Below are positions 1 through 64,000 of a stretch of DNA of 64,000 nucleotides, one piece after another. The first letter of the stretch is position 1. Each line of letters starts with the position of its first letter. Made by a program: the position numbers and the translations under genes. The DNA comes from a bacterium (GTDB taxonomy: Bacteria > Patescibacteriota > Saccharimonadia > Saccharimonadales > DATKHC01). Below the pieces are notes generated by a model that was given only the letters and a program-made list of their open reading frames with translations, made no database searches and was not told where the DNA came from. Location of the stretch: positions 147,371 through 211,370 of the forward strand of contig JAJXXC010000002.1 of NCBI GenBank assembly GCA_021781215.1, in the 5' to 3' direction.

Positions 1-1006
1 CTACATCTGCGTCAGTTGTGGTTATAAACGACTGGTAGTTACTAATTTTGCTAGTTAAGAGCCGTCGTCTTTGTTGATCTAACTCACCAAAAACATCGTC
101 AAGAAGAAGTATTGGTTTTTTATTTGTATAGTCCTCGATAATTTTAGCTTCTATTAGCTTTAGAGCCAATAAAGTAGTTCTGGTCTCACCACGAGAGGCA
201 ACTGAACTAAATTCGTGATTGTTTAAATATATTTTAAAATCTTCTCGATGTGGTCCATGAAGGGTGTGTCCTCTTAATTGGTCCTGGTTAAAATCCTCAA
301 GGGCCTTTAGTAGCTTAGTCTCATAATTATTGGGTTCAAATTCGCTAGTATATTTTAATACTACGTTTTCATTATTATTTGAAATACTTCTGTAGATATC
401 AGTTATCATCCGATTAATGGACTCGATTAAACTCCATCTTTGTATATATATTTTTCCACCCAGTTCGCTTAACTGAACGTTCCAGGCAAAAATACTATGC
501 TTGTCAACAGGAGGGTTTTTAAGCAAATTATTTCTTTGGGTGACTAGTCTTTTATATTTAGAAATTAAACGTCTGTAGCCGGGCTTTGTTTGGCCTAGAA
601 TATCATCTAAATAGTCTCGTCTGGCTTCGGGCGACCCTGTAAGTAGTTGTAGGTGGTTTGGTTCAAATAATACTATTGGTAGGGTTTGTTCTAGTTTTAA
701 CCTGACCATTGACTGACTATTAATTATAAAATTTTTTGTTATACCATCTTGTTGGTTTTTAATAATTTTTAAAATTCTGGTTTGATCTGGTGTATGAACT
801 TCAACCCTAGACCAATTACTACCAATTGATATTAAATTATGGTCTTTAGATCTGTAAGATGAGCCAGAGGTTATCATCATTATCGACTCAAGAAGATTGG
901 TTTTGCCGCTACCATTTTGGCCAATAATTATATTTACGCCGTCATTAATATCAAATGAGCTGTCTTTGTACGACCGAAAGTTCTGAAGGTGAATATCGGT
1001 AATCAT
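1..1006 (-). CDS. recF: DNA replication and repair protein RecF (C-terminus cut by window edge)
   Basis: Absent from the ORF track because it runs off the window. Minus-strand ATG at 1006..1004 gives MITDIHLQNFRSYKDSSFDINDGVNIIIGQNGSGKTNLLES (Walker A GQNGSGKT). The frame stays open to position 2 and ends ...QSFITTTDADV, typical of the RecF C-terminal region. Lies directly downstream of dnaA-dnaN. Confidence 0.9.
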   Translation of the reverse strand, partial: MITDIHLQNFRSYKDSSFDINDGVNIIIGQNGSGKTNLLESIMMITSGSSYRSKDHNLISIGSNWSRVEVHTPDQTRILKIIKNQQDGITKNFIINSQSMVRLKLEQTLPIVLFEPNHLQLLTGSPEARRDYLDDILGQTKPGYRRLISKYKRLVTQRNNLLKNPPVDKHSIFAWNVQLSELGGKIYIQRWSLIESINRMITDIYRSISNNNENVVLKYTSEFEPNNYETKLLKALEDFNQDQLRGHTLHGPHREDFKIYLNNHEFSSVASRGETRTTLLALKLIEAKIIEDYTNKKPILLLDDVFGELDQQRRRLLTSKISNYQSFITTTDADV

Positions 1007-1038
1007 ACTAATAGTTTACCCTAAACAGTTATTTCACC

Positions 1039-2133
1039 TTAGCTCTTAAGCGGCATAATAATATGGGTGTAGCTTGAGCTAGATTCTTTACTTGATAATA
1101 CTATTGGCTCTAACTTTCCATTAAACTTAACGTCAACATTATCTCCAGTTAAAACGTTTAAGGCTTCAAGTAGATATCTTGAGTTCATGGTAACCACTCC
1201 ATCACCAGCCACCTTAGCTTCGGCTGTTGCGGTGTTTTCACCAAGTTGTGAAGCAATTGAGTGAATACTAATTTGTTGGTTTTCTTCAGAAGTATTTATA
1301 GTAATACTACCGGCGCTTTCTCTTGCGAATAAAGCCGATACCTTAGTTATATTATTTAAGTCGTTTTTTGGTAGAGAAATTGTGGTGGTAAATTTCTTAG
1401 GAATCAGTTGACGATAATCTGGGTATTTACCATCAATAAGTCTAGCGGTTAGCTCAATATCACCAGCTGCAAATAATACTTGTTGATCATTATAAGTAAT
1501 TGCTACCTCACCGCTATAGTCTCCAATAATTCTAAGTAAATCTGATATAGCTGATGCTGGAACTAGAATATTAGTTTCTTGATCAGTTGGAGTGACTAGT
1601 TTTTCAGCTAATCGATAACTGTCAGTCGCCACAATATATAAATTCTTATTAAAACTATTAAAATAAACTCCTGTTAATATTGGCCTAGTTTCGTCACTCG
1701 AAGCTGCAATTACAACCTGAGACAAGCTTTGTTTTAAGCTGGCTGCGGGTAGGGTAATGGTTTGACCTTTTTCAATTGCTGGCATAACCGGGAAGTCTTC
1801 GCTTGAAACACCATTCATTACTGACTTATACATCCTGGAATTAATGTGTAGTTTATTATCGTCGAGGTTTAGATCAATAACTCCACTCGGCATATTACTA
1901 ATTAGGTCCTGGATTAGTCTGGCAGGGATAGTAATTGATCCTTCTTTAACAACCTTAGAGCCAATATAGTGGGTAACTGCTATATCTAGATTTGTGGCAG
2001 ATACACTTAATCGGTTATTAACGGTTTTAAGAAGCACGTTCGAAAGAATAGGTAGGGTAGACCTAGTGCTGGCTACTCTAGCTACGCTACTAAGAGCCTT
2101 ATTTAGGTTTTCCTGGGTGACTTGTAGTTTCAT
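1039..2133 (-). CDS. dnaN: DNA polymerase III beta sliding clamp
   Basis: 364-aa ORF. N-terminus MKLQVTQENLNKALSSVARVAS..TLPILSNVLL and C-terminus ..EPIVL...HIIMPLK are DnaN-like. Located between dnaA and recF. Confidence 0.95.
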   Translation of the reverse strand: MKLQVTQENLNKALSSVARVASTRSTLPILSNVLLKTVNNRLSVSATNLDIAVTHYIGSKVVKEGSITIPARLIQDLISNMPSGVIDLNLDDNKLHINSRMYKSVMNGVSSEDFPVMPAIEKGQTITLPAASLKQSLSQVVIAASSDETRPILTGVYFNSFNKNLYIVATDSYRLAEKLVTPTDQETNILVPASAISDLLRIIGDYSGEVAITYNDQQVLFAAGDIELTARLIDGKYPDYRQLIPKKFTTTISLPKNDLNNITKVSALFARESAGSITINTSEENQQISIHSIASQLGENTATAEAKVAGDGVVTMNSRYLLEALNVLTGDNVDVKFNGKLEPIVLSSKESSSSYTHIIMPLKS

Positions 2134-2403
2134 TATTTTTCCTCCGCGCTAGTTAATAATAAATTATTTATATACTTTGTTATAGCTCTTATTGGTCTTG
2201 TGGAAAGGTTGGAAAAGTCAGATTTTACAGAGTAATTGTTTGTAAAAAGTGTTGGGGATAGGCTGTTTATTGAACTAGTATTGGTGGGTATAAAACAGGG
2301 GTTTGTACCACTCACTAAAATTAATATTTTTTTAGCAGCGTATAAACTACCAGCTAATACACTAACAAACCACAACCTATCCACAACTAAAAAGCTACCA
2401 GGG
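2134..2403. promoter_or_regulatory. dnaA-dnaN intergenic region with DnaA-box-like 9-mers (possible second oriC module)
   Basis: CTATCCACA at 2377..2385 (+). CTTTCCACA on the minus strand at 2199..2207. AT-rich run about 2321..2336. The 92-aa ORF 2133..2411 that fills this gap has no recognisable features. Confidence 0.45.
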
Positions 2404-3789
2404 TTAGACATATAGTCGCTCCTTGATTTCTTTTACAGCTGTTCTGATCTGACCGTTTAAGCCAATTTCTCTCTCTATTTTGTCAACTGAATGAATGGCT
2501 GTAGTGTGGTCTTTGCGACCAAGCTCATGAGCTATTTTAGGAAAACTTAGGTGAAGTTCACTACGAAGAATATACATAGCAATTTGTCTTGGCATCACAA
2601 TATCTTTATCTCGCTTAGGCCCCATAATATCTTCAAGAGCGATTCTAAAATGTTTAGCAGTCTTATCCACCACCTGTCTTGGGTTAATGTGTTTTGGTCG
2701 GGTCTGGTTGCTGCTAAGTAGGTTCATCGCAATATCTAGGTTGGGCGAAATCTCACGCATCTCACAAAAAGCCAACAGCTGATTAAGTACACCCTCGAGC
2801 TCTCTAATGTTGGTTTGGATTAACTTGGCAAGATACTCTACTATGTCGTTTGTTAGAACAATTCCCTTATCATGGGCTTTGCTTTGAATAATTGCACACC
2901 TAGTTTCAAAATCCGGGGTTTGCATATCAATAGTCATGCCCCAAGCAAAACGGCTTCGGAGTCTTTCTTCTAGGGTTGGAATATCTCTTGGCGGTTTGTC
3001 GCTGCTAATAATAATTTGTTTATTGGCTTGATGTAGGGCATTAAAGGTATGGAAAAACTCTTCTTGCATCTTTTCTTTGCCAGCAATAAATTGAACGTCG
3101 TCAATAATCAACACATCGACGCTGCGATAGTTTTGAGCAAACTCATTAGTCTTTTTGTATCTCAAAGCACTAACAAATTCTTGGACGAACTGTTCTGAAG
3201 AAATATAAACTACTTTTTTATCTGGCTGATTTTTAACAATACTATTACCCACAGCTTGAATTAAGTGGGTTTTGCCAATACCAACACCACCATAAACAAA
3301 CAAGGGGTTATATTTGGTTCCCGGTATATTACTAATTGACATACAGGCGGCGTAGGCTAGCTCGTTGCCACTGCCAACCACAAAGTTCTCAAAAGTATAC
3401 TTCTCGTTAAGGCCTTGTCTGTAATCATGAGAATATGGGCTGGACGGGGCTGATACGGTTAGATGAGCTGGTAGGGGGTCGTCAGAGCTGGTTGTAGTCT
3501 TTGGCTCAAACTGTTTAGCCTCAACTTCTACTGGGTGGTTACTGCCAAAGGAATGAATCTTAAAGTGCAGACCTTCAGGTTTTACGCCATTTTTTTGTAA
3601 CAACTCAGAGATTAGGCCAGTATATTTGTTTTCCAACTGTTGTTTAATAAAGACGTTAGGGACCCCTACGACAATTACCCCACCCTTATTTTTAAGTAGA
3701 GTAGTTTGCTTGAACCAGGTTAAATAACTAGCATGTGAGACACTAAGTTCAACTTCACCAAGTACAGCCTGCCACAGATTATCCTGCAT
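2404..3789 (-). CDS. dnaA: Chromosomal replication initiator DnaA
   Basis: 461 aa. AAA+ Walker A GGVGIGKTHL, Walker B LIIDDVQF, and C-terminal DNA-binding region ..GRKDHTTAIHSVDKI. GAGGGAG Shine-Dalgarno about 12 nt upstream. Confidence 0.97.
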   Translation of the reverse strand: MQDNLWQAVLGEVELSVSHASYLTWFKQTTLLKNKGGVIVVGVPNVFIKQQLENKYTGLISELLQKNGVKPEGLHFKIHSFGSNHPVEVEAKQFEPKTTTSSDDPLPAHLTVSAPSSPYSHDYRQGLNEKYTFENFVVGSGNELAYAACMSISNIPGTKYNPLFVYGGVGIGKTHLIQAVGNSIVKNQPDKKVVYISSEQFVQEFVSALRYKKTNEFAQNYRSVDVLIIDDVQFIAGKEKMQEEFFHTFNALHQANKQIIISSDKPPRDIPTLEERLRSRFAWGMTIDMQTPDFETRCAIIQSKAHDKGIVLTNDIVEYLAKLIQTNIRELEGVLNQLLAFCEMREISPNLDIAMNLLSSNQTRPKHINPRQVVDKTAKHFRIALEDIMGPKRDKDIVMPRQIAMYILRSELHLSFPKIAHELGRKDHTTAIHSVDKIEREIGLNGQIRTAVKEIKERLYV

Positions 3790-4085
3790 ATCTTTCTTTA
3801 AACTCCCTCACACTTTTTAGATTTAAAAGTTTATATCAATCACTATACCGACTTTGCGGTGACTTTTCCACAGGGAAATTAAAACCAATTTTTTATAAAC
3901 CATAAATTAGTCTTACAAGAGTAAAAGTTGTACACATTAATAGTCAACACCTATAAAGTCGTGGAAAACATTTGGGATTTAGTGGAAAAGCTGATACTAT
4001 TAGCGCATAAATATTGTTAATTTCACGCCGAGACAAAATCCGGTTTGACTAACAACTAACAAAGCCAATAAACTTATATAACATT
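3790..4085. promoter_or_regulatory. oriC candidate / DnaA-box cluster between dnaA and rpmH
   Basis: TTTTCCACA at 3864..3872 (+). TTTTCCACG (minus) at 3960..3968. TTTTCCACT (minus) at 3981..3989. A 296-bp non-coding AT-rich spacer between divergent dnaA and rpmH, the classical origin position. Confidence 0.6.
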
Positions 4086-4223
4086 ATGCCAAAGCGAACC
4101 TATCAACCAAAAAAACGTCATCGAGCTCATGAGCACGGATTTATGAAGAGAATGGCTACCAAAGCCGGTAGGTCAGTTCTTAAGCGTCGCCGAAATAAGG
4201 GACGAACTAAACTTAGCTACTAA
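4086..4223 (+). CDS. rpmH: 50S ribosomal protein L34
   Basis: Too short for the ORF track. My translation is [45 protein letters not shown] (45 aa, TAA at 4221..4223), the canonical L34 sequence. Followed by rnpA. Confidence 0.95.
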
Positions 4224-4242
4224 TTTCATCTATACTAATTAA

Positions 4243-4587
4243 ATGATTAGTCGAGAGAATAGATTCCATGGTCATGGATCACTAAAATATACCTATCGCA
4301 GGGGAGAAACCATTAGGGGACCGCTGTGTTCAACTAAGTATGTATTCAATCCTCGCCGAGATAAATACAGACTCGCAGTAGTTGTTAATAAGAAAGTAAA
4401 TAAGTCAGCAGTGGTTAGAAATAAAATTCGGCGGCAAATATACGAGGTTGTTAGATTGATCTCAGAACAAATTAATAGTCCTTGCGATTTGGTAATTACG
4501 GTTTTCAGCGATCAGATTCTAGAAATTAGTCACGATGAGCTAGTAGTAATGATAAAAGCCCAGTTTAGCCAGGCCAAAATTATTTAA
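4243..4587 (+). CDS. rnpA: Ribonuclease P protein component
   Basis: 114-aa basic protein immediately after rpmH. Contains KSAVVRNKIRRQIYEVVR, matching the RNase P protein RNR-type motif. Confidence 0.9.
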   Translation: MISRENRFHGHGSLKYTYRRGETIRGPLCSTKYVFNPRRDKYRLAVVVNKKVNKSAVVRNKIRRQIYEVVRLISEQINSPCDLVITVFSDQILEISHDELVVMIKAQFSQAKII

Positions 4588-4634
4588 TAAACGACCCGAA
4601 CTAGTAATAAAAAGTATGTTTTAACACCGTATAG

Positions 4635-4661
4635 GTGCATAGTGTACTGTGCACTATGCAC
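4635..4661 (+). terminator. Perfect 10-bp stem hairpin after rnpA (weak intrinsic terminator or regulatory hairpin)
   Basis: GTGCATAGTG (4635..4644), loop TACTGTG, CACTATGCAC (4652..4661). Followed only by the weak U tract TATTTGTG. Confidence 0.3.
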
Positions 4662-4848
4662 TATTTGTGCCATCATACCCCAAAAAACACTATCCAAAAC
4701 TGAAGATAGAATCATTAACGCCAGAGAAACAATTGAGATCGATGATAATAGACACTACGATAACGTATTGCTAATAGATGATATGGTTGGGTCTGGCTCA
4801 GCGAAGCTTAGAGCGCTACTCGATGACAGGTATTTGTTTGACGAATGA
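4642..4848 (+). pseudogene. Remnant of a ComF-like / type I phosphoribosyltransferase gene (C-terminal fragment)
   Basis: 68-aa GTG-started ORF. ..DRIINARETIEIDDNRHYDNVLLIDDMVGSGSA resembles the R..N..F.V....VLLVDDVxTTGAT PRPP-binding region of ComF/PRTases. It lacks the N-terminal domain and the normal C-terminus, and its start overlaps the hairpin at 4635..4661. Confidence 0.35.
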
Positions 4849-4947
4849 ATCAAGATTCGAAACTTGGCAGTTCTGATGATAATAAAAAGTAGGCTTAAAT
4901 AACCATCATGTTATTATAGATACATATAAACAATCCGGGAGACTTAT

Positions 4948-5895
4948 ATGTTCGCGTCCATTTTTCAAGTCATAATTGTAAAACCAATATTTAATCTTTT
5001 AGTAGCTATTTATGCTGTTTTGCCAGGTCATAATTTCGGTCTAGCACTGATTTTATTCACCATTGTTATAAGGCTATTAATGTGGCCACTGGTTAAAAAA
5101 CAACTTCATCAGGCCAAGGCAATGCGCCAACTCCAACCAGAAATTAAAAAGATTAAAGCCGCCTCTAAGGGTAATCGTCAAGAAGAATCCAGAATGTTGA
5201 TGGAGCTCTACAAGGAAAGAGATATTAGTCCGTTTGGCTCAATTGGTACTCTTGTAATTCAGTTTATAGTTTTAATTGGCTTATATTCTGGGTTAAGAGA
5301 CGTAGTGTCTCATCCGTCAGTAATAATTAGCGGCTCGTATTCATGGCTAACTAGCATTAGTTGGATGAAGCAATTGGCTGGGAATATTCACTTGTTCGAC
5401 GCCACACTGCTTCATAGCGTCGATTTAACTAAGTCTGCGCTGAAACCCGGTGGTGGAATATATTGGCCAGCTATGGTTATAGTGGTTGCCAGTGCTATCA
5501 CTCAGTACTATTCAAGTAAACAAATAATGCCGACCTCTAAAGATTCGAGAAGCCTGAAGACAATTCTAAAAGATGCCGGCAAGGGCTCCAAGGCCGACCA
5601 GTCTGAAGTTAGTGCAGCGGTTGGAAAAACTACCAGGTATTTTATTCCAGTGATGATTTTCTTCTTTACCGTAGGTCTTCCATCGGCCCTAAGCCTTTAT
5701 TGGTTTGTTGGCGGATTAATAGCCTTCTTACAACAGGGCTATATATTACGAAAGGGCGAAGAAGAATTTGAAGTTATTGCTGATGCTCCGGCTAAATCTA
5801 AATCAGCCAGACCAGTTGTTAAATCAGAAGTGATTTCTAAAAAACCATCAGACCAGACAGACGGAGTTAAAATAACTAAAAAGGGCAGTAAGTAA
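4948..5895 (+). CDS. yidC: Membrane protein insertase YidC (short, monoderm type)
   Basis: 315-aa polytopic protein. LLMWPLVKKQLHQAKAMRQLQPEIKKIK matches the YidC/Oxa1 motif. Position after rnpA is conserved. GGGAG Shine-Dalgarno upstream. Confidence 0.9.
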   Translation: MFASIFQVIIVKPIFNLLVAIYAVLPGHNFGLALILFTIVIRLLMWPLVKKQLHQAKAMRQLQPEIKKIKAASKGNRQEESRMLMELYKERDISPFGSIGTLVIQFIVLIGLYSGLRDVVSHPSVIISGSYSWLTSISWMKQLAGNIHLFDATLLHSVDLTKSALKPGGGIYWPAMVIVVASAITQYYSSKQIMPTSKDSRSLKTILKDAGKGSKADQSEVSAAVGKTTRYFIPVMIFFFTVGLPSALSLYWFVGGLIAFLQQGYILRKGEEEFEVIADAPAKSKSARPVVKSEVISKKPSDQTDGVKITKKGSK

Positions 5896-6356
5896 TGGAA
5901 GAGTCAATTGTTTTCGCTAAAAAATATCTCGAAGATGTCCTGTCGTTTTTTGGATTTAATACCGAAGTAGTGGCCTCATCTGACGATGAAGTAATTGAGC
6001 TATCTATCCCCTCGTCGCACTTAAATGGGTTTTTAATTGGCCAGCGCGGCGAGACAATGCGAGCCCTGCAATACCTAGTTGGCAGCGCACTTAGAAATGG
6101 CAGCTACGGCGTTAGTAGAATAAATATTGACGTGGCTGATTATAAAAAGGCCAAAGCTGAAGTTTTAGCACACAGGGTTGATGAATGGGTCGAAGTCGTG
6201 AAAAACACTAAAGAACCCATGGCGCTTCAACCAATGAATTCAGCAGACCGTAGAATTGTTCACAAGGTGGCTTCTGAAGCTGGGCTTAATACTGAATCGG
6301 TGGGAGAAGGAAGAGACCGACACGTTGTGCTGAAATTGTCTGAAGAAACTAAATAA
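5895..6356 (+). CDS. jag: Jag/KhpB-type RNA-binding protein (KH + R3H domains)
   Basis: 153 aa. Start overlaps the yidC stop. R3H region ..MNSADRRIVHKVASEAGLNTESVGEGRDRHVVL. Conserved yidC-jag pairing. Confidence 0.85.
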   Translation: MEESIVFAKKYLEDVLSFFGFNTEVVASSDDEVIELSIPSSHLNGFLIGQRGETMRALQYLVGSALRNGSYGVSRINIDVADYKKAKAEVLAHRVDEWVEVVKNTKEPMALQPMNSADRRIVHKVASEAGLNTESVGEGRDRHVVLKLSEETK

Positions 6357-6406
6357 CCTGGTATAATTTTTTAAGTTTATAAACATAATAAAAACCTGAG
6401 CAATCT

Positions 6407-7807
6407 ATGAATGTATCTTTATTTAGTCAATCTTTGGTCATAATATTTTTTGGCACAGTTGTCGGCCTAACGGTTTATCTATTTTCAAAAATTGATTTAA
6501 AACTTAGGCTTAAAGTCTTGGTATTAATGATACTATCCGCCCTGGTAGTATCAATTGCCCTGGTTTATTTAATTGCTTGGATAACTCAATCGGGCAATGA
6601 ACTGCCAGATAACCTCTGGTTGATGGCCTTTCCGTTTTCATTCAGTCTATTTATACTACCGGCTATTTTGTTGGCGCGTCGATATGTAAAAAAACATACA
6701 CCGCCAAAAAAGGGCAGAAAAAAAATAGTCGAAGAACATATCACCAAGACTAGTTACTTAGCAGTGTTTAGCGCATTGAATGTAGTCCTAGGGCTATCAT
6801 TCGCGTTACTAACGGTTAATAACTATTATCACTATTACCCAACGCTTAACACGGTGTTTAATATTGGTAGGCCGAGATCTCTAGTGCTTAATCAAGATAA
6901 CAAAATTGTTTTGCAATACAGTGGCAGTAAATCATCTGCTAATAGTATAGAATCTTCAATTTATAATAATGATCCTAGTACCAGCAAGGGCAAGTTGTAC
7001 GGTCTTGATATCCCAGGCACGGTCTCAAAGTTTAAAACTCGTGGCGGTTGGTTATATGTCCCGTCCATCGCCTTTAACTCGACATCTTTAGTAAAATTAC
7101 CAGTGCTAGTGATGTTACCGGGTTCTCCGGGAATAGTTGACAATATGATGTTTGGGGCCGGGTTAAACACAGCACTGTCTCAACTTGCTGCCACTCACCA
7201 CGGCATAACTCCACTAGTCTATGTGGCTGATGATAATGGTTCAACCTTTAATGATACAGAGTGTGTTAATAGCTCTAAGGGTAACGCCGAAACTTATTTA
7301 ACAGTTGATGTGCCAAATTATATTAAGAAACACTTTAATGTCTCAGACAATCCTGCTAACTGGGCAATCGGTGGAATAAGCATGGGTGGCACCTGTGCTG
7401 TTATGCTAACTCTAACTAATCCAAACGTCTATCACTATTTCGTAGACCTAGGGGGTGAACAGGGGCCAACTTTTAATTCTGGTTCGCCGGAAATTACTAC
7501 CAAAGTTCTATTTAATGGATCTGTAAACGAATACAATCTTCATCAGCCAATGTATTTATTAGCAAAGAATAAATATAAGGGGCTGGGTGGATTCTTTGGT
7601 AATGGTAATGGTGATACGCTAAGCGTAACTTCGGGCACAGCACTACTTTACAACACTACTAAGAATGATGGTTTTGACGTAGTTCATGAAACTGTAAACG
7701 GTAGTCATACATTTACTACATGGACCGAACTAGTTAAAGAAGCGCTCCCGTGGATATCAAATAGGATTGGCGCAACCGAATGTACGGAAACAGCTATTTG
7801 TCAGTAA
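6407..7807 (+). CDS. Membrane-anchored alpha/beta-hydrolase (putative esterase family)
   Basis: 466 aa. N-terminal transmembrane segments. Nucleophile elbow WAIGGISMGGTCAV (GxSxG), as in esterase D / antigen-85-type esterases. Confidence 0.6.
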   Translation: MNVSLFSQSLVIIFFGTVVGLTVYLFSKIDLKLRLKVLVLMILSALVVSIALVYLIAWITQSGNELPDNLWLMAFPFSFSLFILPAILLARRYVKKHTPPKKGRKKIVEEHITKTSYLAVFSALNVVLGLSFALLTVNNYYHYYPTLNTVFNIGRPRSLVLNQDNKIVLQYSGSKSSANSIESSIYNNDPSTSKGKLYGLDIPGTVSKFKTRGGWLYVPSIAFNSTSLVKLPVLVMLPGSPGIVDNMMFGAGLNTALSQLAATHHGITPLVYVADDNGSTFNDTECVNSSKGNAETYLTVDVPNYIKKHFNVSDNPANWAIGGISMGGTCAVMLTLTNPNVYHYFVDLGGEQGPTFNSGSPEITTKVLFNGSVNEYNLHQPMYLLAKNKYKGLGGFFGNGNGDTLSVTSGTALLYNTTKNDGFDVVHETVNGSHTFTTWTELVKEALPWISNRIGATECTETAICQ

Positions 7808-7813
7808 CGTTAT

Positions 7814-8905
7814 CTACTTTAGAATTGAATTATAGATAGCCAACGTTTCTTGAGCCATTTTCTTCCAGGAGTATTTTTTAATTTGTTCTAAACCTTTTTC
7901 GCTCATATTTTTGGCTTTTGCAGGACTCTTTAAAATGGAATCAATTTTGAGAGCCATATCTTCTACGTCGAATGGGTCAAAATAAACTGCAGCATTACCA
8001 TAAATTTCAGGCAGGCAGGTCGCGTTACTACTAATTACCGGTGCGCCGTGTCTCATTGCTTCTAGCCCCGGTAAGCCAAATCCCTCGCTTAGGCTAGGAA
8101 AGACGTAAGCTTGGCAATTCTCGTATAGCCATTTTAGCTGACTATCTGGAATGAAACCGAGAAATTCAACGCCTTCGATAGACTTATCTTTAACCCATTT
8201 ACTTAGTTTCTTATAGTTAGAATCTCTTTTTCCGACTAAAGCCAAACGAAGATCTGGGTAACTTTTTTTAAGCTCAGAGAAGGCCGAAATTAAACGATAT
8301 AAGTTTTTGTGGGGGTTGGGTCTTCCGACATACATAATAAACTTTTGCTTTTCTAATTCTGGGACCACCTCTGCTTTCTGGTCGAGTTTAACTGATCCCT
8401 CATAAGTGACGGCTATTTTTCGACTGTTTATTTTTGCAAATTTAGCAAGATTATCCTTAACGTATTCTGAGGGAGTAATAATGACCTTAGATTTTGCGGC
8501 TACTATTTTTATTACTAACTTATAGACAAGTTGTTTGATTGCAAAGACTAGTTTATTTTTTGATGGATTACCAAAACGGGCAGTGGTTAGATCGTGAATA
8601 GTGGTTACTACGTGTCCTGGGTAGAGGATTGGCTGTTGAGTCATGCCAAAATGAACTAAGTTTGGCTTGAGCTCAAGTAGCTGAATCAAAAAGCCCAATT
8701 GTTCGTTAAAAGTGAATTCTTTATATGGGCAGGCGAGTTTGTGAAATTTTCGATTAGTCGGTTGCCATGAATCAAAGTCCTTGGGTTTTAGTAGAACCGT
8801 ATAGCTATTATCATTATCCAGCTGCTGAAGATAATGCAGCAATCTTTCAATGTATCTTCCGGTGCTAGTTCTAAGCTCGCGGGCATCAATTACAATTTTA
8901 CTCAT
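7814..8905 (-). CDS. Glycosyltransferase, GT4 family
   Basis: 363 aa. C-terminal EX7E-type region AYVFPSLSEGFGLPGLEAMRHGAPVISS. Confidence 0.85.
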   Translation of the reverse strand: MSKIVIDARELRTSTGRYIERLLHYLQQLDNDNSYTVLLKPKDFDSWQPTNRKFHKLACPYKEFTFNEQLGFLIQLLELKPNLVHFGMTQQPILYPGHVVTTIHDLTTARFGNPSKNKLVFAIKQLVYKLVIKIVAAKSKVIITPSEYVKDNLAKFAKINSRKIAVTYEGSVKLDQKAEVVPELEKQKFIMYVGRPNPHKNLYRLISAFSELKKSYPDLRLALVGKRDSNYKKLSKWVKDKSIEGVEFLGFIPDSQLKWLYENCQAYVFPSLSEGFGLPGLEAMRHGAPVISSNATCLPEIYGNAAVYFDPFDVEDMALKIDSILKSPAKAKNMSEKGLEQIKKYSWKKMAQETLAIYNSILK

Positions 8906-9135
8906 CTATAGTATTCTAACACCCCTAGCAACCGACGTGATCTACGGATGCACTAAATGATTCACCCTATGAATTAACTAATATTTATATAAACAGATAA
9001 AAACATCGAATATTTTATCGCCTTTTACTATTTATATAAATATAGAGACATATATTATTTTATTTTTTATTCCAAGAGGTATATAGTGCAAATTAATAGA
9101 AAGTGGTGGTGGCCTTCTCTAGCCTAGGTATCATC

Positions 9136-9975
9136 ATGAACAAAAAAACGTCAAAAACAACTAACAAGCAAGCAAGTAGTAGTTTAACTCCAAGATCAGT
9201 AGTGATTACTAAGCAGCAATTACTAATATTAACTAGGATATATAATTTTAGATTTGTTAGTACGGCTCAATTGCAGCAATTATTAGCCAAGAAGCAACTT
9301 CAACAAGTCCAACAACGATTGAATTTATTACTTAAACGTGGCTATATTGGTCGAAACTTTAGCAATCAGGATAGATTAACTGGCAGGTATGCTTCCTATT
9401 ATCTTTTACCAAAGGGCATGAAGGTCCTCAGGCAACATCAAATTAAACTAGATGTTAAATTAAATTCTAAAGTACTCCACAATATTTATAAGGACAAAAC
9501 TGCCTCCACCAGGTTTATTAATCATTGCCTCGGCGTAGGAGACATTAATTGTCATTTAAAGCGGTTGTACGGCGAGGATATCGAATTTATTTCTAAGAGC
9601 AAATTAGCAGACTATGATTTCCTGCCCAACCCTTTGCCAGATGCCTTTATAAGACAAGATAAAACCCAAGAATATTTTCTTGAATACTGCGAAGAGATAG
9701 TACCTTTTTTTGTATACAGAAAAAGAATTAAACAATATGTTGAGGTATATATTGAGGAGGGAGCCTGGAAAGATGCAACTGGCACAGAATTGCCAACCAT
9801 ACGACTGGTTGCTGAAACGCCGGTACTACAAAGAAGACTAAAAAGATTTATTACCAAGTACCTTAATAATTTATATATGGGCACAGGTGCTAGATTCTTA
9901 ATAACCAACCTGGAACGGCTTAAAACCTCGGATAGCCAATTTATATGGAGTGTAATAATCCAAGAAGAAGAGTAG
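9136..9975 (+). CDS. Replication-relaxation-like winged-helix protein (hypothetical)
   Basis: ORF track starts at GTG 9103; ATG at 9136 (MNKKTSK..) is more likely. ITKQQLLILTRIYNFRFVSTAQLQQLL....QQRLNLLLKRGYIGR resembles the N-terminal wHTH of the Replic_Relax family. Flanked by long AT-rich spacers. Confidence 0.4.
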   Translation: MNKKTSKTTNKQASSSLTPRSVVITKQQLLILTRIYNFRFVSTAQLQQLLAKKQLQQVQQRLNLLLKRGYIGRNFSNQDRLTGRYASYYLLPKGMKVLRQHQIKLDVKLNSKVLHNIYKDKTASTRFINHCLGVGDINCHLKRLYGEDIEFISKSKLADYDFLPNPLPDAFIRQDKTQEYFLEYCEEIVPFFVYRKRIKQYVEVYIEEGAWKDATGTELPTIRLVAETPVLQRRLKRFITKYLNNLYMGTGARFLITNLERLKTSDSQFIWSVIIQEEE

Positions 9976-10136
9976 GGGCTACTTAAGCCTTGTAGTTAAT
10001 TTTTACTATCGACCGCGTAGCGATCTCGGCCGGGCTACATCTGGATAAATATTATAAACCATCACGAATACTATGATTTTTCATGTACAATAATACACAG
10101 TAAACTTTTTAGAAAAAGGTAGGGTAGAATAGTAGC

Positions 10137-10628
10137 ATGTTGGTTTTTGTTAAAAAAATTTGGGAGTTTAGAACAATCCGTTTTATGGTCGTCGGGTCAT
10201 TCAATACGTTATTTGATATAAGTCTACTCCTAGCAATCGTTAAGTTATTTGGCCTGTCGTCAGTGATAGCTAATAGCATATCCGTTACTATAGCAATATC
10301 CGTTTCATATTTTTTGAATCATAGAATCGTATTTCGTCAAAAAGACGGGTTTTTAATTAGGCAATATATAAGATTTTTTCTTATAACCGGTATCGGGATT
10401 ATCTTAATCCAAGATGCGGTAATTTATTTAGTAACGGATAAGCTGTGGATTATTGACAAGGCTAGAGTCGCTACATTATTTGGACAATCGTTCCATCTAA
10501 AAATACTCGAATTATTGGCCGCAAAACTTATCGCAGTGGTCATAGGCTTGTTCTGGAATTTTACACTGTATAAATATGCAGTATTTAAGGACGGCAGCAT
10601 TAAAGAGGATAGGTTAATCGTCGGCTAA
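10137..10628 (+). CDS. GtrA-family membrane protein
   Basis: 163 aa, 4 predicted TM. RFMVVGSFNTLFDISLL at the N-terminus and WNFTLYKYAVF at the C-terminus are GtrA hallmarks. Confidence 0.8.
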   Translation: MLVFVKKIWEFRTIRFMVVGSFNTLFDISLLLAIVKLFGLSSVIANSISVTIAISVSYFLNHRIVFRQKDGFLIRQYIRFFLITGIGIILIQDAVIYLVTDKLWIIDKARVATLFGQSFHLKILELLAAKLIAVVIGLFWNFTLYKYAVFKDGSIKEDRLIVG

Positions 10629-10688
10629 ACTGTCGCTATTATGTTAAAGTAACGGTAAGATAATACAGATAATCAGGGAGAGAATAAT

Positions 10689-11669
10689 ATGTCTAAGAGT
10701 GCATTAATTACCGGTATTGCGGGTCAGGATGGATTTTATTTAGCTGAACTATTAAACAAAAAAGGCTATAAGGTTTTTGGGGTTATGAGGGGGCAGTCTA
10801 ATCCAAAAACCGAAGAGATAAAAAAGTCATTACCATACGTAAATATAATTGAGGCCGATCTAACTGATCAATCTTCGCTAAGTAGAGCAATAGAAGTAGC
10901 TACACCCGACGAGGTTTATAATTTAGCAGCAGTCAGCCACGTTGGCTATTCATTTAAAAATCCTCAGCTTACAGTAGACGTAACGGGCAAGGGTGTACTC
11001 AATATGCTAGAGGCCATTAGACTAACCGGTGGAAGCAAATCTGTTAAATTCTATCAGGCATCTACCTCAGAGATGTATGGTGGCGTAGGTGATAACATGC
11101 CAAAGACGGGATACAATGAAGAATCTCCATTTCACCCCAGGAGTCCTTACGGTGTTGCTAAATTATATGGCCACTGGATCACTATTAATTATCGAGAGAG
11201 CTATGGTATGTTTGCTTCTTGCGGGATATTGTTTAACCATGAAAGCCCTAAGCGGGGCATGGAATTTGTTACTAGAAAGATTAGTAATGCGGTCGCAAGA
11301 ATTAAACTAGGCAAACAAGATTACATTGAACTTGGAAACTTAGATGCTAAACGAGACTGGGGTTTTGCCGGAGATTATGTCGAGGGTATGTGGAGAATGT
11401 TGCAACAAGATAAACCGGGTGAATTTGTTTTAGCCACCGGAGAAACATACTCAATCAAAGATTTCCTAACAGCTTCATTCAAGGAAATAGGAATAACTGA
11501 CTGGAAGCCATACGTAAAGCAAAACTCTGCATTTATGAGACCTGCCGAAGTTAATATCCTATTGGGTGATTCATCAAAAGCTGAACGTGAACTTGGGTGG
11601 AAAAGAAAAGTAGATTTTGAACAACTAGTTAAGACGATGGTTCAATCAGACATTGAAGCCGAGAGCTAA
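10689..11669 (+). CDS. gmd: GDP-mannose 4,6-dehydratase
   Basis: 326 aa. ALITGIAGQDGFYLAELLNKKGYKVFG, YGVAKLYGHW (YxxxK) and ILFNHESPKRG are all Gmd-typical. AGGGAGAG Shine-Dalgarno. Confidence 0.9.
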   Translation: MSKSALITGIAGQDGFYLAELLNKKGYKVFGVMRGQSNPKTEEIKKSLPYVNIIEADLTDQSSLSRAIEVATPDEVYNLAAVSHVGYSFKNPQLTVDVTGKGVLNMLEAIRLTGGSKSVKFYQASTSEMYGGVGDNMPKTGYNEESPFHPRSPYGVAKLYGHWITINYRESYGMFASCGILFNHESPKRGMEFVTRKISNAVARIKLGKQDYIELGNLDAKRDWGFAGDYVEGMWRMLQQDKPGEFVLATGETYSIKDFLTASFKEIGITDWKPYVKQNSAFMRPAEVNILLGDSSKAERELGWKRKVDFEQLVKTMVQSDIEAES

Positions 11670-11684
11670 ACACGACCTAAATAG

Positions 11685-12692
11685 TTATTTATGAAATTTA
11701 TTTCTAAAGGCTCTAAGCTTAGTGGCATTCGGTGGAAGATCGTAGCTAATGATAGATTTTATATAGTCCAAGCTAACTTTTCTATTTCTTTGAATCTTAC
11801 TTCGTTGAATTAGTTTCTTTGGTAAAAGAGCTACCGATACAATCAATCCTTTTATTGCGTATATGCCTTGGCCTCGTTGGATAGAACTCAATATAAAACC
11901 ACAATAAGCCAGAGCAAGCCGGGGCACCACAGTCGGCAGTAAACTAAAGGGAACATCCTTGACTACAATCCAGGGCAGATTCTTCATTGTCTGATAGGTC
12001 GTAAATCCCTTAATCTTGCTGCTGCTAGCTCCAATCCGGTGATAGGCCGTAGCTTCTGGAGCATATTTAACCTTCCAGCCGGCTAGCTGTGCTCTAAAAC
12101 TGATATCAATATCTTCGTAATAGGCAAAAAAGTCATTATCGAATAAACCAATCTCATTCAGCATCTCTATTCTATATATGCTAGCTCCACCACTAGCACC
12201 AAATACTTCAGTTGAATCATCATATTTAGTGCTTACTGCTTCATCTCTGCCTCTTGGAAATGGTAAACCCCAACTAGTGTATAGATCTCCAGTGCTGTCC
12301 AATTTTTTTCTATCTATGGTCATAAACTTACATGTTGCAATGCCAACCCCAGGATTTTTGTCTAAAGAGTCTACTAGATGATCCAACCAATGCACGTCAG
12401 CAACCGCATCATCATTTAGTAATGCTATATAATCTAATTCAAGTTTAATGGCTCGCTTGATTCCCTGATTAACTCCACCCGCAAACCCCAAATTCTTCTG
12501 ATTTAAAATTAAATCAACGGTTGGATAGTTTTTCTGAATAATTTCAAGAGATCCGTCAGTAGACCCGTTATCTATCAGAATAATCTGAGTTTTGAGAGTT
12601 TGAGCCAATAGGGAATCCAAACAATCACTTATTGAGTCTTTTCCGTTCCAATTAAGAACTACTACGGCAGTTTTGGGCATCGACTTAATCAT
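11685..12692 (-). CDS. Glycosyltransferase, GT2 family (rhamnosyltransferase-like)
   Basis: 335 aa. VVVLNWNGKDSISDCLDSLLAQT...IILIDNGSTDGS and ..LLNDDAV (DxD-type) motifs. Confidence 0.85.
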   Translation of the reverse strand: MIKSMPKTAVVVLNWNGKDSISDCLDSLLAQTLKTQIILIDNGSTDGSLEIIQKNYPTVDLILNQKNLGFAGGVNQGIKRAIKLELDYIALLNDDAVADVHWLDHLVDSLDKNPGVGIATCKFMTIDRKKLDSTGDLYTSWGLPFPRGRDEAVSTKYDDSTEVFGASGGASIYRIEMLNEIGLFDNDFFAYYEDIDISFRAQLAGWKVKYAPEATAYHRIGASSSKIKGFTTYQTMKNLPWIVVKDVPFSLLPTVVPRLALAYCGFILSSIQRGQGIYAIKGLIVSVALLPKKLIQRSKIQRNRKVSLDYIKSIISYDLPPNATKLRAFRNKFHK

Positions 12693-12720
12693 CCTTTTTA
12701 TCTATAATACCCTATATTAT

Positions 12721-13524
12721 ATGTTTAAACGTATCTTATCTAAGCAGAACCGGGTTTTGCTGTCAGAACTAGTTCGCACTGATTTTAAACTTCGCTATCA
12801 AGATTCAGTTCTTGGTTACGCATGGTCACTACTTCGTCCACTACTCATATTTATAATTTTATACATTGTCTTTGTTAAGTTCTTAAAAGTTGGCGCCGGC
12901 ACACCACATTATGCCCAATATCTATTGTTTGGAATTGTGATTTGGAACTTCTTCCTTGAAATGACTTTGCAAAGCCTAGGGTCAATCGTTGGTAGGGGCG
13001 ATCTCATTCGTAAAATCCGAATTCCGAGGTGGATTATTGTTTTAAGCAGTAGCTTCTCGGCAGTAATAAATTTTCTTTTGAACCTGGTAATAATTGCTAT
13101 ATTTATGGCTATTGGCCATATTGTGCCCAGTCACCTGGTTATACTACTGCCCTTAATATTTCTAGAGGTCTATTTATTTGCTCTTGGCATTTCTTTTTTT
13201 CTATCCGCCGCATTTGTCAAATACCGTGATATTAGCTATATCTGGGAGGTTATTATTCAGGCCGGGTTTTATATAACCCCAATATTGTACCCGCTATCCC
13301 GCATTACAAATGTTACCTTTCAGAAGCTGCTAATACTTAATCCAATGGCTCAAGCGCTTCAAGATGCTCGCTATGTATTAATTACCAAAAAGACACTAAT
13401 ATCTAATCATATTTTTAACGGTGGATGGCATCAATTTATACCATACTCTATTGTTGCCCTGGTATTAATTATCGGAATATCTTATTTCAGGAAACAATCT
13501 AAATATTTCGGAGAAAACATATAG
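12721..13524 (+). CDS. wzm: Polysaccharide ABC exporter permease (ABC-2 / Wzm / TagG type)
   Basis: The track start at 12673 overlaps the divergent GT2 gene; ATG at 12721 (MFKRILSKQ..) is more likely. DFKLRYQDSVLGYAWSLLRPLL is the Wzm/TagG signature. 6 predicted TM. Confidence 0.85.
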   Translation: MFKRILSKQNRVLLSELVRTDFKLRYQDSVLGYAWSLLRPLLIFIILYIVFVKFLKVGAGTPHYAQYLLFGIVIWNFFLEMTLQSLGSIVGRGDLIRKIRIPRWIIVLSSSFSAVINFLLNLVIIAIFMAIGHIVPSHLVILLPLIFLEVYLFALGISFFLSAAFVKYRDISYIWEVIIQAGFYITPILYPLSRITNVTFQKLLILNPMAQALQDARYVLITKKTLISNHIFNGGWHQFIPYSIVALVLIIGISYFRKQSKYFGENI

Positions 13525-13526
13525 CC

Positions 13527-14795
13527 ATGGAAGATGACATTGCAATTAGCGTCAAGAATGTAAGTAAGACCTTTAAGTTGCCGCATGAGAAAAACACATC
13601 TATTAAGAGCGCGTTTGTTAATTTCTATAAGCGTGATAAAGGCTACGAGGAGCAAGAAGCGCTTAAAGACATATCATTTGACATTAAGAAGGGTGAATTT
13701 TTTGGTGTTGTTGGTAGAAACGGAAGTGGAAAGAGCACACTACTAAAAATATTAGCCGGAATATATAGTCCAAATACCGGCAGCGTTCAAGTCAATGGAA
13801 AGCTAATCCCATTTATTGAACTCGGCGTAGGATTTAGTCCAGAGTTGTCGGGCCGTGACAATGTATTTCTCAATGGATCACTATTGGGTTTCAGTCGCAA
13901 AGAAATGAAAGAAATGTACGATGATATCGTTAAATTTGCCGAGATCGAAAGGTTTATGGATCAAAAACTAAAAAATTATTCGTCTGGCATGCAGGTCCGT
14001 CTGGCATTTTCTATAGCCATTCGTGCAAAAAGTGAAATTTTACTTATTGATGAAGTTTTAGCTGTTGGTGATGCCGCTTTTCAGACTAAATGTTTCGACT
14101 ATTTCTACGAACTAAAGAAAACTGATACAACAGTAATATTCGTATCGCATGACAGGGGCTCTTTGGAAAGGTTTTGTGAGAGAGGGATTTTGATAGAAGA
14201 AGGTAAGATGATTGAATCTGGTACCATACAAGAAGTCCTTAGAAGCTATAGCGATATAGTATTTAAAGAGCTAGACCAGGCTTCTGAGGCGCAAACTGAA
14301 GCCGAAGGTGAAGCTAGGCCAATAAATAAACAGGGAAAAGTAGAATACGCGCACATAGATAAGGTTAGTACGTATGATGAAAAAGGTAACCTAAAAAAGA
14401 ATTTTCAATTTGGTGAAAAGATTTCACTAGAATTCACCGTGAATATAAAAAGGAAGATTGAGAACCCAATTATTGGAGTTACGGTGTGGTGTAAGAATGT
14501 CGATAAGGCGGTGTATGCAAATAATACCCTAATTGACGGCATTAAAGATACCGGTGTTTTTTTGGCAGGAGAAAAAATTATTCTAAAATTATCTCTACCA
14601 AAGTTATTAAATGATGGAGAATATTATATTGAACCGGCAATTGCTAACGAATCGGCATCAACTTTTTATGATCAAAAAATTAAAGCTGCAACATTCTTTA
14701 TTTCTGGAAGCAGCAACCCACATTCAATTATCTCCGGTACTGATAAATTAAAGCTTGAGGTATTGAAAAAAGGCGATGCGACTAAACAAAGCTAA
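13527..14795 (+). CDS. wzt: Polysaccharide ABC exporter ATPase with C-terminal extension (Wzt type)
   Basis: 422 aa. Walker A GRNGSGKST, signature YSSGMQVRLAF, Walker B LLIDEVLAVGD. About 170 extra C-terminal residues, as in Wzt proteins that carry a glycan-binding domain. Confidence 0.9.
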   Translation: MEDDIAISVKNVSKTFKLPHEKNTSIKSAFVNFYKRDKGYEEQEALKDISFDIKKGEFFGVVGRNGSGKSTLLKILAGIYSPNTGSVQVNGKLIPFIELGVGFSPELSGRDNVFLNGSLLGFSRKEMKEMYDDIVKFAEIERFMDQKLKNYSSGMQVRLAFSIAIRAKSEILLIDEVLAVGDAAFQTKCFDYFYELKKTDTTVIFVSHDRGSLERFCERGILIEEGKMIESGTIQEVLRSYSDIVFKELDQASEAQTEAEGEARPINKQGKVEYAHIDKVSTYDEKGNLKKNFQFGEKISLEFTVNIKRKIENPIIGVTVWCKNVDKAVYANNTLIDGIKDTGVFLAGEKIILKLSLPKLLNDGEYYIEPAIANESASTFYDQKIKAATFFISGSSNPHSIISGTDKLKLEVLKKGDATKQS

Positions 14796-15723
14796 ACTGA
14801 GGGCTATTTCTAACAAGGGTCGCAGTATTAAAAATACCCTAATTCGGTCTAACCCAACTGAAGTAGCTAAACGCAGAATAGTTAAATTTAAATATCGAGA
14901 AGCCAGCAGGGCTATTAGAATAAAACGTTCCGAATCTACCAAGATCGCTGTGGTTATTCATCTTTATTACCCAGATAGCTGGAGTTTGTTTGCTAAATCA
15001 ATAGCAAGAATAGATGATAAATTTGATCTATTTATTACACTGCCAAGCAAGAATGCCCATTTTGCAAAAAATATAATCAAAGACTTTGAAAATGCTCAAG
15101 TAATTATAGTTCCAAATCATGGTAGGGATGTCTTGCCGTTTTTAATAGTACTGAAGGTAATCAGAAAATTAGGGTATGTATATGTACTAAAACTTCACTC
15201 TAAAAAATCAACCCACAGGACAGATGGTAGTCGGTGGCTGGAAACTATGGTTAATGATTTATTGCCGACTAACCCCGAAATTATGAAGCAGATGCTTAGA
15301 TCTTTGGAATATAAAGATACCGGAATTATCGGACCGAATAATCAATATCTTAACTTAAGTGTTAATTTTGAAGCAAACGGTAGGCATATGACGAAGATAT
15401 TAACTAAAATCTACTCTAGGGAAGTCGCCAATCAAGTATTGCAAACCAATAGATTAGATTATGGTTTCTTTGCTGGAACTATGTTCTGGGCAAGGCTAGA
15501 CGCTCTTAAGCCGATATTAGATCAATCATTTGAAGCCACGGACTTTGAGTCTGAAAGTGGTCAAATTGATGGCACTATGTCTCATGCGCTTGAGCGAGTA
15601 TTGTCGTTAGTGTCTGAAATTGAAAACCGAAAAATGTACGAAGTAAGCCCTATGGGGGTAAAATTACTTAGCTACAAAACAGACAACATCCCTGATTGGT
15701 CTGATGTATACATTGGACCGTAA
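14776..15723 (+). CDS. Rhamnan synthesis protein F (RgpF)-like glycosyltransferase
   Basis: 315 aa. AVVIHLYYPDSW...FDLFITLP...VPNHGRDVLPFL...LKLHSKKS follows the RgpF family pattern. Start overlaps the wzt end by 20 nt. Confidence 0.7.
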   Translation: MRLNKAKLRAISNKGRSIKNTLIRSNPTEVAKRRIVKFKYREASRAIRIKRSESTKIAVVIHLYYPDSWSLFAKSIARIDDKFDLFITLPSKNAHFAKNIIKDFENAQVIIVPNHGRDVLPFLIVLKVIRKLGYVYVLKLHSKKSTHRTDGSRWLETMVNDLLPTNPEIMKQMLRSLEYKDTGIIGPNNQYLNLSVNFEANGRHMTKILTKIYSREVANQVLQTNRLDYGFFAGTMFWARLDALKPILDQSFEATDFESESGQIDGTMSHALERVLSLVSEIENRKMYEVSPMGVKLLSYKTDNIPDWSDVYIGP

Positions 15724-15803
15724 TCATTAATAACAAGTAAAGTAATATTAACCAATCATCATAGGCGAGACAAATAAAAATCCGGCCGTCTGTAGATCTG
15801 TCT

Positions 15804-16211
15804 CTATGTTGATTCTTTAAGGACAAGTGGCATATCGGGTTCCATCTGGAGCTGCCATTTTTCTACATGCTCTTGATAGATATCGGGTGTTTGAAAATCA
15901 GATCTCTGTGGGTATGATCTAATAGTATTACCGCTAGGAGCATATGATTTATATTCTGAAATGGCAACTATTCGTCCTTCGGGATGTTTAATGGCTAGCT
16001 CATTAATAATACGCTGCTCGTCGTTTATCCATGGCCCCCTACCACTAGAATAAGAGGTAAAACCTTCGTTTGATAGTTCTCGTAGTACCTCGTCAATGTC
16101 AGTTATCTCTTTAGTAACCAATTGCTCAATGTCAGTTTTTGTAGTGTTCGGTTTTGCCATACGGCCTAAGGCATCACTTAAATTTTTTAATCTATTTTTA
16201 TTTTGTTTCAT
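15804..16211 (-). CDS. Hypothetical protein
   Basis: 135-aa ORF with no motif I recognise. Standalone between convergent and divergent glycan genes. Confidence 0.45.
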   Translation of the reverse strand: MKQNKNRLKNLSDALGRMAKPNTTKTDIEQLVTKEITDIDEVLRELSNEGFTSYSSGRGPWINDEQRIINELAIKHPEGRIVAISEYKSYAPSGNTIRSYPQRSDFQTPDIYQEHVEKWQLQMEPDMPLVLKEST

Positions 16212-16289
16212 TTAAATACATTAGCATTATTTAGGTATCTTGTCAATAAGAATTTATAACAAGTATAGTAAATTGTAGTCTATAACAGA

Positions 16290-17279
16290 TTAATTTCGAT
16301 TTTTATGTTCAAGAGACATTTTGTTGCGCACATTTGAATTACTAATATTTTTTAATGCGAAGTAGCGTCCGGCTTTTTCTGCCATGTTATAGAAAGGTGC
16401 TTCGATAAACCATACAATTTTTGATTTCGTTGTGTATTCTCGGTCACGATCAATAAATTTCCAGTCGGCAATTGTTGGTTTAATCCATCCCAATAAAAGC
16501 GATCGTCTGCTTGGAAGTAGATTTATTCCAACACTCTCTTGCAGGCCTATATACTCATCAAATTTACGATGAAAATATTGTTTGGCCGTATATCCATTTG
16601 AATGCCAAACCGAACCCTGCGGTGTGTATGCCTTAAAATAACCATGTTTAAGCATGTCTTCGGCAAGAGCTTGATCTTCAGCATAGTTAACATCACGGAA
16701 GGGTACTGGCCCAACTAAAAGGCTTCTCCTGGCTGCAGAGTTTACATCTGAGAAGAACCCATTAATACTAGAAATACTTTGTTTGTCGACCAGCGATTTA
16801 TCTCGATGTATTGATATTATGTCTGCGGCACCAAGACCTCCAAATACGCCAGCAACTTCTCGTTTAATAGTTGGTGCGGCATTTGGCCTAGGGATTTGTC
16901 TGCCAAATACACAGCCAACTCGCTCGTTTAGATAAAATGGCTCAATCATATTAATCAACCAACGATCAGAATAAGGTGTTGCGTCTTGTGATAGGAATAA
17001 AATGAATTCGCCCTTAGCCATTTTTGCAGCTCGTTGACGAGTACCGCCGTGACTAAATTCAGCATTTGGTATTTGCAACATTGTGAGTCTGGGTTTATAA
17101 CTAGCAAGGATCTCAAGGGTTTTATCAGTTGATCCCGAATCAATAACTAAAAGCTCAAGTTCATACCCAGTTGGTAATTTTTGGTACAAAATAGTTTCAA
17201 TAACCTCAGTTAGATACTGCTCGCCGTTAAATGTAGGTATAAATACACTAATATACTTATTGCTAGAGTTCTTGGACAT
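16290..17279 (-). CDS. Glycosyltransferase, GT2 family
   Basis: 329 aa. ISVFIPTFNGEQYLTEVIETILYQ...LLVIDSGSTDKT and ..FLSQDA motifs. Confidence 0.8.
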   Translation of the reverse strand: MSKNSSNKYISVFIPTFNGEQYLTEVIETILYQKLPTGYELELLVIDSGSTDKTLEILASYKPRLTMLQIPNAEFSHGGTRQRAAKMAKGEFILFLSQDATPYSDRWLINMIEPFYLNERVGCVFGRQIPRPNAAPTIKREVAGVFGGLGAADIISIHRDKSLVDKQSISSINGFFSDVNSAARRSLLVGPVPFRDVNYAEDQALAEDMLKHGYFKAYTPQGSVWHSNGYTAKQYFHRKFDEYIGLQESVGINLLPSRRSLLLGWIKPTIADWKFIDRDREYTTKSKIVWFIEAPFYNMAEKAGRYFALKNISNSNVRNKMSLEHKNRN

Positions 17280-18201
17280 AGTCCCAGGTCCTTTTTATTC
17301 CATCCTCAAGGTTAACTCGAGGAATTATTCCAAACTCATCATTGAAACGAGAAATGTCTAATACTATCTTATCAACAAAAGTTTTAGGCGTGGGAGTGTG
17401 TTTTTTATCTACACTATATCCTGTGCAACTTTCGATATGTTTAATTAATTCATTAACACTTTTACCACTACCACTACCAATGTTATATTCAGGAAATTTA
17501 TTAGCCTGTTGATAGCTATTAACCACCATAGTTATAAGATCATCAATAAAAAGATAGTCGCGTACCATTGATCCGTCACCATAGATGGTTATCGGTTCTT
17601 TTGTTAGGTAGTGATACAAAAATACTGGTATTACGCCTTGTTTGCCATGAATGTTTTGACCTGGACCGTATGGGTTGGCTGCCCGATAGACAATATAATC
17701 TAATCCGGATCGATGTTTGAAATAGCGAAGATAATGCTCGATAGTTAATTTTCCAATTCCATAAGGAGACCTTGGCGCTGGCGTGCTCGATTCATCAATT
17801 AGATCGCTATCGACATCTCCATAAACAGTGCCACCAGATGATAAAAAAATTACCTTTTTTACCTTTTGCTCAACACATACTTCAAATAGCTCAACACTAC
17901 CCCTAATATTGGTGTCAATATCTATAAACGGATCGTTATTGGCGGTTGCTGGGTTAGTGGAGGATATTAGGTGAAAAACGTAATCGACGCCACTAAGTAC
18001 ATTAACCAAGTCATCTCGGTTAAAGAAATCACCCGGAGCTATAGTTACATTACTAAGTTTTTCAAAAGGGTGGTCACTACCTATTTGATAGTTTGAGAAT
18101 TTATCAAAGACAATAATAGTATTATCGGTAACCTCACTTAGTCGATTAACTAAGTGGCGGCCTATAAAACCATCTGCTCCGAAAACAACAATCTTACTCA
18201 T
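17263..18201 (-). CDS. NAD-dependent sugar epimerase/dehydratase/reductase (extended SDR)
   Basis: 312 aa. VVFGADGFIGRHLV Rossmann motif and YGIGKLTIE (YxxxK). Overlaps both neighbouring genes. Confidence 0.85.
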   Translation of the reverse strand: MSKIVVFGADGFIGRHLVNRLSEVTDNTIIVFDKFSNYQIGSDHPFEKLSNVTIAPGDFFNRDDLVNVLSGVDYVFHLISSTNPATANNDPFIDIDTNIRGSVELFEVCVEQKVKKVIFLSSGGTVYGDVDSDLIDESSTPAPRSPYGIGKLTIEHYLRYFKHRSGLDYIVYRAANPYGPGQNIHGKQGVIPVFLYHYLTKEPITIYGDGSMVRDYLFIDDLITMVVNSYQQANKFPEYNIGSGSGKSVNELIKHIESCTGYSVDKKHTPTPKTFVDKIVLDISRFNDEFGIIPRVNLEDGIKRTWDYVQEL

Positions 18202-19457
18202 TTTTTGCGAGTCTCCCTCTCCACAATACTAACAAATTTTTCTCCCGATTCATCCCAGCTACTTTGTTTAATGCTTTTTGATGCTAGGTGTGCATATGCT
18301 GCAAGATCTGGTTTGGTGACTATCTCTGACAATTTGTTAGCTAGTGAGATTGGATCGGCTGGAGAATAGGCAATATATTCACTGTCTGACACTAGCCGAT
18401 TATTATCACCGTCGTTAACTACTGGGATGGTGCCACCGGCTAATAATTCCAAAGGTAATAGAGACATGTTGGTGAATGATAGAACCAGACCGGCGGCGCA
18501 TCTATTATATAGTTCATTCAACTCACTTATTTCTAGTGTCTTAAGATTATTGTATTGAAAGGGTATGTCGTAATTAGAAACATCATAGCCGACCATGTTG
18601 ATTGTGTAATCTGGATGTTTGCGGTGGAATAGGTCAAGCGCCATAACACCTATTTCAAAACCTCGTCTCTCAGTATATGGACGGGCGTAGAATAAGATTT
18701 CTTTACGTTTTCCACTATTAGTAAATGAATAAATATTTTCATCAGCTCCAAAACTGTAATAATCAGTAGACATACCATAATCAGCTCTGAGTTTTTTAGC
18801 CAACCAACCACCGGCAGTCACTCCGTAAAAACCGAATTTATAGCTATTTTCTGCTAAAGTATAAAGACCTCCTACTGGATAGAAATATGGCTCAAAATCT
18901 TGGACGAAATAAAATCTTTTAGCGTCTAGTTTTGAGTTATAGGCCGCATAGGCTGTTTCCCAACTGGTGGCAAAAATGCCGTCAGCTTCCGCCATGTGTT
19001 CATCTTCATCCAACCATTCCATCTCTGCATTAACTGAGTGATATGAATCACCCATAATTGCTTTTATGTCGCTAATCTTACTCTTACCTTTCTGGCTATA
19101 TATATAAATCCGGCACGTGTGCCCGTTGGTTTCTAGATAGTGAATAAATCTAAAAATATTTAAGTGTCCGCCACTACCTTTTCCTGGAGGCGGCATAATC
19201 CAATTGAATGTCAAAGATTGTTTGTTTGAGCCTTTCCATGGCCTAATTGGTTGATGGAAGTCTGCCCTTAGAGCATCTTCATATCTAACATTAGTATGGA
19301 TAGATCCACCAACATGACTTGATTTAGAAGTGTTTTTACTTACTAGTCGTAGATATTTGGCAATAAATTCAAAGATTAGAGCTGTGAAGTTTAATATTCC
19401 TTCTTCACGAAATACTTTCAAACTAACCCTAAACTTCCGCATCATTTTTTTTAGCAT
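18198..19457 (-). CDS. Glycosyltransferase (WsaF-like rhamnosyltransferase fold, tentative)
   Basis: 419 aa. PPGKGSGGHLNIFRFIHYLETNGHTCRIYIY resembles the N-terminal domain of WsaF-type enzymes. C-terminal half resembles a GT-B fold. Confidence 0.55.
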   Translation of the reverse strand: MLKKMMRKFRVSLKVFREEGILNFTALIFEFIAKYLRLVSKNTSKSSHVGGSIHTNVRYEDALRADFHQPIRPWKGSNKQSLTFNWIMPPPGKGSGGHLNIFRFIHYLETNGHTCRIYIYSQKGKSKISDIKAIMGDSYHSVNAEMEWLDEDEHMAEADGIFATSWETAYAAYNSKLDAKRFYFVQDFEPYFYPVGGLYTLAENSYKFGFYGVTAGGWLAKKLRADYGMSTDYYSFGADENIYSFTNSGKRKEILFYARPYTERRGFEIGVMALDLFHRKHPDYTINMVGYDVSNYDIPFQYNNLKTLEISELNELYNRCAAGLVLSFTNMSLLPLELLAGGTIPVVNDGDNNRLVSDSEYIAYSPADPISLANKLSEIVTKPDLAAYAHLASKSIKQSSWDESGEKFVSIVERETRKK

Positions 19458-19506
19458 CGTCTGTTAATTGTACACTGTTCGGATCTATATAGACAACTGA
19501 TGGATC

Positions 19507-21915
19507 CTAAATTGAGGGTCCGGTAGGGAATGTGGCGAGGGTTGATGGGCTCAGGTTGGTGATATAGGGGCTAGTGGTGCCACTAGCTATAACCAATGCA
19601 TTCCAGCTTGAGAACGGATCCTTAATACCATTATTTAGAGAGTAAATTGTGCCTGTTGATGGATCGGCTACATAATTGCTGGCTGGACTACACTGCGCCA
19701 AATTAAGATTACGATATAATCTACCGCTGTATACTTGAGCATTTATGATTCCAGTTTGAGTTTGTCCATAATTTGACAATTGATTGGTAGTTAATGAATA
19801 ACAGCCATTCTGATCAGCAATGTACTCAGTATTGTTCGAATAATCATAAATATATTTTTGAACTACTACATTATTATATGGATAATTTTGATCTAAATTA
19901 GCTTGTGGTATTGTCTCTATATCGGACCAGTTGAAGTGATAGGCAATAAAATCAGAACCAGATGCAAACAGAATTCGGCTGTTGCCTGAAACCATGTAAA
20001 CAGCACCATTATTATCTGATTTAACCAACTCGCCATCAGCCAACTTAATACCACCAGTTGGTATAGAGGACAGAACATAATTGCCTAAGCCAGTAATTTG
20101 ACTTATGCCAAGTTGCGTGAGAGTGGATAAGGAAGGTATAGTCTCTCTAGTTCCGTTTTCCAAATACCAGACAACGGGAGAATTGGGTGAATTTATAGCT
20201 TGACTCAAGGGGCTACTTGCAGACGGTACATTGTTAATCAGTCCGCTTAAATCTGAGTTTAGATTAATAGTCCCGCTAAAGGTTCCATAATTAGAGGGTA
20301 TAGAATATTTATTTGAGCCATTTAATAAATACGTTGTACCTTGATTATTTGTGACCATACAACTAGTTAAATTGACAGTACTATTAATCGGCGCCACGTC
20401 AGTATCATATACCAATGAGTACATAGGTGTTTTTAGAGATGAACCAAATCCCCAGCAATTATATTCATCCATTGAGGATAATCCGTAGTAGGATCCGTTT
20501 AACAATAAGAAAACGGTACCTGCGCTGTTATTAATTAAGACTTCACGATTTACTATGGGTAGGCCCGAAGGAATCATAACTGATATGGAATCACTTACTG
20601 GCGTATAGGCACCGCTGGGATTTAGTGCAGCATAAGTTGAATAATCGAATATAATTCGTTTATAACCAGCATTAATTTGAAAAACCGAATTGTGAGGATT
20701 TTGGATATAGTCGGTAAGAGCCCCGGATCCTTTTATTAATGCAATGAAGCTAAGTGGTAGGTAGGCGATATTAGAGGTATTGAAGTTAAACCCATAAAAT
20801 TGGTTCATGTCTGTTATGGCATATTTTTGGCCAACAGTTACTAGAAATATCGCTGGATTATTAACAGCCTGCACTAGATAGCTTAAGGCTGGGCTGATGC
20901 CATTAGTGTTAACGCTCGGGGTCGGTATATTATCTACTTCTGTTTGAGTAAAAGTTTGAATTGCTCCAGGATTTATACCATAGTCTTGGAGCATCGCCAT
21001 GGTTGGAACCGCGACTTTGTAGCCATTCACGAATAGATAGACCCCAGCACCCGTAGATGACTTAAATGCATATGGCGTAGCTGAGCCACCAAACCATAGG
21101 GAGAAATAGAATACAAAATTATAACTACCAGAGTAGTATTCTTGAGCACTACCTGGAAAGACGTGGGGGGTATAGCAGTACAAAGATGATGTTGCGGCAT
21201 TTGGCAGAGTGAAATTAGCATAACCAGTTCCATAGTCATCATAAAATGTTATATTATTGCCAGTTTTTAGAGCGGCGCTATAATATCTTGTCGTACCATT
21301 GCATGGATATGATGTTGCCGGGAAACCACCATAACTGTTTCCGCTAATTGCCTCGAAGTTGTAACGAAATTGCCATGCTGACCATGCTAATTGAGTAAAA
21401 AATCCTGGATATGATGCACAGCCACTACTGTCTGGACAACCATAACCCATAGCATAGTTTAATTGAGAGGCTGTCGGATTAGGGGTTGTGACTAATGATT
21501 GTTCCTTTTGCATAGTTGCTAGCAAAACCTGAGGATTGATACCATAAGCCTGAGAAGTATCATAGATTATTTGTGCTGCAGATACAGTGGCGCCACAAGA
21601 ATAATAGGAAGAATAAACAGACATCATGGCACCACTAGTGGCGGTGCCACAAACTTCAGTATCAGAGAAGGTCGCTAGACCGCTACCCTCATTTTGTAAA
21701 AATGTCTGTATAGAAGCAGCTGTCATAGTAAAAGATGCCCTGAAAGTCGAGTCATCCATTAGATAACTCGTATAATTATAAGTAATGGCACTAGCCTTAG
21801 GGGTTTGAAATAGTAATTGAGATGAGATTAATAACCCAAACGTTATAACGATGAAAAATCCTGATCGTCGTATGATGTGATTAAGGCTAGAAGTTGACAG
21901 GTATCTGGACTTCAT
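19507..21915 (-). CDS. Large secreted/cell-surface protein with about nine degenerate 40-50-aa repeats
   Basis: 802 aa. N-terminal signal anchor (..FFIVITFGLLISSQLLFQTPKASA). Cys-containing N-terminal domain with AAQIIYDTSQAYGINPQVLLATMQKEQSLV. C-terminal 500 aa made of repeats of the type xVYLhxNGxKxxIPS....G......I..V......IP. Rich in N/S/T/Y/G. Confidence 0.7.
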   Translation of the reverse strand: MKSRYLSTSSLNHIIRRSGFFIVITFGLLISSQLLFQTPKASAITYNYTSYLMDDSTFRASFTMTAASIQTFLQNEGSGLATFSDTEVCGTATSGAMMSVYSSYYSCGATVSAAQIIYDTSQAYGINPQVLLATMQKEQSLVTTPNPTASQLNYAMGYGCPDSSGCASYPGFFTQLAWSAWQFRYNFEAISGNSYGGFPATSYPCNGTTRYYSAALKTGNNITFYDDYGTGYANFTLPNAATSSLYCYTPHVFPGSAQEYYSGSYNFVFYFSLWFGGSATPYAFKSSTGAGVYLFVNGYKVAVPTMAMLQDYGINPGAIQTFTQTEVDNIPTPSVNTNGISPALSYLVQAVNNPAIFLVTVGQKYAITDMNQFYGFNFNTSNIAYLPLSFIALIKGSGALTDYIQNPHNSVFQINAGYKRIIFDYSTYAALNPSGAYTPVSDSISVMIPSGLPIVNREVLINNSAGTVFLLLNGSYYGLSSMDEYNCWGFGSSLKTPMYSLVYDTDVAPINSTVNLTSCMVTNNQGTTYLLNGSNKYSIPSNYGTFSGTINLNSDLSGLINNVPSASSPLSQAINSPNSPVVWYLENGTRETIPSLSTLTQLGISQITGLGNYVLSSIPTGGIKLADGELVKSDNNGAVYMVSGNSRILFASGSDFIAYHFNWSDIETIPQANLDQNYPYNNVVVQKYIYDYSNNTEYIADQNGCYSLTTNQLSNYGQTQTGIINAQVYSGRLYRNLNLAQCSPASNYVADPSTGTIYSLNNGIKDPFSSWNALVIASGTTSPYITNLSPSTLATFPTGPSI

Positions 21916-22435
21916 TTATTTCTTTTCCGTTAGGATCAGTACTAAATACATCTAATCGACCAGTACTACTTGTTGATTTAAAATTGATAGTAGCTGAGAA
22001 TTTTCCACCAACTACGCTTATGGTGCCTTGTGATATGACGCCTGACTGATTATCGATTAAGGTATAGCCTATACTACCTACGCTAGCTAAGCCATTTAAT
22101 AGAAATCCTGATGCAATAGTTGAATTAGCTATTGGTTGCTGTAGAGTAATAGCTCCTGACTGAGACTGGACCCATTGACTTGGTAATGTAGCAATTGTTG
22201 ACGGGCTTTTCCCAGAATTATCTACGGTAGTGCCCTTAGAGCTAGAAGTGGATCCGGCTGGTTGGCTAACACTACTGTTAGCTTTGGTTGGCAATTGTTT
22301 AATTGTAGGTTTCGGTGGGGGTTGCTTGGTAATCTGGTTATTGGGTCGAATATGGAAATAGTAGACTACGCCTAGAGCAATAAGTACCAGGACGATAGTC
22401 GATGATATCTTATGGTGTTTGAGTATTTTTATCAT
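21887..22435 (-). CDS. Membrane-anchored protein with Gmad2-type Ig-like domain
   Basis: 182 aa. N-terminal TM (IVLVLIALGVVYYF), P/S/T-rich linker, and a C-terminal ..ITLQQPIANSTIASGFLLNGLAS....GKFSATINF....GRLDVFSTDP..G domain pattern. The last 29 nt overlap the start of the 802-aa gene. Confidence 0.6.
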   Translation of the reverse strand: MIKILKHHKISSTIVLVLIALGVVYYFHIRPNNQITKQPPPKPTIKQLPTKANSSVSQPAGSTSSSKGTTVDNSGKSPSTIATLPSQWVQSQSGAITLQQPIANSTIASGFLLNGLASVGSIGYTLIDNQSGVISQGTISVVGGKFSATINFKSTSSTGRLDVFSTDPNGKEINEVQIPVNF

Positions 22436-22570
22436 ATATTTATTTTTAATTACCCAGTAATAATATCATGTCAATGAGTATTGCTCAATGTATGAATAAT
22501 CTTGTTAATGAGTGATAACCAGTATTGAAAAATTAGCTCCACGGGTTATCACGCCTAAGAAAGACGGATT

Positions 22571-23302
22571 TTATTTAAGTTTTTTCAATCTTATTTTTGG
22601 AACAAGGATAAGGTTAGTTAATATAGTAGATTTTGGTAGTTTTGATTTACCGTGTTGTCTATCTCGGAAAATTATTGGTATTTGTTGTATGCCATGCGCG
22701 TTTAAGACGGACAGATATTTTAAATTAATTAAGAAACCGTACCCCGTGCTATTAATTTTGGAGTAGTTAATTTTATCAAGAAGGTCTTTAGAATACATAT
22801 TGTAGCCTCCGGTATAATCGGATATTTTATTGCTAAGAATGAGACGAGCATAGAAGTTACCTACTTTGCTAAGCATCCTTCGTGATAATGGCCAGTCTGG
22901 TGTATCTCCTCCTGGTATATAACGCGATCCTACGACCAGATCATTATCCCCCGATAATTTTATAAATGCAGGTAAATAGACTGGATCGTGTGATAGATCA
23001 GCATCCATTTGTATAATAAAATCCGAGCCTTGATCTAATAAATTACTAAAGCCCTCTATGTATGCACGACCCAACCCGTTCTTAATTTTTCTTGCCAATA
23101 AATCAATTTTGAAATTTTTGGTATTGTATTTATTTGCGAATTCTTTGACGATTTCGGCAGTACCATCTGGAGAATTATCATCAATTACTAGTATGGTAGT
23201 AGATATTAAAGGTAAGTTGACCAAGCTTAAGTGTATATTCTCAAGCAATTGGCCAATATTAGTTGCTTCGTTATATGTAGGTATTGCTATCCCTAAATTC
23301 AT
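22571..23302 (-). CDS. Polyprenol-phosphate mannosyltransferase-like GT2 (Ppm1/Dpm1 type)
   Basis: 243 aa. IAIPTYNEATNI...ILVIDDNSPDGT...GLGRAYIEGF...IIQMDADLSHDP...VVGSRY is a near-textbook Dpm1/Ppm1 motif set. Confidence 0.85.
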   Translation of the reverse strand: MNLGIAIPTYNEATNIGQLLENIHLSLVNLPLISTTILVIDDNSPDGTAEIVKEFANKYNTKNFKIDLLARKIKNGLGRAYIEGFSNLLDQGSDFIIQMDADLSHDPVYLPAFIKLSGDNDLVVGSRYIPGGDTPDWPLSRRMLSKVGNFYARLILSNKISDYTGGYNMYSKDLLDKINYSKINSTGYGFLINLKYLSVLNAHGIQQIPIIFRDRQHGKSKLPKSTILTNLILVPKIRLKKLK

Positions 23303-23377
23303 TCTAATCCTTTTTACTCATACAATCTTATCATGATAAGAAATATAGGACTACAGACAGGATATATCGTATCTAAT

Positions 23378-24739
23378 CTATTTTTTTGTGCTTAGATTAA
23401 TAAACCAAGTGTTGCCAGGATTCTCAGGTATTTGAATTAAAGTATGTGCCCTCGATTGATTAAGTATAGTGACATCTCTTTTATATATCGAAGAATAATT
23501 ATAGAAATTCTTATTAACCCTTAAGCTATTATATTGAAGTGCGGTAAATACACCGAAAATCATAAACATTATTAAAAAAAGATACTTTGCTTTTTTCTTA
23601 ATATAGGTATCAGTCGCTATAGCTATTACGATGGTCATAAACAGAATTCCATAAAAAAAGTAACGATTGCCATAAGTTGCGGTAGACATAAATTTCAATG
23701 CATCTGTCGGGCTAAAATTACCTCCAGCAAGTGCCCCTATTAGAGATGCGCCGGTGAATAATAATAAGAAAATAGCTAAGTATTTAATTTTTGACGAGGC
23801 ATCTTTAATAAGAATAATTATAGAAGTTAATGCTAGTAATGAGCAGAATATAAGTAAAACGAAAAAATGTTTATCGGGTATTGTCGGACTAATATCTATG
23901 CGTGCATGACGGAAGGCTGGTGTAACGATTTGGTTATATATTTCTATAACAGTATATCTTGATGAAGTAATGGTCGTGAGTGGTATGTTTGGCCTAGAGT
24001 AGGCGCTAAACAAATGAACTAGCACCTGTATGATACTTCCAATAACACTGCTTATTAAGAAAAATAAGTTATATTTTTTTCGCCAAAACCATTCAAAACC
24101 TATTATTAACAAATAGAACCAAGCAAAGGGTAGAGTCAAACAAGCCAGAATAAATAATAGTTTTTCAATCAAGTTAACGAGTCTATATTTTGATGGTGTA
24201 ATAAGATAAATACTCAGGCCGACTATGCCTAGCAGGAAGATTGAGTTTGAAAAGTTAAAGAAAAATTCATTAAAATTTGCTAATAGTCCCAAACTTAGTG
24301 CCATGAATATTTTTTGATAGTTGTTGGTGAAAATTTTTGTTCTGAATGAAAATAGGTAGTAGCACATTAAAATAAATAGACCAAAACCAGCCATATTGAA
24401 TAATATTGGTGCAATTTGAAGAGGTAACATCGATACTAAATAGGCAAATATACGTTCTGACGTGTGAGCAAACCCAGCATATGGGGCAAGAATCGACTTA
24501 GCACCACTGTTATATGCATTAGCCAACCAAACGGAACCGTCTTCAGCATATAATTGAGGGACTCTGATATATTGCCAACTTCTTATTAAATATAGCAACG
24601 ATGGCAAAACAACAAAGCTAGCGGTAATTAGATTATTAGGAATTTTTTTGCCAATATTACTCAGAAAACTGGTAAATTTATAATATTGTCTTTCAAATAT
24701 ATTGTGCATAAAATATTCTTGGGTTATTTTGTTGCTCAA
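23378..24739 (-). CDS. Polytopic membrane protein, GT-C-like glycosyltransferase candidate
   Basis: 453 aa with more than 10 predicted TM. Acidic motif YAEDGSVW in the first extracytoplasmic loop. Directly upstream of the Ppm-like GT2 in the same operon. The track start is TTG; ATG at 24709 (MHNIFERQ..) is an alternative. Confidence 0.55.
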   Translation of the reverse strand: MSNKITQEYFMHNIFERQYYKFTSFLSNIGKKIPNNLITASFVVLPSLLYLIRSWQYIRVPQLYAEDGSVWLANAYNSGAKSILAPYAGFAHTSERIFAYLVSMLPLQIAPILFNMAGFGLFILMCYYLFSFRTKIFTNNYQKIFMALSLGLLANFNEFFFNFSNSIFLLGIVGLSIYLITPSKYRLVNLIEKLLFILACLTLPFAWFYLLIIGFEWFWRKKYNLFFLISSVIGSIIQVLVHLFSAYSRPNIPLTTITSSRYTVIEIYNQIVTPAFRHARIDISPTIPDKHFFVLLIFCSLLALTSIIILIKDASSKIKYLAIFLLLFTGASLIGALAGGNFSPTDALKFMSTATYGNRYFFYGILFMTIVIAIATDTYIKKKAKYLFLIMFMIFGVFTALQYNSLRVNKNFYNYSSIYKRDVTILNQSRAHTLIQIPENPGNTWFINLSTKK

Positions 24740-24895
24740 GATATTGTATTAAATTATATATAAAAATAATAGGTTTGAGACGAGAAGTCCAATTGATTCC
24801 GACAGCTGTATGCATAAATATGTTGAGAATAATATTCACACGGCCTAATGTTATGTAATAATAAGTGATAGTTTTAATGCTAGGGGAATAAATTC

Positions 24896-25753
24896 ATGTT
24901 AGATTTAGATATAAGCAAGGGTTTGTCAGAAGAAAAAATAGATATCAGTGGCTTTAGTGGATCTGACCCTACATTTGTTAGTCGTTATTTAATAATATCT
25001 GTTATTTTGCAGGCTTACCAAAAGCATCTAGGATCCAAGAAGTTAAAAGTCTTAGACGTGGGTGGATCCGGTAGTATCCTAAGAAAATTCATAGACGTTG
25101 ATCTAACTATCATTGATATTCTACCGAATGAGGCAAATCTGGAAAATTATATTCAAGGGAGTGCCTTAATCATGCCATTTGCTGACAATAGTTTTGACGT
25201 GGTTATATCTTGCGATGTACTGGAGCACATAAGCAAGACTGACCGGCCACAATTTTTAACAGAATCATCGCGAGTTACTAAAGACTTGATGATTACCGCT
25301 GCTCCTTTTAATCTTGATGGTGTACGCAAGGCTGAAATATCAGCCAATAAGTTTTACAAAGACATGACCGGAGAAGACCACCGTTGGCTATTTGAACATT
25401 TGCTAGATGAGTTACCTGATTTGCAGAATGCAACTAAGGTACTTAGTAATTCAGGACTAGAAGTTTCTCATTTTTCTCATACCTCGCTAGACAATTGGCA
25501 GCTAGTAACTCGGGCTGGATTTTTAGTAGCCCAAGAATCGATACACCCAAAGTTTGTTGCTAAAGTAAAAGAACTAAATAATTACTACTTGAGTCATATG
25601 ATGCAGTCTGACTTTTCTGCCACAGGCTATCGAAGTTTTATGGTGGCCAGTAAAAAGCAAAAAATCAATATTAAGACAGAGCCAGACATCTATCGACCAG
25701 AGCTTGAGATTATTTTCTCAATGTTAAGTGATGCCTTCTTAAAACTTTTATGA
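24896..25753 (+). CDS. Class I SAM-dependent methyltransferase
   Basis: 285 aa. VLDVGGSGS (motif I) and FDVVISCDVLEHI (motifs II/III). Confidence 0.8.
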   Translation: MLDLDISKGLSEEKIDISGFSGSDPTFVSRYLIISVILQAYQKHLGSKKLKVLDVGGSGSILRKFIDVDLTIIDILPNEANLENYIQGSALIMPFADNSFDVVISCDVLEHISKTDRPQFLTESSRVTKDLMITAAPFNLDGVRKAEISANKFYKDMTGEDHRWLFEHLLDELPDLQNATKVLSNSGLEVSHFSHTSLDNWQLVTRAGFLVAQESIHPKFVAKVKELNNYYLSHMMQSDFSATGYRSFMVASKKQKINIKTEPDIYRPELEIIFSMLSDAFLKLL

Positions 25754-27690
25754 AAAACCCAATATCCCGCCTTAAATCCTATTCGCCAGTTGTTAAAAAA
25801 CGTAGTCTTTATGCATCCATAGGCCGCGAACAAGTCCACGCTAATCGTATTATTCAATTACTCCACGAAACTGATGATAAAACACGGGAAATAATAAGCC
25901 TAAAGAACGAGACGAGACGATTAGAAACGAAATTACAGCGTGAAAATGAGTATACCAAATGGCTTTCTATCAATTACCCAACGACCACAATACTCACTGG
26001 ACAACGATTTGATTCAACTAATTTTGGTTATAGACCTCTAATATCGATTATTTTGCCCGTATACAATACCAATCCAGAGTATCTAAGAATTTGTATAGAA
26101 TCAGTTTTAGCTCAGTCCTATGTTAATTGGCAACTATGTATCGTCGATGATGCCTCAACCAATCAGGATACTGTAGGTATGTTGAATAAGTATACTAAAA
26201 GTGACCCTAGAATAGTTTTTAAACGGGCTAAGATCAATGGCCATATCAGCGTAGCCAGCAATCAGGCTATTGATATGGCTACTGGTGAATTTATTGCCCT
26301 ACTAGACCATGATGATTTTTTGTGGCCAAATGCTTTATACGAAGTTGTAAAAGTGTTACAAAATCACAAAGATGCAGATCTAATTTATAGCGATGAAGAC
26401 AAGATTGAGGCCGATGGTTTTACGCATTTCTATCCATACTTTAAACCCGACTGGAGCCCACATCTATTGGAGTGCATTAACTACATTACACATTTTAGTG
26501 TTCTCAGGGCTTCTCTGGTCCGACGGCTTGGAGGATTTGACAAACATTTGGTTGGCGCACAAGACTGGGATTTATTTCTTCGAGCCGGTGAGCACACTGA
26601 TAAGGTATACCATATACCGACGGTTCTCTATAGTTGGCGCTCACATTCTGGCTCGACAGCAATGAACTTATCGGCAAAAGATTATGCCCTAGCGAACCAG
26701 AGAACAGCATTAGATAATCACCTTAGACGCATGAATAAAAGCCCATACGAGATATCGACTGGCATACATAGTGGTTTTTGGAACCCCGGCTATAAGCCAT
26801 CACACAAAGCCCTAATTTCAATTATTATTCCAACTAAAGATAAGTCTGAATATTTACGACGTTGTATCGACACTATATTAGGCAAAACAACATACAAAAA
26901 CTACGAAATTATTATTGTTGATACAGGTTCTAGGGAGCTGGACACTAAAACTTACTATCGAGAGCTAAGGGCTAATGCAAACATTAAAAAACTGCACATT
27001 AAGTATTGGCGTCACCAGCCATTTAATTATTCTGAGGCATGTAATTTTGGAGCCAAGCATGCTACAGGTGAGTATTTGGTAATGCTCAATAATGATACTG
27101 AAATAATAACCGATAGCTGGTTGGAGGATATGTTGGGGTATGCTCAGCAAGATGACGTGGCAGCTGTCGGAGTTAAATTACTTTATTCCGATCATACCGT
27201 TCAACATGCGGGGGTTATGGTTGGTATAGGTAACGTTGAACCAGTTGCTGATCATGTTGGAGTTAGATCAGGCTCCATAGAAGACGATCAGTCTCACGAA
27301 GTTTACGTTAATACTATTAGAGACAGTTCCGCAGTTACAGCTGCCTGTATGATGATCTCCGTTAATAAGTTTTGGCAAGTCAAAGGATTCGATCCATTGC
27401 TTAGGGTAACTTTTAATGATGTAGATTTGTGTATGAAATTTATAAAAGCAGGCTACAGAAATATATATTTACCCCAAGTTGAGCTAATACATCATGAATC
27501 CATATCTGTAGGCAGAGTCCACCAAAATAGAGATATGAAAGAATTGGAAAAGGCTGCTAAATTTATGAGAAAACGATGGAATGGCTCATTGGACGTTGAC
27601 CCATACTATAATAGGAACTTCTACAAACTTAGTAGTAATTTTGGCCTAGATGTTCATGCAGACAGAAAGATAAAACCTACCATTAAATGA
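25750..27690 (+). CDS. Bifunctional glycosyltransferase with two GT2 domains and an N-terminal coiled coil
   Basis: 646 aa. Two copies of the GT2 signature: ISIILPVYNTNPEYLRICIESVLAQS..IVDDAS and ISIIIPTKDKSEYLRRCIDTILGKT..IIIVDTGS. ATGA start/stop overlap with the methyltransferase gene. Confidence 0.85.
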   Translation: MKNPISRLKSYSPVVKKRSLYASIGREQVHANRIIQLLHETDDKTREIISLKNETRRLETKLQRENEYTKWLSINYPTTTILTGQRFDSTNFGYRPLISIILPVYNTNPEYLRICIESVLAQSYVNWQLCIVDDASTNQDTVGMLNKYTKSDPRIVFKRAKINGHISVASNQAIDMATGEFIALLDHDDFLWPNALYEVVKVLQNHKDADLIYSDEDKIEADGFTHFYPYFKPDWSPHLLECINYITHFSVLRASLVRRLGGFDKHLVGAQDWDLFLRAGEHTDKVYHIPTVLYSWRSHSGSTAMNLSAKDYALANQRTALDNHLRRMNKSPYEISTGIHSGFWNPGYKPSHKALISIIIPTKDKSEYLRRCIDTILGKTTYKNYEIIIVDTGSRELDTKTYYRELRANANIKKLHIKYWRHQPFNYSEACNFGAKHATGEYLVMLNNDTEIITDSWLEDMLGYAQQDDVAAVGVKLLYSDHTVQHAGVMVGIGNVEPVADHVGVRSGSIEDDQSHEVYVNTIRDSSAVTAACMMISVNKFWQVKGFDPLLRVTFNDVDLCMKFIKAGYRNIYLPQVELIHHESISVGRVHQNRDMKELEKAAKFMRKRWNGSLDVDPYYNRNFYKLSSNFGLDVHADRKIKPTIK

Positions 27691-27923
27691 TACGTCAGTA
27701 TATAACCTCTGCATTTAGTTGTGGGTTTATATCAATTTATCTTTGAGCTTTATATATGATAAATATACGTATTGGATGAGCGTTGTGTCTTAATTATTTA
27801 CCATGATTAATATTTTTTAAGTTAAGCAATAGATTAAACGTGCCATTTACTACAGACGTTATTACCTAAATTAAAGAGCCAAACGCAACCTGCGTTAAGT
27901 CTAGCTATTTACTCTGGTTTCGT

Positions 27924-28055
27924 TTAATCCAATTGTAAGCTTAGGTAGGTGTATGCCAGTCTAGTTTCCCTTGGTTTGTTATTAAGCTTCCTGGCAATGT
28001 CATCTAGCTCATATTGACTAAGATCACGGATATCACTGTGTATCGGTTGGTAGGG
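27924..28055 (-). pseudogene. IS30-family transposase C-terminal remnant
   Basis: The minus-strand frame, opening just after an in-frame TGA at 28056..28058, reads PYQPIHSDIRDLSQYELDDIARKLNNKPRETRLAYTYLSLQLD then stop. L.QY..ELD.IA..LNN.PR.T is the conserved C-terminal tail of IS30 transposases. No catalytic DDE region remains. Confidence 0.5.
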
Positions 28056-28085
28056 TCAACCAAGATGGAAAAAAATAGGCGCTAA

Positions 28086-29798
28086 TTACACCAGTTTGGT
28101 CTTATCAGAAATTTTGTTAATACATAAATCCAAAAAAGTGAACAAAGTCATAAAATCAAATATTATTAGTAAAGGATAAATACAGGCAAAATAGAGTGTA
28201 TTAATTCCTGGAAAGGATGTTGCGGTCACGAGAGATAATAAAATCATCCTAACCACAATAACCATAACTACTAAACCCAGGATTATAAACAGAGAGTTTG
28301 CATAGACTTTTTTCACAAATAACAATATTAGATATATCAAAATTGATAAATAAGTAAGCACAGGAAAGGTCAGTTGATATATTTTTCCTATGCCAACAAG
28401 ATAGTCTATTTTTCTCTGGTTGTTATAATTACTAATTGGTTCATTAGTAATTATTGAAAATAGCTTAAATGAACTAGGATCTCCAATTATATTTGGTGGT
28501 GATGGATTATATTGTTGAAACCCAGAAATGAAATTAAAGGCATGTCCCATTGTTGAAATAAATGGATGTATGTAGCGTGAATTTAAAGGAGGATACATAT
28601 TATCGGTTGATTTAGTACAAGTTAGCTTGCCTTGATTACAGGCCCCATTAACTTGATTTGCTAATTGTTGATAGTAATTCATGGCCGTATGCCCATTTTT
28701 ATAATATCCAGCAGCTTCTACAGAATATCGAAATGCCCAAAGAAACCATCCGCCGGCAATTTCACCAGGGTATTGAGGATAGACGGAGGCAGATATATTG
28801 GTCCACGCCTCTCCAATGTTACCCTCCAGATAAGGTTTTAATTGTGAAAATGCGGGGCTAATCTTATATATAGCTTCTCGGCTTGATTTTGAAACCGGTA
28901 TAACCGGCACCCAGTTTCCGGTCTCAACACGCGTTAATGAACTATAGGCATCCAAAAATTGTGGAGATTGAACCTCAACAACATTATTAACTCTATAGTA
29001 GTGATAATTTATAGAGGATATTGTAAATACCGATAACCATAAAATAATAAATGGTAGCAACAATATAGCCAATCTCCATTTCCAATAAGGCGTTTTTGCT
29101 CTTTGCCAAATAGTTAATCCGAAAAGATACATAATTAAGCTAACGCAAAAAGGTATAATCCAGATACCATCTTCTCTAGTAAGCCAAAAAGATGATAATA
29201 CTAATCCGGCTGCTATGGAAATAAAAATATATTTCCATAATTTAGACTTACGATAAGCAACTAATGCAATAAATAAAGAAACGGTAAGTAATGTTAACGC
29301 CGGATAGATACCATTTCTTATAACCCGAGCTGCAGGCATTGTGTCGGAGGAAATCGGATTAAAAATAAGTGCTAATCCAAGCAGAGTAGCAATAATGTAT
29401 TTTAGTTTGTTTGATTTCTTAACAATTGGATATAAACAGATGAATGGATAGATGCTTACCAAGAAGACTAAGCAAGCAATAATATATAAAATTTGTTCTG
29501 ACAAGAGTAGTGGCGTGTGGATTAAATGTATTAGTGCCAAATATATTGGATAAAAAGGTCCTTTGATTAAAGTTAGGCTATTGTAAGAACCGAGCCATTG
29601 TCCGTGTAGAATATTATTAGCTAGGTTGATAAAGAGTCTATCATCTTCCATGGCAGAGCTGTTATATTGAAGATGCTGCCCACTGACTAAACCTAATTTA
29701 AAAAGACTTCCAATTAATAATATTAACCACATTGCCCATTTATAAATTTTTTTATTTGTAGTATTTAAAAAAGTAGTGGATAATTGAGATATATTCAT
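28086..29798 (-). CDS. Polytopic GT-C-type glycosyltransferase candidate (ArnT/PMT-like)
   Basis: 570 aa with more than 10 predicted TM. First-loop acidic motif AMEDDRLFINLANNILHGQWLG resembles the DE..Y...A motif of the ArnT/PMT families. Large extracytoplasmic domain between TM blocks. Confidence 0.6.
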   Translation of the reverse strand: MNISQLSTTFLNTTNKKIYKWAMWLILLIGSLFKLGLVSGQHLQYNSSAMEDDRLFINLANNILHGQWLGSYNSLTLIKGPFYPIYLALIHLIHTPLLLSEQILYIIACLVFLVSIYPFICLYPIVKKSNKLKYIIATLLGLALIFNPISSDTMPAARVIRNGIYPALTLLTVSLFIALVAYRKSKLWKYIFISIAAGLVLSSFWLTREDGIWIIPFCVSLIMYLFGLTIWQRAKTPYWKWRLAILLLPFIILWLSVFTISSINYHYYRVNNVVEVQSPQFLDAYSSLTRVETGNWVPVIPVSKSSREAIYKISPAFSQLKPYLEGNIGEAWTNISASVYPQYPGEIAGGWFLWAFRYSVEAAGYYKNGHTAMNYYQQLANQVNGACNQGKLTCTKSTDNMYPPLNSRYIHPFISTMGHAFNFISGFQQYNPSPPNIIGDPSSFKLFSIITNEPISNYNNQRKIDYLVGIGKIYQLTFPVLTYLSILIYLILLFVKKVYANSLFIILGLVVMVIVVRMILLSLVTATSFPGINTLYFACIYPLLIIFDFMTLFTFLDLCINKISDKTKLV

Positions 29799-29905
29799 AT
29801 AATGCCTTAAGATATTGAGTATTATACAGAGGTTTGCAATAATAAAAAATTACGCTTTATTAAAAGGACATTCGTTATCCTGTCGTGTTGTGTAGAACTA
29901 GTATT

Positions 29906-30601
29906 ATGAAAGAAAAAAAAGAATTCATCTACACTGGCCAATCAAATTTAGAGGCAATGACCGAGGCGGTCAACTACAATAAGTTTTTAATCAGTCTTGT
30001 TATCGATCAGATGAATAATAAAGAAGATAGGATACTGGATTTTGGTGCTGGGTCGGGAACATATTCATGTTTATTAAAAAAGATGAATATTACTTCAGAC
30101 TGCCTAGAGCCAGATAGTACGTTGAGAAATATTTTAGATAGTCTGGGATTTAAAGTATTCGAAGACCTAGAAGAGATTAAACCCGAAAGCTATGATCTAA
30201 TTTTTTCACTCAATGTATTCGAACATATTGAAGATGATTTATCTCAAATAAAAGTATTAAAGAGTAAACTCAAAGAAGGTGGAAGACTGTTGATTTATGT
30301 CCCAGCCTATCAGGTCCTTTTTTCAAATATGGATAAAAAAGTTGGACATTATAGACGTTATCGTATTAGGGATCTTAGGAAATTAGCCGAATCATCAGGT
30401 TTTAAAATTAGAATGGTGCGTTATTATGATCCAGCCGGTTTTGCCGCTGCACTGTTTTATCGTATTAGCGGTGGGAACGGTAATCTTAGCGCAAAATCTA
30501 TTAGTATGTATGATAAGATTATTTTTCCATTCAGCAAAAAACTACATTCCATCACCAACAAATTTATAGGCAAGAATGCTATTTTGGTAGTTGAAAAATG
30601 A
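29906..30601 (+). CDS. Class I SAM-dependent methyltransferase
   Basis: The track starts at GTG 29885; ATG at 29906 (MKEKKEF..) is more likely. ILDFGAGSGTYS (motif I) and YDLIFSLNVFEHI. Confidence 0.8.
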   Translation: MKEKKEFIYTGQSNLEAMTEAVNYNKFLISLVIDQMNNKEDRILDFGAGSGTYSCLLKKMNITSDCLEPDSTLRNILDSLGFKVFEDLEEIKPESYDLIFSLNVFEHIEDDLSQIKVLKSKLKEGGRLLIYVPAYQVLFSNMDKKVGHYRRYRIRDLRKLAESSGFKIRMVRYYDPAGFAAALFYRISGGNGNLSAKSISMYDKIIFPFSKKLHSITNKFIGKNAILVVEK

Positions 30602-31314
30602 AGGGACCCGTCTTATCTATTTTGGTCCCAGTCTATAATGAGGAAAAAACTTTGAATACCATTTTGTCTAAGGTAGCGTCTTTGTCGATTGATTCCTACG
30701 AGGTAATTATTGTTAATGATGCCTCAAGTGACGGTTCCCTGGGAATAATTGATGATTTTGTTAGAAACTTTAAAGGGAGTCCAAAAGTTAGCCTAAACGT
30801 TATTAGTCATGCAAGAAATAAAGGTAAGGGAGCGGGTATAAAGACTGGCCTACAAAACGCTAAAGGTAGATATTTTGTTATTCAGGACGCTGATCTTGAA
30901 TATAATCCGAGAGATATTCCGAAGCTATTAAATTTAGCCATGAAGTCAGGCTTATCAGTTGTATACGGGTCTCGTTTTAGGGGGGATATTGAAGGAATGG
31001 CTTCGTCGAATTATAATGCAAATAGATTTTATAATTTTCTATTACGTCGTTTGTACAGAACAAATATTACAGACATGCATACGTGCTATAAGATGGTTGA
31101 AACTAATTTGCTAAAGGATTTGAATATTATTTCGGATGGTTTTGATTATGCCCCAGAAGTGATAAGTAAATTATTAAGAAGAGGTATAGAGATTCATGAA
31201 GTCCCAATCAGTTTTCGTGGCCGAACCAAACAAGAAGGAAAGAAGATAAACTATAGAGATGGAATTGAGTGTGCCTATAAAATATTTAAGTATCGCATAA
31301 CACGCAATATATGA
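30598..31314 (+). CDS. Polyprenyl-phosphate sugar synthase-type GT2 (GtrB/ArnC-like)
   Basis: 238 aa. LSILVPVYNEEKTL...VIIVNDASSDGS...NKGKGAGIKTGL...FVIQDADLEYNP...VYGSRF. Confidence 0.85.
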   Translation: MKGPVLSILVPVYNEEKTLNTILSKVASLSIDSYEVIIVNDASSDGSLGIIDDFVRNFKGSPKVSLNVISHARNKGKGAGIKTGLQNAKGRYFVIQDADLEYNPRDIPKLLNLAMKSGLSVVYGSRFRGDIEGMASSNYNANRFYNFLLRRLYRTNITDMHTCYKMVETNLLKDLNIISDGFDYAPEVISKLLRRGIEIHEVPISFRGRTKQEGKKINYRDGIECAYKIFKYRITRNI

Positions 31315-31742
31315 TTGAAAAAATCTATAATGAGCGATCATTGATTATGCGATTCGTCATTGTTGGGCTTTGTGGTTTTCTGATTAATTATCTCGTATTA
31401 CGTCTTTGTTCTAGCTATTTTTTGATAAATAAAATTATATCTGAAATATTTGCAGCCATAATAGCCTTGCAAGTCACGTTTTTATTTAATGATCATTGGA
31501 CGTATAAACTTAATGATACAGAGATGAGCGTGTTTAGGTTTAAAATATGGTCTAGGTATCTGACCTATATTGCAACAAATTCATTCGGTTCTTTAATGAC
31601 TGTAATTATGTTTGCTATATTCTCCTCGTTGTTTGACAGATTATCCGCCTTGGCATTAGCGGCTATAATCGCGATGATATGGAATTATTTTATGAATAAA
31701 TTATTCATATGGCGTAATCTTTCTGTACATAAAGATAAATAA
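31311..31742 (+). CDS. GtrA-family membrane protein
   Basis: 143 aa. RFVIVGLCGFLINYLVL and WNYFMNKLFIWR hallmarks. ATGA overlap with the upstream GT2. Confidence 0.8.
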   Translation: MIEKIYNERSLIMRFVIVGLCGFLINYLVLRLCSSYFLINKIISEIFAAIIALQVTFLFNDHWTYKLNDTEMSVFRFKIWSRYLTYIATNSFGSLMTVIMFAIFSSLFDRLSALALAAIIAMIWNYFMNKLFIWRNLSVHKDK

Positions 31743-31819
31743 AGCATCTTACATAGACTGTCGGTTATACGACCAATCATATGTCTAAGCAGTATTTTAA
31801 TCAGAAAAAGTGCACAATC

Positions 31820-32680
31820 CTAAGCAAGTTCTAGCAGATATTTACCGTAGCCACTTTTGACAAGTGGTTTCGCGATTACTTCAAGCTGTTTTTTATTAAT
31901 AAACTTTTGTCCATATGCTGCTTCTTCAATACAGCCGATTTTAATTCCTGTACGTTTTTCGATAACGCGAATATATTCGCTAGCATCATTCATTGACTCA
32001 AATGTACCGGTGTCTAGCCATGCCGTGCTTCGATCAAGTAATTGAACTTTAAGTTTGCCACGTTTTAAGTAGGCATTATGAATCTCAGTTATCTCAATTT
32101 CACCTCGAGCGCTGGGTTTTACATTCTTGGCTATTTCAATAACGTCATTGTCAAAAAAATAGAGACCGGGAATAGCATAATTAGATTTTGGTTTTTCGGG
32201 TTTTTCTTCAATCGAGATCACGTTCATTTTATTATCGAACTCTACGATCCCGTAGCGCTCTGGATCAACTACTTGTTGCCCAAAAATTACCCCACCATCT
32301 AAATTGTTCATAGCATCTTTAACTTTATTATCTAGATCACTCCCATAGAAAATATTGTCTCCTAAAACCATGGCAACGCTACTCTTGCCGATGAAATCAG
32401 CACCCACAATGTAGGCATCGGCCAGTCCGCGTGGTTCTTCTTGGACTTTATAGCTAAATTCGCAGCCTATTTGCGATCCATCACCTAATAGATTTTGAAA
32501 GCGGGGAATGTCGTGGGGGGTTGAGATGATTAATATTTCCCTAATTCCAGCATTGATTAAAGTGCTGAGAGGATAGTAAATCATTGGCTTGTCATAAATT
32601 GGGATTAGCTGCTTACTAATGCCCATGGTAATAGGATATAGGCGAGTGCCCGAACCACCGGCTAGAATTATTCCTCTCAT
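31820..32680 (-). CDS. rmlA: Glucose-1-phosphate thymidylyltransferase
   Basis: 286 aa. MRGIILAGGSGTRLYPIT..SKQLIPIYDKPMIYYPL is canonical RmlA. Confidence 0.95.
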   Translation of the reverse strand: MRGIILAGGSGTRLYPITMGISKQLIPIYDKPMIYYPLSTLINAGIREILIISTPHDIPRFQNLLGDGSQIGCEFSYKVQEEPRGLADAYIVGADFIGKSSVAMVLGDNIFYGSDLDNKVKDAMNNLDGGVIFGQQVVDPERYGIVEFDNKMNVISIEEKPEKPKSNYAIPGLYFFDNDVIEIAKNVKPSARGEIEITEIHNAYLKRGKLKVQLLDRSTAWLDTGTFESMNDASEYIRVIEKRTGIKIGCIEEAAYGQKFINKKQLEVIAKPLVKSGYGKYLLELA

Positions 32681-33531
32681 TGGATCTTTTCCTTCTCTAT
32701 ATATTCTTTAAGATCATTATACCAACTATGGGACTCAAAACCTGTTTGATGAAGTTTATCTAAGTCCATAACACTATTAAGCGGTCTTGGAGCAATGCCA
32801 GTTTTACCTTCATAGTATTGCTCAGTAGTAACGTCAGTCACGCTGTTACCTAAGGCTGTTATTTTAAATATTTCTCTAGCAATATTAGCCCATGAAGCTG
32901 GCTCACCATCATTAGTGACGTTATAAATTCCAAAAGCTGAGTTGTTAGTAAGTAAATAATCTATTGCTCTAACTAGCTCGGGGGTAAAAGTTAGTCTACC
33001 TATTTGGTCATCTACAACACTTGGGTTAATGCCTTTTTGAGCTAAGGTTAGCATTGTTCGGACAAAATTATTACCATCACCGATTACCCAGGATGTTCTA
33101 AGAATATAATGCTTAGATGCAAGAGACACTGATATATCTCCGGCTGCTTTACTTTCTCCGTATACTGATAGCGGACTATAGGGCTCATCTTCCGTGTGAT
33201 TATCATTGCTGCCATCAAAAACATAGTCGGTTGAAATATGGACTAGAGTGATGTCATGTTTATTTGCAATCTTTGTTAAATATGCAGGGGCAACGGCATT
33301 TACTTTCCAGGCAGCAATTCGTCCTTCGTTAGTTTCAGCACCGTCAACATTGGTGTAGGCTGCGGCGTTAATAATGGTTTTTATATCAGTCCAATCGAAA
33401 TTATCTAGAGCCACCCAATTTGTAATGTCTAATTTATCGGCATCTATGGCTTTTGCGCCAGGGTATTGTTGTTGCAAGGCTCTACCTAGCTGACCGTTAG
33501 ACCCGATTATAAGTATTTGTCTATCTTTCAT
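32677..33531 (-). CDS. rmlD: dTDP-4-dehydrorhamnose reductase
   Basis: 284 aa. ILIIGSNGQLG, STDYVFDG and YGESKAAGD motifs. Lies within the rml operon. Confidence 0.9.
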   Translation of the reverse strand: MKDRQILIIGSNGQLGRALQQQYPGAKAIDADKLDITNWVALDNFDWTDIKTIINAAAYTNVDGAETNEGRIAAWKVNAVAPAYLTKIANKHDITLVHISTDYVFDGSNDNHTEDEPYSPLSVYGESKAAGDISVSLASKHYILRTSWVIGDGNNFVRTMLTLAQKGINPSVVDDQIGRLTFTPELVRAIDYLLTNNSAFGIYNVTNDGEPASWANIAREIFKITALGNSVTDVTTEQYYEGKTGIAPRPLNSVMDLDKLHQTGFESHSWYNDLKEYIEKEKIQ

Positions 33532-34099
33532 TTAACCTCCATTGGCACTACAGCTTTTAGCATCAGGTGATTACGATCTCGTTCTGAAATAATTGCTTTA
33601 TTTAAGTCTATTGGCCACTGTACGGCAATATCTGGATCAGCTAGGTTCACAAAACTATATTTATCGTAATTATCAGCACTCCAATGACTATTTACGCTAT
33701 ATAAATAGTAAGTGTCTGACTCTAATGTCTGGAAAGAATTAGCTACGCCTTCGGGCAAAAACACGGTTTTATTAGCATCAATCTCAACTGTCACGACTTT
33801 TCCAAATGTATCTCCTTTACGTAAATCTAAGTAAGCCGCAAATACTTTTCCACGAACTACGGATATATACTTATCCCAAGGTTCAGCATGAAAGCCTCTG
33901 GTTACGCCTGTCTGCTTGTTATATGAGAGACTATTTTGAACAACTTCAAAACTACTCGGTAGTCCTTCTTTGATTAATTTAGCCTTCTGATACTTCTCTT
34001 GAAAATATCCACGCTCATCACCAACGAAAGTAACGTCAAAAATTAAAAGACCGGGTATATTAGTTTTGTGACCAGTAAATTCAGTTGTCGGTACGGCCA

Positions 34100-34100
<1 letters not shown>
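33528..34100 (-). CDS. rmlC: dTDP-4-dehydrorhamnose 3,5-epimerase
   Basis: 190 aa cupin. ..DERGYFQEKY.., RGFHAEPWDKY. Lies within the rml operon. Confidence 0.9.
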
Positions 34101-35119
<1,019 letters not shown>

Positions 35120-35175
35120 TTAAGACTTAGATAATCCTTAAATTACCACAGTGATCCTATGATATTATTGACCTC

Positions 35176-36207
35176 ATGATAGTAGTAATTATCGCTGGTG
35201 GTTCGGGTACCAGGCTATGGCCCTTATCTACACCGGATTATCCAAAACATTTACTCAAAATTGGCAGTGGTGAGCTATCGCTTTTGCAACAAACTTATCA
35301 GCGGGCCAAAAAATTATCTGATTCTATATATATAGTTTCGGAAGTCAGCCATATCCAACACGTAAAAGAACAGTTGAGTGATTTACCTGACGCAAACTTC
35401 ATCGTAGAACCGGGTAGGCGTGGAACTGCAAACTGTATTATTGCATCGCTAGACTATATCTCTAAAAAACATGATCAAGACGAACCAATAGTGATTCTAT
35501 CTTCAGACCATTTCATAAGAGATACAAACGGATTTATTGATAGCTTTAAGGCAGCCTCAGTAATATCTGTGAATGAAAAGAAAATTGTTCTGGTCGGCGC
35601 AGAGCCAGATTATCCCGCGATCGGTTTTGGCTATATCCAAAAAGATGGATCTATTGATAGTAATAAGTACGTCTACAAAGTTCATTCATTTAAAGAAAAA
35701 CCAGATTTTGAAACTGCGAAAACCTATCTAAAGAGTGGTAATTACCTATGGAACTGTGGCTATTTTGTCGGCTCAGTTAGTACTTTTATTCAAGAGATGA
35801 AAGACAATGCGCCTAATCTTTATGCAAATTATCTGAGACTAACTAAGGCATCAGCTCAAGAGTATGATCAAACCTATCTTGAATTTGAAAACGTTACCAT
35901 AGACTATGGACTGATTGAGAAAGTAAAAGATCTTTTAGTAGTTCATGCTTCGTTTGACTGGATGGATTTGGGATCTTTTAGTGATATTTATAGAGCCGTT
36001 GATAGCGACGAAAATGGTAATCATATACAGGGAAGAGTTGAGACTGAAGAGGTAGAGAACTCATATATCCAAAATAATGAAGACAAGCCTATTGCCGTAA
36101 TTGGCCTAGATAATATAGTGGTAGTAAATACGCCGAGTGGTATATTAGTAGCTAGAAAAGATTTATCGCAAAAAGTCGGAGAGGTAAGTAAAAGGTTTAA
36201 TAAATGA
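35176..36207 (+). CDS. manC: Mannose-1-phosphate guanylyltransferase
   Basis: 343 aa. VIIAGGSGTRLWPLS nucleotidyltransferase loop. No C-terminal isomerase domain. Confidence 0.8.
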   Translation: MIVVIIAGGSGTRLWPLSTPDYPKHLLKIGSGELSLLQQTYQRAKKLSDSIYIVSEVSHIQHVKEQLSDLPDANFIVEPGRRGTANCIIASLDYISKKHDQDEPIVILSSDHFIRDTNGFIDSFKAASVISVNEKKIVLVGAEPDYPAIGFGYIQKDGSIDSNKYVYKVHSFKEKPDFETAKTYLKSGNYLWNCGYFVGSVSTFIQEMKDNAPNLYANYLRLTKASAQEYDQTYLEFENVTIDYGLIEKVKDLLVVHASFDWMDLGSFSDIYRAVDSDENGNHIQGRVETEEVENSYIQNNEDKPIAVIGLDNIVVVNTPSGILVARKDLSQKVGEVSKRFNK

Positions 36208-36956
36208 AGAAATTAATAGCTTTTGATTTAGATGGTACTTTGGCTCCAAGTAAGTCTCCGCTACCCGACGAGATGGCTGAGCAGCTAAGTATATTACTAA
36301 CCCACAAACAGGTATGCGTGATCTCTGGTGGTAAGTTCGAACAATTCGAGCTTCAGCTAATTAACAACCTCCAGGCATCAAATAAAGAATTAGAAAAACT
36401 ACATATAATGCCAACTTGTGGCACTAGGTATCATAAATATAATCCAACCAATAAAGATTGGAAAATTCAGTACTCGGAAGATATACCAACAAAAGATAAG
36501 GGTAGAATTATCCAAGCCATTGAATCAAGCGCCAAACATCTAAATTATTGGGAAGCTAATACCTGGGGCGACATTATTGAGGATAGGGGAAGTCAGATTA
36601 CCTTTTCGGCATTAGGCCAATCCGCTCCAGTTGATGCTAAAAAGAAGTGGGATCCAACTGGAGACAAAAAAACTAAACTAAGGGACGCCATAGCTGAGAT
36701 AATTCCAGATTTTGAAGTAAGAGCTGGCGGAGAAACTTCAATTGATATTACTAAACCCGGCGTAGATAAAGCTTACGGTATGAGAAAGCTGATGGCCGAG
36801 CTGGACATCGATAAAGATCAGATCTTATTTATCGGTGACAGGCTACAACCAGGTGGTAACGATTACCCGGTCAAAGAAATGGGCATTGACATTATTGAGG
36901 TTTCAGATTGGCATGGTACCAAACTAATTATTGAAGGCATTAACTTAGTCTCTTAA
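36204..36956 (+). CDS. HAD-IIB family phosphomannomutase-like protein
   Basis: 250 aa. FDLDGTL (HAD motif I) and ..FIGDRLQPGGNDY (motif IV). ATGA-coupled to manC, which suggests Man-6-P to Man-1-P conversion. Confidence 0.6.
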   Translation: MKKLIAFDLDGTLAPSKSPLPDEMAEQLSILLTHKQVCVISGGKFEQFELQLINNLQASNKELEKLHIMPTCGTRYHKYNPTNKDWKIQYSEDIPTKDKGRIIQAIESSAKHLNYWEANTWGDIIEDRGSQITFSALGQSAPVDAKKKWDPTGDKKTKLRDAIAEIIPDFEVRAGGETSIDITKPGVDKAYGMRKLMAELDIDKDQILFIGDRLQPGGNDYPVKEMGIDIIEVSDWHGTKLIIEGINLVS

Positions 36957-36971
36957 GGCTAAATTTATTAA

Positions 36972-38804
36972 TTATTCTACAGTAACTGACTTGGCTAGAT
37001 TACGAGGTCTATCAACATTTCTACCTAGTGCCATAGCCATATGATAGGCAAATAAATGTAGTGCCGTGGCTACAACCAATGGTTGAGTTTGCTCAAGAGT
37101 CTTTGGTACGTAGATAACGTCATCAGTATATGACTTAATAGATTTATTTCCTTCAGATACTAAGGCAATAATCGGTCCACCACGAGCCTTAATCTCAGAT
37201 ATATTTGAAAGAGTTTTATCGGTCATAGTTGAGTCGGTTGCAATCACAAAAGTTGGAAAGTTAGCGTCAATCATCGCCAGCGGTCCGTGTTTCATCTCAC
37301 CGGCCGCATAACCTTCGGCATGGATATAGGTCAACTCTTTTAATTTTAAAGCACCCTCTAGGGCACACGGATAAGCGTAGCCTCGTCCCATAAAGATGAA
37401 ATCTTTATATTTAGAGTATTTTTTAGCCAGTTGTTCTATGTTTTTAGATTGACCAAGAATAGAGACTATTTTTTCAGGCAGGATTGATAGTTCATCAACC
37501 AGTGGCTTAAATAGGGGTGAATTACCGTTACTAAGGCTTAATGCTATTTCGGTTAAGACCGTGACTTGGGCTATAAAAGCTTTAGTACTAGCTACGGATA
37601 GTTCGGGTCCAGCATGACAGTAGACTCCGGCATCAGTAATTCTAGATATAGTAGAGCCGATAGCGTTAACGATGCCTAACTTTAGTACCCCATAGTTCTC
37701 AACCTTTTTTATGGCGGCGATAGTATCAGCTGTCTCACCAGACTGAGATATGGCAATTAGGGCAGTACTCCTAGAAAACGGTTCAGATCTATATTTAAAC
37801 TCAGACGCCAATTGGACCTCAACCGGCAACCCGGCAATCTCCTCGATTAGGTATTCGCCAACCAGTCCAGCGTAATATGAAGTTCCACAGGCAGCAATTA
37901 CTATTCGATCGATGTACTTTAACTGTTCTTTCACATTCTCAAGTCCACCGAGTTTAATAATATTTGATCCACTGCGAACTCTTCCGGCAGAAGCTAATCT
38001 AACTGTTTCTGGTGAGTCGAAAATTTCTTTCAATAAATAGTTCGGAAAATTACCAAGTTTAGCTTTTTCTAAATCGAAATCTAGTTCCTCGGTTTTGGGA
38101 ATTATTTCAGTCTTTCGTTTAAAGTTATGTATCTTAACAGATTTATTGGTTAAAACCGCCATTTCGTAATCTTTGAGATAAACTACCTGCTTGGTGTGGT
38201 TAATTATTGCCGACGCATCTGATGCCACATAATTTTCTTTATTGCCAATACCGATTAGCAGGGGGCTAGATAAGCGCGCTACGTAAATAGAATCTGGGGT
38301 TTTAGTGTATAAAGCCGCAATTGCATAGGCACCGTGAAGGTCATCTAGGGCTCTTGTGAAGGCTTGTTTAAAAGTCTTTTCTGTCTTTAAATAATAATCA
38401 ATTAAGTGAGGTATAACTTCTGTATCGGTATCAGATATAAATTTATAGCCTTCGTTTTCCAGTAAGATTTTTATTTCTTTGAAGTTTTCAATTATTCCGT
38501 TGTGTACGACGAAAATTGTATTACTAGAATTTGAATGAGGGTGAGCGTTTATTGTTGTCGGAGCACCATGTGTTGCCCAGCGAGTATGGCCAATACCAAT
38601 AATTGCATTCATAGCCTCGTCATTATGCGTAACTTCCTGGTCAAGTAATTCTACTCGCCCCACCTGCTTTATATTGATAGGCTGATGATCATTAATTACC
38701 GCAACTCCAGCCGAATCATAACCCCTATATTCTAATGACTTAAGCCCATCGATTAGTGGCTTAACAACACTTTTATTACTGACTATCCCAACAATTCCAC
38801 ACAT
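36972..38804 (-). CDS. glmS: Glutamine--fructose-6-phosphate aminotransferase
   Basis: 610 aa. MCGIVGIV N-terminal nucleophile. Two SIS domains. C-terminus ..NLAKSVTVE. Confidence 0.97.
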   Translation of the reverse strand: MCGIVGIVSNKSVVKPLIDGLKSLEYRGYDSAGVAVINDHQPINIKQVGRVELLDQEVTHNDEAMNAIIGIGHTRWATHGAPTTINAHPHSNSSNTIFVVHNGIIENFKEIKILLENEGYKFISDTDTEVIPHLIDYYLKTEKTFKQAFTRALDDLHGAYAIAALYTKTPDSIYVARLSSPLLIGIGNKENYVASDASAIINHTKQVVYLKDYEMAVLTNKSVKIHNFKRKTEIIPKTEELDFDLEKAKLGNFPNYLLKEIFDSPETVRLASAGRVRSGSNIIKLGGLENVKEQLKYIDRIVIAACGTSYYAGLVGEYLIEEIAGLPVEVQLASEFKYRSEPFSRSTALIAISQSGETADTIAAIKKVENYGVLKLGIVNAIGSTISRITDAGVYCHAGPELSVASTKAFIAQVTVLTEIALSLSNGNSPLFKPLVDELSILPEKIVSILGQSKNIEQLAKKYSKYKDFIFMGRGYAYPCALEGALKLKELTYIHAEGYAAGEMKHGPLAMIDANFPTFVIATDSTMTDKTLSNISEIKARGGPIIALVSEGNKSIKSYTDDVIYVPKTLEQTQPLVVATALHLFAYHMAMALGRNVDRPRNLAKSVTVE

Positions 38805-39929
38805 TTATATATTGTCTTTCATAGATTTAGCAATTTTTTTATTTACTAAGTCTACCATGTTCTTTTTAAACTCTGAGGCATCAAATTTCTCAGCCGACTT
38901 AGCTACCACTTTCGAATCAAATTGGTCTGATTTAAACGACTTCATGGCTACCGTTAACCAATCAGCGGTCTGTTTGTTAAAGAAGAGGCCGTTTACGCCT
39001 TCAACAATATAATCTGTTGCTCCGCCACCCTTATAGGCAATTACTGGCGTACCAGCAGCTAAAGCCTCTACGGCAACAATTCCAAAATCATCTATGCCCG
39101 GGAAAATAAAAGCTTCGGCTGAGGCAACGTATCTAGCTACTTCATTGTCTGATGCATTGGTTACGAATTTAACACTAGGTCCTGCAATGCTAACGAGGCG
39201 TTGATGTTTTGGGCCATTGCCAATAACTGTTAATGGCACAGCTAGTTGGGTGGCTGAAGCTACTGCTAGATTAATTTTTTTATACGGTGTTTGGCGGCCG
39301 ATTGCTATAAAACCTTTTCGCACTAGTTTTTTATCTGAAACATTAAATCTTTTAATATCAACTGGGGGGTAAATTACCTCAGAGTCACGGCCGTAGTATT
39401 TTTTGATCTGTTGTTTGGTGAAGTTTGAGTTAGCAATTAAAAACTGAGGCTTTTGAGCAGCCATATAATCCAGCCGTCTAAGTGGACCGACTAATATTTT
39501 TAGACCAATTCTAGCTAACCAATCAAGTTTGCCAAATCCGGGATTCTTTAGGTAATCGTTATATCTCATCCAATAATAGTGAGTGGGCGCATGACAATAA
39601 CATATGTGAATAGTATTTTTGCCAGTTTTAACTGCTTTAGCCTCAGCTCCACTTGATGAAATAACCAGATCATACGAGCTTAAGTCTAGCCGCCTAAAGG
39701 CAATAGCTCTAAGCGGTGGTAGAAACTTTTTTAAACTCTTAGGCAAGCGTTGCAGCCATAGGGTGCGAATATCAGCGTCCACGAACCAATCTATGGCAGT
39801 AGGGTCATATTGAGAGGTATATATGGGGGCTTTAGGGTATAGTTTATGTAGTTCTAGTACAACTCTCTCAGCTCCGCCAATCCCAGTTAGCCAGTCACAG
39901 ACGATTGCAACTTTTAAGTCTTTTTTCAT
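38805..39929 (-). CDS. Glycosyltransferase, GT4 family
   Basis: 374 aa. AFIFPGIDDFGIVAVEALAAGTPVIA EX7E-type motif. Its stop abuts the glmS start. Confidence 0.85.
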   Translation of the reverse strand: MKKDLKVAIVCDWLTGIGGAERVVLELHKLYPKAPIYTSQYDPTAIDWFVDADIRTLWLQRLPKSLKKFLPPLRAIAFRRLDLSSYDLVISSSGAEAKAVKTGKNTIHICYCHAPTHYYWMRYNDYLKNPGFGKLDWLARIGLKILVGPLRRLDYMAAQKPQFLIANSNFTKQQIKKYYGRDSEVIYPPVDIKRFNVSDKKLVRKGFIAIGRQTPYKKINLAVASATQLAVPLTVIGNGPKHQRLVSIAGPSVKFVTNASDNEVARYVASAEAFIFPGIDDFGIVAVEALAAGTPVIAYKGGGATDYIVEGVNGLFFNKQTADWLTVAMKSFKSDQFDSKVVAKSAEKFDASEFKKNMVDLVNKKIAKSMKDNI

Positions 39930-39931
39930 AT

Positions 39932-41374
39932 CTATCTTGCACCATCTCGGCTAAATATTACTCGTAGGGTTTTGAATAAAATTGTCAGATCCAGCCAAAA
40001 GCTCCAGTTTTGAACGTAGTAAAGATCGATCTTAGCCCGCTCGTAATAATCAATATTACTCCTACCGCTTACTTGAGCTAGTCCGGTAATTCCAGTTTTT
40101 ACACTCAAAAGAAGTGAACTTTTGTCTTTATAGTATTTTAATTCTTCCGGAACGACTGCTCGGGGTCCAACTAGAGAAATATCTCCCTTGATAACATTAA
40201 TTAGTTGCGGAATCTCGTCTAGGCTATATCTTCGAATTATTTCGCCAATTTTACTAATCCTTGGATCATCAGTTAGTTTTTTCGAACCTGCGAACGCTTC
40301 AGCTAAATCATTTCTTCCCATTGATTTGAATGCTTCGACCGGATCATGCCCACTATATTTTCTTTTCATAGTTCTAAATTTATAAACATTGAATGCAGTA
40401 TTAAACCTAGTGACTCTTTTCTGCCTAAAAATAATTGGGCCTGGATCAAAAATAAGCATCAAGATAATAAGAATCAGTATTAATGGTGAGAGAATAGCTA
40501 ATACTAAAATTGAAAGACTAATATCGAACAATCTTTTAGCGATCCTACCCCATCCAACTAGAGGGGTTTGGTGAACCGATATTACCGGAACCGAAGATCT
40601 AAATAGCTCAACTTCTATATTGCCTACAAATAATTCAGTATTTCCAGGGATAAATCGATAGGCGCTGTGATTGGTTTGAGCATAGGACAAAATCTGGTTA
40701 TTTTTAAGTGGTCCACTATATAGTTCGGTCTGAATAATGCTGCGGATTTTATCTGTACCTAATTTCTCACAAGCCAAGTCAAAGGACTCGAACACCGGTA
40801 TTGAGTTAAATTTTGAATTCAAATGATCTTTGGGGCCAACAATACCCACAATTTTGTATCCCGAAGTAGCCGAATCAAATAATGACTCAACCAAGTAGTG
40901 GGTGGCGTCAGTATTGCCAACAATTAAAACACTGGTAATCCCATAACCAATCTTGTATAGGTGAAATTTTAATCTTCTGGCTATGGTCCTAAAGCCAACA
41001 AGTAGGGCAAAAGAAAAAATAAATCCGTAGACTGCAACCAAGTGGGCTGGGAAGATAGTTTGATTTAGTCCATAACTATAGCCAATGATTAGTAGGATAC
41101 CGATAAATGAACCAATAAACAGTTTGCCAATTTCAGTGAATCGCTTCTCAATCAGGTCATTTTTGTATAGGCCAATTAAGGCGAACATTAGGATCCAGAT
41201 CGGAACTAGTAAAAAGAAAGCTTGAATATAGGTAGATGCTCCTAGTGGGTGATAAATATGCGAATGATCTAACGACACTCTAAGAATATAGGCAACAACG
41301 AAAGCTAAAAGGACAGAAAAGAAATCCCCAATAATCAGAAAGACATTATAAAGCAGGGATGAATTACTTTTCAT
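39932..41374 (-). CDS. Initiating polyprenyl-phosphate glycosylphosphotransferase (WbaP/WsaP-like bacterial sugar transferase)
   Basis: 480 aa. 4-5 N-terminal TM. C-terminal PGPIIFRQKRVTRF...FNVYKFRTM...DEIPQLINVIKGDISLVGPRA is the Bac_transf catalytic domain. Confidence 0.9.
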   Translation of the reverse strand: MKSNSSLLYNVFLIIGDFFSVLLAFVVAYILRVSLDHSHIYHPLGASTYIQAFFLLVPIWILMFALIGLYKNDLIEKRFTEIGKLFIGSFIGILLIIGYSYGLNQTIFPAHLVAVYGFIFSFALLVGFRTIARRLKFHLYKIGYGITSVLIVGNTDATHYLVESLFDSATSGYKIVGIVGPKDHLNSKFNSIPVFESFDLACEKLGTDKIRSIIQTELYSGPLKNNQILSYAQTNHSAYRFIPGNTELFVGNIEVELFRSSVPVISVHQTPLVGWGRIAKRLFDISLSILVLAILSPLILILIILMLIFDPGPIIFRQKRVTRFNTAFNVYKFRTMKRKYSGHDPVEAFKSMGRNDLAEAFAGSKKLTDDPRISKIGEIIRRYSLDEIPQLINVIKGDISLVGPRAVVPEELKYYKDKSSLLLSVKTGITGLAQVSGRSNIDYYERAKIDLYYVQNWSFWLDLTILFKTLRVIFSRDGAR

Positions 41375-41398
41375 AGGCTATAATAAATTGTAACACTT

Positions 41399-42718
41399 AT
41401 GGACAAATCTTTAACCTCAAGACTGGTTAGTATAACTAAAATAGTTGTATTAATAATTTTACTACTAATGCCGTTCCATGAGTTTCTGACTACTTGGCTG
41501 GCTAGTAATTTTGGTCATATCTATTTATTTAGAATTTGGAAAGAGATAGTTTTATTACTAATTAGTCCGATAATTATTTATCTAGCATTAACTAACAAGA
41601 ATCTAAAAAAGTGGTTATTAAAAGATAAATTGATTCGGTTAATTCTACTATTCACAGTTATAGCGATTATATTAGGCATAGTCGGATATTATCAGAAACG
41701 AGTTAATCTGTCGGCTCTAGCGGTAGGGGCAATAATTGATCTTAGACTGTTTTTAATATTTTTGTTTAGCCTAGTCATCACTTACTACAGCGACTTCTTT
41801 AAGAAATACTGGAAACAAATATTGATTTATCCAGCCTTAGCAGTAATAGCTTTCGGTATTGCTCAGTTATTTCTACCGATAGATTTTTTGAGACATTTTG
41901 GTTACGGCCCAAATACTATTCCAGCCCTTCAGACCGTTGATCAGCAGCTAGGCTTGCACCGTATCCAATCTACGCTTCGTGGCGCTAATCCGTTTGGTAC
42001 CTACTTGATACTAATTGCTCCAATATTCATTTTCTTTAGCACTAGGGATCGAATAGTCAGGATAGTCTCTAGTTTAATCTCACTAATTGCTATGTTTTTC
42101 ACCTATTCAAGAAGTGCCTATATTGGTCTAGCAATTACTATCGGAATAATCTTCTACTATTTAAAATTTGAGAATAACCCATTCTTCATTAAATATAAAA
42201 AAGTGGTCTATTATTTGATCATTGGGGTAGTGATATTGGCTATTGCTGGCCTTCTAGCTTTTCGCAATAATCCAACTTTCGATAATATCTTTTTCCATAC
42301 TAATAAGTACTCTAAAGCCAGTACCTCATCCAATAGCGTCAGGCTATCTGATTTAAAGACTAATTCTATGAATATGATTGACCATCCTCTGGGCCAGGGA
42401 CTTGGTGTTGCCGGTCCGGCATCGGTGCACAATAACCACCCAACGATGATTGCTGAGAATTTCTATATTCAAATTGGTCAAGAGACCGGTTTGTTGGGGC
42501 TAATTATCTTCCTAGCAATTAACATCATTGTGGGCTATAGATTATTCGTACAAAGGCGAGACCCATTGTCACTATTCTTGCTGGCGAGTTTAGTTGGCAT
42601 CTCGGCAGTCAACATGGTTTCGCATGCTTGGGCGGATGATACCTTGAGTCTAATGTGGTGGGCGCTTGCCGGTGTGGCGCTTAGCCCTAAATTAGCTAAG
42701 ATCAAGGCTAATCAATGA
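41399..42718 (+). CDS. O-antigen ligase / Wzy_C-family polytopic membrane protein
   Basis: 439 aa with about 11 predicted TM. Central FTYSRSAYIGLAITIG followed by an extracytoplasmic loop, typical of the Wzy_C (WaaL/PglL/WsaB) family. Confidence 0.7.
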   Translation: MDKSLTSRLVSITKIVVLIILLLMPFHEFLTTWLASNFGHIYLFRIWKEIVLLLISPIIIYLALTNKNLKKWLLKDKLIRLILLFTVIAIILGIVGYYQKRVNLSALAVGAIIDLRLFLIFLFSLVITYYSDFFKKYWKQILIYPALAVIAFGIAQLFLPIDFLRHFGYGPNTIPALQTVDQQLGLHRIQSTLRGANPFGTYLILIAPIFIFFSTRDRIVRIVSSLISLIAMFFTYSRSAYIGLAITIGIIFYYLKFENNPFFIKYKKVVYYLIIGVVILAIAGLLAFRNNPTFDNIFFHTNKYSKASTSSNSVRLSDLKTNSMNMIDHPLGQGLGVAGPASVHNNHPTMIAENFYIQIGQETGLLGLIIFLAINIIVGYRLFVQRRDPLSLFLLASLVGISAVNMVSHAWADDTLSLMWWALAGVALSPKLAKIKANQ

Positions 42719-43179
42719 AAACCTGGGCAAAAATCCAGCTCAAGATACGAGAAGGCGAGAAGAAGAGCTATAAGCAGGTGATTAATTATCTAATAGGCGG
42801 CGGTTTATATTTTATTACCGGATACCTAACTTTTTATTTGCTATATCATTTTCTGAATTGGACACTATTTTATGCCACGATTATTTCTAACGTTGTTGGC
42901 TGGACAGTTAATTATTTTATCAACCGATTCTGGGTATTCGAGCACCCTTCGTTGAAAAAAAACGCATTAAAAATTTCTACCAAATATACCATTTTGACAT
43001 TAGCCGATTTTTTAATTAGTTATTTAATTCTTAAAGGACTCAAAGCTATAGGGATTAGTCCGTATATTGGCCAATTTATCTCAGCCATTGGCTTTTTTAC
43101 TATTTGGAATTATTACTGGTATAAACTCTGGGTATTTAAAGTGCCATCAGGTAAGCTAAAATCAAATATAATTATATAG
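42715..43179 (+). CDS. GtrA-family membrane protein
   Basis: 154 aa. INYLIGGGLYFITGYL and WNYYWYKLWVF hallmarks. ATGA overlap with the upstream gene. Confidence 0.75.
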   Translation: MKTWAKIQLKIREGEKKSYKQVINYLIGGGLYFITGYLTFYLLYHFLNWTLFYATIISNVVGWTVNYFINRFWVFEHPSLKKNALKISTKYTILTLADFLISYLILKGLKAIGISPYIGQFISAIGFFTIWNYYWYKLWVFKVPSGKLKSNIII

Positions 43180-43182
43180 ACT

Positions 43183-43212
43183 ATGGTAGAGGTCATTCAG
43201 CCAACTAAAAAC
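43183..43212 (+). repeat. Ghost copy of the 5' end of the lexA-like gene (direct repeat, left copy)
   Basis: AGACTATGGTAGAGGTCATTCAGCCAACTAAAAAC versus AGACTATGACAGAAATCATTCAGCCAACTAAAAAAC at 44466..44501. Exact 19-nt core TCATTCAGCCAACTAAAAA at 43193..43211 and 44481..44499. The ghost reads MVEVIQPTKNIKNRYFLK then stop. Confidence 0.85.
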
Positions 43213-43241
43213 ATAAAAAACCGATATTTCTTAAAGTAGAC

Positions 43242-43271
43242 TTTACAAATTATCGGGATATTTTGTATAAT
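43242..43271 (+). promoter_or_regulatory. Sigma-70-type promoter of the ATPase gene
   Basis: TTTACA (43242..43247), 18-nt spacer, TATAAT (43266..43271), then 9 nt to ATG 43281. Confidence 0.55.
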
Positions 43272-43280
43272 ATAGATATT

Positions 43281-44450
43281 ATGTATATACACAGAGACGT
43301 AGAAGATCAGCTAAAAAATTTCTTAAAAGATGATAAAATCGTTATTTTATTAGGTGCTAGGCAAGTAGGCAAGACGACCATGCTAGAACCTTTTATACAA
43401 AACGCTAAAGGTTTGTTACTCAATTGTGATATAACCGTTGATAAAAATAGGCTGATGGCTGCGAGCACCCTAGCGCCAGATGAGGCTATGAAATTTCTTG
43501 GTAGTCCATCATTAATTGTTATTGATGAAGCACAGAATTTGCCTGATATTGGTAGAATCGTAAAAGGTTGGTACGATGCTCATGTTGCTACTAAAATTGT
43601 CTTACTTGGATCATCTAGCCTTGATTTATTAGACCTTACAGCCGAACCATTAACTGGTCGAAATGAGAAACAGTATCTAACCCCACTTTTGTTCTCGGAA
43701 ATTCTCAAGAGCCAGGCTTGGTATTCACTTCATATAACTCAGAATATGTTAAAAGAGCAGTTTAATAGCCAGATTCAAACCTTATTACTCCAGCAAATGG
43801 TTTTTGGTTCATATCCGGCTACTGTCACCTCTGGTGATAAAGAAAAATATCTGCTAAATTTGACCTCAGATTATCTTTTAAAAGATGTCCTCCAGGGTGG
43901 ACTCGTAAAATCTCCGGAACCTGTTAAGCGATTACTTGAGGCTTTAGCACACCAGTCTGGGGGTGAGGTGGTTATCGATGAGTTACAAAAAATGTTACGA
44001 ATATCTAGACAAACTATAGAGAGCTATTTAGATTTATTGGAGCGTTCTTATGTCATTTTTCGGGTTAGAGCCTTTAGTACAAATCAACGAAAAGAGATCG
44101 CGAAGACTTCAAAAATATTTTTCTGGGATACGGGAATAAGAAATGCCTTGCTGAAGGAATTCTCTATTTCTCCCTCACGCAGTGATATAGGCTTACTATT
44201 TGAAAATTGGGTAATTGCTGAAATCGCAAAACAAAACCTAATGTCGGGTAATAGAAATACATTGTATTTTTGGCGTAAAATTGAAGGCAGTGAGGTTGAT
44301 CTCATAGTTAAGGGGACTAATACATTTAAAGCCTATGAATTTAAGTGGTCAAAACAGAATCCAACGTTTGGGTCTAAAAGCTTTACCAATACATACGATA
44401 TCCCGGTCGAAATTATCACAAAGGATACGGTCATCGATCTGTTAATCTAA
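43281..44450 (+). CDS. AAA+ ATPase, AAA_14 + DUF4143 architecture
   Basis: The track start TTG 43263 lies inside the -10 box; ATG at 43281 (MYIHRDVEDQ..) is more likely. Walker A GARQVGKTT and Walker B LIVIDEAQ. C-terminal ..FENWVIAEI...EVDLIV region typical of DUF4143. Confidence 0.8.
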   Translation: MYIHRDVEDQLKNFLKDDKIVILLGARQVGKTTMLEPFIQNAKGLLLNCDITVDKNRLMAASTLAPDEAMKFLGSPSLIVIDEAQNLPDIGRIVKGWYDAHVATKIVLLGSSSLDLLDLTAEPLTGRNEKQYLTPLLFSEILKSQAWYSLHITQNMLKEQFNSQIQTLLLQQMVFGSYPATVTSGDKEKYLLNLTSDYLLKDVLQGGLVKSPEPVKRLLEALAHQSGGEVVIDELQKMLRISRQTIESYLDLLERSYVIFRVRAFSTNQRKEIAKTSKIFFWDTGIRNALLKEFSISPSRSDIGLLFENWVIAEIAKQNLMSGNRNTLYFWRKIEGSEVDLIVKGTNTFKAYEFKWSKQNPTFGSKSFTNTYDIPVEIITKDTVIDLLI

Positions 44451-44470
44451 AATATAAGGATAATAAGACT

Positions 44471-44926
44471 ATGACAGAAATCATTCAGCCAACTAAAAAA
44501 CAAAGAGAGCTACTGTCGTTTATTGAAGGGTTCATTGAGGCGCATGGCTATAGCCCAAGTTATCGCGAAATTATGGCTGGGTTGAATTATACGTCCGTGG
44601 CTACAGTTTCATTGCATATTAATAATTTAATTAATCGAGGCCATTTAGCTAAGCGAGATCGATCTGCTAGATCGCTATACCTAATAAAACCAAGCCTAAA
44701 GATCAGTGGCGTTAAGACTAATCAGATTAAACCAGAAGAAGAGAAATGGTTAGTTAAAAAAGTCGAATATTATTTTGAAAAAGTCGAAGCGGCGTCAGTA
44801 ATTGAATCTAGCTATCTTGATGAGCTATATGTTTTAGTCGGTGCCCTAAATGTCTTGGGTCTGATTGGTGCCGCTCAGAGTTTTATGCCAAGGTTAACCG
44901 AGCTCAAGGCTAGACGAGATCTGTAG
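44471..44926 (+). CDS. LexA-type winged-helix DNA-binding protein lacking the S24 peptidase domain
   Basis: 151 aa. PTKKQRELLSFIEGFIEAHGYSPSYREIMAGLNYTSVATVSLHINNLINRGHLAKRD matches the LexA N-terminal DNA-binding domain. The C-terminal 70 aa have no Ser/Lys dyad motifs. Confidence 0.65.
   Translation: MTEIIQPTKKQRELLSFIEGFIEAHGYSPSYREIMAGLNYTSVATVSLHINNLINRGHLAKRDRSARSLYLIKPSLKISGVKTNQIKPEEEKWLVKKVEYYFEKVEAASVIESSYLDELYVLVGALNVLGLIGAAQSFMPRLTELKARRDL
44904..44921 (+). repeat. 18-bp exact direct repeat, left copy (3' end of the lexA-like gene)
   Basis: TCAAGGCTAGACGAGATC, identical to 45692..45709. The two copies bracket one TA operon. Confidence 0.9.
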
Positions 44927-44952
44927 CTGATGCCTGATTTAATTTCTGGAGT

Positions 44953-45216
44953 TTATCTATAAAGCTGGCTGTGTGTACCGCAAGCAACAAACCAAGCTAC
45001 GGTTTCATTATCAGTAAGCTCAAAATGAGCTCGCCAGTCACCCCCAAAAGCTATAGAACGATAACCTTTCCATTCACCTGTCAGCGGGTGATTATATAAG
45101 TCAGGATGTTTCGGTTGGTTTTGAAATAGCTTGATTGCTTCTTCTAGTCGCTTTTTTTGTGCTGGTTTTAAACTAACTGCTTGCTTAATGAAATCCTTGT
45201 GAAGCTTGATGATCAT
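44953..45216 (-). CDS. Type II toxin, RelE/YafQ-family mRNA interferase
   Basis: 87 aa. NHPLTGEWKGYRSIAFGGDWRAHF......GTHSQLY fits the RelE/YafQ pattern. 4-nt overlap with the upstream antitoxin. Confidence 0.8.
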   Translation of the reverse strand: MIIKLHKDFIKQAVSLKPAQKKRLEEAIKLFQNQPKHPDLYNHPLTGEWKGYRSIAFGGDWRAHFELTDNETVAWFVACGTHSQLYR

Positions 45217-45491
45217 TGCAAGTTTTTAAAGAAATCATCTAGTTCGGCTTCATTATTAATAGTAGTGTAGTTACGACCCGCTTTACGATCCGCCAAGGCC
45301 TCACGCATAATCTTTTCGAGGTAAGGAGTAGGTTCAAGCGTAGGTGATAGTACTACGCGGCCTTCTTTAACTGCTTGCTTTAAGACAACAGTAACAAATG
45401 CGCTGACGGATAGGCCAACAGAATTAGCGAATTCGGTAATATCTTTTTTTGTCCTATCATCAGTCCTAATACTTAGTAATGCGTTGCTCAT
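45213..45491 (-). CDS. Type II antitoxin, RelB/DinJ-family ribbon-helix-helix
   Basis: Start taken at ATG 45491 (MSNALLSIRTDDRTKKDITEFANSVGLSVSAFV..), 9 nt downstream of a consensus promoter. The track start at 45512 would lie inside that promoter. Confidence 0.75.
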   Translation of the reverse strand: MSNALLSIRTDDRTKKDITEFANSVGLSVSAFVTVVLKQAVKEGRVVLSPTLEPTPYLEKIMREALADRKAGRNYTTINNEAELDDFFKNLQ

Positions 45492-45500
45492 AATGATTAC

Positions 45501-45530
45501 ATTGTATAGCAATTGTCATCTATATGTCAA
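45501..45530 (-). promoter_or_regulatory. Promoter of dinJ-yafQ-like operon 1
   Basis: The minus strand reads TTGACA, 18 nt, TACAAT, then 9 nt to the ATG. Flanked upstream by the 9-bp-arm palindrome ATGCATTTT/AAAATGCAT (45532..45555). Confidence 0.55.
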
Positions 45531-45691
45531 TATGCATTTTCGTATTAAAATGCATGACGGTAATGCTTATAGTAAATCATATGTATAGGTTATTATCACA
45601 AATCGAGTAGCCATAGTCACGGTGTTATTACTTATTCTTATTTCGCCTTAATGATCCTAGTAGTTGCCGTGGAATACTTTAGGGATTGAAT

Positions 45692-45709
45692 TCAAGGCTA
45701 GACGAGATC
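45692..45709 (+). repeat. 18-bp exact direct repeat, right copy
   Basis: TCAAGGCTAGACGAGATC, identical to 44904..44921. Confidence 0.9.
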
Positions 45710-45771
45710 CGTTGGTATTTAACTTGTGCCGTAGAATTTGCCGAAAAAGACTATGGGCGTGAAAATTTTCC

Positions 45772-45800
45772 TCGACTAAGTCTAACTCACGCATTATAAT
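45772..45800 (+). promoter_or_regulatory. Candidate promoter of the phd-like gene
   Basis: TCGACT, 17 nt, TATAAT (45795..45800), then 7 nt to ATG 45808. Confidence 0.45.
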
Positions 45801-45807
45801 CGAATCC

Positions 45808-46062
45808 ATGAATAAAGTTATTACTATCCATGAGGCTAAGACCAATCTATCGAAGTATATAAAACAAGCTAGAACCGGTGAGCCAGTTTATATCGGTGGA
45901 TACGGAATACAAGAAGTGGTTCTTGTGGCTGCAAAACCCAAGAATAGTGTTATTAAATTTGGCACCGCGCAGAGTAAAATACAATACATTAACAGCACAC
46001 TAGAAGGAGCTGACCCAGATATACGGCAAATGTTTTACGAGGAAAGCCAGGCCTTAAATTGA
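45808..46062 (+). CDS. Type II antitoxin, Phd/YefM family
   Basis: 84 aa. MNKVITIHEAKTNLSKYIKQARTGEPVYI is the typical Phd/YefM N-terminus. Confidence 0.8.
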   Translation: MNKVITIHEAKTNLSKYIKQARTGEPVYIGGYGIQEVVLVAAKPKNSVIKFGTAQSKIQYINSTLEGADPDIRQMFYEESQALN

Positions 46063-46145
46063 ACCCTTTATTAGACACCAATGCTCTTGTCTAGATACTC
46101 GCATGGGCACATATAGAAAACTCGAACTTATTAATTTCAGATTAA
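46059..46145 (+). pseudogene. Decayed PIN-domain (VapC-like) toxin remnant
   Basis: TTG overlaps the phd stop (ATTGA). Reads LNPLLDTNALV, then stop (TAG 46092..46094), then ILAWAHIENSNLLISD, then stop. LLDTNAL is the first acidic PIN motif. Only about 28 codons remain. Confidence 0.45.
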
Positions 46146-46206
46146 ACACTTTTAAACTTAGGTCTTACCTATGTCATGAATGCTTTGATATTTTCATTAT
46201 CAATAT

Positions 46207-46235
46207 TTGACATATTCATACAAAATCTATACAAT
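46207..46235 (+). promoter_or_regulatory. Promoter of the RHH-PIN operon
   Basis: TTGACA (46207..46212), 17 nt, TACAAT (46230..46235). Followed by a 26-nt leader with AGGAGA Shine-Dalgarno before ATG 46262. Confidence 0.55.
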
Positions 46236-46261
46236 ATACCCATAATATACTAGGAGAAGAA

Positions 46262-46489
46262 ATGGCTACAAAAACTCTCAATATTGCACTAGACGAAGAC
46301 TTGTTAAAAAAGATCGACGTTGCGGTTAAGAGTGACTTTGGAAATCGAAGTGAATATTTCCGTCGTCTGGCATTATCTGATCTTGAGCGTCGAAATCGTT
46401 GGTCTCAACTTTTCACCGCTGGCCATGAAGTTGGCAAGAACATGGGTATTACTAGCGAACGGCAAGTGTATGATATCCTGAACAAATAA
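46262..46489 (+). CDS. Ribbon-helix-helix (CopG-like) antitoxin
   Basis: 75 aa. KTLNIALDEDLLKKIDVAVKSDFGNRSEYFRRLALSDL is an RHH fold pattern. Immediately upstream of the PIN gene. Confidence 0.75.
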   Translation: MATKTLNIALDEDLLKKIDVAVKSDFGNRSEYFRRLALSDLERRNRWSQLFTAGHEVGKNMGITSERQVYDILNK

Positions 46490-46490
46490 T

Positions 46491-46934
46491 ATGGCAATCG
46501 ATAAAAATATTCGAGTTGTTATCGACAGTAACGTCTGGATATCTGGTTTAATTTTCGGAGGCCAACCAGAAAAAATCATTAAACATTTTTTAGATGGTAA
46601 TTTTTTGGTGATAGTTAGCGCAGAACTATTGAGTGAATTAAGACGAAAAGTAATCGAAAAATTTCCATTATTCACATCAAGCCTAGAGTCGCTTGATGCC
46701 TCCATACTCAATGATGCAATAGTCGTAAGGCTTGGCAGCCAAACTATTAATATTAGTCGTGATCCAGATGACAATAAGGTTATTGAGACCGCTGTTATGG
46801 GGCGCTGTGATTATATAATTAGCGGCGACAAGGATCTTCTAGTAATCGGCTCCTATAAAAATATTAATATTGTTAACCCAACAGATTTTCTTAAAATCAT
46901 TAATAGAAACTATTCTATTACCGACAAGGAGTAG
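46491..46934 (+). CDS. PIN-domain toxin (PIN_3 / TIGR00305-type)
   Basis: 147 aa. VVIDSNVWISGLIFGG...SAELLSEL...SRDPDDNKVIETAVMGRCDYIISGDKDLL matches the family consensus closely. Confidence 0.85.
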   Translation: MAIDKNIRVVIDSNVWISGLIFGGQPEKIIKHFLDGNFLVIVSAELLSELRRKVIEKFPLFTSSLESLDASILNDAIVVRLGSQTINISRDPDDNKVIETAVMGRCDYIISGDKDLLVIGSYKNINIVNPTDFLKIINRNYSITDKE

Positions 46935-48607
46935 TGATTTTTGATATAGTCAACGTGTTTTTGCTGATACTTAGTAAATTCGCTTTTCTTCAGAGCGCTA
47001 TTTTTAATAAAAGCTCCAATATTTTCATTACCAATATAGTGAGGCATAACTACGTAACTAGCCCCAAGTTCATAAAGTTCAGTAGCTTGCTGGACGTTTT
47101 CGGCGTGAACTATGACAATCGATTTTGGATTAATCTTATTAATTAATTTAACCAAAAAGACATTGGCGTTATTGTCGGTAATCATTGAAACAACTAGCTT
47201 AGCTTTTTCGATACCAATTTCATCCAGCAATTCAACATCAGTCGCATCCCCAAAGATTGAGTTCATATGTTGGTGGTCCATTTGCTCAATTACCTCCGGG
47301 TCATAATCTATGACTACAAATTTCTTATTTAACTCCTGAAACAGCCTAATAAATTCTTGGCCACCTTTTTTATAACCAAATAAGACAAGATCATATTGAC
47401 GGCTAGATAGAGGCTTCTCTCTTTTTCTAGTTCCATGTTCTAGTAATCCTAACGGTTTTTTAAACAGGTTATAAAAAAAGTTTGAATAGTTGATGCTGTA
47501 GGTAGATATGGTAATGGTTAGCAGGGCTGCAATGGTTATGACATTGACTACATTGTCTGGGACTATGCCACTAGCATTACCAAGCAGAATTAATACAAGA
47601 GAAAATTCACTAATCTGTCCTAAGGTAGCGGCCGCTTTAAAACTAGTTTGTCTGGTGTATCCAGATAGAGACAAAATTAACATTACAATAAATGGCTTTA
47701 GGATTAGTACAATTAAACCGCTCAGAAGTAGTAGTTTTAAGTTTGATCCGAAGCCCGTCAAGCTTAAACGACTGCCTAGGGAAATAAAGAATACGATAAT
47801 AAAGAAGTCTCGCAGCGGTTTTAGCCTTGAACTTATTTCTTGAACGAAAGGTAGCCCGGCCAGTGAAAAACCGGCTAACAGGGCACCGATCTCAAGCGAG
47901 AAACCAATTGCTTGAAAAAGAGCAGCCCAGCCAAATCCCCAACCAATAGCGAATAAGAATAAAAATTCTTGATTGCTGGATATAAATTTATGTAGTTTCG
48001 GTATAATCCTAAACCCTATTAATAGTAGGGTTGTTGCTACAACTAATCCCTTTAGCGCTAACCAACCAAGACTAGATAGGGCAATATGCTGGTGACTACC
48101 CTGAGAAGCCACAAACAATAGGGCGATTGCGGCAATGATGTCTTGAGTAATTAAGATACCAATTACTATTTTGCCATATAGCCGATTTTGCTCTTTTTTA
48201 TCAGTCAATAGCTTTAAGATAATAATGGTGCTACTAAACGATAAGGCTACTCCTAAGAAAACTGATTGTTTAAAGTCTAGCCCCACGAATCTGCCTACCA
48301 GCCAACCGGCGACTGATATCAAAAGCACTTCAACTGAACCGACCAGCCCGGCAATTCTGCCGACTTCTTTAATAACTTTTGGATTTAAACCTAGGCCAAT
48401 AATAAACAGTAGTAGAGCAATACCAATGTTAGAAAATGTTTGAATAGTACTAGCTGACTTAAGGATATGCAGCGCGAATGGTCCGACTATTACGCCGGTT
48501 AGAATGTAGCCAATGATTAGGGGCTGTCGGAATAGTCTCATAATTAAAGCCATTAGTGAGGCTATAACTATGATGATACTTAGGGCGGTAAAGACACTTT
48601 CTTGCAT
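46910..48607 (-). CDS. Cation:proton antiporter (Kef/CPA2 type) with C-terminal TrkA-N/RCK domain
   Basis: 565 aa with about 12 TM. The soluble C-terminus LVLFGYKKGGQEF...VIDYDPEV is a Rossmann-like RCK domain. The 3' end overlaps the PIN gene by 25 nt (convergent). Confidence 0.85.
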   Translation of the reverse strand: MQESVFTALSIIIVIASLMALIMRLFRQPLIIGYILTGVIVGPFALHILKSASTIQTFSNIGIALLLFIIGLGLNPKVIKEVGRIAGLVGSVEVLLISVAGWLVGRFVGLDFKQSVFLGVALSFSSTIIILKLLTDKKEQNRLYGKIVIGILITQDIIAAIALLFVASQGSHQHIALSSLGWLALKGLVVATTLLLIGFRIIPKLHKFISSNQEFLFLFAIGWGFGWAALFQAIGFSLEIGALLAGFSLAGLPFVQEISSRLKPLRDFFIIVFFISLGSRLSLTGFGSNLKLLLLSGLIVLILKPFIVMLILSLSGYTRQTSFKAAATLGQISEFSLVLILLGNASGIVPDNVVNVITIAALLTITISTYSINYSNFFYNLFKKPLGLLEHGTRKREKPLSSRQYDLVLFGYKKGGQEFIRLFQELNKKFVVIDYDPEVIEQMDHQHMNSIFGDATDVELLDEIGIEKAKLVVSMITDNNANVFLVKLINKINPKSIVIVHAENVQQATELYELGASYVVMPHYIGNENIGAFIKNSALKKSEFTKYQQKHVDYIKNHYSLSVIE

Positions 48608-49008
48608 TTCTATTTTTAGTTTATGTGGATCATTTTATGTTAGTTAATGGATTATTCAAAAACCTATTGACTTAAATATAACGCTTATGTCAGAATATTA
48701 CTACTTCAAAAAATAAAGGGCTAAAACTCTTTAGAAGACAAAAATTTCAAAATAAAAAAATCGTCAATATTTTTGTGGTGGAAATATGACGAGTGCAATG
48801 GGAGAGATACAAAGTAATATGCCAATTGAAATAAAAATAATAGCTTCAAGGAGCAAAAAAGTGGAAGTCAAAATAAAAAAACAATACTGGCAAAGGTTTC
48901 TAACTTACTAATACTGTAATTATCGTTGATGCTTTACAAGTAGAACGAATATTACGGTGAGTGTGATTCACTGTAATATTGACATTATAGTGAATTGTCA
49001 CAGCACCT

Positions 49009-49269
49009 TTATTTGTATAATTGAGAGTGTTTTCCGACAGCAACAAATCTAGCCGTATCTTTATCTTGCTGGATGTAGTGCGCTCTCCAGTCACCGCCAA
49101 AAGCAATTGAACGGTGATTTTTCCATTCACCTGATAGTGGGTGATTATATAAATTTGGATTAGTCGGATCGTTTCGGAATATTATAATAATTTCTTCAAA
49201 TCGTCTTTTTTGCGTAATCGGTAGTTTAGAGTATTGTTTGATAAACTGTTTATGAAAAACAGTTTTCAT
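49009..49269 (-). CDS. Type II toxin, RelE/YafQ family (paralog of 44953..45216)
   Basis: 86 aa. NHPLSGEWKNHRSIAFGGDWRAHY......GKHSQLY. Roughly half the residues are identical to the first copy by eye. Confidence 0.8.
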   Translation of the reverse strand: MKTVFHKQFIKQYSKLPITQKRRFEEIIIIFRNDPTNPNLYNHPLSGEWKNHRSIAFGGDWRAHYIQQDKDTARFVAVGKHSQLYK

Positions 49270-49541
49270 AATGACCGTAAATATCCTAGCGTTTCTTCAT
49301 CGGTATCAGTTGATACTAGCTCTTTACTTATTCTATAGTCAGATTCAGCCTCTTTAATTATAGATTTAAGATAGGGGGTAGGTGTGAGATTGGTATTGAA
49401 TTCGACTTTTCCAGTCCTAAGTATCTGTTTTATTTGAGCATTTAATAAAGATGAAACCGGTAGACCAATTTGCTGGGCAAAGTTTTTAATCTGCTCTTTG
49501 GTTTCAGGATCAGTCTTGATGTTTAGTATAGCTGTGTTCAT
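49266..49541 (-). CDS. Type II antitoxin, RelB/DinJ family (paralog of 45213..45491)
   Basis: 91 aa. MNTAILNIKTDPETKEQIKNFAQQIGLPVSSLL. 4-nt overlap with the toxin gene. Confidence 0.75.
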   Translation of the reverse strand: MNTAILNIKTDPETKEQIKNFAQQIGLPVSSLLNAQIKQILRTGKVEFNTNLTPTPYLKSIIKEAESDYRISKELVSTDTDEETLGYLRSL

Positions 49542-49548
49542 AGTATAG

Positions 49549-49578
49549 ATTATATGACTATTGTGTATATATTGTCAA
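49549..49578 (-). promoter_or_regulatory. Consensus promoter of dinJ-yafQ-like operon 2
   Basis: The minus strand reads TTGACA, 18 nt, TATAAT, then 7 nt to ATG 49541 (apparently leaderless). Confidence 0.6.
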
Positions 49579-49640
49579 TATGTATTGTACGATTCCTGGG
49601 GTTGAAAGGATTAGTATTATAAGCGTGCTAAAATGTTAGC

Positions 49641-50651
49641 ATGAGCACGTTAATAATCTTAGTTCTATTAGTCTTAACAGTCGTTTTACTATTATCATCA
49701 AAGTCGTATCTTTCAGTTCCAGTCTATGAGCTGAAACGTCGTTCGCGCTCCGGGGATAAACTCTCAAAAAGCCTATATTCAGTAGCCTCATATAAAAATA
49801 GCTACAAACTACTTAATAATTTACTGATTCTAGTTTTTAGCAGTGTTATTTATTTGCTGGTAGTTAAACATTTTGCTAGTTTTTGGGCATTTATTTTTAT
49901 AATTGCCTATACTTGCACAATCTTCTTTTGGCTGCCCAGAAGAGCTGCCGGCAAGATGTCAGACTACCTGGCATTGTTGCTCTCAAAACCATTTAAAACA
50001 ATCCTTGTCTATACTCACCCAATAAGCCTAAAACTATTTAAATCATTGAATAACTATAGTCGATATACTCATACCGGTATTTATGAAGAAGCTGATTTCT
50101 TCCATTTTATTGAACAACAGAAAACCCAATCTGATAATCGTTTGAAAGACTATCAGCTGGATATTATTAAGAACGTTCTAGATTTTAATAAGTCAAAAGT
50201 CTTAGATTTAATGACTCCCAAACGAAAAGTTAAATCAATGTCGGTAGAGGATAGCTTGGGTCCAATTGTTTTAAGCGAGCTTCATGCCAGCGGCCATCAC
50301 TACTTTCCAATTTATCAAGATAAAGATAGCAATATTGTCGGAGTTTTAAATGCCGAATTAGTCGGTGAGAATCATGATCAAAAAATTTCAAAACTTATGG
50401 ACTCAAAAGTATTTTATGCTAACGAAGGCCAGGAAGTAAGCGAAATACTACAGGCTATGGTGTCTACCGGACGACATTTATTCGTAGTAGTAAATGATCA
50501 CGGAGATTATAGTGGGATTATTACCTCAAGAGATATCCTAAAGTCTTTAGTTGGCGAATCGATAGTCGATGGCTTGGATGATTACGAAGATAAAGAGATC
50601 GCCAAGTCTAAGGCTAAAAAAGACGGCGAAGAATCAGATACTGCTAAGTAA
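49641..50651 (+). CDS. Membrane protein with CBS-domain pair (CNNM/CorC-like)
   Basis: 336 aa. 3-4 N-terminal TM. C-terminal tandem CBS-like modules (..VLDLMTPKRKV..., ..FVVVNDHGDYSGIITSRDILKSLVG). Confidence 0.65.
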   Translation: MSTLIILVLLVLTVVLLLSSKSYLSVPVYELKRRSRSGDKLSKSLYSVASYKNSYKLLNNLLILVFSSVIYLLVVKHFASFWAFIFIIAYTCTIFFWLPRRAAGKMSDYLALLLSKPFKTILVYTHPISLKLFKSLNNYSRYTHTGIYEEADFFHFIEQQKTQSDNRLKDYQLDIIKNVLDFNKSKVLDLMTPKRKVKSMSVEDSLGPIVLSELHASGHHYFPIYQDKDSNIVGVLNAELVGENHDQKISKLMDSKVFYANEGQEVSEILQAMVSTGRHLFVVVNDHGDYSGIITSRDILKSLVGESIVDGLDDYEDKEIAKSKAKKDGEESDTAK

Positions 50652-50680
50652 CTGACTGAACATCTGTTAAAATAGTATTT

Positions 50681-51988
50681 ATGGACAGAATACTAAATCG
50701 TGACCTGAAAGACCAGGTTGGCAACCAGGTTGTAATTAGTGGTTGGCTGCATAAAAAAAGATTACTTGGTGGCCTAACATTCATTAATTTACGCGATCGC
50801 AGTGGACTGGCTCAGATTGTGATAAAACAGAAGGACGAAGTTGAGAAATTACGTGGCATGCAACTAGGCAGCGTATTAACAATAAAGGGCACAGTAAAAG
50901 AAGAGCCCAGAGCACCGGGCGGAGTTGAGATCCATGATGCTGAGATTAGTATAGATGTTCCGGTAGAAGATCAGTCGCCTGTAGAAATCGACAAGCCCCT
51001 TAGCCATAAGTCCGATAATCTAGATACTTTGTTTGACTATCGACCAATTGGTCTGCGCAATATTCAAGAAACTCAAATTTTTAAAATTCGTAGTGAACTA
51101 ACTCGATATATCCGGGAGTTTTTGTATAAGAACGATTTCGTGGAGATAAATAGCCCTAAATTAGTTGCCGGTGCAGCTGAGGGTGGAGCTGAAGTTTTTA
51201 AACTAGATTACTTTGGTCAAGAAGCAACTTTGGCTCAGAGCCCACAGTTATATAAGCAAATGATGGTTGGAGTATTTGAAAGAGTCTTTGAAATTGCCCC
51301 AGCCTTTCGAGCCGAGTTATCAGCTACAACTAGACACGTATCAGAAGTTACGATGCTAGATATTGAGATGGGTTTTATCAAGGGCTATGAAGATGTGCTT
51401 AATATGGTTCAGGACCTTATATTTAATGTAGTTAGCCGAGTCTATAAAGACATGCCCGAAGAGCTAAAGAGCCTTAGGGCACCTGAATTAGTCTTAAAAC
51501 CTAAGTTTCCAAGGTATACTATGGCTGAAATTCATAAACTCTACACTAAAGACACTGGAAACGATACGACTAAAGAATTGGATTTAACACCAGACGAAGA
51601 ACGTTGGATTTGCGAATATGCTAAAGAACATGATGGCTGTGAAGCAGTCTATGCTACGGGGCTGCCTAAGTCTAAAATGAAGTTCTATCACATGGATAAC
51701 GGTGATGGAACGGCTAGATCTTCAGACCTTCTATTTAGAGGAGTTGAAATATCTACCGTACCTCAGCGAGAACATAGGTACGATAAGCTTGTTGAGCAAA
51801 TGAAGGCAGCTGGTATAGATCCAGAAGCTAAAGGTTTTGCAGCTTATGTCTCGGCTTTTAAATACGGGCTTCCGGCTCATGGTGGTTGTGGTCTTGGAAT
51901 TGATCGCTTGGTAGAGAAGGTTATAGGACTAGCTAATATCAAAGAAGCTATTTTATTCCCAAGAGATATAAATCGTTTAGCACCTTAG
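50681..51988 (+). CDS. aspS: Aspartate--tRNA ligase, archaeal/eukaryal (type 2) form
   Basis: 435 aa. OB-fold GWLHKKRLLGGLTFINLRDRSGLAQIV, QSPQLYKQ, motif 2 FRAE, and motif 3 GLPAHGGCGLGIDRLV. Confidence 0.88.
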   Translation: MDRILNRDLKDQVGNQVVISGWLHKKRLLGGLTFINLRDRSGLAQIVIKQKDEVEKLRGMQLGSVLTIKGTVKEEPRAPGGVEIHDAEISIDVPVEDQSPVEIDKPLSHKSDNLDTLFDYRPIGLRNIQETQIFKIRSELTRYIREFLYKNDFVEINSPKLVAGAAEGGAEVFKLDYFGQEATLAQSPQLYKQMMVGVFERVFEIAPAFRAELSATTRHVSEVTMLDIEMGFIKGYEDVLNMVQDLIFNVVSRVYKDMPEELKSLRAPELVLKPKFPRYTMAEIHKLYTKDTGNDTTKELDLTPDEERWICEYAKEHDGCEAVYATGLPKSKMKFYHMDNGDGTARSSDLLFRGVEISTVPQREHRYDKLVEQMKAAGIDPEAKGFAAYVSAFKYGLPAHGGCGLGIDRLVEKVIGLANIKEAILFPRDINRLAP

Positions 51989-53280
51989 GGTTGATTTCTA
52001 AAGTTGGATCTAAGCCATTCATCTAGGCCCTCACCGCCTCCACCATTTAGGGCTATAACCATATCTCCGTTGCTCAGGTGTTTGTTGATAATCTCAATTA
52101 ATGATTGATCCATTTTTGCCGCTGAGGCTATATTTGGGTTTGGTAGCCCGGCAATTAAATCATTAGGCTCTAAAATCGGTAATTTAGGATCTTCTCTTGC
52201 TAGATAACTTGGTATCCAGTAAATATGCTCCGCTCCATCAAAACAGTCGCCGTATTGGTCTCTAATGTAGTGCTGGCGCCTATTGGTTAGTGGTTCATAG
52301 ATGACGTAAACTAGCTGATTTTTGGTTTTTGCCATCTCCCTAGCTACACTCATAGCTGCCCTAATTTTTTCTGGTGTATGTGCGTAGTCTGAATAGAGAT
52401 TGGGGATTATTTCTTCCATTCGTCGCTCAAGCCCCGGGAATCTGTTGATTATTTCAGCTAATTCCTCAAACTTCCGCCCAGCTATTTGTCTAACAGCCTC
52501 AATTGCCAAAAGAGCATCCCGACGATTATATAGGCCAAATAATTTAATTTTGTCTATGTTATCTTGGTCAATTATTTTTAGCTCATGGTCTTGCTTGAGG
52601 TTAAGATATTCAGCGTCACTTTCAAGCAGGGCAGACGTCTCAGACTGATCAAGAAATTGCCTAAAAGCTTGTTTATATTGATTGCGAGTGGTAAATATCT
52701 CATGGTGATCCCATGAGACACCGCTAATAACACTAAAATACGGTCTAAAGCTTAAGAAATTTCTATCAAACTCGTCAGCCTCATATATAAAATATTCACT
52801 CCTGGAATCATAGTAACCGTTCTCACCAAAACTTATCTTAGCTGGAAGCGCGTAGCTTACCGGCACGCCTAGTTGTTTGAATAGCCAAATAATCATAGCG
52901 GTTGTGGTTGATTTACCATGAGTACCCGCTACTGCAATTAACTTTTGATTTTTTTGGGTTAGTAGAAAATTTAGAAATTCATCACGCTTCGAGGTTTTAA
53001 TTCCATGCTGTCTACAAAATTCTAGCTCTTCCGAGTTAGGGTTTTCTAAAGTCACCGCCGAGGAATAGACTAACCAGTCTATGGCAGAGGTTTGATGGAC
53101 ACTAGCAATTTGGGCCTCTGATTGCCCGATATGAATATCATTAATACCGTGCTCTATTAGGTAATCGATAGTTTTGGAAGTACGTTTATCGGACCCAGAT
53201 ACTTCAAACCCAGCCTGATGAGCAATTAGGGCTAGTGAACTAATGCCAGAGCCACCAATGGCTGAAAAGTATATATGCAT
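51985..53280 (-). CDS. murC: Mur ligase family enzyme (MurC/Mpl-like)
   Basis: 431 aa. MHIYFSAIGGSGISSLALIAHQAGFEVSGSD N-terminal Rossmann domain and the GTHGKSTT P-loop. Its stop overlaps the aspS stop (TTAG). Confidence 0.7.
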   Translation of the reverse strand: MHIYFSAIGGSGISSLALIAHQAGFEVSGSDKRTSKTIDYLIEHGINDIHIGQSEAQIASVHQTSAIDWLVYSSAVTLENPNSEELEFCRQHGIKTSKRDEFLNFLLTQKNQKLIAVAGTHGKSTTTAMIIWLFKQLGVPVSYALPAKISFGENGYYDSRSEYFIYEADEFDRNFLSFRPYFSVISGVSWDHHEIFTTRNQYKQAFRQFLDQSETSALLESDAEYLNLKQDHELKIIDQDNIDKIKLFGLYNRRDALLAIEAVRQIAGRKFEELAEIINRFPGLERRMEEIIPNLYSDYAHTPEKIRAAMSVAREMAKTKNQLVYVIYEPLTNRRQHYIRDQYGDCFDGAEHIYWIPSYLAREDPKLPILEPNDLIAGLPNPNIASAAKMDQSLIEIINKHLSNGDMVIALNGGGGEGLDEWLRSNFRNQP

Positions 53281-53360
53281 AAATCTAGTCTATCACGAGG
53301 ATGATGGTCTTCGGGCTTCAAAAAATGGCTTATCTTGATAATTCACATATAATAGTCAGC

Positions 53361-53954
53361 ATGATACGAAATAAGCACCAATCTGACATTTATTTATTTT
53401 TTAAACAGTTTAACCTAAGACTGTTACTAACCCTACTAATTCTGTTTATAGTCTTATCGGTCTACGGGCTTAGGCAGAATAATTTAACAATGGTGAGTTT
53501 AAAAAATCAGCTAATGACCGCCGACAAGAATAACGGCGATGTTAACGGTGATTTAAATAAATTGCGATTATTTATTTACAATCATATGAATACAAATCCG
53601 AGCAGTAGTAATGGGGTCTATCCACCAATTCAGCTGAAGTATACTTATCAGCGATTATTAGCTCAGGCTCAAGCAAGTGCTGCCGCTACCAGTAGTCAAG
53701 ATCAGGCTAATAAAGCAGTTGTTTATTGTCGTGACCTAGGATCTGACTACAATGCATCTCAATTGGCTACTTGTGAGAGCTGGTACATTAAGAACCAGCC
53801 AGGGTCAACTGTTACTATTCCGCCCGCACTCTATCAATTCGACTTTATTTCACCAATATGGTCACCAGATTTAGCTGGGTTTAGCATACTTATTAGCTTT
53901 GCTCTAGCAATTGCTCTAGTTGCAATGTTCCTATTCGAGAAGTTTAGTAAGTAA
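53361..53954 (+). CDS. Hypothetical membrane protein (N- and C-terminal TM)
   Basis: The track start is 53301. ATG at 53361 (MIRNKHQSD..) lies 7 nt after a TATAAT at 53348..53353. TM helices LLLTLLILFIVLSVYGL and GFSILISFALAIALVAMFLF. Confidence 0.5.
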   Translation: MIRNKHQSDIYLFFKQFNLRLLLTLLILFIVLSVYGLRQNNLTMVSLKNQLMTADKNNGDVNGDLNKLRLFIYNHMNTNPSSSNGVYPPIQLKYTYQRLLAQAQASAAATSSQDQANKAVVYCRDLGSDYNASQLATCESWYIKNQPGSTVTIPPALYQFDFISPIWSPDLAGFSILISFALAIALVAMFLFEKFSK

Positions 53955-54641
53955 CTAAGGCTTTTTGGCAGTTGTGCTACTAGTGGTAGCTGGTGTTGTA
54001 GTTGAGGAGGTGCTACTTGTTGTTGGTGTAGTCGAAGTAGTACTGCTTGTTGGGCTAGTGGTTGAAGATGTAGTGCTTGAAGTAGGAGTGGTTGATTTAC
54101 TACACTGCAAGTTATCTGCATGCCATTTTGCAATATCAGTTACAACTTGGCTCTTAGAAGATAGATTCTCCCACAATACGACCTGAGCACGATTAATTAT
54201 AATTTGGTTCTCTGGGTCAGATAGGGTACAGGTTAGACTATTTAAATTAAATTGATTGGATGTTGCACCTGGTTGTAGGTAAAAAACATCATTCAAAACC
54301 ATATAGTTAGAGTTCATTGACGCAATTTTACCAAAATATACTTGGTCTCCAGTACTGGCAGAAACTCGAACGTCTACTGATTGATAAGTAGATGTATTAA
54401 CATAACTACTCTCAGAGTTACTTTTATATATTAACAAGGCTACGACAACTAGAATGATCAGTAAACCAGTTAGTACAGCTAGAGTAGCCGACAAGGTCTT
54501 AACGTTCATTTTTTTGAATTTTTTTGATTTTGATGGTCTATCCGGTAAATCAACTCCTCTACTTGAATCTACGAAAGCTTGTTGAGGCGCTTGGCTACTC
54601 GCCTGAGGCCTAGAATTTTGATTAACTGTATACATTAACAC
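53955..54641 (-). CDS. Membrane-anchored protein with C-terminal Ser/Thr-rich tail
   Basis: 228 aa. TM LAVLTGLLIILVVVALLIY, a globular middle region, and the tail PTSSTTSSTTSPTSSTTSTTPTTSSTSSTTTPATTSSTTAKKP. Confidence 0.6.
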   Translation of the reverse strand: MLMYTVNQNSRPQASSQAPQQAFVDSSRGVDLPDRPSKSKKFKKMNVKTLSATLAVLTGLLIILVVVALLIYKSNSESSYVNTSTYQSVDVRVSASTGDQVYFGKIASMNSNYMVLNDVFYLQPGATSNQFNLNSLTCTLSDPENQIIINRAQVVLWENLSSKSQVVTDIAKWHADNLQCSKSTTPTSSTTSSTTSPTSSTTSTTPTTSSTSSTTTPATTSSTTAKKP

Positions 54642-54848
54642 TCCCCACTTCTATTAATTTTAACTACTAATGATTGTAATACATAAGCATAATTGCATCA
54701 ATACATATTTACAGCTCCATTAAAGATATTACAACTATTTTTAATCTGTGAAAGAATGCTCAAGTTAAAAATATAATTGACAAAATAATTCCTAACAGAG
54801 TATGGTAATATTACCAATACAAACTATAAGAGAGGGAAAGGTGTTAGC

Positions 54849-55049
54849 ATGGCATATAAGCACACAAATTCTAAAGGTGTAACATATTACTTAAACTCGA
54901 AGGATGTAACTCTTCGCGGTGGAAAAGTACAGACTATTTACTACTTCAGCAAAGATGAAAGAAAAGACACTGGTCTTGATTCACTTCCTGCAAGTAAGTC
55001 TGTTAACGAAAACCCACGAAACGGTTTCTTGACACTTAAGAGTAAGTAA
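54849..55049 (+). CDS. Small conserved-looking hypothetical protein
   Basis: 66 aa. GGGAAAGG Shine-Dalgarno-like sequence upstream, and its own hairpin terminator downstream. Confidence 0.5.
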   Translation: MAYKHTNSKGVTYYLNSKDVTLRGGKVQTIYYFSKDERKDTGLDSLPASKSVNENPRNGFLTLKSK

Positions 55050-55067
55050 TTACCCTTTAATTTGAAG

Positions 55068-55102
55068 TGACACCCGAGTAAAATTGGGTGTCATTTTATT
55101 TT
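55068..55102 (+). terminator. Rho-independent terminator
   Basis: Stem TGACACCC (55068..55075) / GGGTGTCA (55086..55093), 10-nt loop, then TTTTATTTT (55094..55102). Confidence 0.65.
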
Positions 55103-55110
55103 CTAAGCAA

Positions 55111-56073
55111 ATGAATAATATTTATAATCAACTAAAGAGTCCATTTACAGTCTTGGCGCCACTAGATGACGTCTCTGATGTCGTATTCCGAGAAATTATT
55201 AGTGACTGTGCTAGACCTGATTTATTTTTCACTGAGTTCGTGAATGTTGATGGCCTACAGAGTATTGGTCGAGAGAAGCTAGTGCATAAGCTATGGAAAA
55301 CTGATGGCGATGATCCAATAATTGCCCAAATATGGGGTAAAACGCCGGATAATTATTATAAAACCGCTAAAGAACTGGTTAAAATGGGTTTTGCCGGAAT
55401 CGATATTAATATGGGCTGTCCAGACAAAGCAGTGATTAAAAATGGTTGTTGCGTAGCCCTGATTAACAATCGAGAACTCGCCAAGGAAATCATTGACGCA
55501 ACTAAAGCCGGGGCTGCTGGCATGTTGCCGGTAAGTGTTAAAACTAGACTGGGTTTTAATGAAATTGACTTAACCTGGCATGAGTTTTTACTCAATCAAA
55601 ACCTCGATGCTTTGTATATCCATGGTAGAACTAAGAAAGAATTAAGTTTAGTTCCAGCCCAGTGGGATGTTATTAATGAAATAAGGGTTATGCGGGATAA
55701 GATATCACCTAAAACTAAGATTATTGGTAATGGTGACATTAAAAACAAAGCTGAAGCCTTGGAATACGCTACAAAGTATAAATTGGATGGAATTATGATC
55801 GGCAGGGGAATATTCAGCAATCCCTATGCATTCGGTGAAGATTTTAAGCAATGGGAGATTAAAACTAGCCAAGATAAAGTTGGCCTATATAAAAAGCATG
55901 TTGAGCTTTTTACTAACACCTATAAAAATAACCAACGAAATTTCAGTGTTTTAAAACGATTTGCTAAGGTATATATCAATAATTTCGACGGAGCCAATGC
56001 GCTGAGAGAATCGATAGTAGTTCAAAAATCTCTAGAGGATCTGTCGAGAGCCTTAAATAATTGGCAAGAATAA
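55111..56073 (+). CDS. dus: tRNA-dihydrouridine synthase
   Basis: The track start TTG 55084 lies inside the terminator hairpin; ATG at 55111 (MNNIYNQLK..) is more likely. LAPLDDVSDVVFR, GIDINMGCP and IHGRT motifs of the Dus family. Confidence 0.85.
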   Translation: MNNIYNQLKSPFTVLAPLDDVSDVVFREIISDCARPDLFFTEFVNVDGLQSIGREKLVHKLWKTDGDDPIIAQIWGKTPDNYYKTAKELVKMGFAGIDINMGCPDKAVIKNGCCVALINNRELAKEIIDATKAGAAGMLPVSVKTRLGFNEIDLTWHEFLLNQNLDALYIHGRTKKELSLVPAQWDVINEIRVMRDKISPKTKIIGNGDIKNKAEALEYATKYKLDGIMIGRGIFSNPYAFGEDFKQWEIKTSQDKVGLYKKHVELFTNTYKNNQRNFSVLKRFAKVYINNFDGANALRESIVVQKSLEDLSRALNNWQE

Positions 56074-56094
56074 AAATTTACACATATAGCATGA

Positions 56095-57165
56095 CTAATT
56101 TGAATATAGAGAGTATTCTTGCCGCAAATTCGTAAGTTCATTTCTCAAATCTAATTCTAATTGATCAAATTCTGACTTAGTTTCGAATAATATTTGAGCC
56201 CTATGATGACCGTGAGAGGCTAGGTCCATTCTCCAGGATTTATATTCAGCAAAAAATATATCATTAAATGCATTCCACCAATCATCTCTAACTTCCATAA
56301 ATATTCCCGCTCCAGATAAGGGGCCAATATTCACCGGTATTGACATGCTACGGACCAATTGCTTTAAGTCTCGAAATCTTTCCGCGTATCTTTCTTCGAA
56401 ATCTCTAGAAAGACTGCAGGAAAATTCACCAAGTTCCCAGTCGATTGGAAAAACCCAACCTTCGGGATTGGTTGCAATATTTCTAATGTATAAATCTCCA
56501 TGATAAGAATCACCCATGCTATGAAGTAATGCAATACTGTGCGCTGCTTTCAGCCAGAGCTCTTGCATGCCCAAGTTATTATTGAATTCAGGATAAAAAT
56601 CTGACCAATCAATATTATCAAATGTGTCCAGCGATCGCTGTAAGACAGTTAATGAATAAAAATTATTTTTCGTATCATCAATAATACCTATTGGTTCTAA
56701 TCCACCTAGGTTAAAACTGTTTGCAACCGCATTTCCAAAATAATCAGAAAGACATTCAAGTTCAGTTTTAGCTCTGCCTTCAACCTGCTGGAAAGGCTTA
56801 ATGGCGATTGATATACTTTCATGTTCATTAAATTCTAGATCGCCAAAAATAACGCCATGTCTGGATGCCTTACCTCCCTGACTTTTATATGGTTCAAATT
56901 TCATAGGCCCATTAAATAGTTTGTGATATTCAGGAGCAAGATAGGCGATTGGTTCTCCGGTACGTATTCTGGTATTCATAAAAGTATTAATTGCTTCTTC
57001 TTTTGGTTGCTTGGATGAAAGGTTTATCTCTACATTAAGTAATCTAGCATCTAATTTTGGAACTACTTCTGTGAAATCCTCAATTCTCTGTCTTTCAAGA
57101 TTTTGAAAATTTGGAATTAATTCAGAATTATTACTAGTTGATGGTTCTAAGGCGTGTCTTTCCAT
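56095..57165 (-). CDS. Protein-kinase-like fold protein (RIO/Bud32/Kdo-kinase-like catalytic motifs), function unknown
   Basis: 356 aa. Candidate beta3 lysine in ISIAIKPF. Catalytic loop YHGDLYIRNI (HGDLxxxN). Metal-binding equivalent FPIDWELGEF. No signal peptide. Confidence 0.5.
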   Translation of the reverse strand: MERHALEPSTSNNSELIPNFQNLERQRIEDFTEVVPKLDARLLNVEINLSSKQPKEEAINTFMNTRIRTGEPIAYLAPEYHKLFNGPMKFEPYKSQGGKASRHGVIFGDLEFNEHESISIAIKPFQQVEGRAKTELECLSDYFGNAVANSFNLGGLEPIGIIDDTKNNFYSLTVLQRSLDTFDNIDWSDFYPEFNNNLGMQELWLKAAHSIALLHSMGDSYHGDLYIRNIATNPEGWVFPIDWELGEFSCSLSRDFEERYAERFRDLKQLVRSMSIPVNIGPLSGAGIFMEVRDDWWNAFNDIFFAEYKSWRMDLASHGHHRAQILFETKSEFDQLELDLRNELTNLRQEYSLYSN

Positions 57166-57170
57166 AAATT

Positions 57171-57791
57171 TTATCTTTCTGCCGACTGGAATCCATCTAT
57201 AAAACTTTGTTCTATACCATTAAATCTTATGCCAAACTCATTATGAAGTTTTTCTAAGTAAGTATCCAGAATTGCATTTTTATCTTTAGTGGAGAAGGCA
57301 GCATATAGCTCGGATCCTGGTACGAGAAATAATCCTCTTTCTTTTTGTTGAGTGTAATCTACTAGCGCTACATTTAAGCCAATATTGCCGGCGAACTCAA
57401 CATAGTTGTCTTCTCCCAGCGAAACCCCAAAGTCCCTTAATAATTTCCCAAGATCTGTAAATAGATTCATATCGTTATATGTGTAGTCCCCCATTGTTCT
57501 TACAATAGCTCCATGAAGGATTGGTTTAGACCCATTTGGAACCTTGAATTTATCAAAAAACTCGATGGTTGATTCGTATTCTCCCAGTAATAATTTCTTT
57601 GATATTAATGATTCTCGTATGGCTAAATGGGCCTCATTAGGGCTCGGATATTCAATAAATCTACGCTGATGTCCACCATGACCACTTAGCACATCTAATC
57701 TTAGGAGGTCTGGACTAGCAAAACTATACCTCTTCGACACAGGAACTTCGGTGTATTCCGCTGACTGTGATATTTTTTCATGACTAGTCAT
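57171..57791 (-). CDS. Hypothetical protein, co-operonic with the kinase-like gene
   Basis: 206-aa ORF ending 5 nt before the kinase-like start. No motif I can assign. Confidence 0.45.
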   Translation of the reverse strand: MTSHEKISQSAEYTEVPVSKRYSFASPDLLRLDVLSGHGGHQRRFIEYPSPNEAHLAIRESLISKKLLLGEYESTIEFFDKFKVPNGSKPILHGAIVRTMGDYTYNDMNLFTDLGKLLRDFGVSLGEDNYVEFAGNIGLNVALVDYTQQKERGLFLVPGSELYAAFSTKDKNAILDTYLEKLHNEFGIRFNGIEQSFIDGFQSAER

Positions 57792-57900
57792 ATGAATATA
57801 CTATAACATAAGTTAACTAAAATTACAACAGAATCACTAAAAAACTAAACATGATTTGATATGGTTAACTGATAATTCATATAAAAAAATAGGACTATTC

Positions 57901-57909
57901 TGTTATAAT
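57901..57909 (+). promoter_or_regulatory. Extended -10 promoter element for tRNA-Met
   Basis: TGTTATAAT (TGnTATAAT) ending 12 nt before the tRNA 5' end. Confidence 0.5.
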
Positions 57910-57921
57910 TTTGCTATTGAC

Positions 57922-57997
57922 GGGGCTGTAGCTCAGTGGTTAGAGCAGTCGGCTCATAACCGATTGGTCGTTGGTTCAAGTCCAACCAGCCCCACCA
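57922..57997 (+). tRNA. tRNA with CAT anticodon (elongator Met, or Ile2 if lysidine-modified), CCA encoded
   Basis: Manual cloverleaf: acceptor GGGGCTG/CAGCCCC, D arm GCTC-AGTGGTTA-GAGC, anticodon arm GTCGG-CTCATAA-CCGAT, variable loop TGGTC, T arm GTTGG-TTCAAGT-CCAAC, discriminator A, then CCA. The G1-C72 pair and the lack of a GGG/CCC anticodon stem argue against an initiator. Confidence 0.9.
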
Positions 57998-58032
57998 ATA
58001 AATTGACAAAACATCAAGCTTATGCTAACATT

Positions 58033-58701
58033 ATGACTATGAGTAAATTTGAACAAAATCATGAAAAAACAAAAAAATCATTTATAAAAAGCAATACAAT
58101 GAAAGTTATTGCTGGTGCGGCACTATCAACATCTTTGTTGGGTTCAAGTGCTGAAATCGCTTCAGCTGGTGAAATTATTACGCAGAGCTCAGCTGCCGCT
58201 ATCTCACAGTCTCTAAATGAACATCAAGTTGCTAGAAACGTTGTGGTAGAGCAAGGTTATCAAATACCATTACAATATAACCATAATTCTACTAGTCCTG
58301 TGCCAATTTCAATTTACAACCCCATAAAATTAGGCAAAAATACATATGGCTACTTTAGTGATAATCCGAAAGCTGGACACATTGAACTTCATACTATTAA
58401 ATACGACAAACCATTACAGGTCAGTAGACCTATGAAGGATTATCAGACTAATAAGGAGTACATTGAAGAAATTATAACTCCAATATCCGTAGTTTACTCA
58501 CCTTTTTCTAGTTCGAATGGTCAGGCCGAAGTATATACTTTTGTTACGGTAGGTGATCATCCGGGTAACGTGAACGGATTAGTAGGGTTCACTCCAAATA
58601 GTAACTCAACTATACAGAGCGAAGAGACTAGTCAAGAATTATCCAAGATACAGTATGTCGGTGCACTGGATTGGTATACTCCCCTAGGCCCTAAAGGATA
58701 A
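58033..58701 (+). CDS. Secreted hypothetical protein
   Basis: The track ORF (57856..) runs through the tRNA, so the start must be ATG 58033 or ATG 58099. The latter gives the signal peptide MKVIAGAALSTSLLGSSAEIASA. Confidence 0.55.
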   Translation: MTMSKFEQNHEKTKKSFIKSNTMKVIAGAALSTSLLGSSAEIASAGEIITQSSAAAISQSLNEHQVARNVVVEQGYQIPLQYNHNSTSPVPISIYNPIKLGKNTYGYFSDNPKAGHIELHTIKYDKPLQVSRPMKDYQTNKEYIEEIITPISVVYSPFSSSNGQAEVYTFVTVGDHPGNVNGLVGFTPNSNSTIQSEETSQELSKIQYVGALDWYTPLGPKG

Positions 58702-58752
58702 CTTAACTTAGCTATCGAAAAAATGTCGAGTAGAATTGTTTATGCCGATAAG

Positions 58753-58798
58753 TAAGCTGTTGATAAACCTAATTCCTAAAAAATCCACTCTCTCTCAT
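58753..58798 (+). repeat. Conserved intergenic element, copy A
   Basis: TAAGCTGTTGATA..(20 nt)..CACTCTCTCTCAT. About 31 of 42 ungapped positions match copy B at 59096, with identical 33-nt spacing between the two conserved blocks. Confidence 0.6.
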
Positions 58799-58805
58799 CA
58801 TAGAA

Positions 58806-58834
58806 TTGACATATAGTAACTCTTATTTTAATAT
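58806..58834 (+). promoter_or_regulatory. Promoter of the small acidic protein gene
   Basis: TTGACA (58806..58811), 17 nt, TAATAT (58829..58834), then 7 nt to ATG 58842. Confidence 0.55.
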
Positions 58835-58841
58835 ACAATAT

Positions 58842-59051
58842 ATGAGCGGCAATGAATTTTGTGACGACGATCTAGAGGCACTTATATCTCGGCAACGGGA
58901 ATCGGATGCTCGACAAAAAGAAATTGATCATGAAATATTATCCGGTAACCTTACTTTTATCGAAGATGTTATAAGGCTCGAAGAAAAGATAACCCTCACT
59001 CGATTATTTTTGGATACTTATTTCCCAGAAGAAGAATCCGATGAAGGTTGA
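58842..59051 (+). CDS. Small acidic hypothetical protein
   Basis: 69 aa from ATG 58842 (MSGNEFCDDDLEAL..EEESDEG). The track start TTG 58806 is the -35 hexamer itself. Confidence 0.45.
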   Translation: MSGNEFCDDDLEALISRQRESDARQKEIDHEILSGNLTFIEDVIRLEEKITLTRLFLDTYFPEEESDEG

Positions 59052-59095
59052 AATACGACATGACTTTTGGAGATAAAAAATTTTATACCAAAGAC

Positions 59096-59139
59096 TAAGT
59101 TGTTGATAGATTTGATTACGAAAGTGTTCACTCTCTCAT
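59096..59139 (+). repeat. Conserved intergenic element, copy B
   Basis: TAAGTTGTTGATA..(20 nt)..CACTCTCTCAT. See copy A at 58753. Confidence 0.6.
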
Positions 59140-59315
59140 ACCTATAAGACTTGCCTCAGTTTTTTTGTAAATACTCACTATCGACTCAACCTTTTTATGG
59201 GGCTATACGGTTTAAGCCTCTGTTAGCTCCGAGGTTTTTATTTTATTGTAAATAAATAAGCCAAAGCTTATGCTTAAATCAATAGAATATTAACAATTAA
59301 AGGATTTAATTCAAA

Positions 59316-60074
59316 ATGAGCAAATTAAATAAAAACAATAGAGGCTTTGGTGGTGTTGAGCTAATATTGATAATCGTTATAGTTGTATTAATTGGCGTAG
59401 TAGGATGGTTGGTTTACAAGAATCATAATAAAGTAGCCCCAACTAAGACTGCTGCAGTAAATAAAACGATTGCAAAGACAACTCAGGGAACATCTACTAA
59501 TAAAAGTGTTACTGCTAATCCTTATGCGGGCTGGAAAACATATAATTCTATCCTTAATAGCGGATTATCTTTTGAATATCCGGCGAACTGGGTATTTACT
59601 CCAGCGAACAAACCATTTACGAATAATAATGGTGGAGTCGAAAATGATTCTTCCTTAACTAGCGCTGTAGTCCAAACTAAACCTGGCGTAGCATCTAATG
59701 TAGCCACAAATCAATATATGTGTGTGTCATTTGATGAATATGGGGGAACTTGGTCATACGGTGGTTGGAATCTAGTACAAAACTACGGACCGTTATTATC
59801 AAGTGAAAGTTTCAAGGTTGGTAGCGTCAATCTTTCTTTGAATACATATCAGGGGTCTAGTCCCATGCTGGATACTATGGAGCTGGTAAGTGTTCCTCCT
59901 AGTAATCTTGGTAGCCAATACATTAATACACAAAATAATTTTTCGGTTATAGTACAAGCACAATTTAATTGTGGCCAGGGCGGTCAGTCTGGTATTACAA
60001 ACTTGAACGCTGATTTTAATAGTCAACCAGAAACTGCAATAGCTAAACTAATTATGAAGAGCATTAAGTTCTAG
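59316..60074 (+). CDS. Type IV pilin-like (prepilin-type N-terminus) secreted protein, atypical
   Basis: 252 aa. MSKLNKNNRG/FGGVELILIIVIVVLIGVVGWLVY has the G/F cleavage context with Glu at +5, followed by a hydrophobic helix. The rest is S/T/N-rich with two Cys near the C-terminus. Confidence 0.45.
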   Translation: MSKLNKNNRGFGGVELILIIVIVVLIGVVGWLVYKNHNKVAPTKTAAVNKTIAKTTQGTSTNKSVTANPYAGWKTYNSILNSGLSFEYPANWVFTPANKPFTNNNGGVENDSSLTSAVVQTKPGVASNVATNQYMCVSFDEYGGTWSYGGWNLVQNYGPLLSSESFKVGSVNLSLNTYQGSSPMLDTMELVSVPPSNLGSQYINTQNNFSVIVQAQFNCGQGGQSGITNLNADFNSQPETAIAKLIMKSIKF

Positions 60075-60179
60075 GCCTGATAAAATGATATTGCCTAGCG
60101 ATTGCCCATCGAATCTACCATCGCCGAACCGATAATTAAACAGGTTCCTGACTTCAGGATTATCGCTTAGAGCCACTAA
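60066..60179 (-). repeat. Left arm of perfect 114-bp inverted repeat (inverted copy of yvcK codons 63-100)
   Basis: The reverse complement of 60066..60179 equals 60536..60649 at 114/114 positions (checked 10-mer by 10-mer). It overlaps the last 9 nt of the pilin-like CDS and lies inside the 66-aa minus-strand ORF 60048..60248. Confidence 0.95.
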
Positions 60180-60349
60180 ATATTGGCGTAGATATTGTTG
60201 TATTGAAGAAGATAATCGAGGTTTTAGGGGAAATGAAAATTCAGCCAAGGCACCTCGGAAGATATGCCGCCATCTACGCCAGAGACGTATCTGGCTATTA
60301 ATCAGTCAATAGTCAATTATTAAAACAGCTATTTTGTTAGAATATATGT

Positions 60350-61336
60350 ATGATTCAAAATAGCCCTAGCATTGTAGTAATCGGTGGCGGTACTGGTAGT
60401 TTTACTATACTCAAGGATCTTAAAAAGTTTACTCCTAATGTAACGGCTATAGTTAATATGAGTGATGATGGTGGATCGAGCGGAGTCCTTAGAGATGAAT
60501 TAGGGGTATTGCCGCCGGGAGATATACGTCAATGCTTAGTGGCTCTAAGCGATAATCCTGAAGTCAGGAACCTGTTTAATTATCGGTTCGGCGATGGTAG
60601 ATTCGATGGGCAATCGCTAGGCAATATCATTTTATCAGGCCTAGAACTTCAACATCGTAGTCTAGGAAAGGCAATTCAGGTCTCCAGTGATATATTGCAT
60701 ATCATAGGTAGGGTTATACCAGTAACTTTGACTAAGCATGTCTTAGTTATGGAAGATGGCCCGACTACCATTAAGGGGGAGTATGAAATAACCAAAAGAG
60801 TTATCAAGTCTAAAAAACCTCTTATGCACCTAGAACCTATGGCTAAAATAAATAAAGAAGCAACTAAGGCAATTATGGATGCCGATTTAGTAGTTATTGC
60901 ACCCGGTAACTTGTATGGTTCGTTATTGCCAATTTTTAGTGTTAAGGGGGTTGCTGAAGCCATTGCTAGCTCCAAGGCTAAAGTCATTGAAATAGTTAAC
61001 CTAGTAAATAAGCCGGGACAGACCGATAACTGGCATGTGGCAGATTACGTTAATGAGCTAGAGAGATATATTGGCAAGGATCAAATTGACGTAGTTTTAT
61101 ATAATACCGAACCAATATCTAACGAGTTAATTGCAAAATATGCCGCCGATAAAGAGTTCCCAGTCAGCATTAATCCCACGCGCCTTAAGCGGATTGGGGC
61201 TAAACTAATCGGCACCCGTTTAGTCAGTAGGGAAATATCTGCCCAAGATCCAAATGATAAAAAAATTAGGCGGACATTAATCCGACACGACGGAGTAGAA
61301 ATTAGCAGACAGTTGATGAGAATCTATTATGAGTAG
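60350..61336 (+). CDS. yvcK: YvcK/CofD-like (UPF0052, gluconeogenesis factor family) protein
   Basis: 328 aa. VVIGGGTGSFTILKDLKKF...VNMSDDGGSSGVLRDELGVLPPGDIRQCLVALS is the family N-terminal signature. TGTTAGAAT extended -10 at 60335..60343, 6 nt before the ATG. Confidence 0.85.
   Translation: MIQNSPSIVVIGGGTGSFTILKDLKKFTPNVTAIVNMSDDGGSSGVLRDELGVLPPGDIRQCLVALSDNPEVRNLFNYRFGDGRFDGQSLGNIILSGLELQHRSLGKAIQVSSDILHIIGRVIPVTLTKHVLVMEDGPTTIKGEYEITKRVIKSKKPLMHLEPMAKINKEATKAIMDADLVVIAPGNLYGSLLPIFSVKGVAEAIASSKAKVIEIVNLVNKPGQTDNWHVADYVNELERYIGKDQIDVVLYNTEPISNELIAKYAADKEFPVSINPTRLKRIGAKLIGTRLVSREISAQDPNDKKIRRTLIRHDGVEISRQLMRIYYE
60536..60649 (+). repeat. Right arm of perfect 114-bp inverted repeat (within yvcK)
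   Basis: Codons 63-100 of yvcK (LVALSDNPEVRNLFNYRFGDGRFDGQSLGNIILSGLEL). Exact reverse complement of 60066..60179. Confidence 0.95.
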
Positions 61337-61400
61337 ACCGGTAGCTATTTTTAGATCCCCATATTCTAATAATATCCAAAAGTGATAGGATGTATATACG

Positions 61401-61838
61401 GTGCAAGAACAAATACAAAAAATACTAAATAAGATCCCCTACAAAAATCTACAAGACGTAAGAGCGGTAGGGTTAATTGTCTTTGGAATCATCGTTTTAA
61501 TGATTACTTGGAGTGGTATTGGCACTATTCAAACCAATTATAATCTCCAAAAGCAGATTAATCAGTTATCTCAAGAAAGTGCCAATCAACAACTAGAAAA
61601 CAAAAACTTAGCTCTTGAAAATCAATATTATAATACTAATCAATATGTTGAGTTACAGGCTAGGGCTCTTCTGGATAAAGGGTTGCCTGGAGAAACTTTA
61701 ATTTTGGTTCCGAAGTCAGTTGCCTATAGCCAATTAGCGCCTGAACCAAAGACTCCGTCAGCCAACACCAATATCCAGAAACCCTTCTACCAGCAAAACT
61801 TTGAAGCCTGGATGGCTTTTTATTTCCACCGAAATTAA
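61401..61838 (+). CDS. FtsB/DivIC-like septum formation initiator
   Basis: 145 aa with a GTG start. Single TM (AVGLIVFGIIVLMITW), a coiled coil (LQKQINQLSQESANQQLENKNLALEN), then YVELQARALLDKGLPGETLILVP, typical of the DivIC/FtsB family. Confidence 0.6.
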   Translation: MQEQIQKILNKIPYKNLQDVRAVGLIVFGIIVLMITWSGIGTIQTNYNLQKQINQLSQESANQQLENKNLALENQYYNTNQYVELQARALLDKGLPGETLILVPKSVAYSQLAPEPKTPSANTNIQKPFYQQNFEAWMAFYFHRN

Positions 61839-62719
61839 TTAAGCTGTTTAAGTAAGTATTCCCTTAGGTCTTTACCGATGTCTGGGTCACTAACACCGAA
61901 ATCAAAGACTGTTTTAATGTATTCTAATTTATTGCCCGAGTCATGATATTTCCCGTTCATCACTTTATAGGCAAGGGTTTCGCGTCCGGCGTCTATCATT
62001 AATTGTATGGCTTTTTGAAGAGATATTTCTTGTCCGTTCTCTATGCCTTCGCTCGCTTGGTTAAGAAATTTGAATATTTCAGGATTGAATATATAGCTAC
62101 TAACACTGGCAATGTTGGATTTGGCATTGGCTTTTCCAGGTTTTTCAATTATAGAGTCCATTGATACGAGATTACTATCAATATTTTTACCAGAAATTAC
62201 GCCGTATCTTAGGTAGTCTTCAGCGCTATTGATTTCAATGCAAGACAATATATTGGCTTGATGCTGTTCATACACTTGAATCATCTGCTTGAATCTTGAT
62301 GGCTCGGCTTTAATAAAATCATCACCAAAGGTAAAGATAAAGGGTTCATTGCCGATTATGTGTTCCGAGTTCATTAAGGGCGCAGCATTACCTAAGAAAT
62401 TCTTTTGCCTAATGTAGATAAAGTTAGCCATGTTAGCAATATCATTTAATTCATCCAATAGGTAGTGTTTTTGTTTGTTTTGACTTAAGGTTTTAATTAA
62501 ATCACTGTTTGGTTCAGCGAAATGATCTTCAATAGACCGTTTGTTGTACCCCGTAACTATAACGATGTCTTCGATCCCGGCTTCAACTAATTCTTCGACA
62601 ATGTATTGAATAATTGGCTTATCTACCAGGGGCAACATTTCCTTAGGCATGGCTTTAGTTTGAGGTAGAAACCTAGTTCCCATTCCAGCAGCGGCAATAA
62701 CAGCTTTTCTAATCTTCAT
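61835..62719 (-). CDS. galU: UTP--glucose-1-phosphate uridylyltransferase
   Basis: 294 aa. KAVIAAAGMGTRFLPQTKAMPKEMLPLVDKPIIQYIVEE is canonical GalU. Confidence 0.9.
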   Translation of the reverse strand: MKIRKAVIAAAGMGTRFLPQTKAMPKEMLPLVDKPIIQYIVEELVEAGIEDIVIVTGYNKRSIEDHFAEPNSDLIKTLSQNKQKHYLLDELNDIANMANFIYIRQKNFLGNAAPLMNSEHIIGNEPFIFTFGDDFIKAEPSRFKQMIQVYEQHQANILSCIEINSAEDYLRYGVISGKNIDSNLVSMDSIIEKPGKANAKSNIASVSSYIFNPEIFKFLNQASEGIENGQEISLQKAIQLMIDAGRETLAYKVMNGKYHDSGNKLEYIKTVFDFGVSDPDIGKDLREYLLKQLN

Positions 62720-62772
62720 AAGTATATATTTTAAGTTATCCTTTTATTTAATATAAATTATTTTTGTTTTAG

Positions 62773-63321
62773 CTAGTATTTGATTGGAATAATGACGGAA
62801 TCGCTATTAGACGCTAATCCTGATGGATTATCTTTTTGTAAGACTATTGTTCCACTGCCGCTTTGTTCCCCAGAATATATCAACTTTACGGAGAATGGAA
62901 CTAGCTGATCTGTTTGCCAGCTACCCAGTACCTGGGCAGGGGTTTGAACGATTACATTCCCTGAGCTATCTTTTAATTGCACAGGGAAGCTGGCTTCAAA
63001 CGACCAATTGCCTGGAACTTCACCGACTACTGCGATTGGGCTAGCTACTATTGAATTCTTGAGCGGAGTATAGATTATGATTTTTACACCTTTTTGTGAG
63101 GTATATGTATAGCCAGGTTGTTGGATCTGATTTTTAAGCAAGTTCAATTGAGTATTTAGAGAAGTGACCTGTTTATCTAAAGTGTTAACTTTATTATGTT
63201 GCCAATTATATGTGCCGTAAATTGCCAAACCAGCAATTAAGATTAGCAATATTGCCAGTAAGACCTTGGCTAGTATATTGCCTCGAGATAAGTTTCGGTT
63301 ATTCTTCCAGGGTTGCCTCAT
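62773..63321 (-). CDS. Membrane-anchored Gmad2-type Ig-like domain protein (paralog-like of 21887..22435)
   Basis: Start taken at ATG 63321 (MRQPWKNNRNLSRGNILAKVLLAILLILIAGLAIY..). C-terminal ..PLKNSIVASPIAVVGEVPGNWSFEASFPVQLKD..G........GSGTIVLQKDNPSG domain. Confidence 0.6.
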   Translation of the reverse strand: MRQPWKNNRNLSRGNILAKVLLAILLILIAGLAIYGTYNWQHNKVNTLDKQVTSLNTQLNLLKNQIQQPGYTYTSQKGVKIIIYTPLKNSIVASPIAVVGEVPGNWSFEASFPVQLKDSSGNVIVQTPAQVLGSWQTDQLVPFSVKLIYSGEQSGSGTIVLQKDNPSGLASNSDSVIIPIKY

Positions 63322-63536
63322 AGTTCTATTATACTCTGATAGTACAAGTACTGATGTCATTGTGGCTAGATGCATGTTATTTAGTGGCGCTAAATAGAAA
63401 ACCCATACGGAGCGGCTATAGAGGTTATGGTACATATGACAGAACTTGTGCATTCCAGTTGGTGAGATGGAAATAACTACTTAAAGAGGATAAAGTGTTA
63501 GCTTGGTTTGATGGACGAAAAAGGAATTAAACTAAC

Positions 63537-63995
63537 TCAAACGGGAGCTTCATTAAAACTAAGCCATAAGAATACAGCTGCAGCACACATGTCAGCTAAA
63601 ATCCCAACCGCAACAAGAGGATTTTTTGCTCTTTGTATTTTGAAAATCAGTTTTGTTGTATTGATAACTTCTCCGTTTTTAGTATAAGCATCAAAGAATG
63701 CCTTGAGTATCGGAAGACCTTTTTTGTATTGTTCAGCCCACTGGAAGTTTGAAGACTCTACGCCAAAGTCACTGTGTAGTTTGTCGTAAAAATCCCAGAC
63801 TGATTCCAACTTTTTATATTTGTCTGGTGCAAAATTGATTTTATGCTGTGTTATAGAGGTTGACCAAGCAAGTTCTCTGGTTTTTAATAAGTAATTAACG
63901 TCCTTATTCGATGTATTTCTAATTTCTTCTACCATACTAGATATAATTTTAGATGGATTATCCGTTTTCAGTCTTGCGTACACCGCAAGAAACAT
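63537..63995 (-). CDS. Hypothetical protein with C-terminal TM (may extend past window edge)
   Basis: 152-aa ORF. The frame is still open between the ATG at 63995 and the window end. No recognisable motif. Confidence 0.4.
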   Translation of the reverse strand: MFLAVYARLKTDNPSKIISSMVEEIRNTSNKDVNYLLKTRELAWSTSITQHKINFAPDKYKKLESVWDFYDKLHSDFGVESSNFQWAEQYKKGLPILKAFFDAYTKNGEVINTTKLIFKIQRAKNPLVAVGILADMCAAAVFLWLSFNEAPV

Positions 63996-64000
63996 AACCT

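Follow-up and report, generated by a model that had tools for sequence, protein, structure and literature searches.

A perfect inverted repeat around the start of yvcK in a Saccharibacteria genome is probably a template-switch scar at the site of a GGDEF gene deletion

Inverton repeats are generally tens of base pairs long, and both orientations of such loci show in reads. In known invertons, site-specific recombinases act on the repeats, which in the thiC example are 11 nt (bioRxiv 10.1101/2023.03.11.532203). Template switching is described as one way in which perfect inverted repeats arise, and 1-4-3-2 is one of its commonest patterns (PMC7954356). Here we analyzed a perfect inverted repeat that brackets the start of yvcK within a 64-kb stretch of DNA, hereafter the window, from an uncultured Saccharibacteria (TM7) genome. 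The repeat is very probably a mutational scar, left by a recent deletion of the template-switch type with an inverted templated insertion.

Positions 60066–60179 are the exact reverse complement of 60536–60649 (114/114), with 356 nt between the arms. A match of this length cannot have arisen by chance, and no other inverted repeat of 35 nt or longer occurs in the 64 kb. A repeat search extends it to 128 nt at 97% identity (arms 60066–60193 and 60522–60649), and position-wise comparison of the flanks gave 11 matches in the first 16 positions of the inner extension and a random pattern on the outer side. The right arm, on the plus strand, consists of yvcK codons 63–100, counted from the ATG at 60350, and, lying in an intact conserved gene, is the original copy. 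The left arm, on the minus strand, covers the last 9 nt, stop included, of a 252-aa pilin-like gene (59316–60074, plus strand) and lies in a 66-aa minus-strand ORF present in the ORF list. The exact match, its flank pattern, and the coding positions of both arms had been described in the initial annotation, together with a tandem AGTCAAT AGTCAAT, a -10 element, and a GGGTGS loop in the bracketed segment, and each was recovered as described.

The yvcK gene (60350–61336, plus strand) is intact and encodes a 328-aa protein of the CofD/YvcK family, a full-length PF01933 match with the N-terminal GGGTG loop that marks the family; the GGGTGS loop occupies residues 12–17. It matches PDB entries 2PPV, 2HZB, and 2O2Z with E-values of about 1e-56, with residues 7–292 aligning to 2PPV (E 3e-56) and the IGGGTG and DDGGS motifs conserved. 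An extended -10-like element, TGTTAGAAT, is located at 60335–60343 on the plus strand, 6 nt upstream of the yvcK ATG. This element is conserved as TGTTAGTAT in two relatives (L059 and L062), was untouched by the deletion described below, and resembles TGnTAnnAT elements that lie 6–12 nt upstream of the ATG at many Saccharibacteria loci. TGTTAGAAT is likely yvcK's own promoter, with a leaderless or near-leaderless mRNA.

The closest relatives, whose YvcK is 88% identical, have a different arrangement, in which a spacer of 207 nt separates the pilin-like gene from an intact GGDEF gene of 252 aa, itself followed after 27 nt by yvcK. At the DNA level, window positions 60000–60074 align to 2933–3007 of the relative L059 with 83% identity, and positions 60176–62726 align to L059 3825–6380 at 81% (blastn). 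The intervening L059 segment, 3008–3824, is without a counterpart in the window, and the left arm fills the gap; three further relatives (L060, L061, and L062) agree. Approximately 817 nt is thus missing from the window, comprising the spacer and roughly the first 205–209 codons of the GGDEF gene, i.e., its 5' four-fifths. The gene order of the relatives suggests that a recent ancestor carried the pilin-like gene, spacer, GGDEF gene, and yvcK in that order, an ancestor approximated here by sequences about 80% identical at the DNA level. The left arm is 100% identical to the window's own yvcK and 79–80% identical to the yvcK of the relatives, which identifies it as a recent local copy. It is a templated insertion, a reverse-complement copy of yvcK codons 63–100 with the right arm as its template. 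Comparison of orthologous yvcK loci, as the initial annotation proposed, indicated that the repeat architecture is not kept: an inverted yvcK fragment was present at none of 52 loci (46 contig loci from other species and six from closer relatives). The alternative of a recombination scar, also raised in the initial annotation, is strongly supported by the position of the left arm exactly at the junction of the ~817-nt deletion relative to the sister species.

What had looked like unique DNA to the right of the left arm is what remains, in decayed form, of the final 42 codons of the GGDEF gene. This remnant (60191–60316, plus strand) corresponds to codons 210–251 of 252, is startless, and contains a premature stop at 60299–60301. 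Residues 210–251 of the L059 GGDEF protein match it with 69% identity (tblastn, E 6e-13), with the translation VLKKIIEVLGEMKIQPRHLGRYAAIYARD vs VLKKIIEVLRDMKIQPRHLGKYAAIYARD. The remnant also carries the tandem duplication of the 7-nt AGTCAAT, at 60304–60317. The GGDEF gene of relative L062 carries its own independent frameshift, so loss of this gene is tolerated. On the other side of the left arm, the pilin-like gene is the ortholog of a 266-aa gene in the sister species, with 52% protein identity over its full length to L059 2207–3004 (tblastn). Its N-terminus, RGFGGVELILIIV, resembles a prepilin signal, with a hydrophobic helix and a G-F-x-x-x-E motif; a Pfam scan of the protein gave no family match.

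The 66-aa ORF (60048–60248, minus strand) is a composite of these pieces, with 23 aa antisense to the GGDEF remnant, 38 aa from the copied yvcK codons, and 5 aa antisense to the end of the pilin-like gene. It was called as a gene in no complete contig, and an exact look-up in the protein collection returned nothing. A homology search with it returned only two ordinary YvcK fragments, a weak negative since YvcK itself was missed. The ORF is a by-product rather than a gene; both it and the in-frame "fusion" that an inversion would create are open because an open coding segment was copied. The 23-residue "head" of that fusion is no more than the GGDEF remnant read in antisense.

A three-way comparison of the junctions identified microhomology at the left and right ends of the insertion. 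At the left junction (60066–60074), the 9-nt sequence AAGTTCTAG is common to the end of the pilin-like gene (AAGTTTTAG in the relatives, 8/9) and the reverse complement of yvcK 60641–60649. The right junction (60176–60193) comprises CTAA and an imperfect homology patch. Within the patch, window positions 60182–60193 match the reverse complement of yvcK at 10 of 12 positions and the relatives' GGDEF gene at 8 of 12, and those two match each other at 8 of 12 in the same register. The inner "diverged flank" is ancestral GGDEF sequence with a fortuitous likeness to the reverse complement of yvcK, and this patch probably acted as microhomology for the return switch. Since the ancestor is represented only by relatives about 80% identical, the exact return point within 60176–60193 is ambiguous. 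Three mismatches crowd beside the perfect 114-mer and need an account by microhomology, heteroduplex, or later mutation.

The combination of a perfect core and diverged flanks had been read initially as a sign of ongoing gene conversion or a very recent event. The first option did not hold up, as the inner bases are ancestral GGDEF sequence, and gene conversion is unnecessary to explain the perfect arm identity since the sampled genomes are clonal. The second fits the complete identity of the arm to its own yvcK; the lack of differences between the arms reflects a recent event and not continuing homogenization.

A single complex event would have removed the ~817 nt and put in place a 105–120-nt reverse-complement copy of yvcK codons 63–100. 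From the alignment coordinates, the yvcK template was calculated to be ~1.3 kb downstream in the ancestral layout. The likeliest mechanism is a template switch with two jumps, made while the DNA was being replicated or a break repaired, of type '1-4-3-2' in the four-point model and on a FoSTeS/MMBIR-like scale. The nascent plus-sense strand may have come off its template where the pilin-like gene ends (...AAGTTCTAG) and re-annealed, via the 9-nt microhomology, to the opposite strand within yvcK. Approximately 114 nt would then have been copied backwards until the strand rejoined its first template within the GGDEF gene, at CTAA and the imperfect homology patch. We infer these polymerase-level steps from the arrangement of the junctions. 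The cross-fork switch model assumes that the plus strand is the leading strand, which fits the location of dnaN and dnaA at 1–3.8 kb of the window and the mostly positive GC skew. The window ORFs of at least 150 aa gave no transposase or integrase Pfam matches and the flanks are orthologous to genes of the relatives, so there is no mobile-element hallmark such as a transposase or terminal repeats with a target-site duplication. The locus thus has the features by which template-switch mutations are recognized, with a nearby reverse-complement source, replaced ancestral sequence, microhomology at both ends, and no signs of a mobile element. The jump of ~1.3 kb and the 0.8-kb deletion exceed those of classic short-range quasipalindrome template switches, which counts against this account. 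The same scar would also be expected from break repair with templated synthesis, or from an inverted duplication followed by a deletion. At present, the left arm is a non-coding stretch that fills the space from the pilin-like gene to the GGDEF pseudogene remnant.

An inverted junction of this kind is also typical of chimera products, and several contigs terminate within the arms, as would be the case if the left arm were an assembly or amplification artefact joining unrelated reads. The initial annotation had considered this alternative. However, the repeat structure is identical in four spanning contigs from different assemblies, namely MEGAHIT contigs of ENA ERZ27236853, ERZ27236897, and ERZ27236847 and the NCBI MAG GCA_021833525.1. 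For SRR17201898, the Logan contigs (k=31) stop at 60095 and resume at 60620, corresponding to the arm edge ±30 nt; they break 30 nt into each arm because an exact repeat breaks the k=31 read graph, and contig ends at exactly these points are what a true repeat produces. The junction also coincides with a coherent deletion, an in-register pseudogene remnant, and microhomologies. A chimera is effectively refuted by these observations, and its probability is close to nil. The sampled genomes are clonal, with 0–1 differences in 3.5–8.4 kb. In ERZ27236866, assembly is interrupted within the left arm, where contig L008 stops at 60175 and contig L004 begins at 60069, with 107 nt of overlap. For a 96%-identical strain (L012, Logan SRR5080639), the contig begins at window position 61019, downstream of the repeat. 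A scan of JGI metagenomes with the arm sequence gave no matches, so the strain is absent from that collection, and the protein collection held no variants of the pilin-like or YvcK proteins at 90% identity or above.

The initial annotation also offered a two-state switch, in which recombination between the arms would flip the yvcK promoter and first 62 codons as a partly intragenic inverton, and we consider this very unlikely. The perfect 114-bp repeat does bracket a promoter and 5' coding sequence, and in silico inversion confirmed that the flip is in frame, yielding a 289-aa fusion and stranding the native N-terminus as a 105-aa fragment. Such homology, 114 bp and perfect, should suffice for RecA-dependent recombination without a dedicated invertase. 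Intragenic invertons are known in other bacteria (bioRxiv 10.1101/2023.03.11.532203). Nevertheless, the reference orientation is present in all four spanning contigs (L001/L005/L009, L002/L010, L003, and L006), and at the assembly level the flipped orientation was found in none of the contigs encoding the exact pilin-like, YvcK, and DivIC proteins, which are flip-invariant queries. The contig breaks of ERZ27236866 would also be expected from mixed orientation, but they are also expected of a repeat exceeding an intermediate k-mer at low coverage. We rejected them as a sign of mixed orientation; they are uninformative, since in a sample of low coverage an intermediate k of ~111 could have left the repeat unresolved. 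As had been noted initially, no recombinase is apparent in the window: Phage_integrase, Resolvase, and Recombinase gave no match in a Pfam scan of its 49 ORFs of at least 150 aa, supplemented with precomputed Pfam assignments rightward, all within the 64 kb. The repeat is absent from every relative examined, and the deletion junction accounts for the left arm. Of the properties that define invertons, the locus has the flanking inverted repeat, with a single orientation in the spanning contigs, no recombinase in the window, and no conservation in relatives, and the switch proposal gained no support.

The products that a flip would generate point the same way. A switch would alternate full-length YvcK with two products, a 289-aa protein whose N-terminus is replaced and a 105-aa fragment. 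None of the products predicted for the flipped state (105, 289, and 265 aa) had an exact match among ~15 billion predicted proteins. The flipped state would lack YvcK residues 1–62, the most conserved part of the family, including the GGGTGS and MSDDGGS motifs that are conserved with the solved YvcK structures. Because these motifs would be lost, a flip would yield a null allele and no alternative form of the protein, and the 23-aa head that replaces them is the antisense of a pseudogene.

Another reading accepts the scar and gives it an acquired role at the RNA level, which seems highly improbable. Read-through or 3'-UTR RNA from the pilin-like gene would carry 114 nt perfectly antisense to yvcK codons 63–100. 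Pairing of this RNA with yvcK mRNA in cis or trans could form a long duplex and possible RNase III target, coupling expression of the two genes. No terminator-like site was found on the plus strand between 60074 and 60350, by a crude consensus scan in a group, the Saccharibacteria, whose promoter and terminator rules are poorly known, and the spacer that separates both transcription units in the relatives is deleted. A transcript of 60040–60680 is predicted to fold into a full-length stem (-322.7 vs -162 kcal/mol for shuffles, z = -32), but the strength of this fold follows by construction. There is no conservation and no Rfam family, with tRNA-Met the only hit in an Rfam scan of the window, and any such role would be an accidental side effect in one clonal lineage.

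We leave a slim chance that the scar is either an incipient switch without a dedicated recombinase, with RecA flipping producing a low-frequency, reversible YvcK-null subpopulation, or the source of a pilin-like read-through RNA that silences yvcK via the 114-nt duplex. If true, either case would show a replication error giving rise to a phase-variation or antisense circuit in an episymbiotic Saccharibacterium. Nothing suggests a new biological system, and the event is real but ordinary. As a mutational scar, the repeat would be the footprint of the single complex mutation that killed a GGDEF gene, of the cyclic-di-GMP signalling type, and a well-resolved natural example of template switching at the kilobase scale that contributed to the loss of a gene from a reduced CPR genome. 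It also calls for caution, as a long perfect inverted repeat around a promoter mimics a phase-variation switch, and inverton pipelines that search for repeats first would flag such scars.

Compared with the invertons Hin, FimB/E, and the Bacteroides CPS promoters, and with the intragenic invertons of PhaVa, the locus is alike in that an inverted repeat brackets a promoter and gene start and a flip would recode or truncate the product. It differs in its 114-bp coding repeat, the lack of an invertase nearby, the single orientation seen, and its absence from relatives. The resemblance to template-switch mutations, including the four-point model of Loytynoja and Goldman, E. coli quasipalindromes, and FoSTeS/MMBIR, extends to the replacement of ancestral sequence by a reverse-complement copy, giving a perfect inverted repeat (PMC7954356, PMC7202029), to the 1-4-3-2 order of switch points on the ancestor, and to microhomology at both points. 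Here, however, the tract is ~114 nt, the jump ~1.3 kb, and the deletion ~0.8 kb, whereas classic cases involve tens of bases, and no pre-existing long quasipalindrome is being "corrected". As in the reductive gene loss of CPR bacteria and Saccharibacteria, a dispensable accessory GGDEF gene has been lost, with a stop codon and a 7-nt slippage duplication marking the decay of its remnant, and a related strain has an independent frameshift in the same gene. Unlike a clean deletion, the one at this locus carries a templated inverted insertion.

The initial annotation proposed that a perfect inverted repeat makes the start of yvcK either an invertible switch or a recombination scar, and all of the sequence features it listed are present in the window. 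Positions 60066-60179 (left arm) are the exact reverse complement of 60536-60649 (right arm) at 114/114 positions. A repeat finder lengthened the pair to 128 nt at 97%, with 11 of the first 16 positions matching on the inner side and random sequence on the outer side, as had been described. No other inverted repeat of 35 nt or more occurs in the whole 64-kb window. Since yvcK (328 aa, PF01933/CofD) starts at 60350, the right arm comprises its codons 63-100. The left arm shares 9 nt with the end of the upstream 252-aa pilin-like gene and lies within a 66-aa minus-strand ORF.

An assembly chimera is very unlikely. Exact-protein look-ups recovered the same strain, with 100% identical DNA (at most one difference), in MEGAHIT contigs of four ENA assemblies (ERZ27236853, ERZ27236897, ERZ27236847, and ERZ27236866), in the NCBI MAG GCA_021833525.1, and in Logan contigs of SRR17201898. 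All four of the independent contigs that cross both arms show the arrangement of the window. The Logan contigs (k=31) stop at 60095 and restart at 60620, 30 nt into each arm, which is where a true exact repeat splits a 31-mer graph. Two short contigs of ERZ27236866 meet in the left arm with a 107-nt overlap, L008 running up to 60175 and L004 beginning at 60069. This break is consistent with an exact repeat unresolved at intermediate k in a low-coverage sample and favours none of the hypotheses over another.

Judged by its YvcK homologs, the window belongs to uncultured Saccharibacteria (Saccharimonadales), and its nearest relatives (contigs L059-L062) encode YvcK proteins that are 87-88% identical (P0002-P0005). 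There, a 266-aa ortholog of the pilin-like gene is followed by a 207-nt spacer, a 252-aa GGDEF-domain gene, a 27-nt spacer, and yvcK, with DivIC and then an NTP-transferase gene downstream. A blastn comparison of the window with L059 gave two collinear blocks: 60000-60074 pairs with the final part of the pilin-like ortholog (L059 2933-3007), and 60176-62726 pairs with L059 3825-6380 at 81% identity. The intervening 817 nt of L059 (3008-3824), consisting of the spacer and about the first 205 GGDEF codons, have no counterpart in the window, and the left arm occupies exactly this gap.

Rather than a dedicated regulatory region, the seemingly unique sequence that follows the arm on its right is the tail of the GGDEF gene. 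Positions 60191-60316 encode the last 42 residues of the GGDEF protein (...VLKKIIEVLGEMKIQPRHLGRYAAIYARD..., 69% identity, E 6e-13), severed from any start and with a premature stop at 60299-60301. The tandem AGTCAAT AGTCAAT singled out by the initial annotation is present, though as a slippage duplication of 7 nt within the pseudogene tail, where the relatives read a single ...GATAGTCAATAC TAA. Likewise, the frame of the proposed 23-residue head (MAEFSF...RQY) does run open through the arm, because the arm is copied coding sequence, and the head itself is merely the antisense of the GGDEF remnant. The GGDEF gene deleted in the window has decayed independently in L062 (1489-2246, ENA ERZ27256801), where a frameshift puts residues 1-188 and 188-252 out of frame with each other, so its loss seems to be tolerated.

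At the left junction, the window reads ...GAGCATT-AAGTTCTAG-GCCTGAT..., the pilin-like gene of the relatives ends ...GAGCATT-AAGTTTTAG, and the reverse complement of yvcK reads ...GATGTTG-AAGTTCTAG-GCCTGAT..., giving a microhomology of 9 nt (8/9 against the relatives). At the right, the perfect match stops at ...CCACTAA, and homology to the relatives picks up again at CCTAAAT in their GGDEF gene. Over the 12 nt that follow (60182-60193), the window agrees with the reverse complement of yvcK at 10/12 positions and with the GGDEF gene of the relatives at 8/12; compared with each other in the same register, these two sequences agree at 8/12. The inner diverged flank is therefore a pre-existing imperfect homology patch at the return point, and its interpretation as the worn edge of an older, longer repeat was rejected. 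The left arm is 100% identical to yvcK of its own genome and only 79-80% identical to that of the relatives, so it was copied locally and recently. Logan contig L012 (SRR5080639), matching 61019-63337, represents a second strain with 96% DNA identity and an identical DivIC protein; it falls short of the repeat and is the best candidate for dating the event.

A switch flipping the yvcK start between the arms is not supported. The comparison with related loci suggested by the initial annotation found no inverted yvcK fragment in L059-L062, in the 75% relative (L063/L064), or in 46 loci of other species from the genome collection. All spanning contigs have a single orientation; as inversion between perfect arms creates no new k-mer below arm length, it is detectable by arm-spanning reads only. 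In agreement with the earlier report of no recombinase, no integrase, resolvase, or invertase family was matched in 49 ORFs of at least 150 aa or in the genes to the right. In silico, inversion does give the anticipated fusion (289 aa, the head plus YvcK 63-328), along with a 105-aa fragment of YvcK 1-100 plus NALHN, and these flipped-state proteins were not found among approximately 15 billion collected proteins. The fusion lacks residues 1-62, including GGGTGS and MSDDGGS, which are among the best conserved motifs in an alignment with the solved YvcK-family structures 2PPV, 2HZB, and 2O2Z. A flip would thus produce a null allele rather than an alternative isoform. RecA can act on perfectly matched arms of 114 bp, so flipping may take place, though rarely. 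Between its two readings, the initial annotation was right in calling the repeat a recombination scar.

The yvcK gene retains a conserved TGTTAGAAT extended -10-like element (60335-60343) 6 nt before its ATG, and its own expression is probably unaffected by the deletion. Many Saccharibacteria have such a TGnTAnnAT element (e.g., TGTGGTATAAT or TGTTAGAAT) 6-12 nt before the yvcK ATG, including loci L013, L015, L017, L018, L023, L042, L047, and L056. The Saccharibacteria loci carrying it lack a Shine-Dalgarno sequence, which suggests that the yvcK mRNAs of this lineage are leaderless or nearly so. The deletion also took out the spacer that had set the pilin-like gene apart from the unit downstream, and no terminator-like site was found between the pilin-like gene and yvcK. 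Read-through RNA would include a 114-nt stretch antisense to yvcK and would form a very long stem, a possible side effect with no evolved function.

A separate conserved element of about 55-90 nt (TTTATGCCGATAAGTAAGCTGTTGATAAACC...CACTCTCTC, 71-85% between copies) occurs at 58739-58794 and 59082-59137, at L059 35-108, 1242-1291, 2024-2094, and 3112-3190, and at L063 3851-3938. It lies upstream of several small secreted or pilin-like genes and, in the relatives, also precedes the GGDEF gene or stands immediately before yvcK; it has no Rfam match and may be a shared promoter or leader. Nearby, a tRNA-Met gene (57922-57997) falls within the 5' part of a mechanical 281-aa ORF (57856-58701), and the 200-aa form (P0125) is therefore probably the genuine gene. 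The NCBI MAG contig L006 agrees with the window only from 58040 onward, and its first 108 nt (1-108) differ; this divergence, some 40 nt past the tRNA, suggests either a strain difference or an artefact of the contig end. Two pairs of small paralogous genes on the minus strand (44953-45512 and 49009-49541; 86/87 aa and 91/99 aa) have in common a 134-nt direct repeat whose copies are 75% identical and lie 4 kb apart, and they look toxin-antitoxin-like from their size and paired layout. Between them are a Na+/H+ exchanger and other small toxin-antitoxin-like ORFs. At the left end, dnaN and dnaA (1039-3789) indicate that the window begins at a probable replication origin and, with the mostly positive GC skew, that the plus strand is probably the leading strand. 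Some 5 kb from there, amid cell-envelope glycosylation genes, is a gene for a Replic_Relax (PF13814) protein (9103-9972).

We infer that the pattern reflects a template switch with two jumps. In L059 coordinates, which stand in for the ancestral map, the strand would have departed its template at approximately 3007 (point 1), begun copying the other strand at approximately 4300 (point 2), ended this copying at approximately 4187 (point 3), and come back at approximately 3829 (point 4). These points give the order 1-4-3-2, among the commonest types that yield one perfect inverted repeat (PMC7954356). Break repair with templated synthesis, or duplication followed by deletion, would leave a footprint identical to that of a template switch. 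Quasipalindrome template switching has been described in E. coli (PMC7202029). Compared with classic short-range template switches, the event here is larger, with a jump of approximately 1.3 kb and a deletion of approximately 0.8 kb, and its scale is closer to FoSTeS/MMBIR. The instance is new and the kind of mutation is already known, making this a useful caution for inverton prediction rather than a new system.
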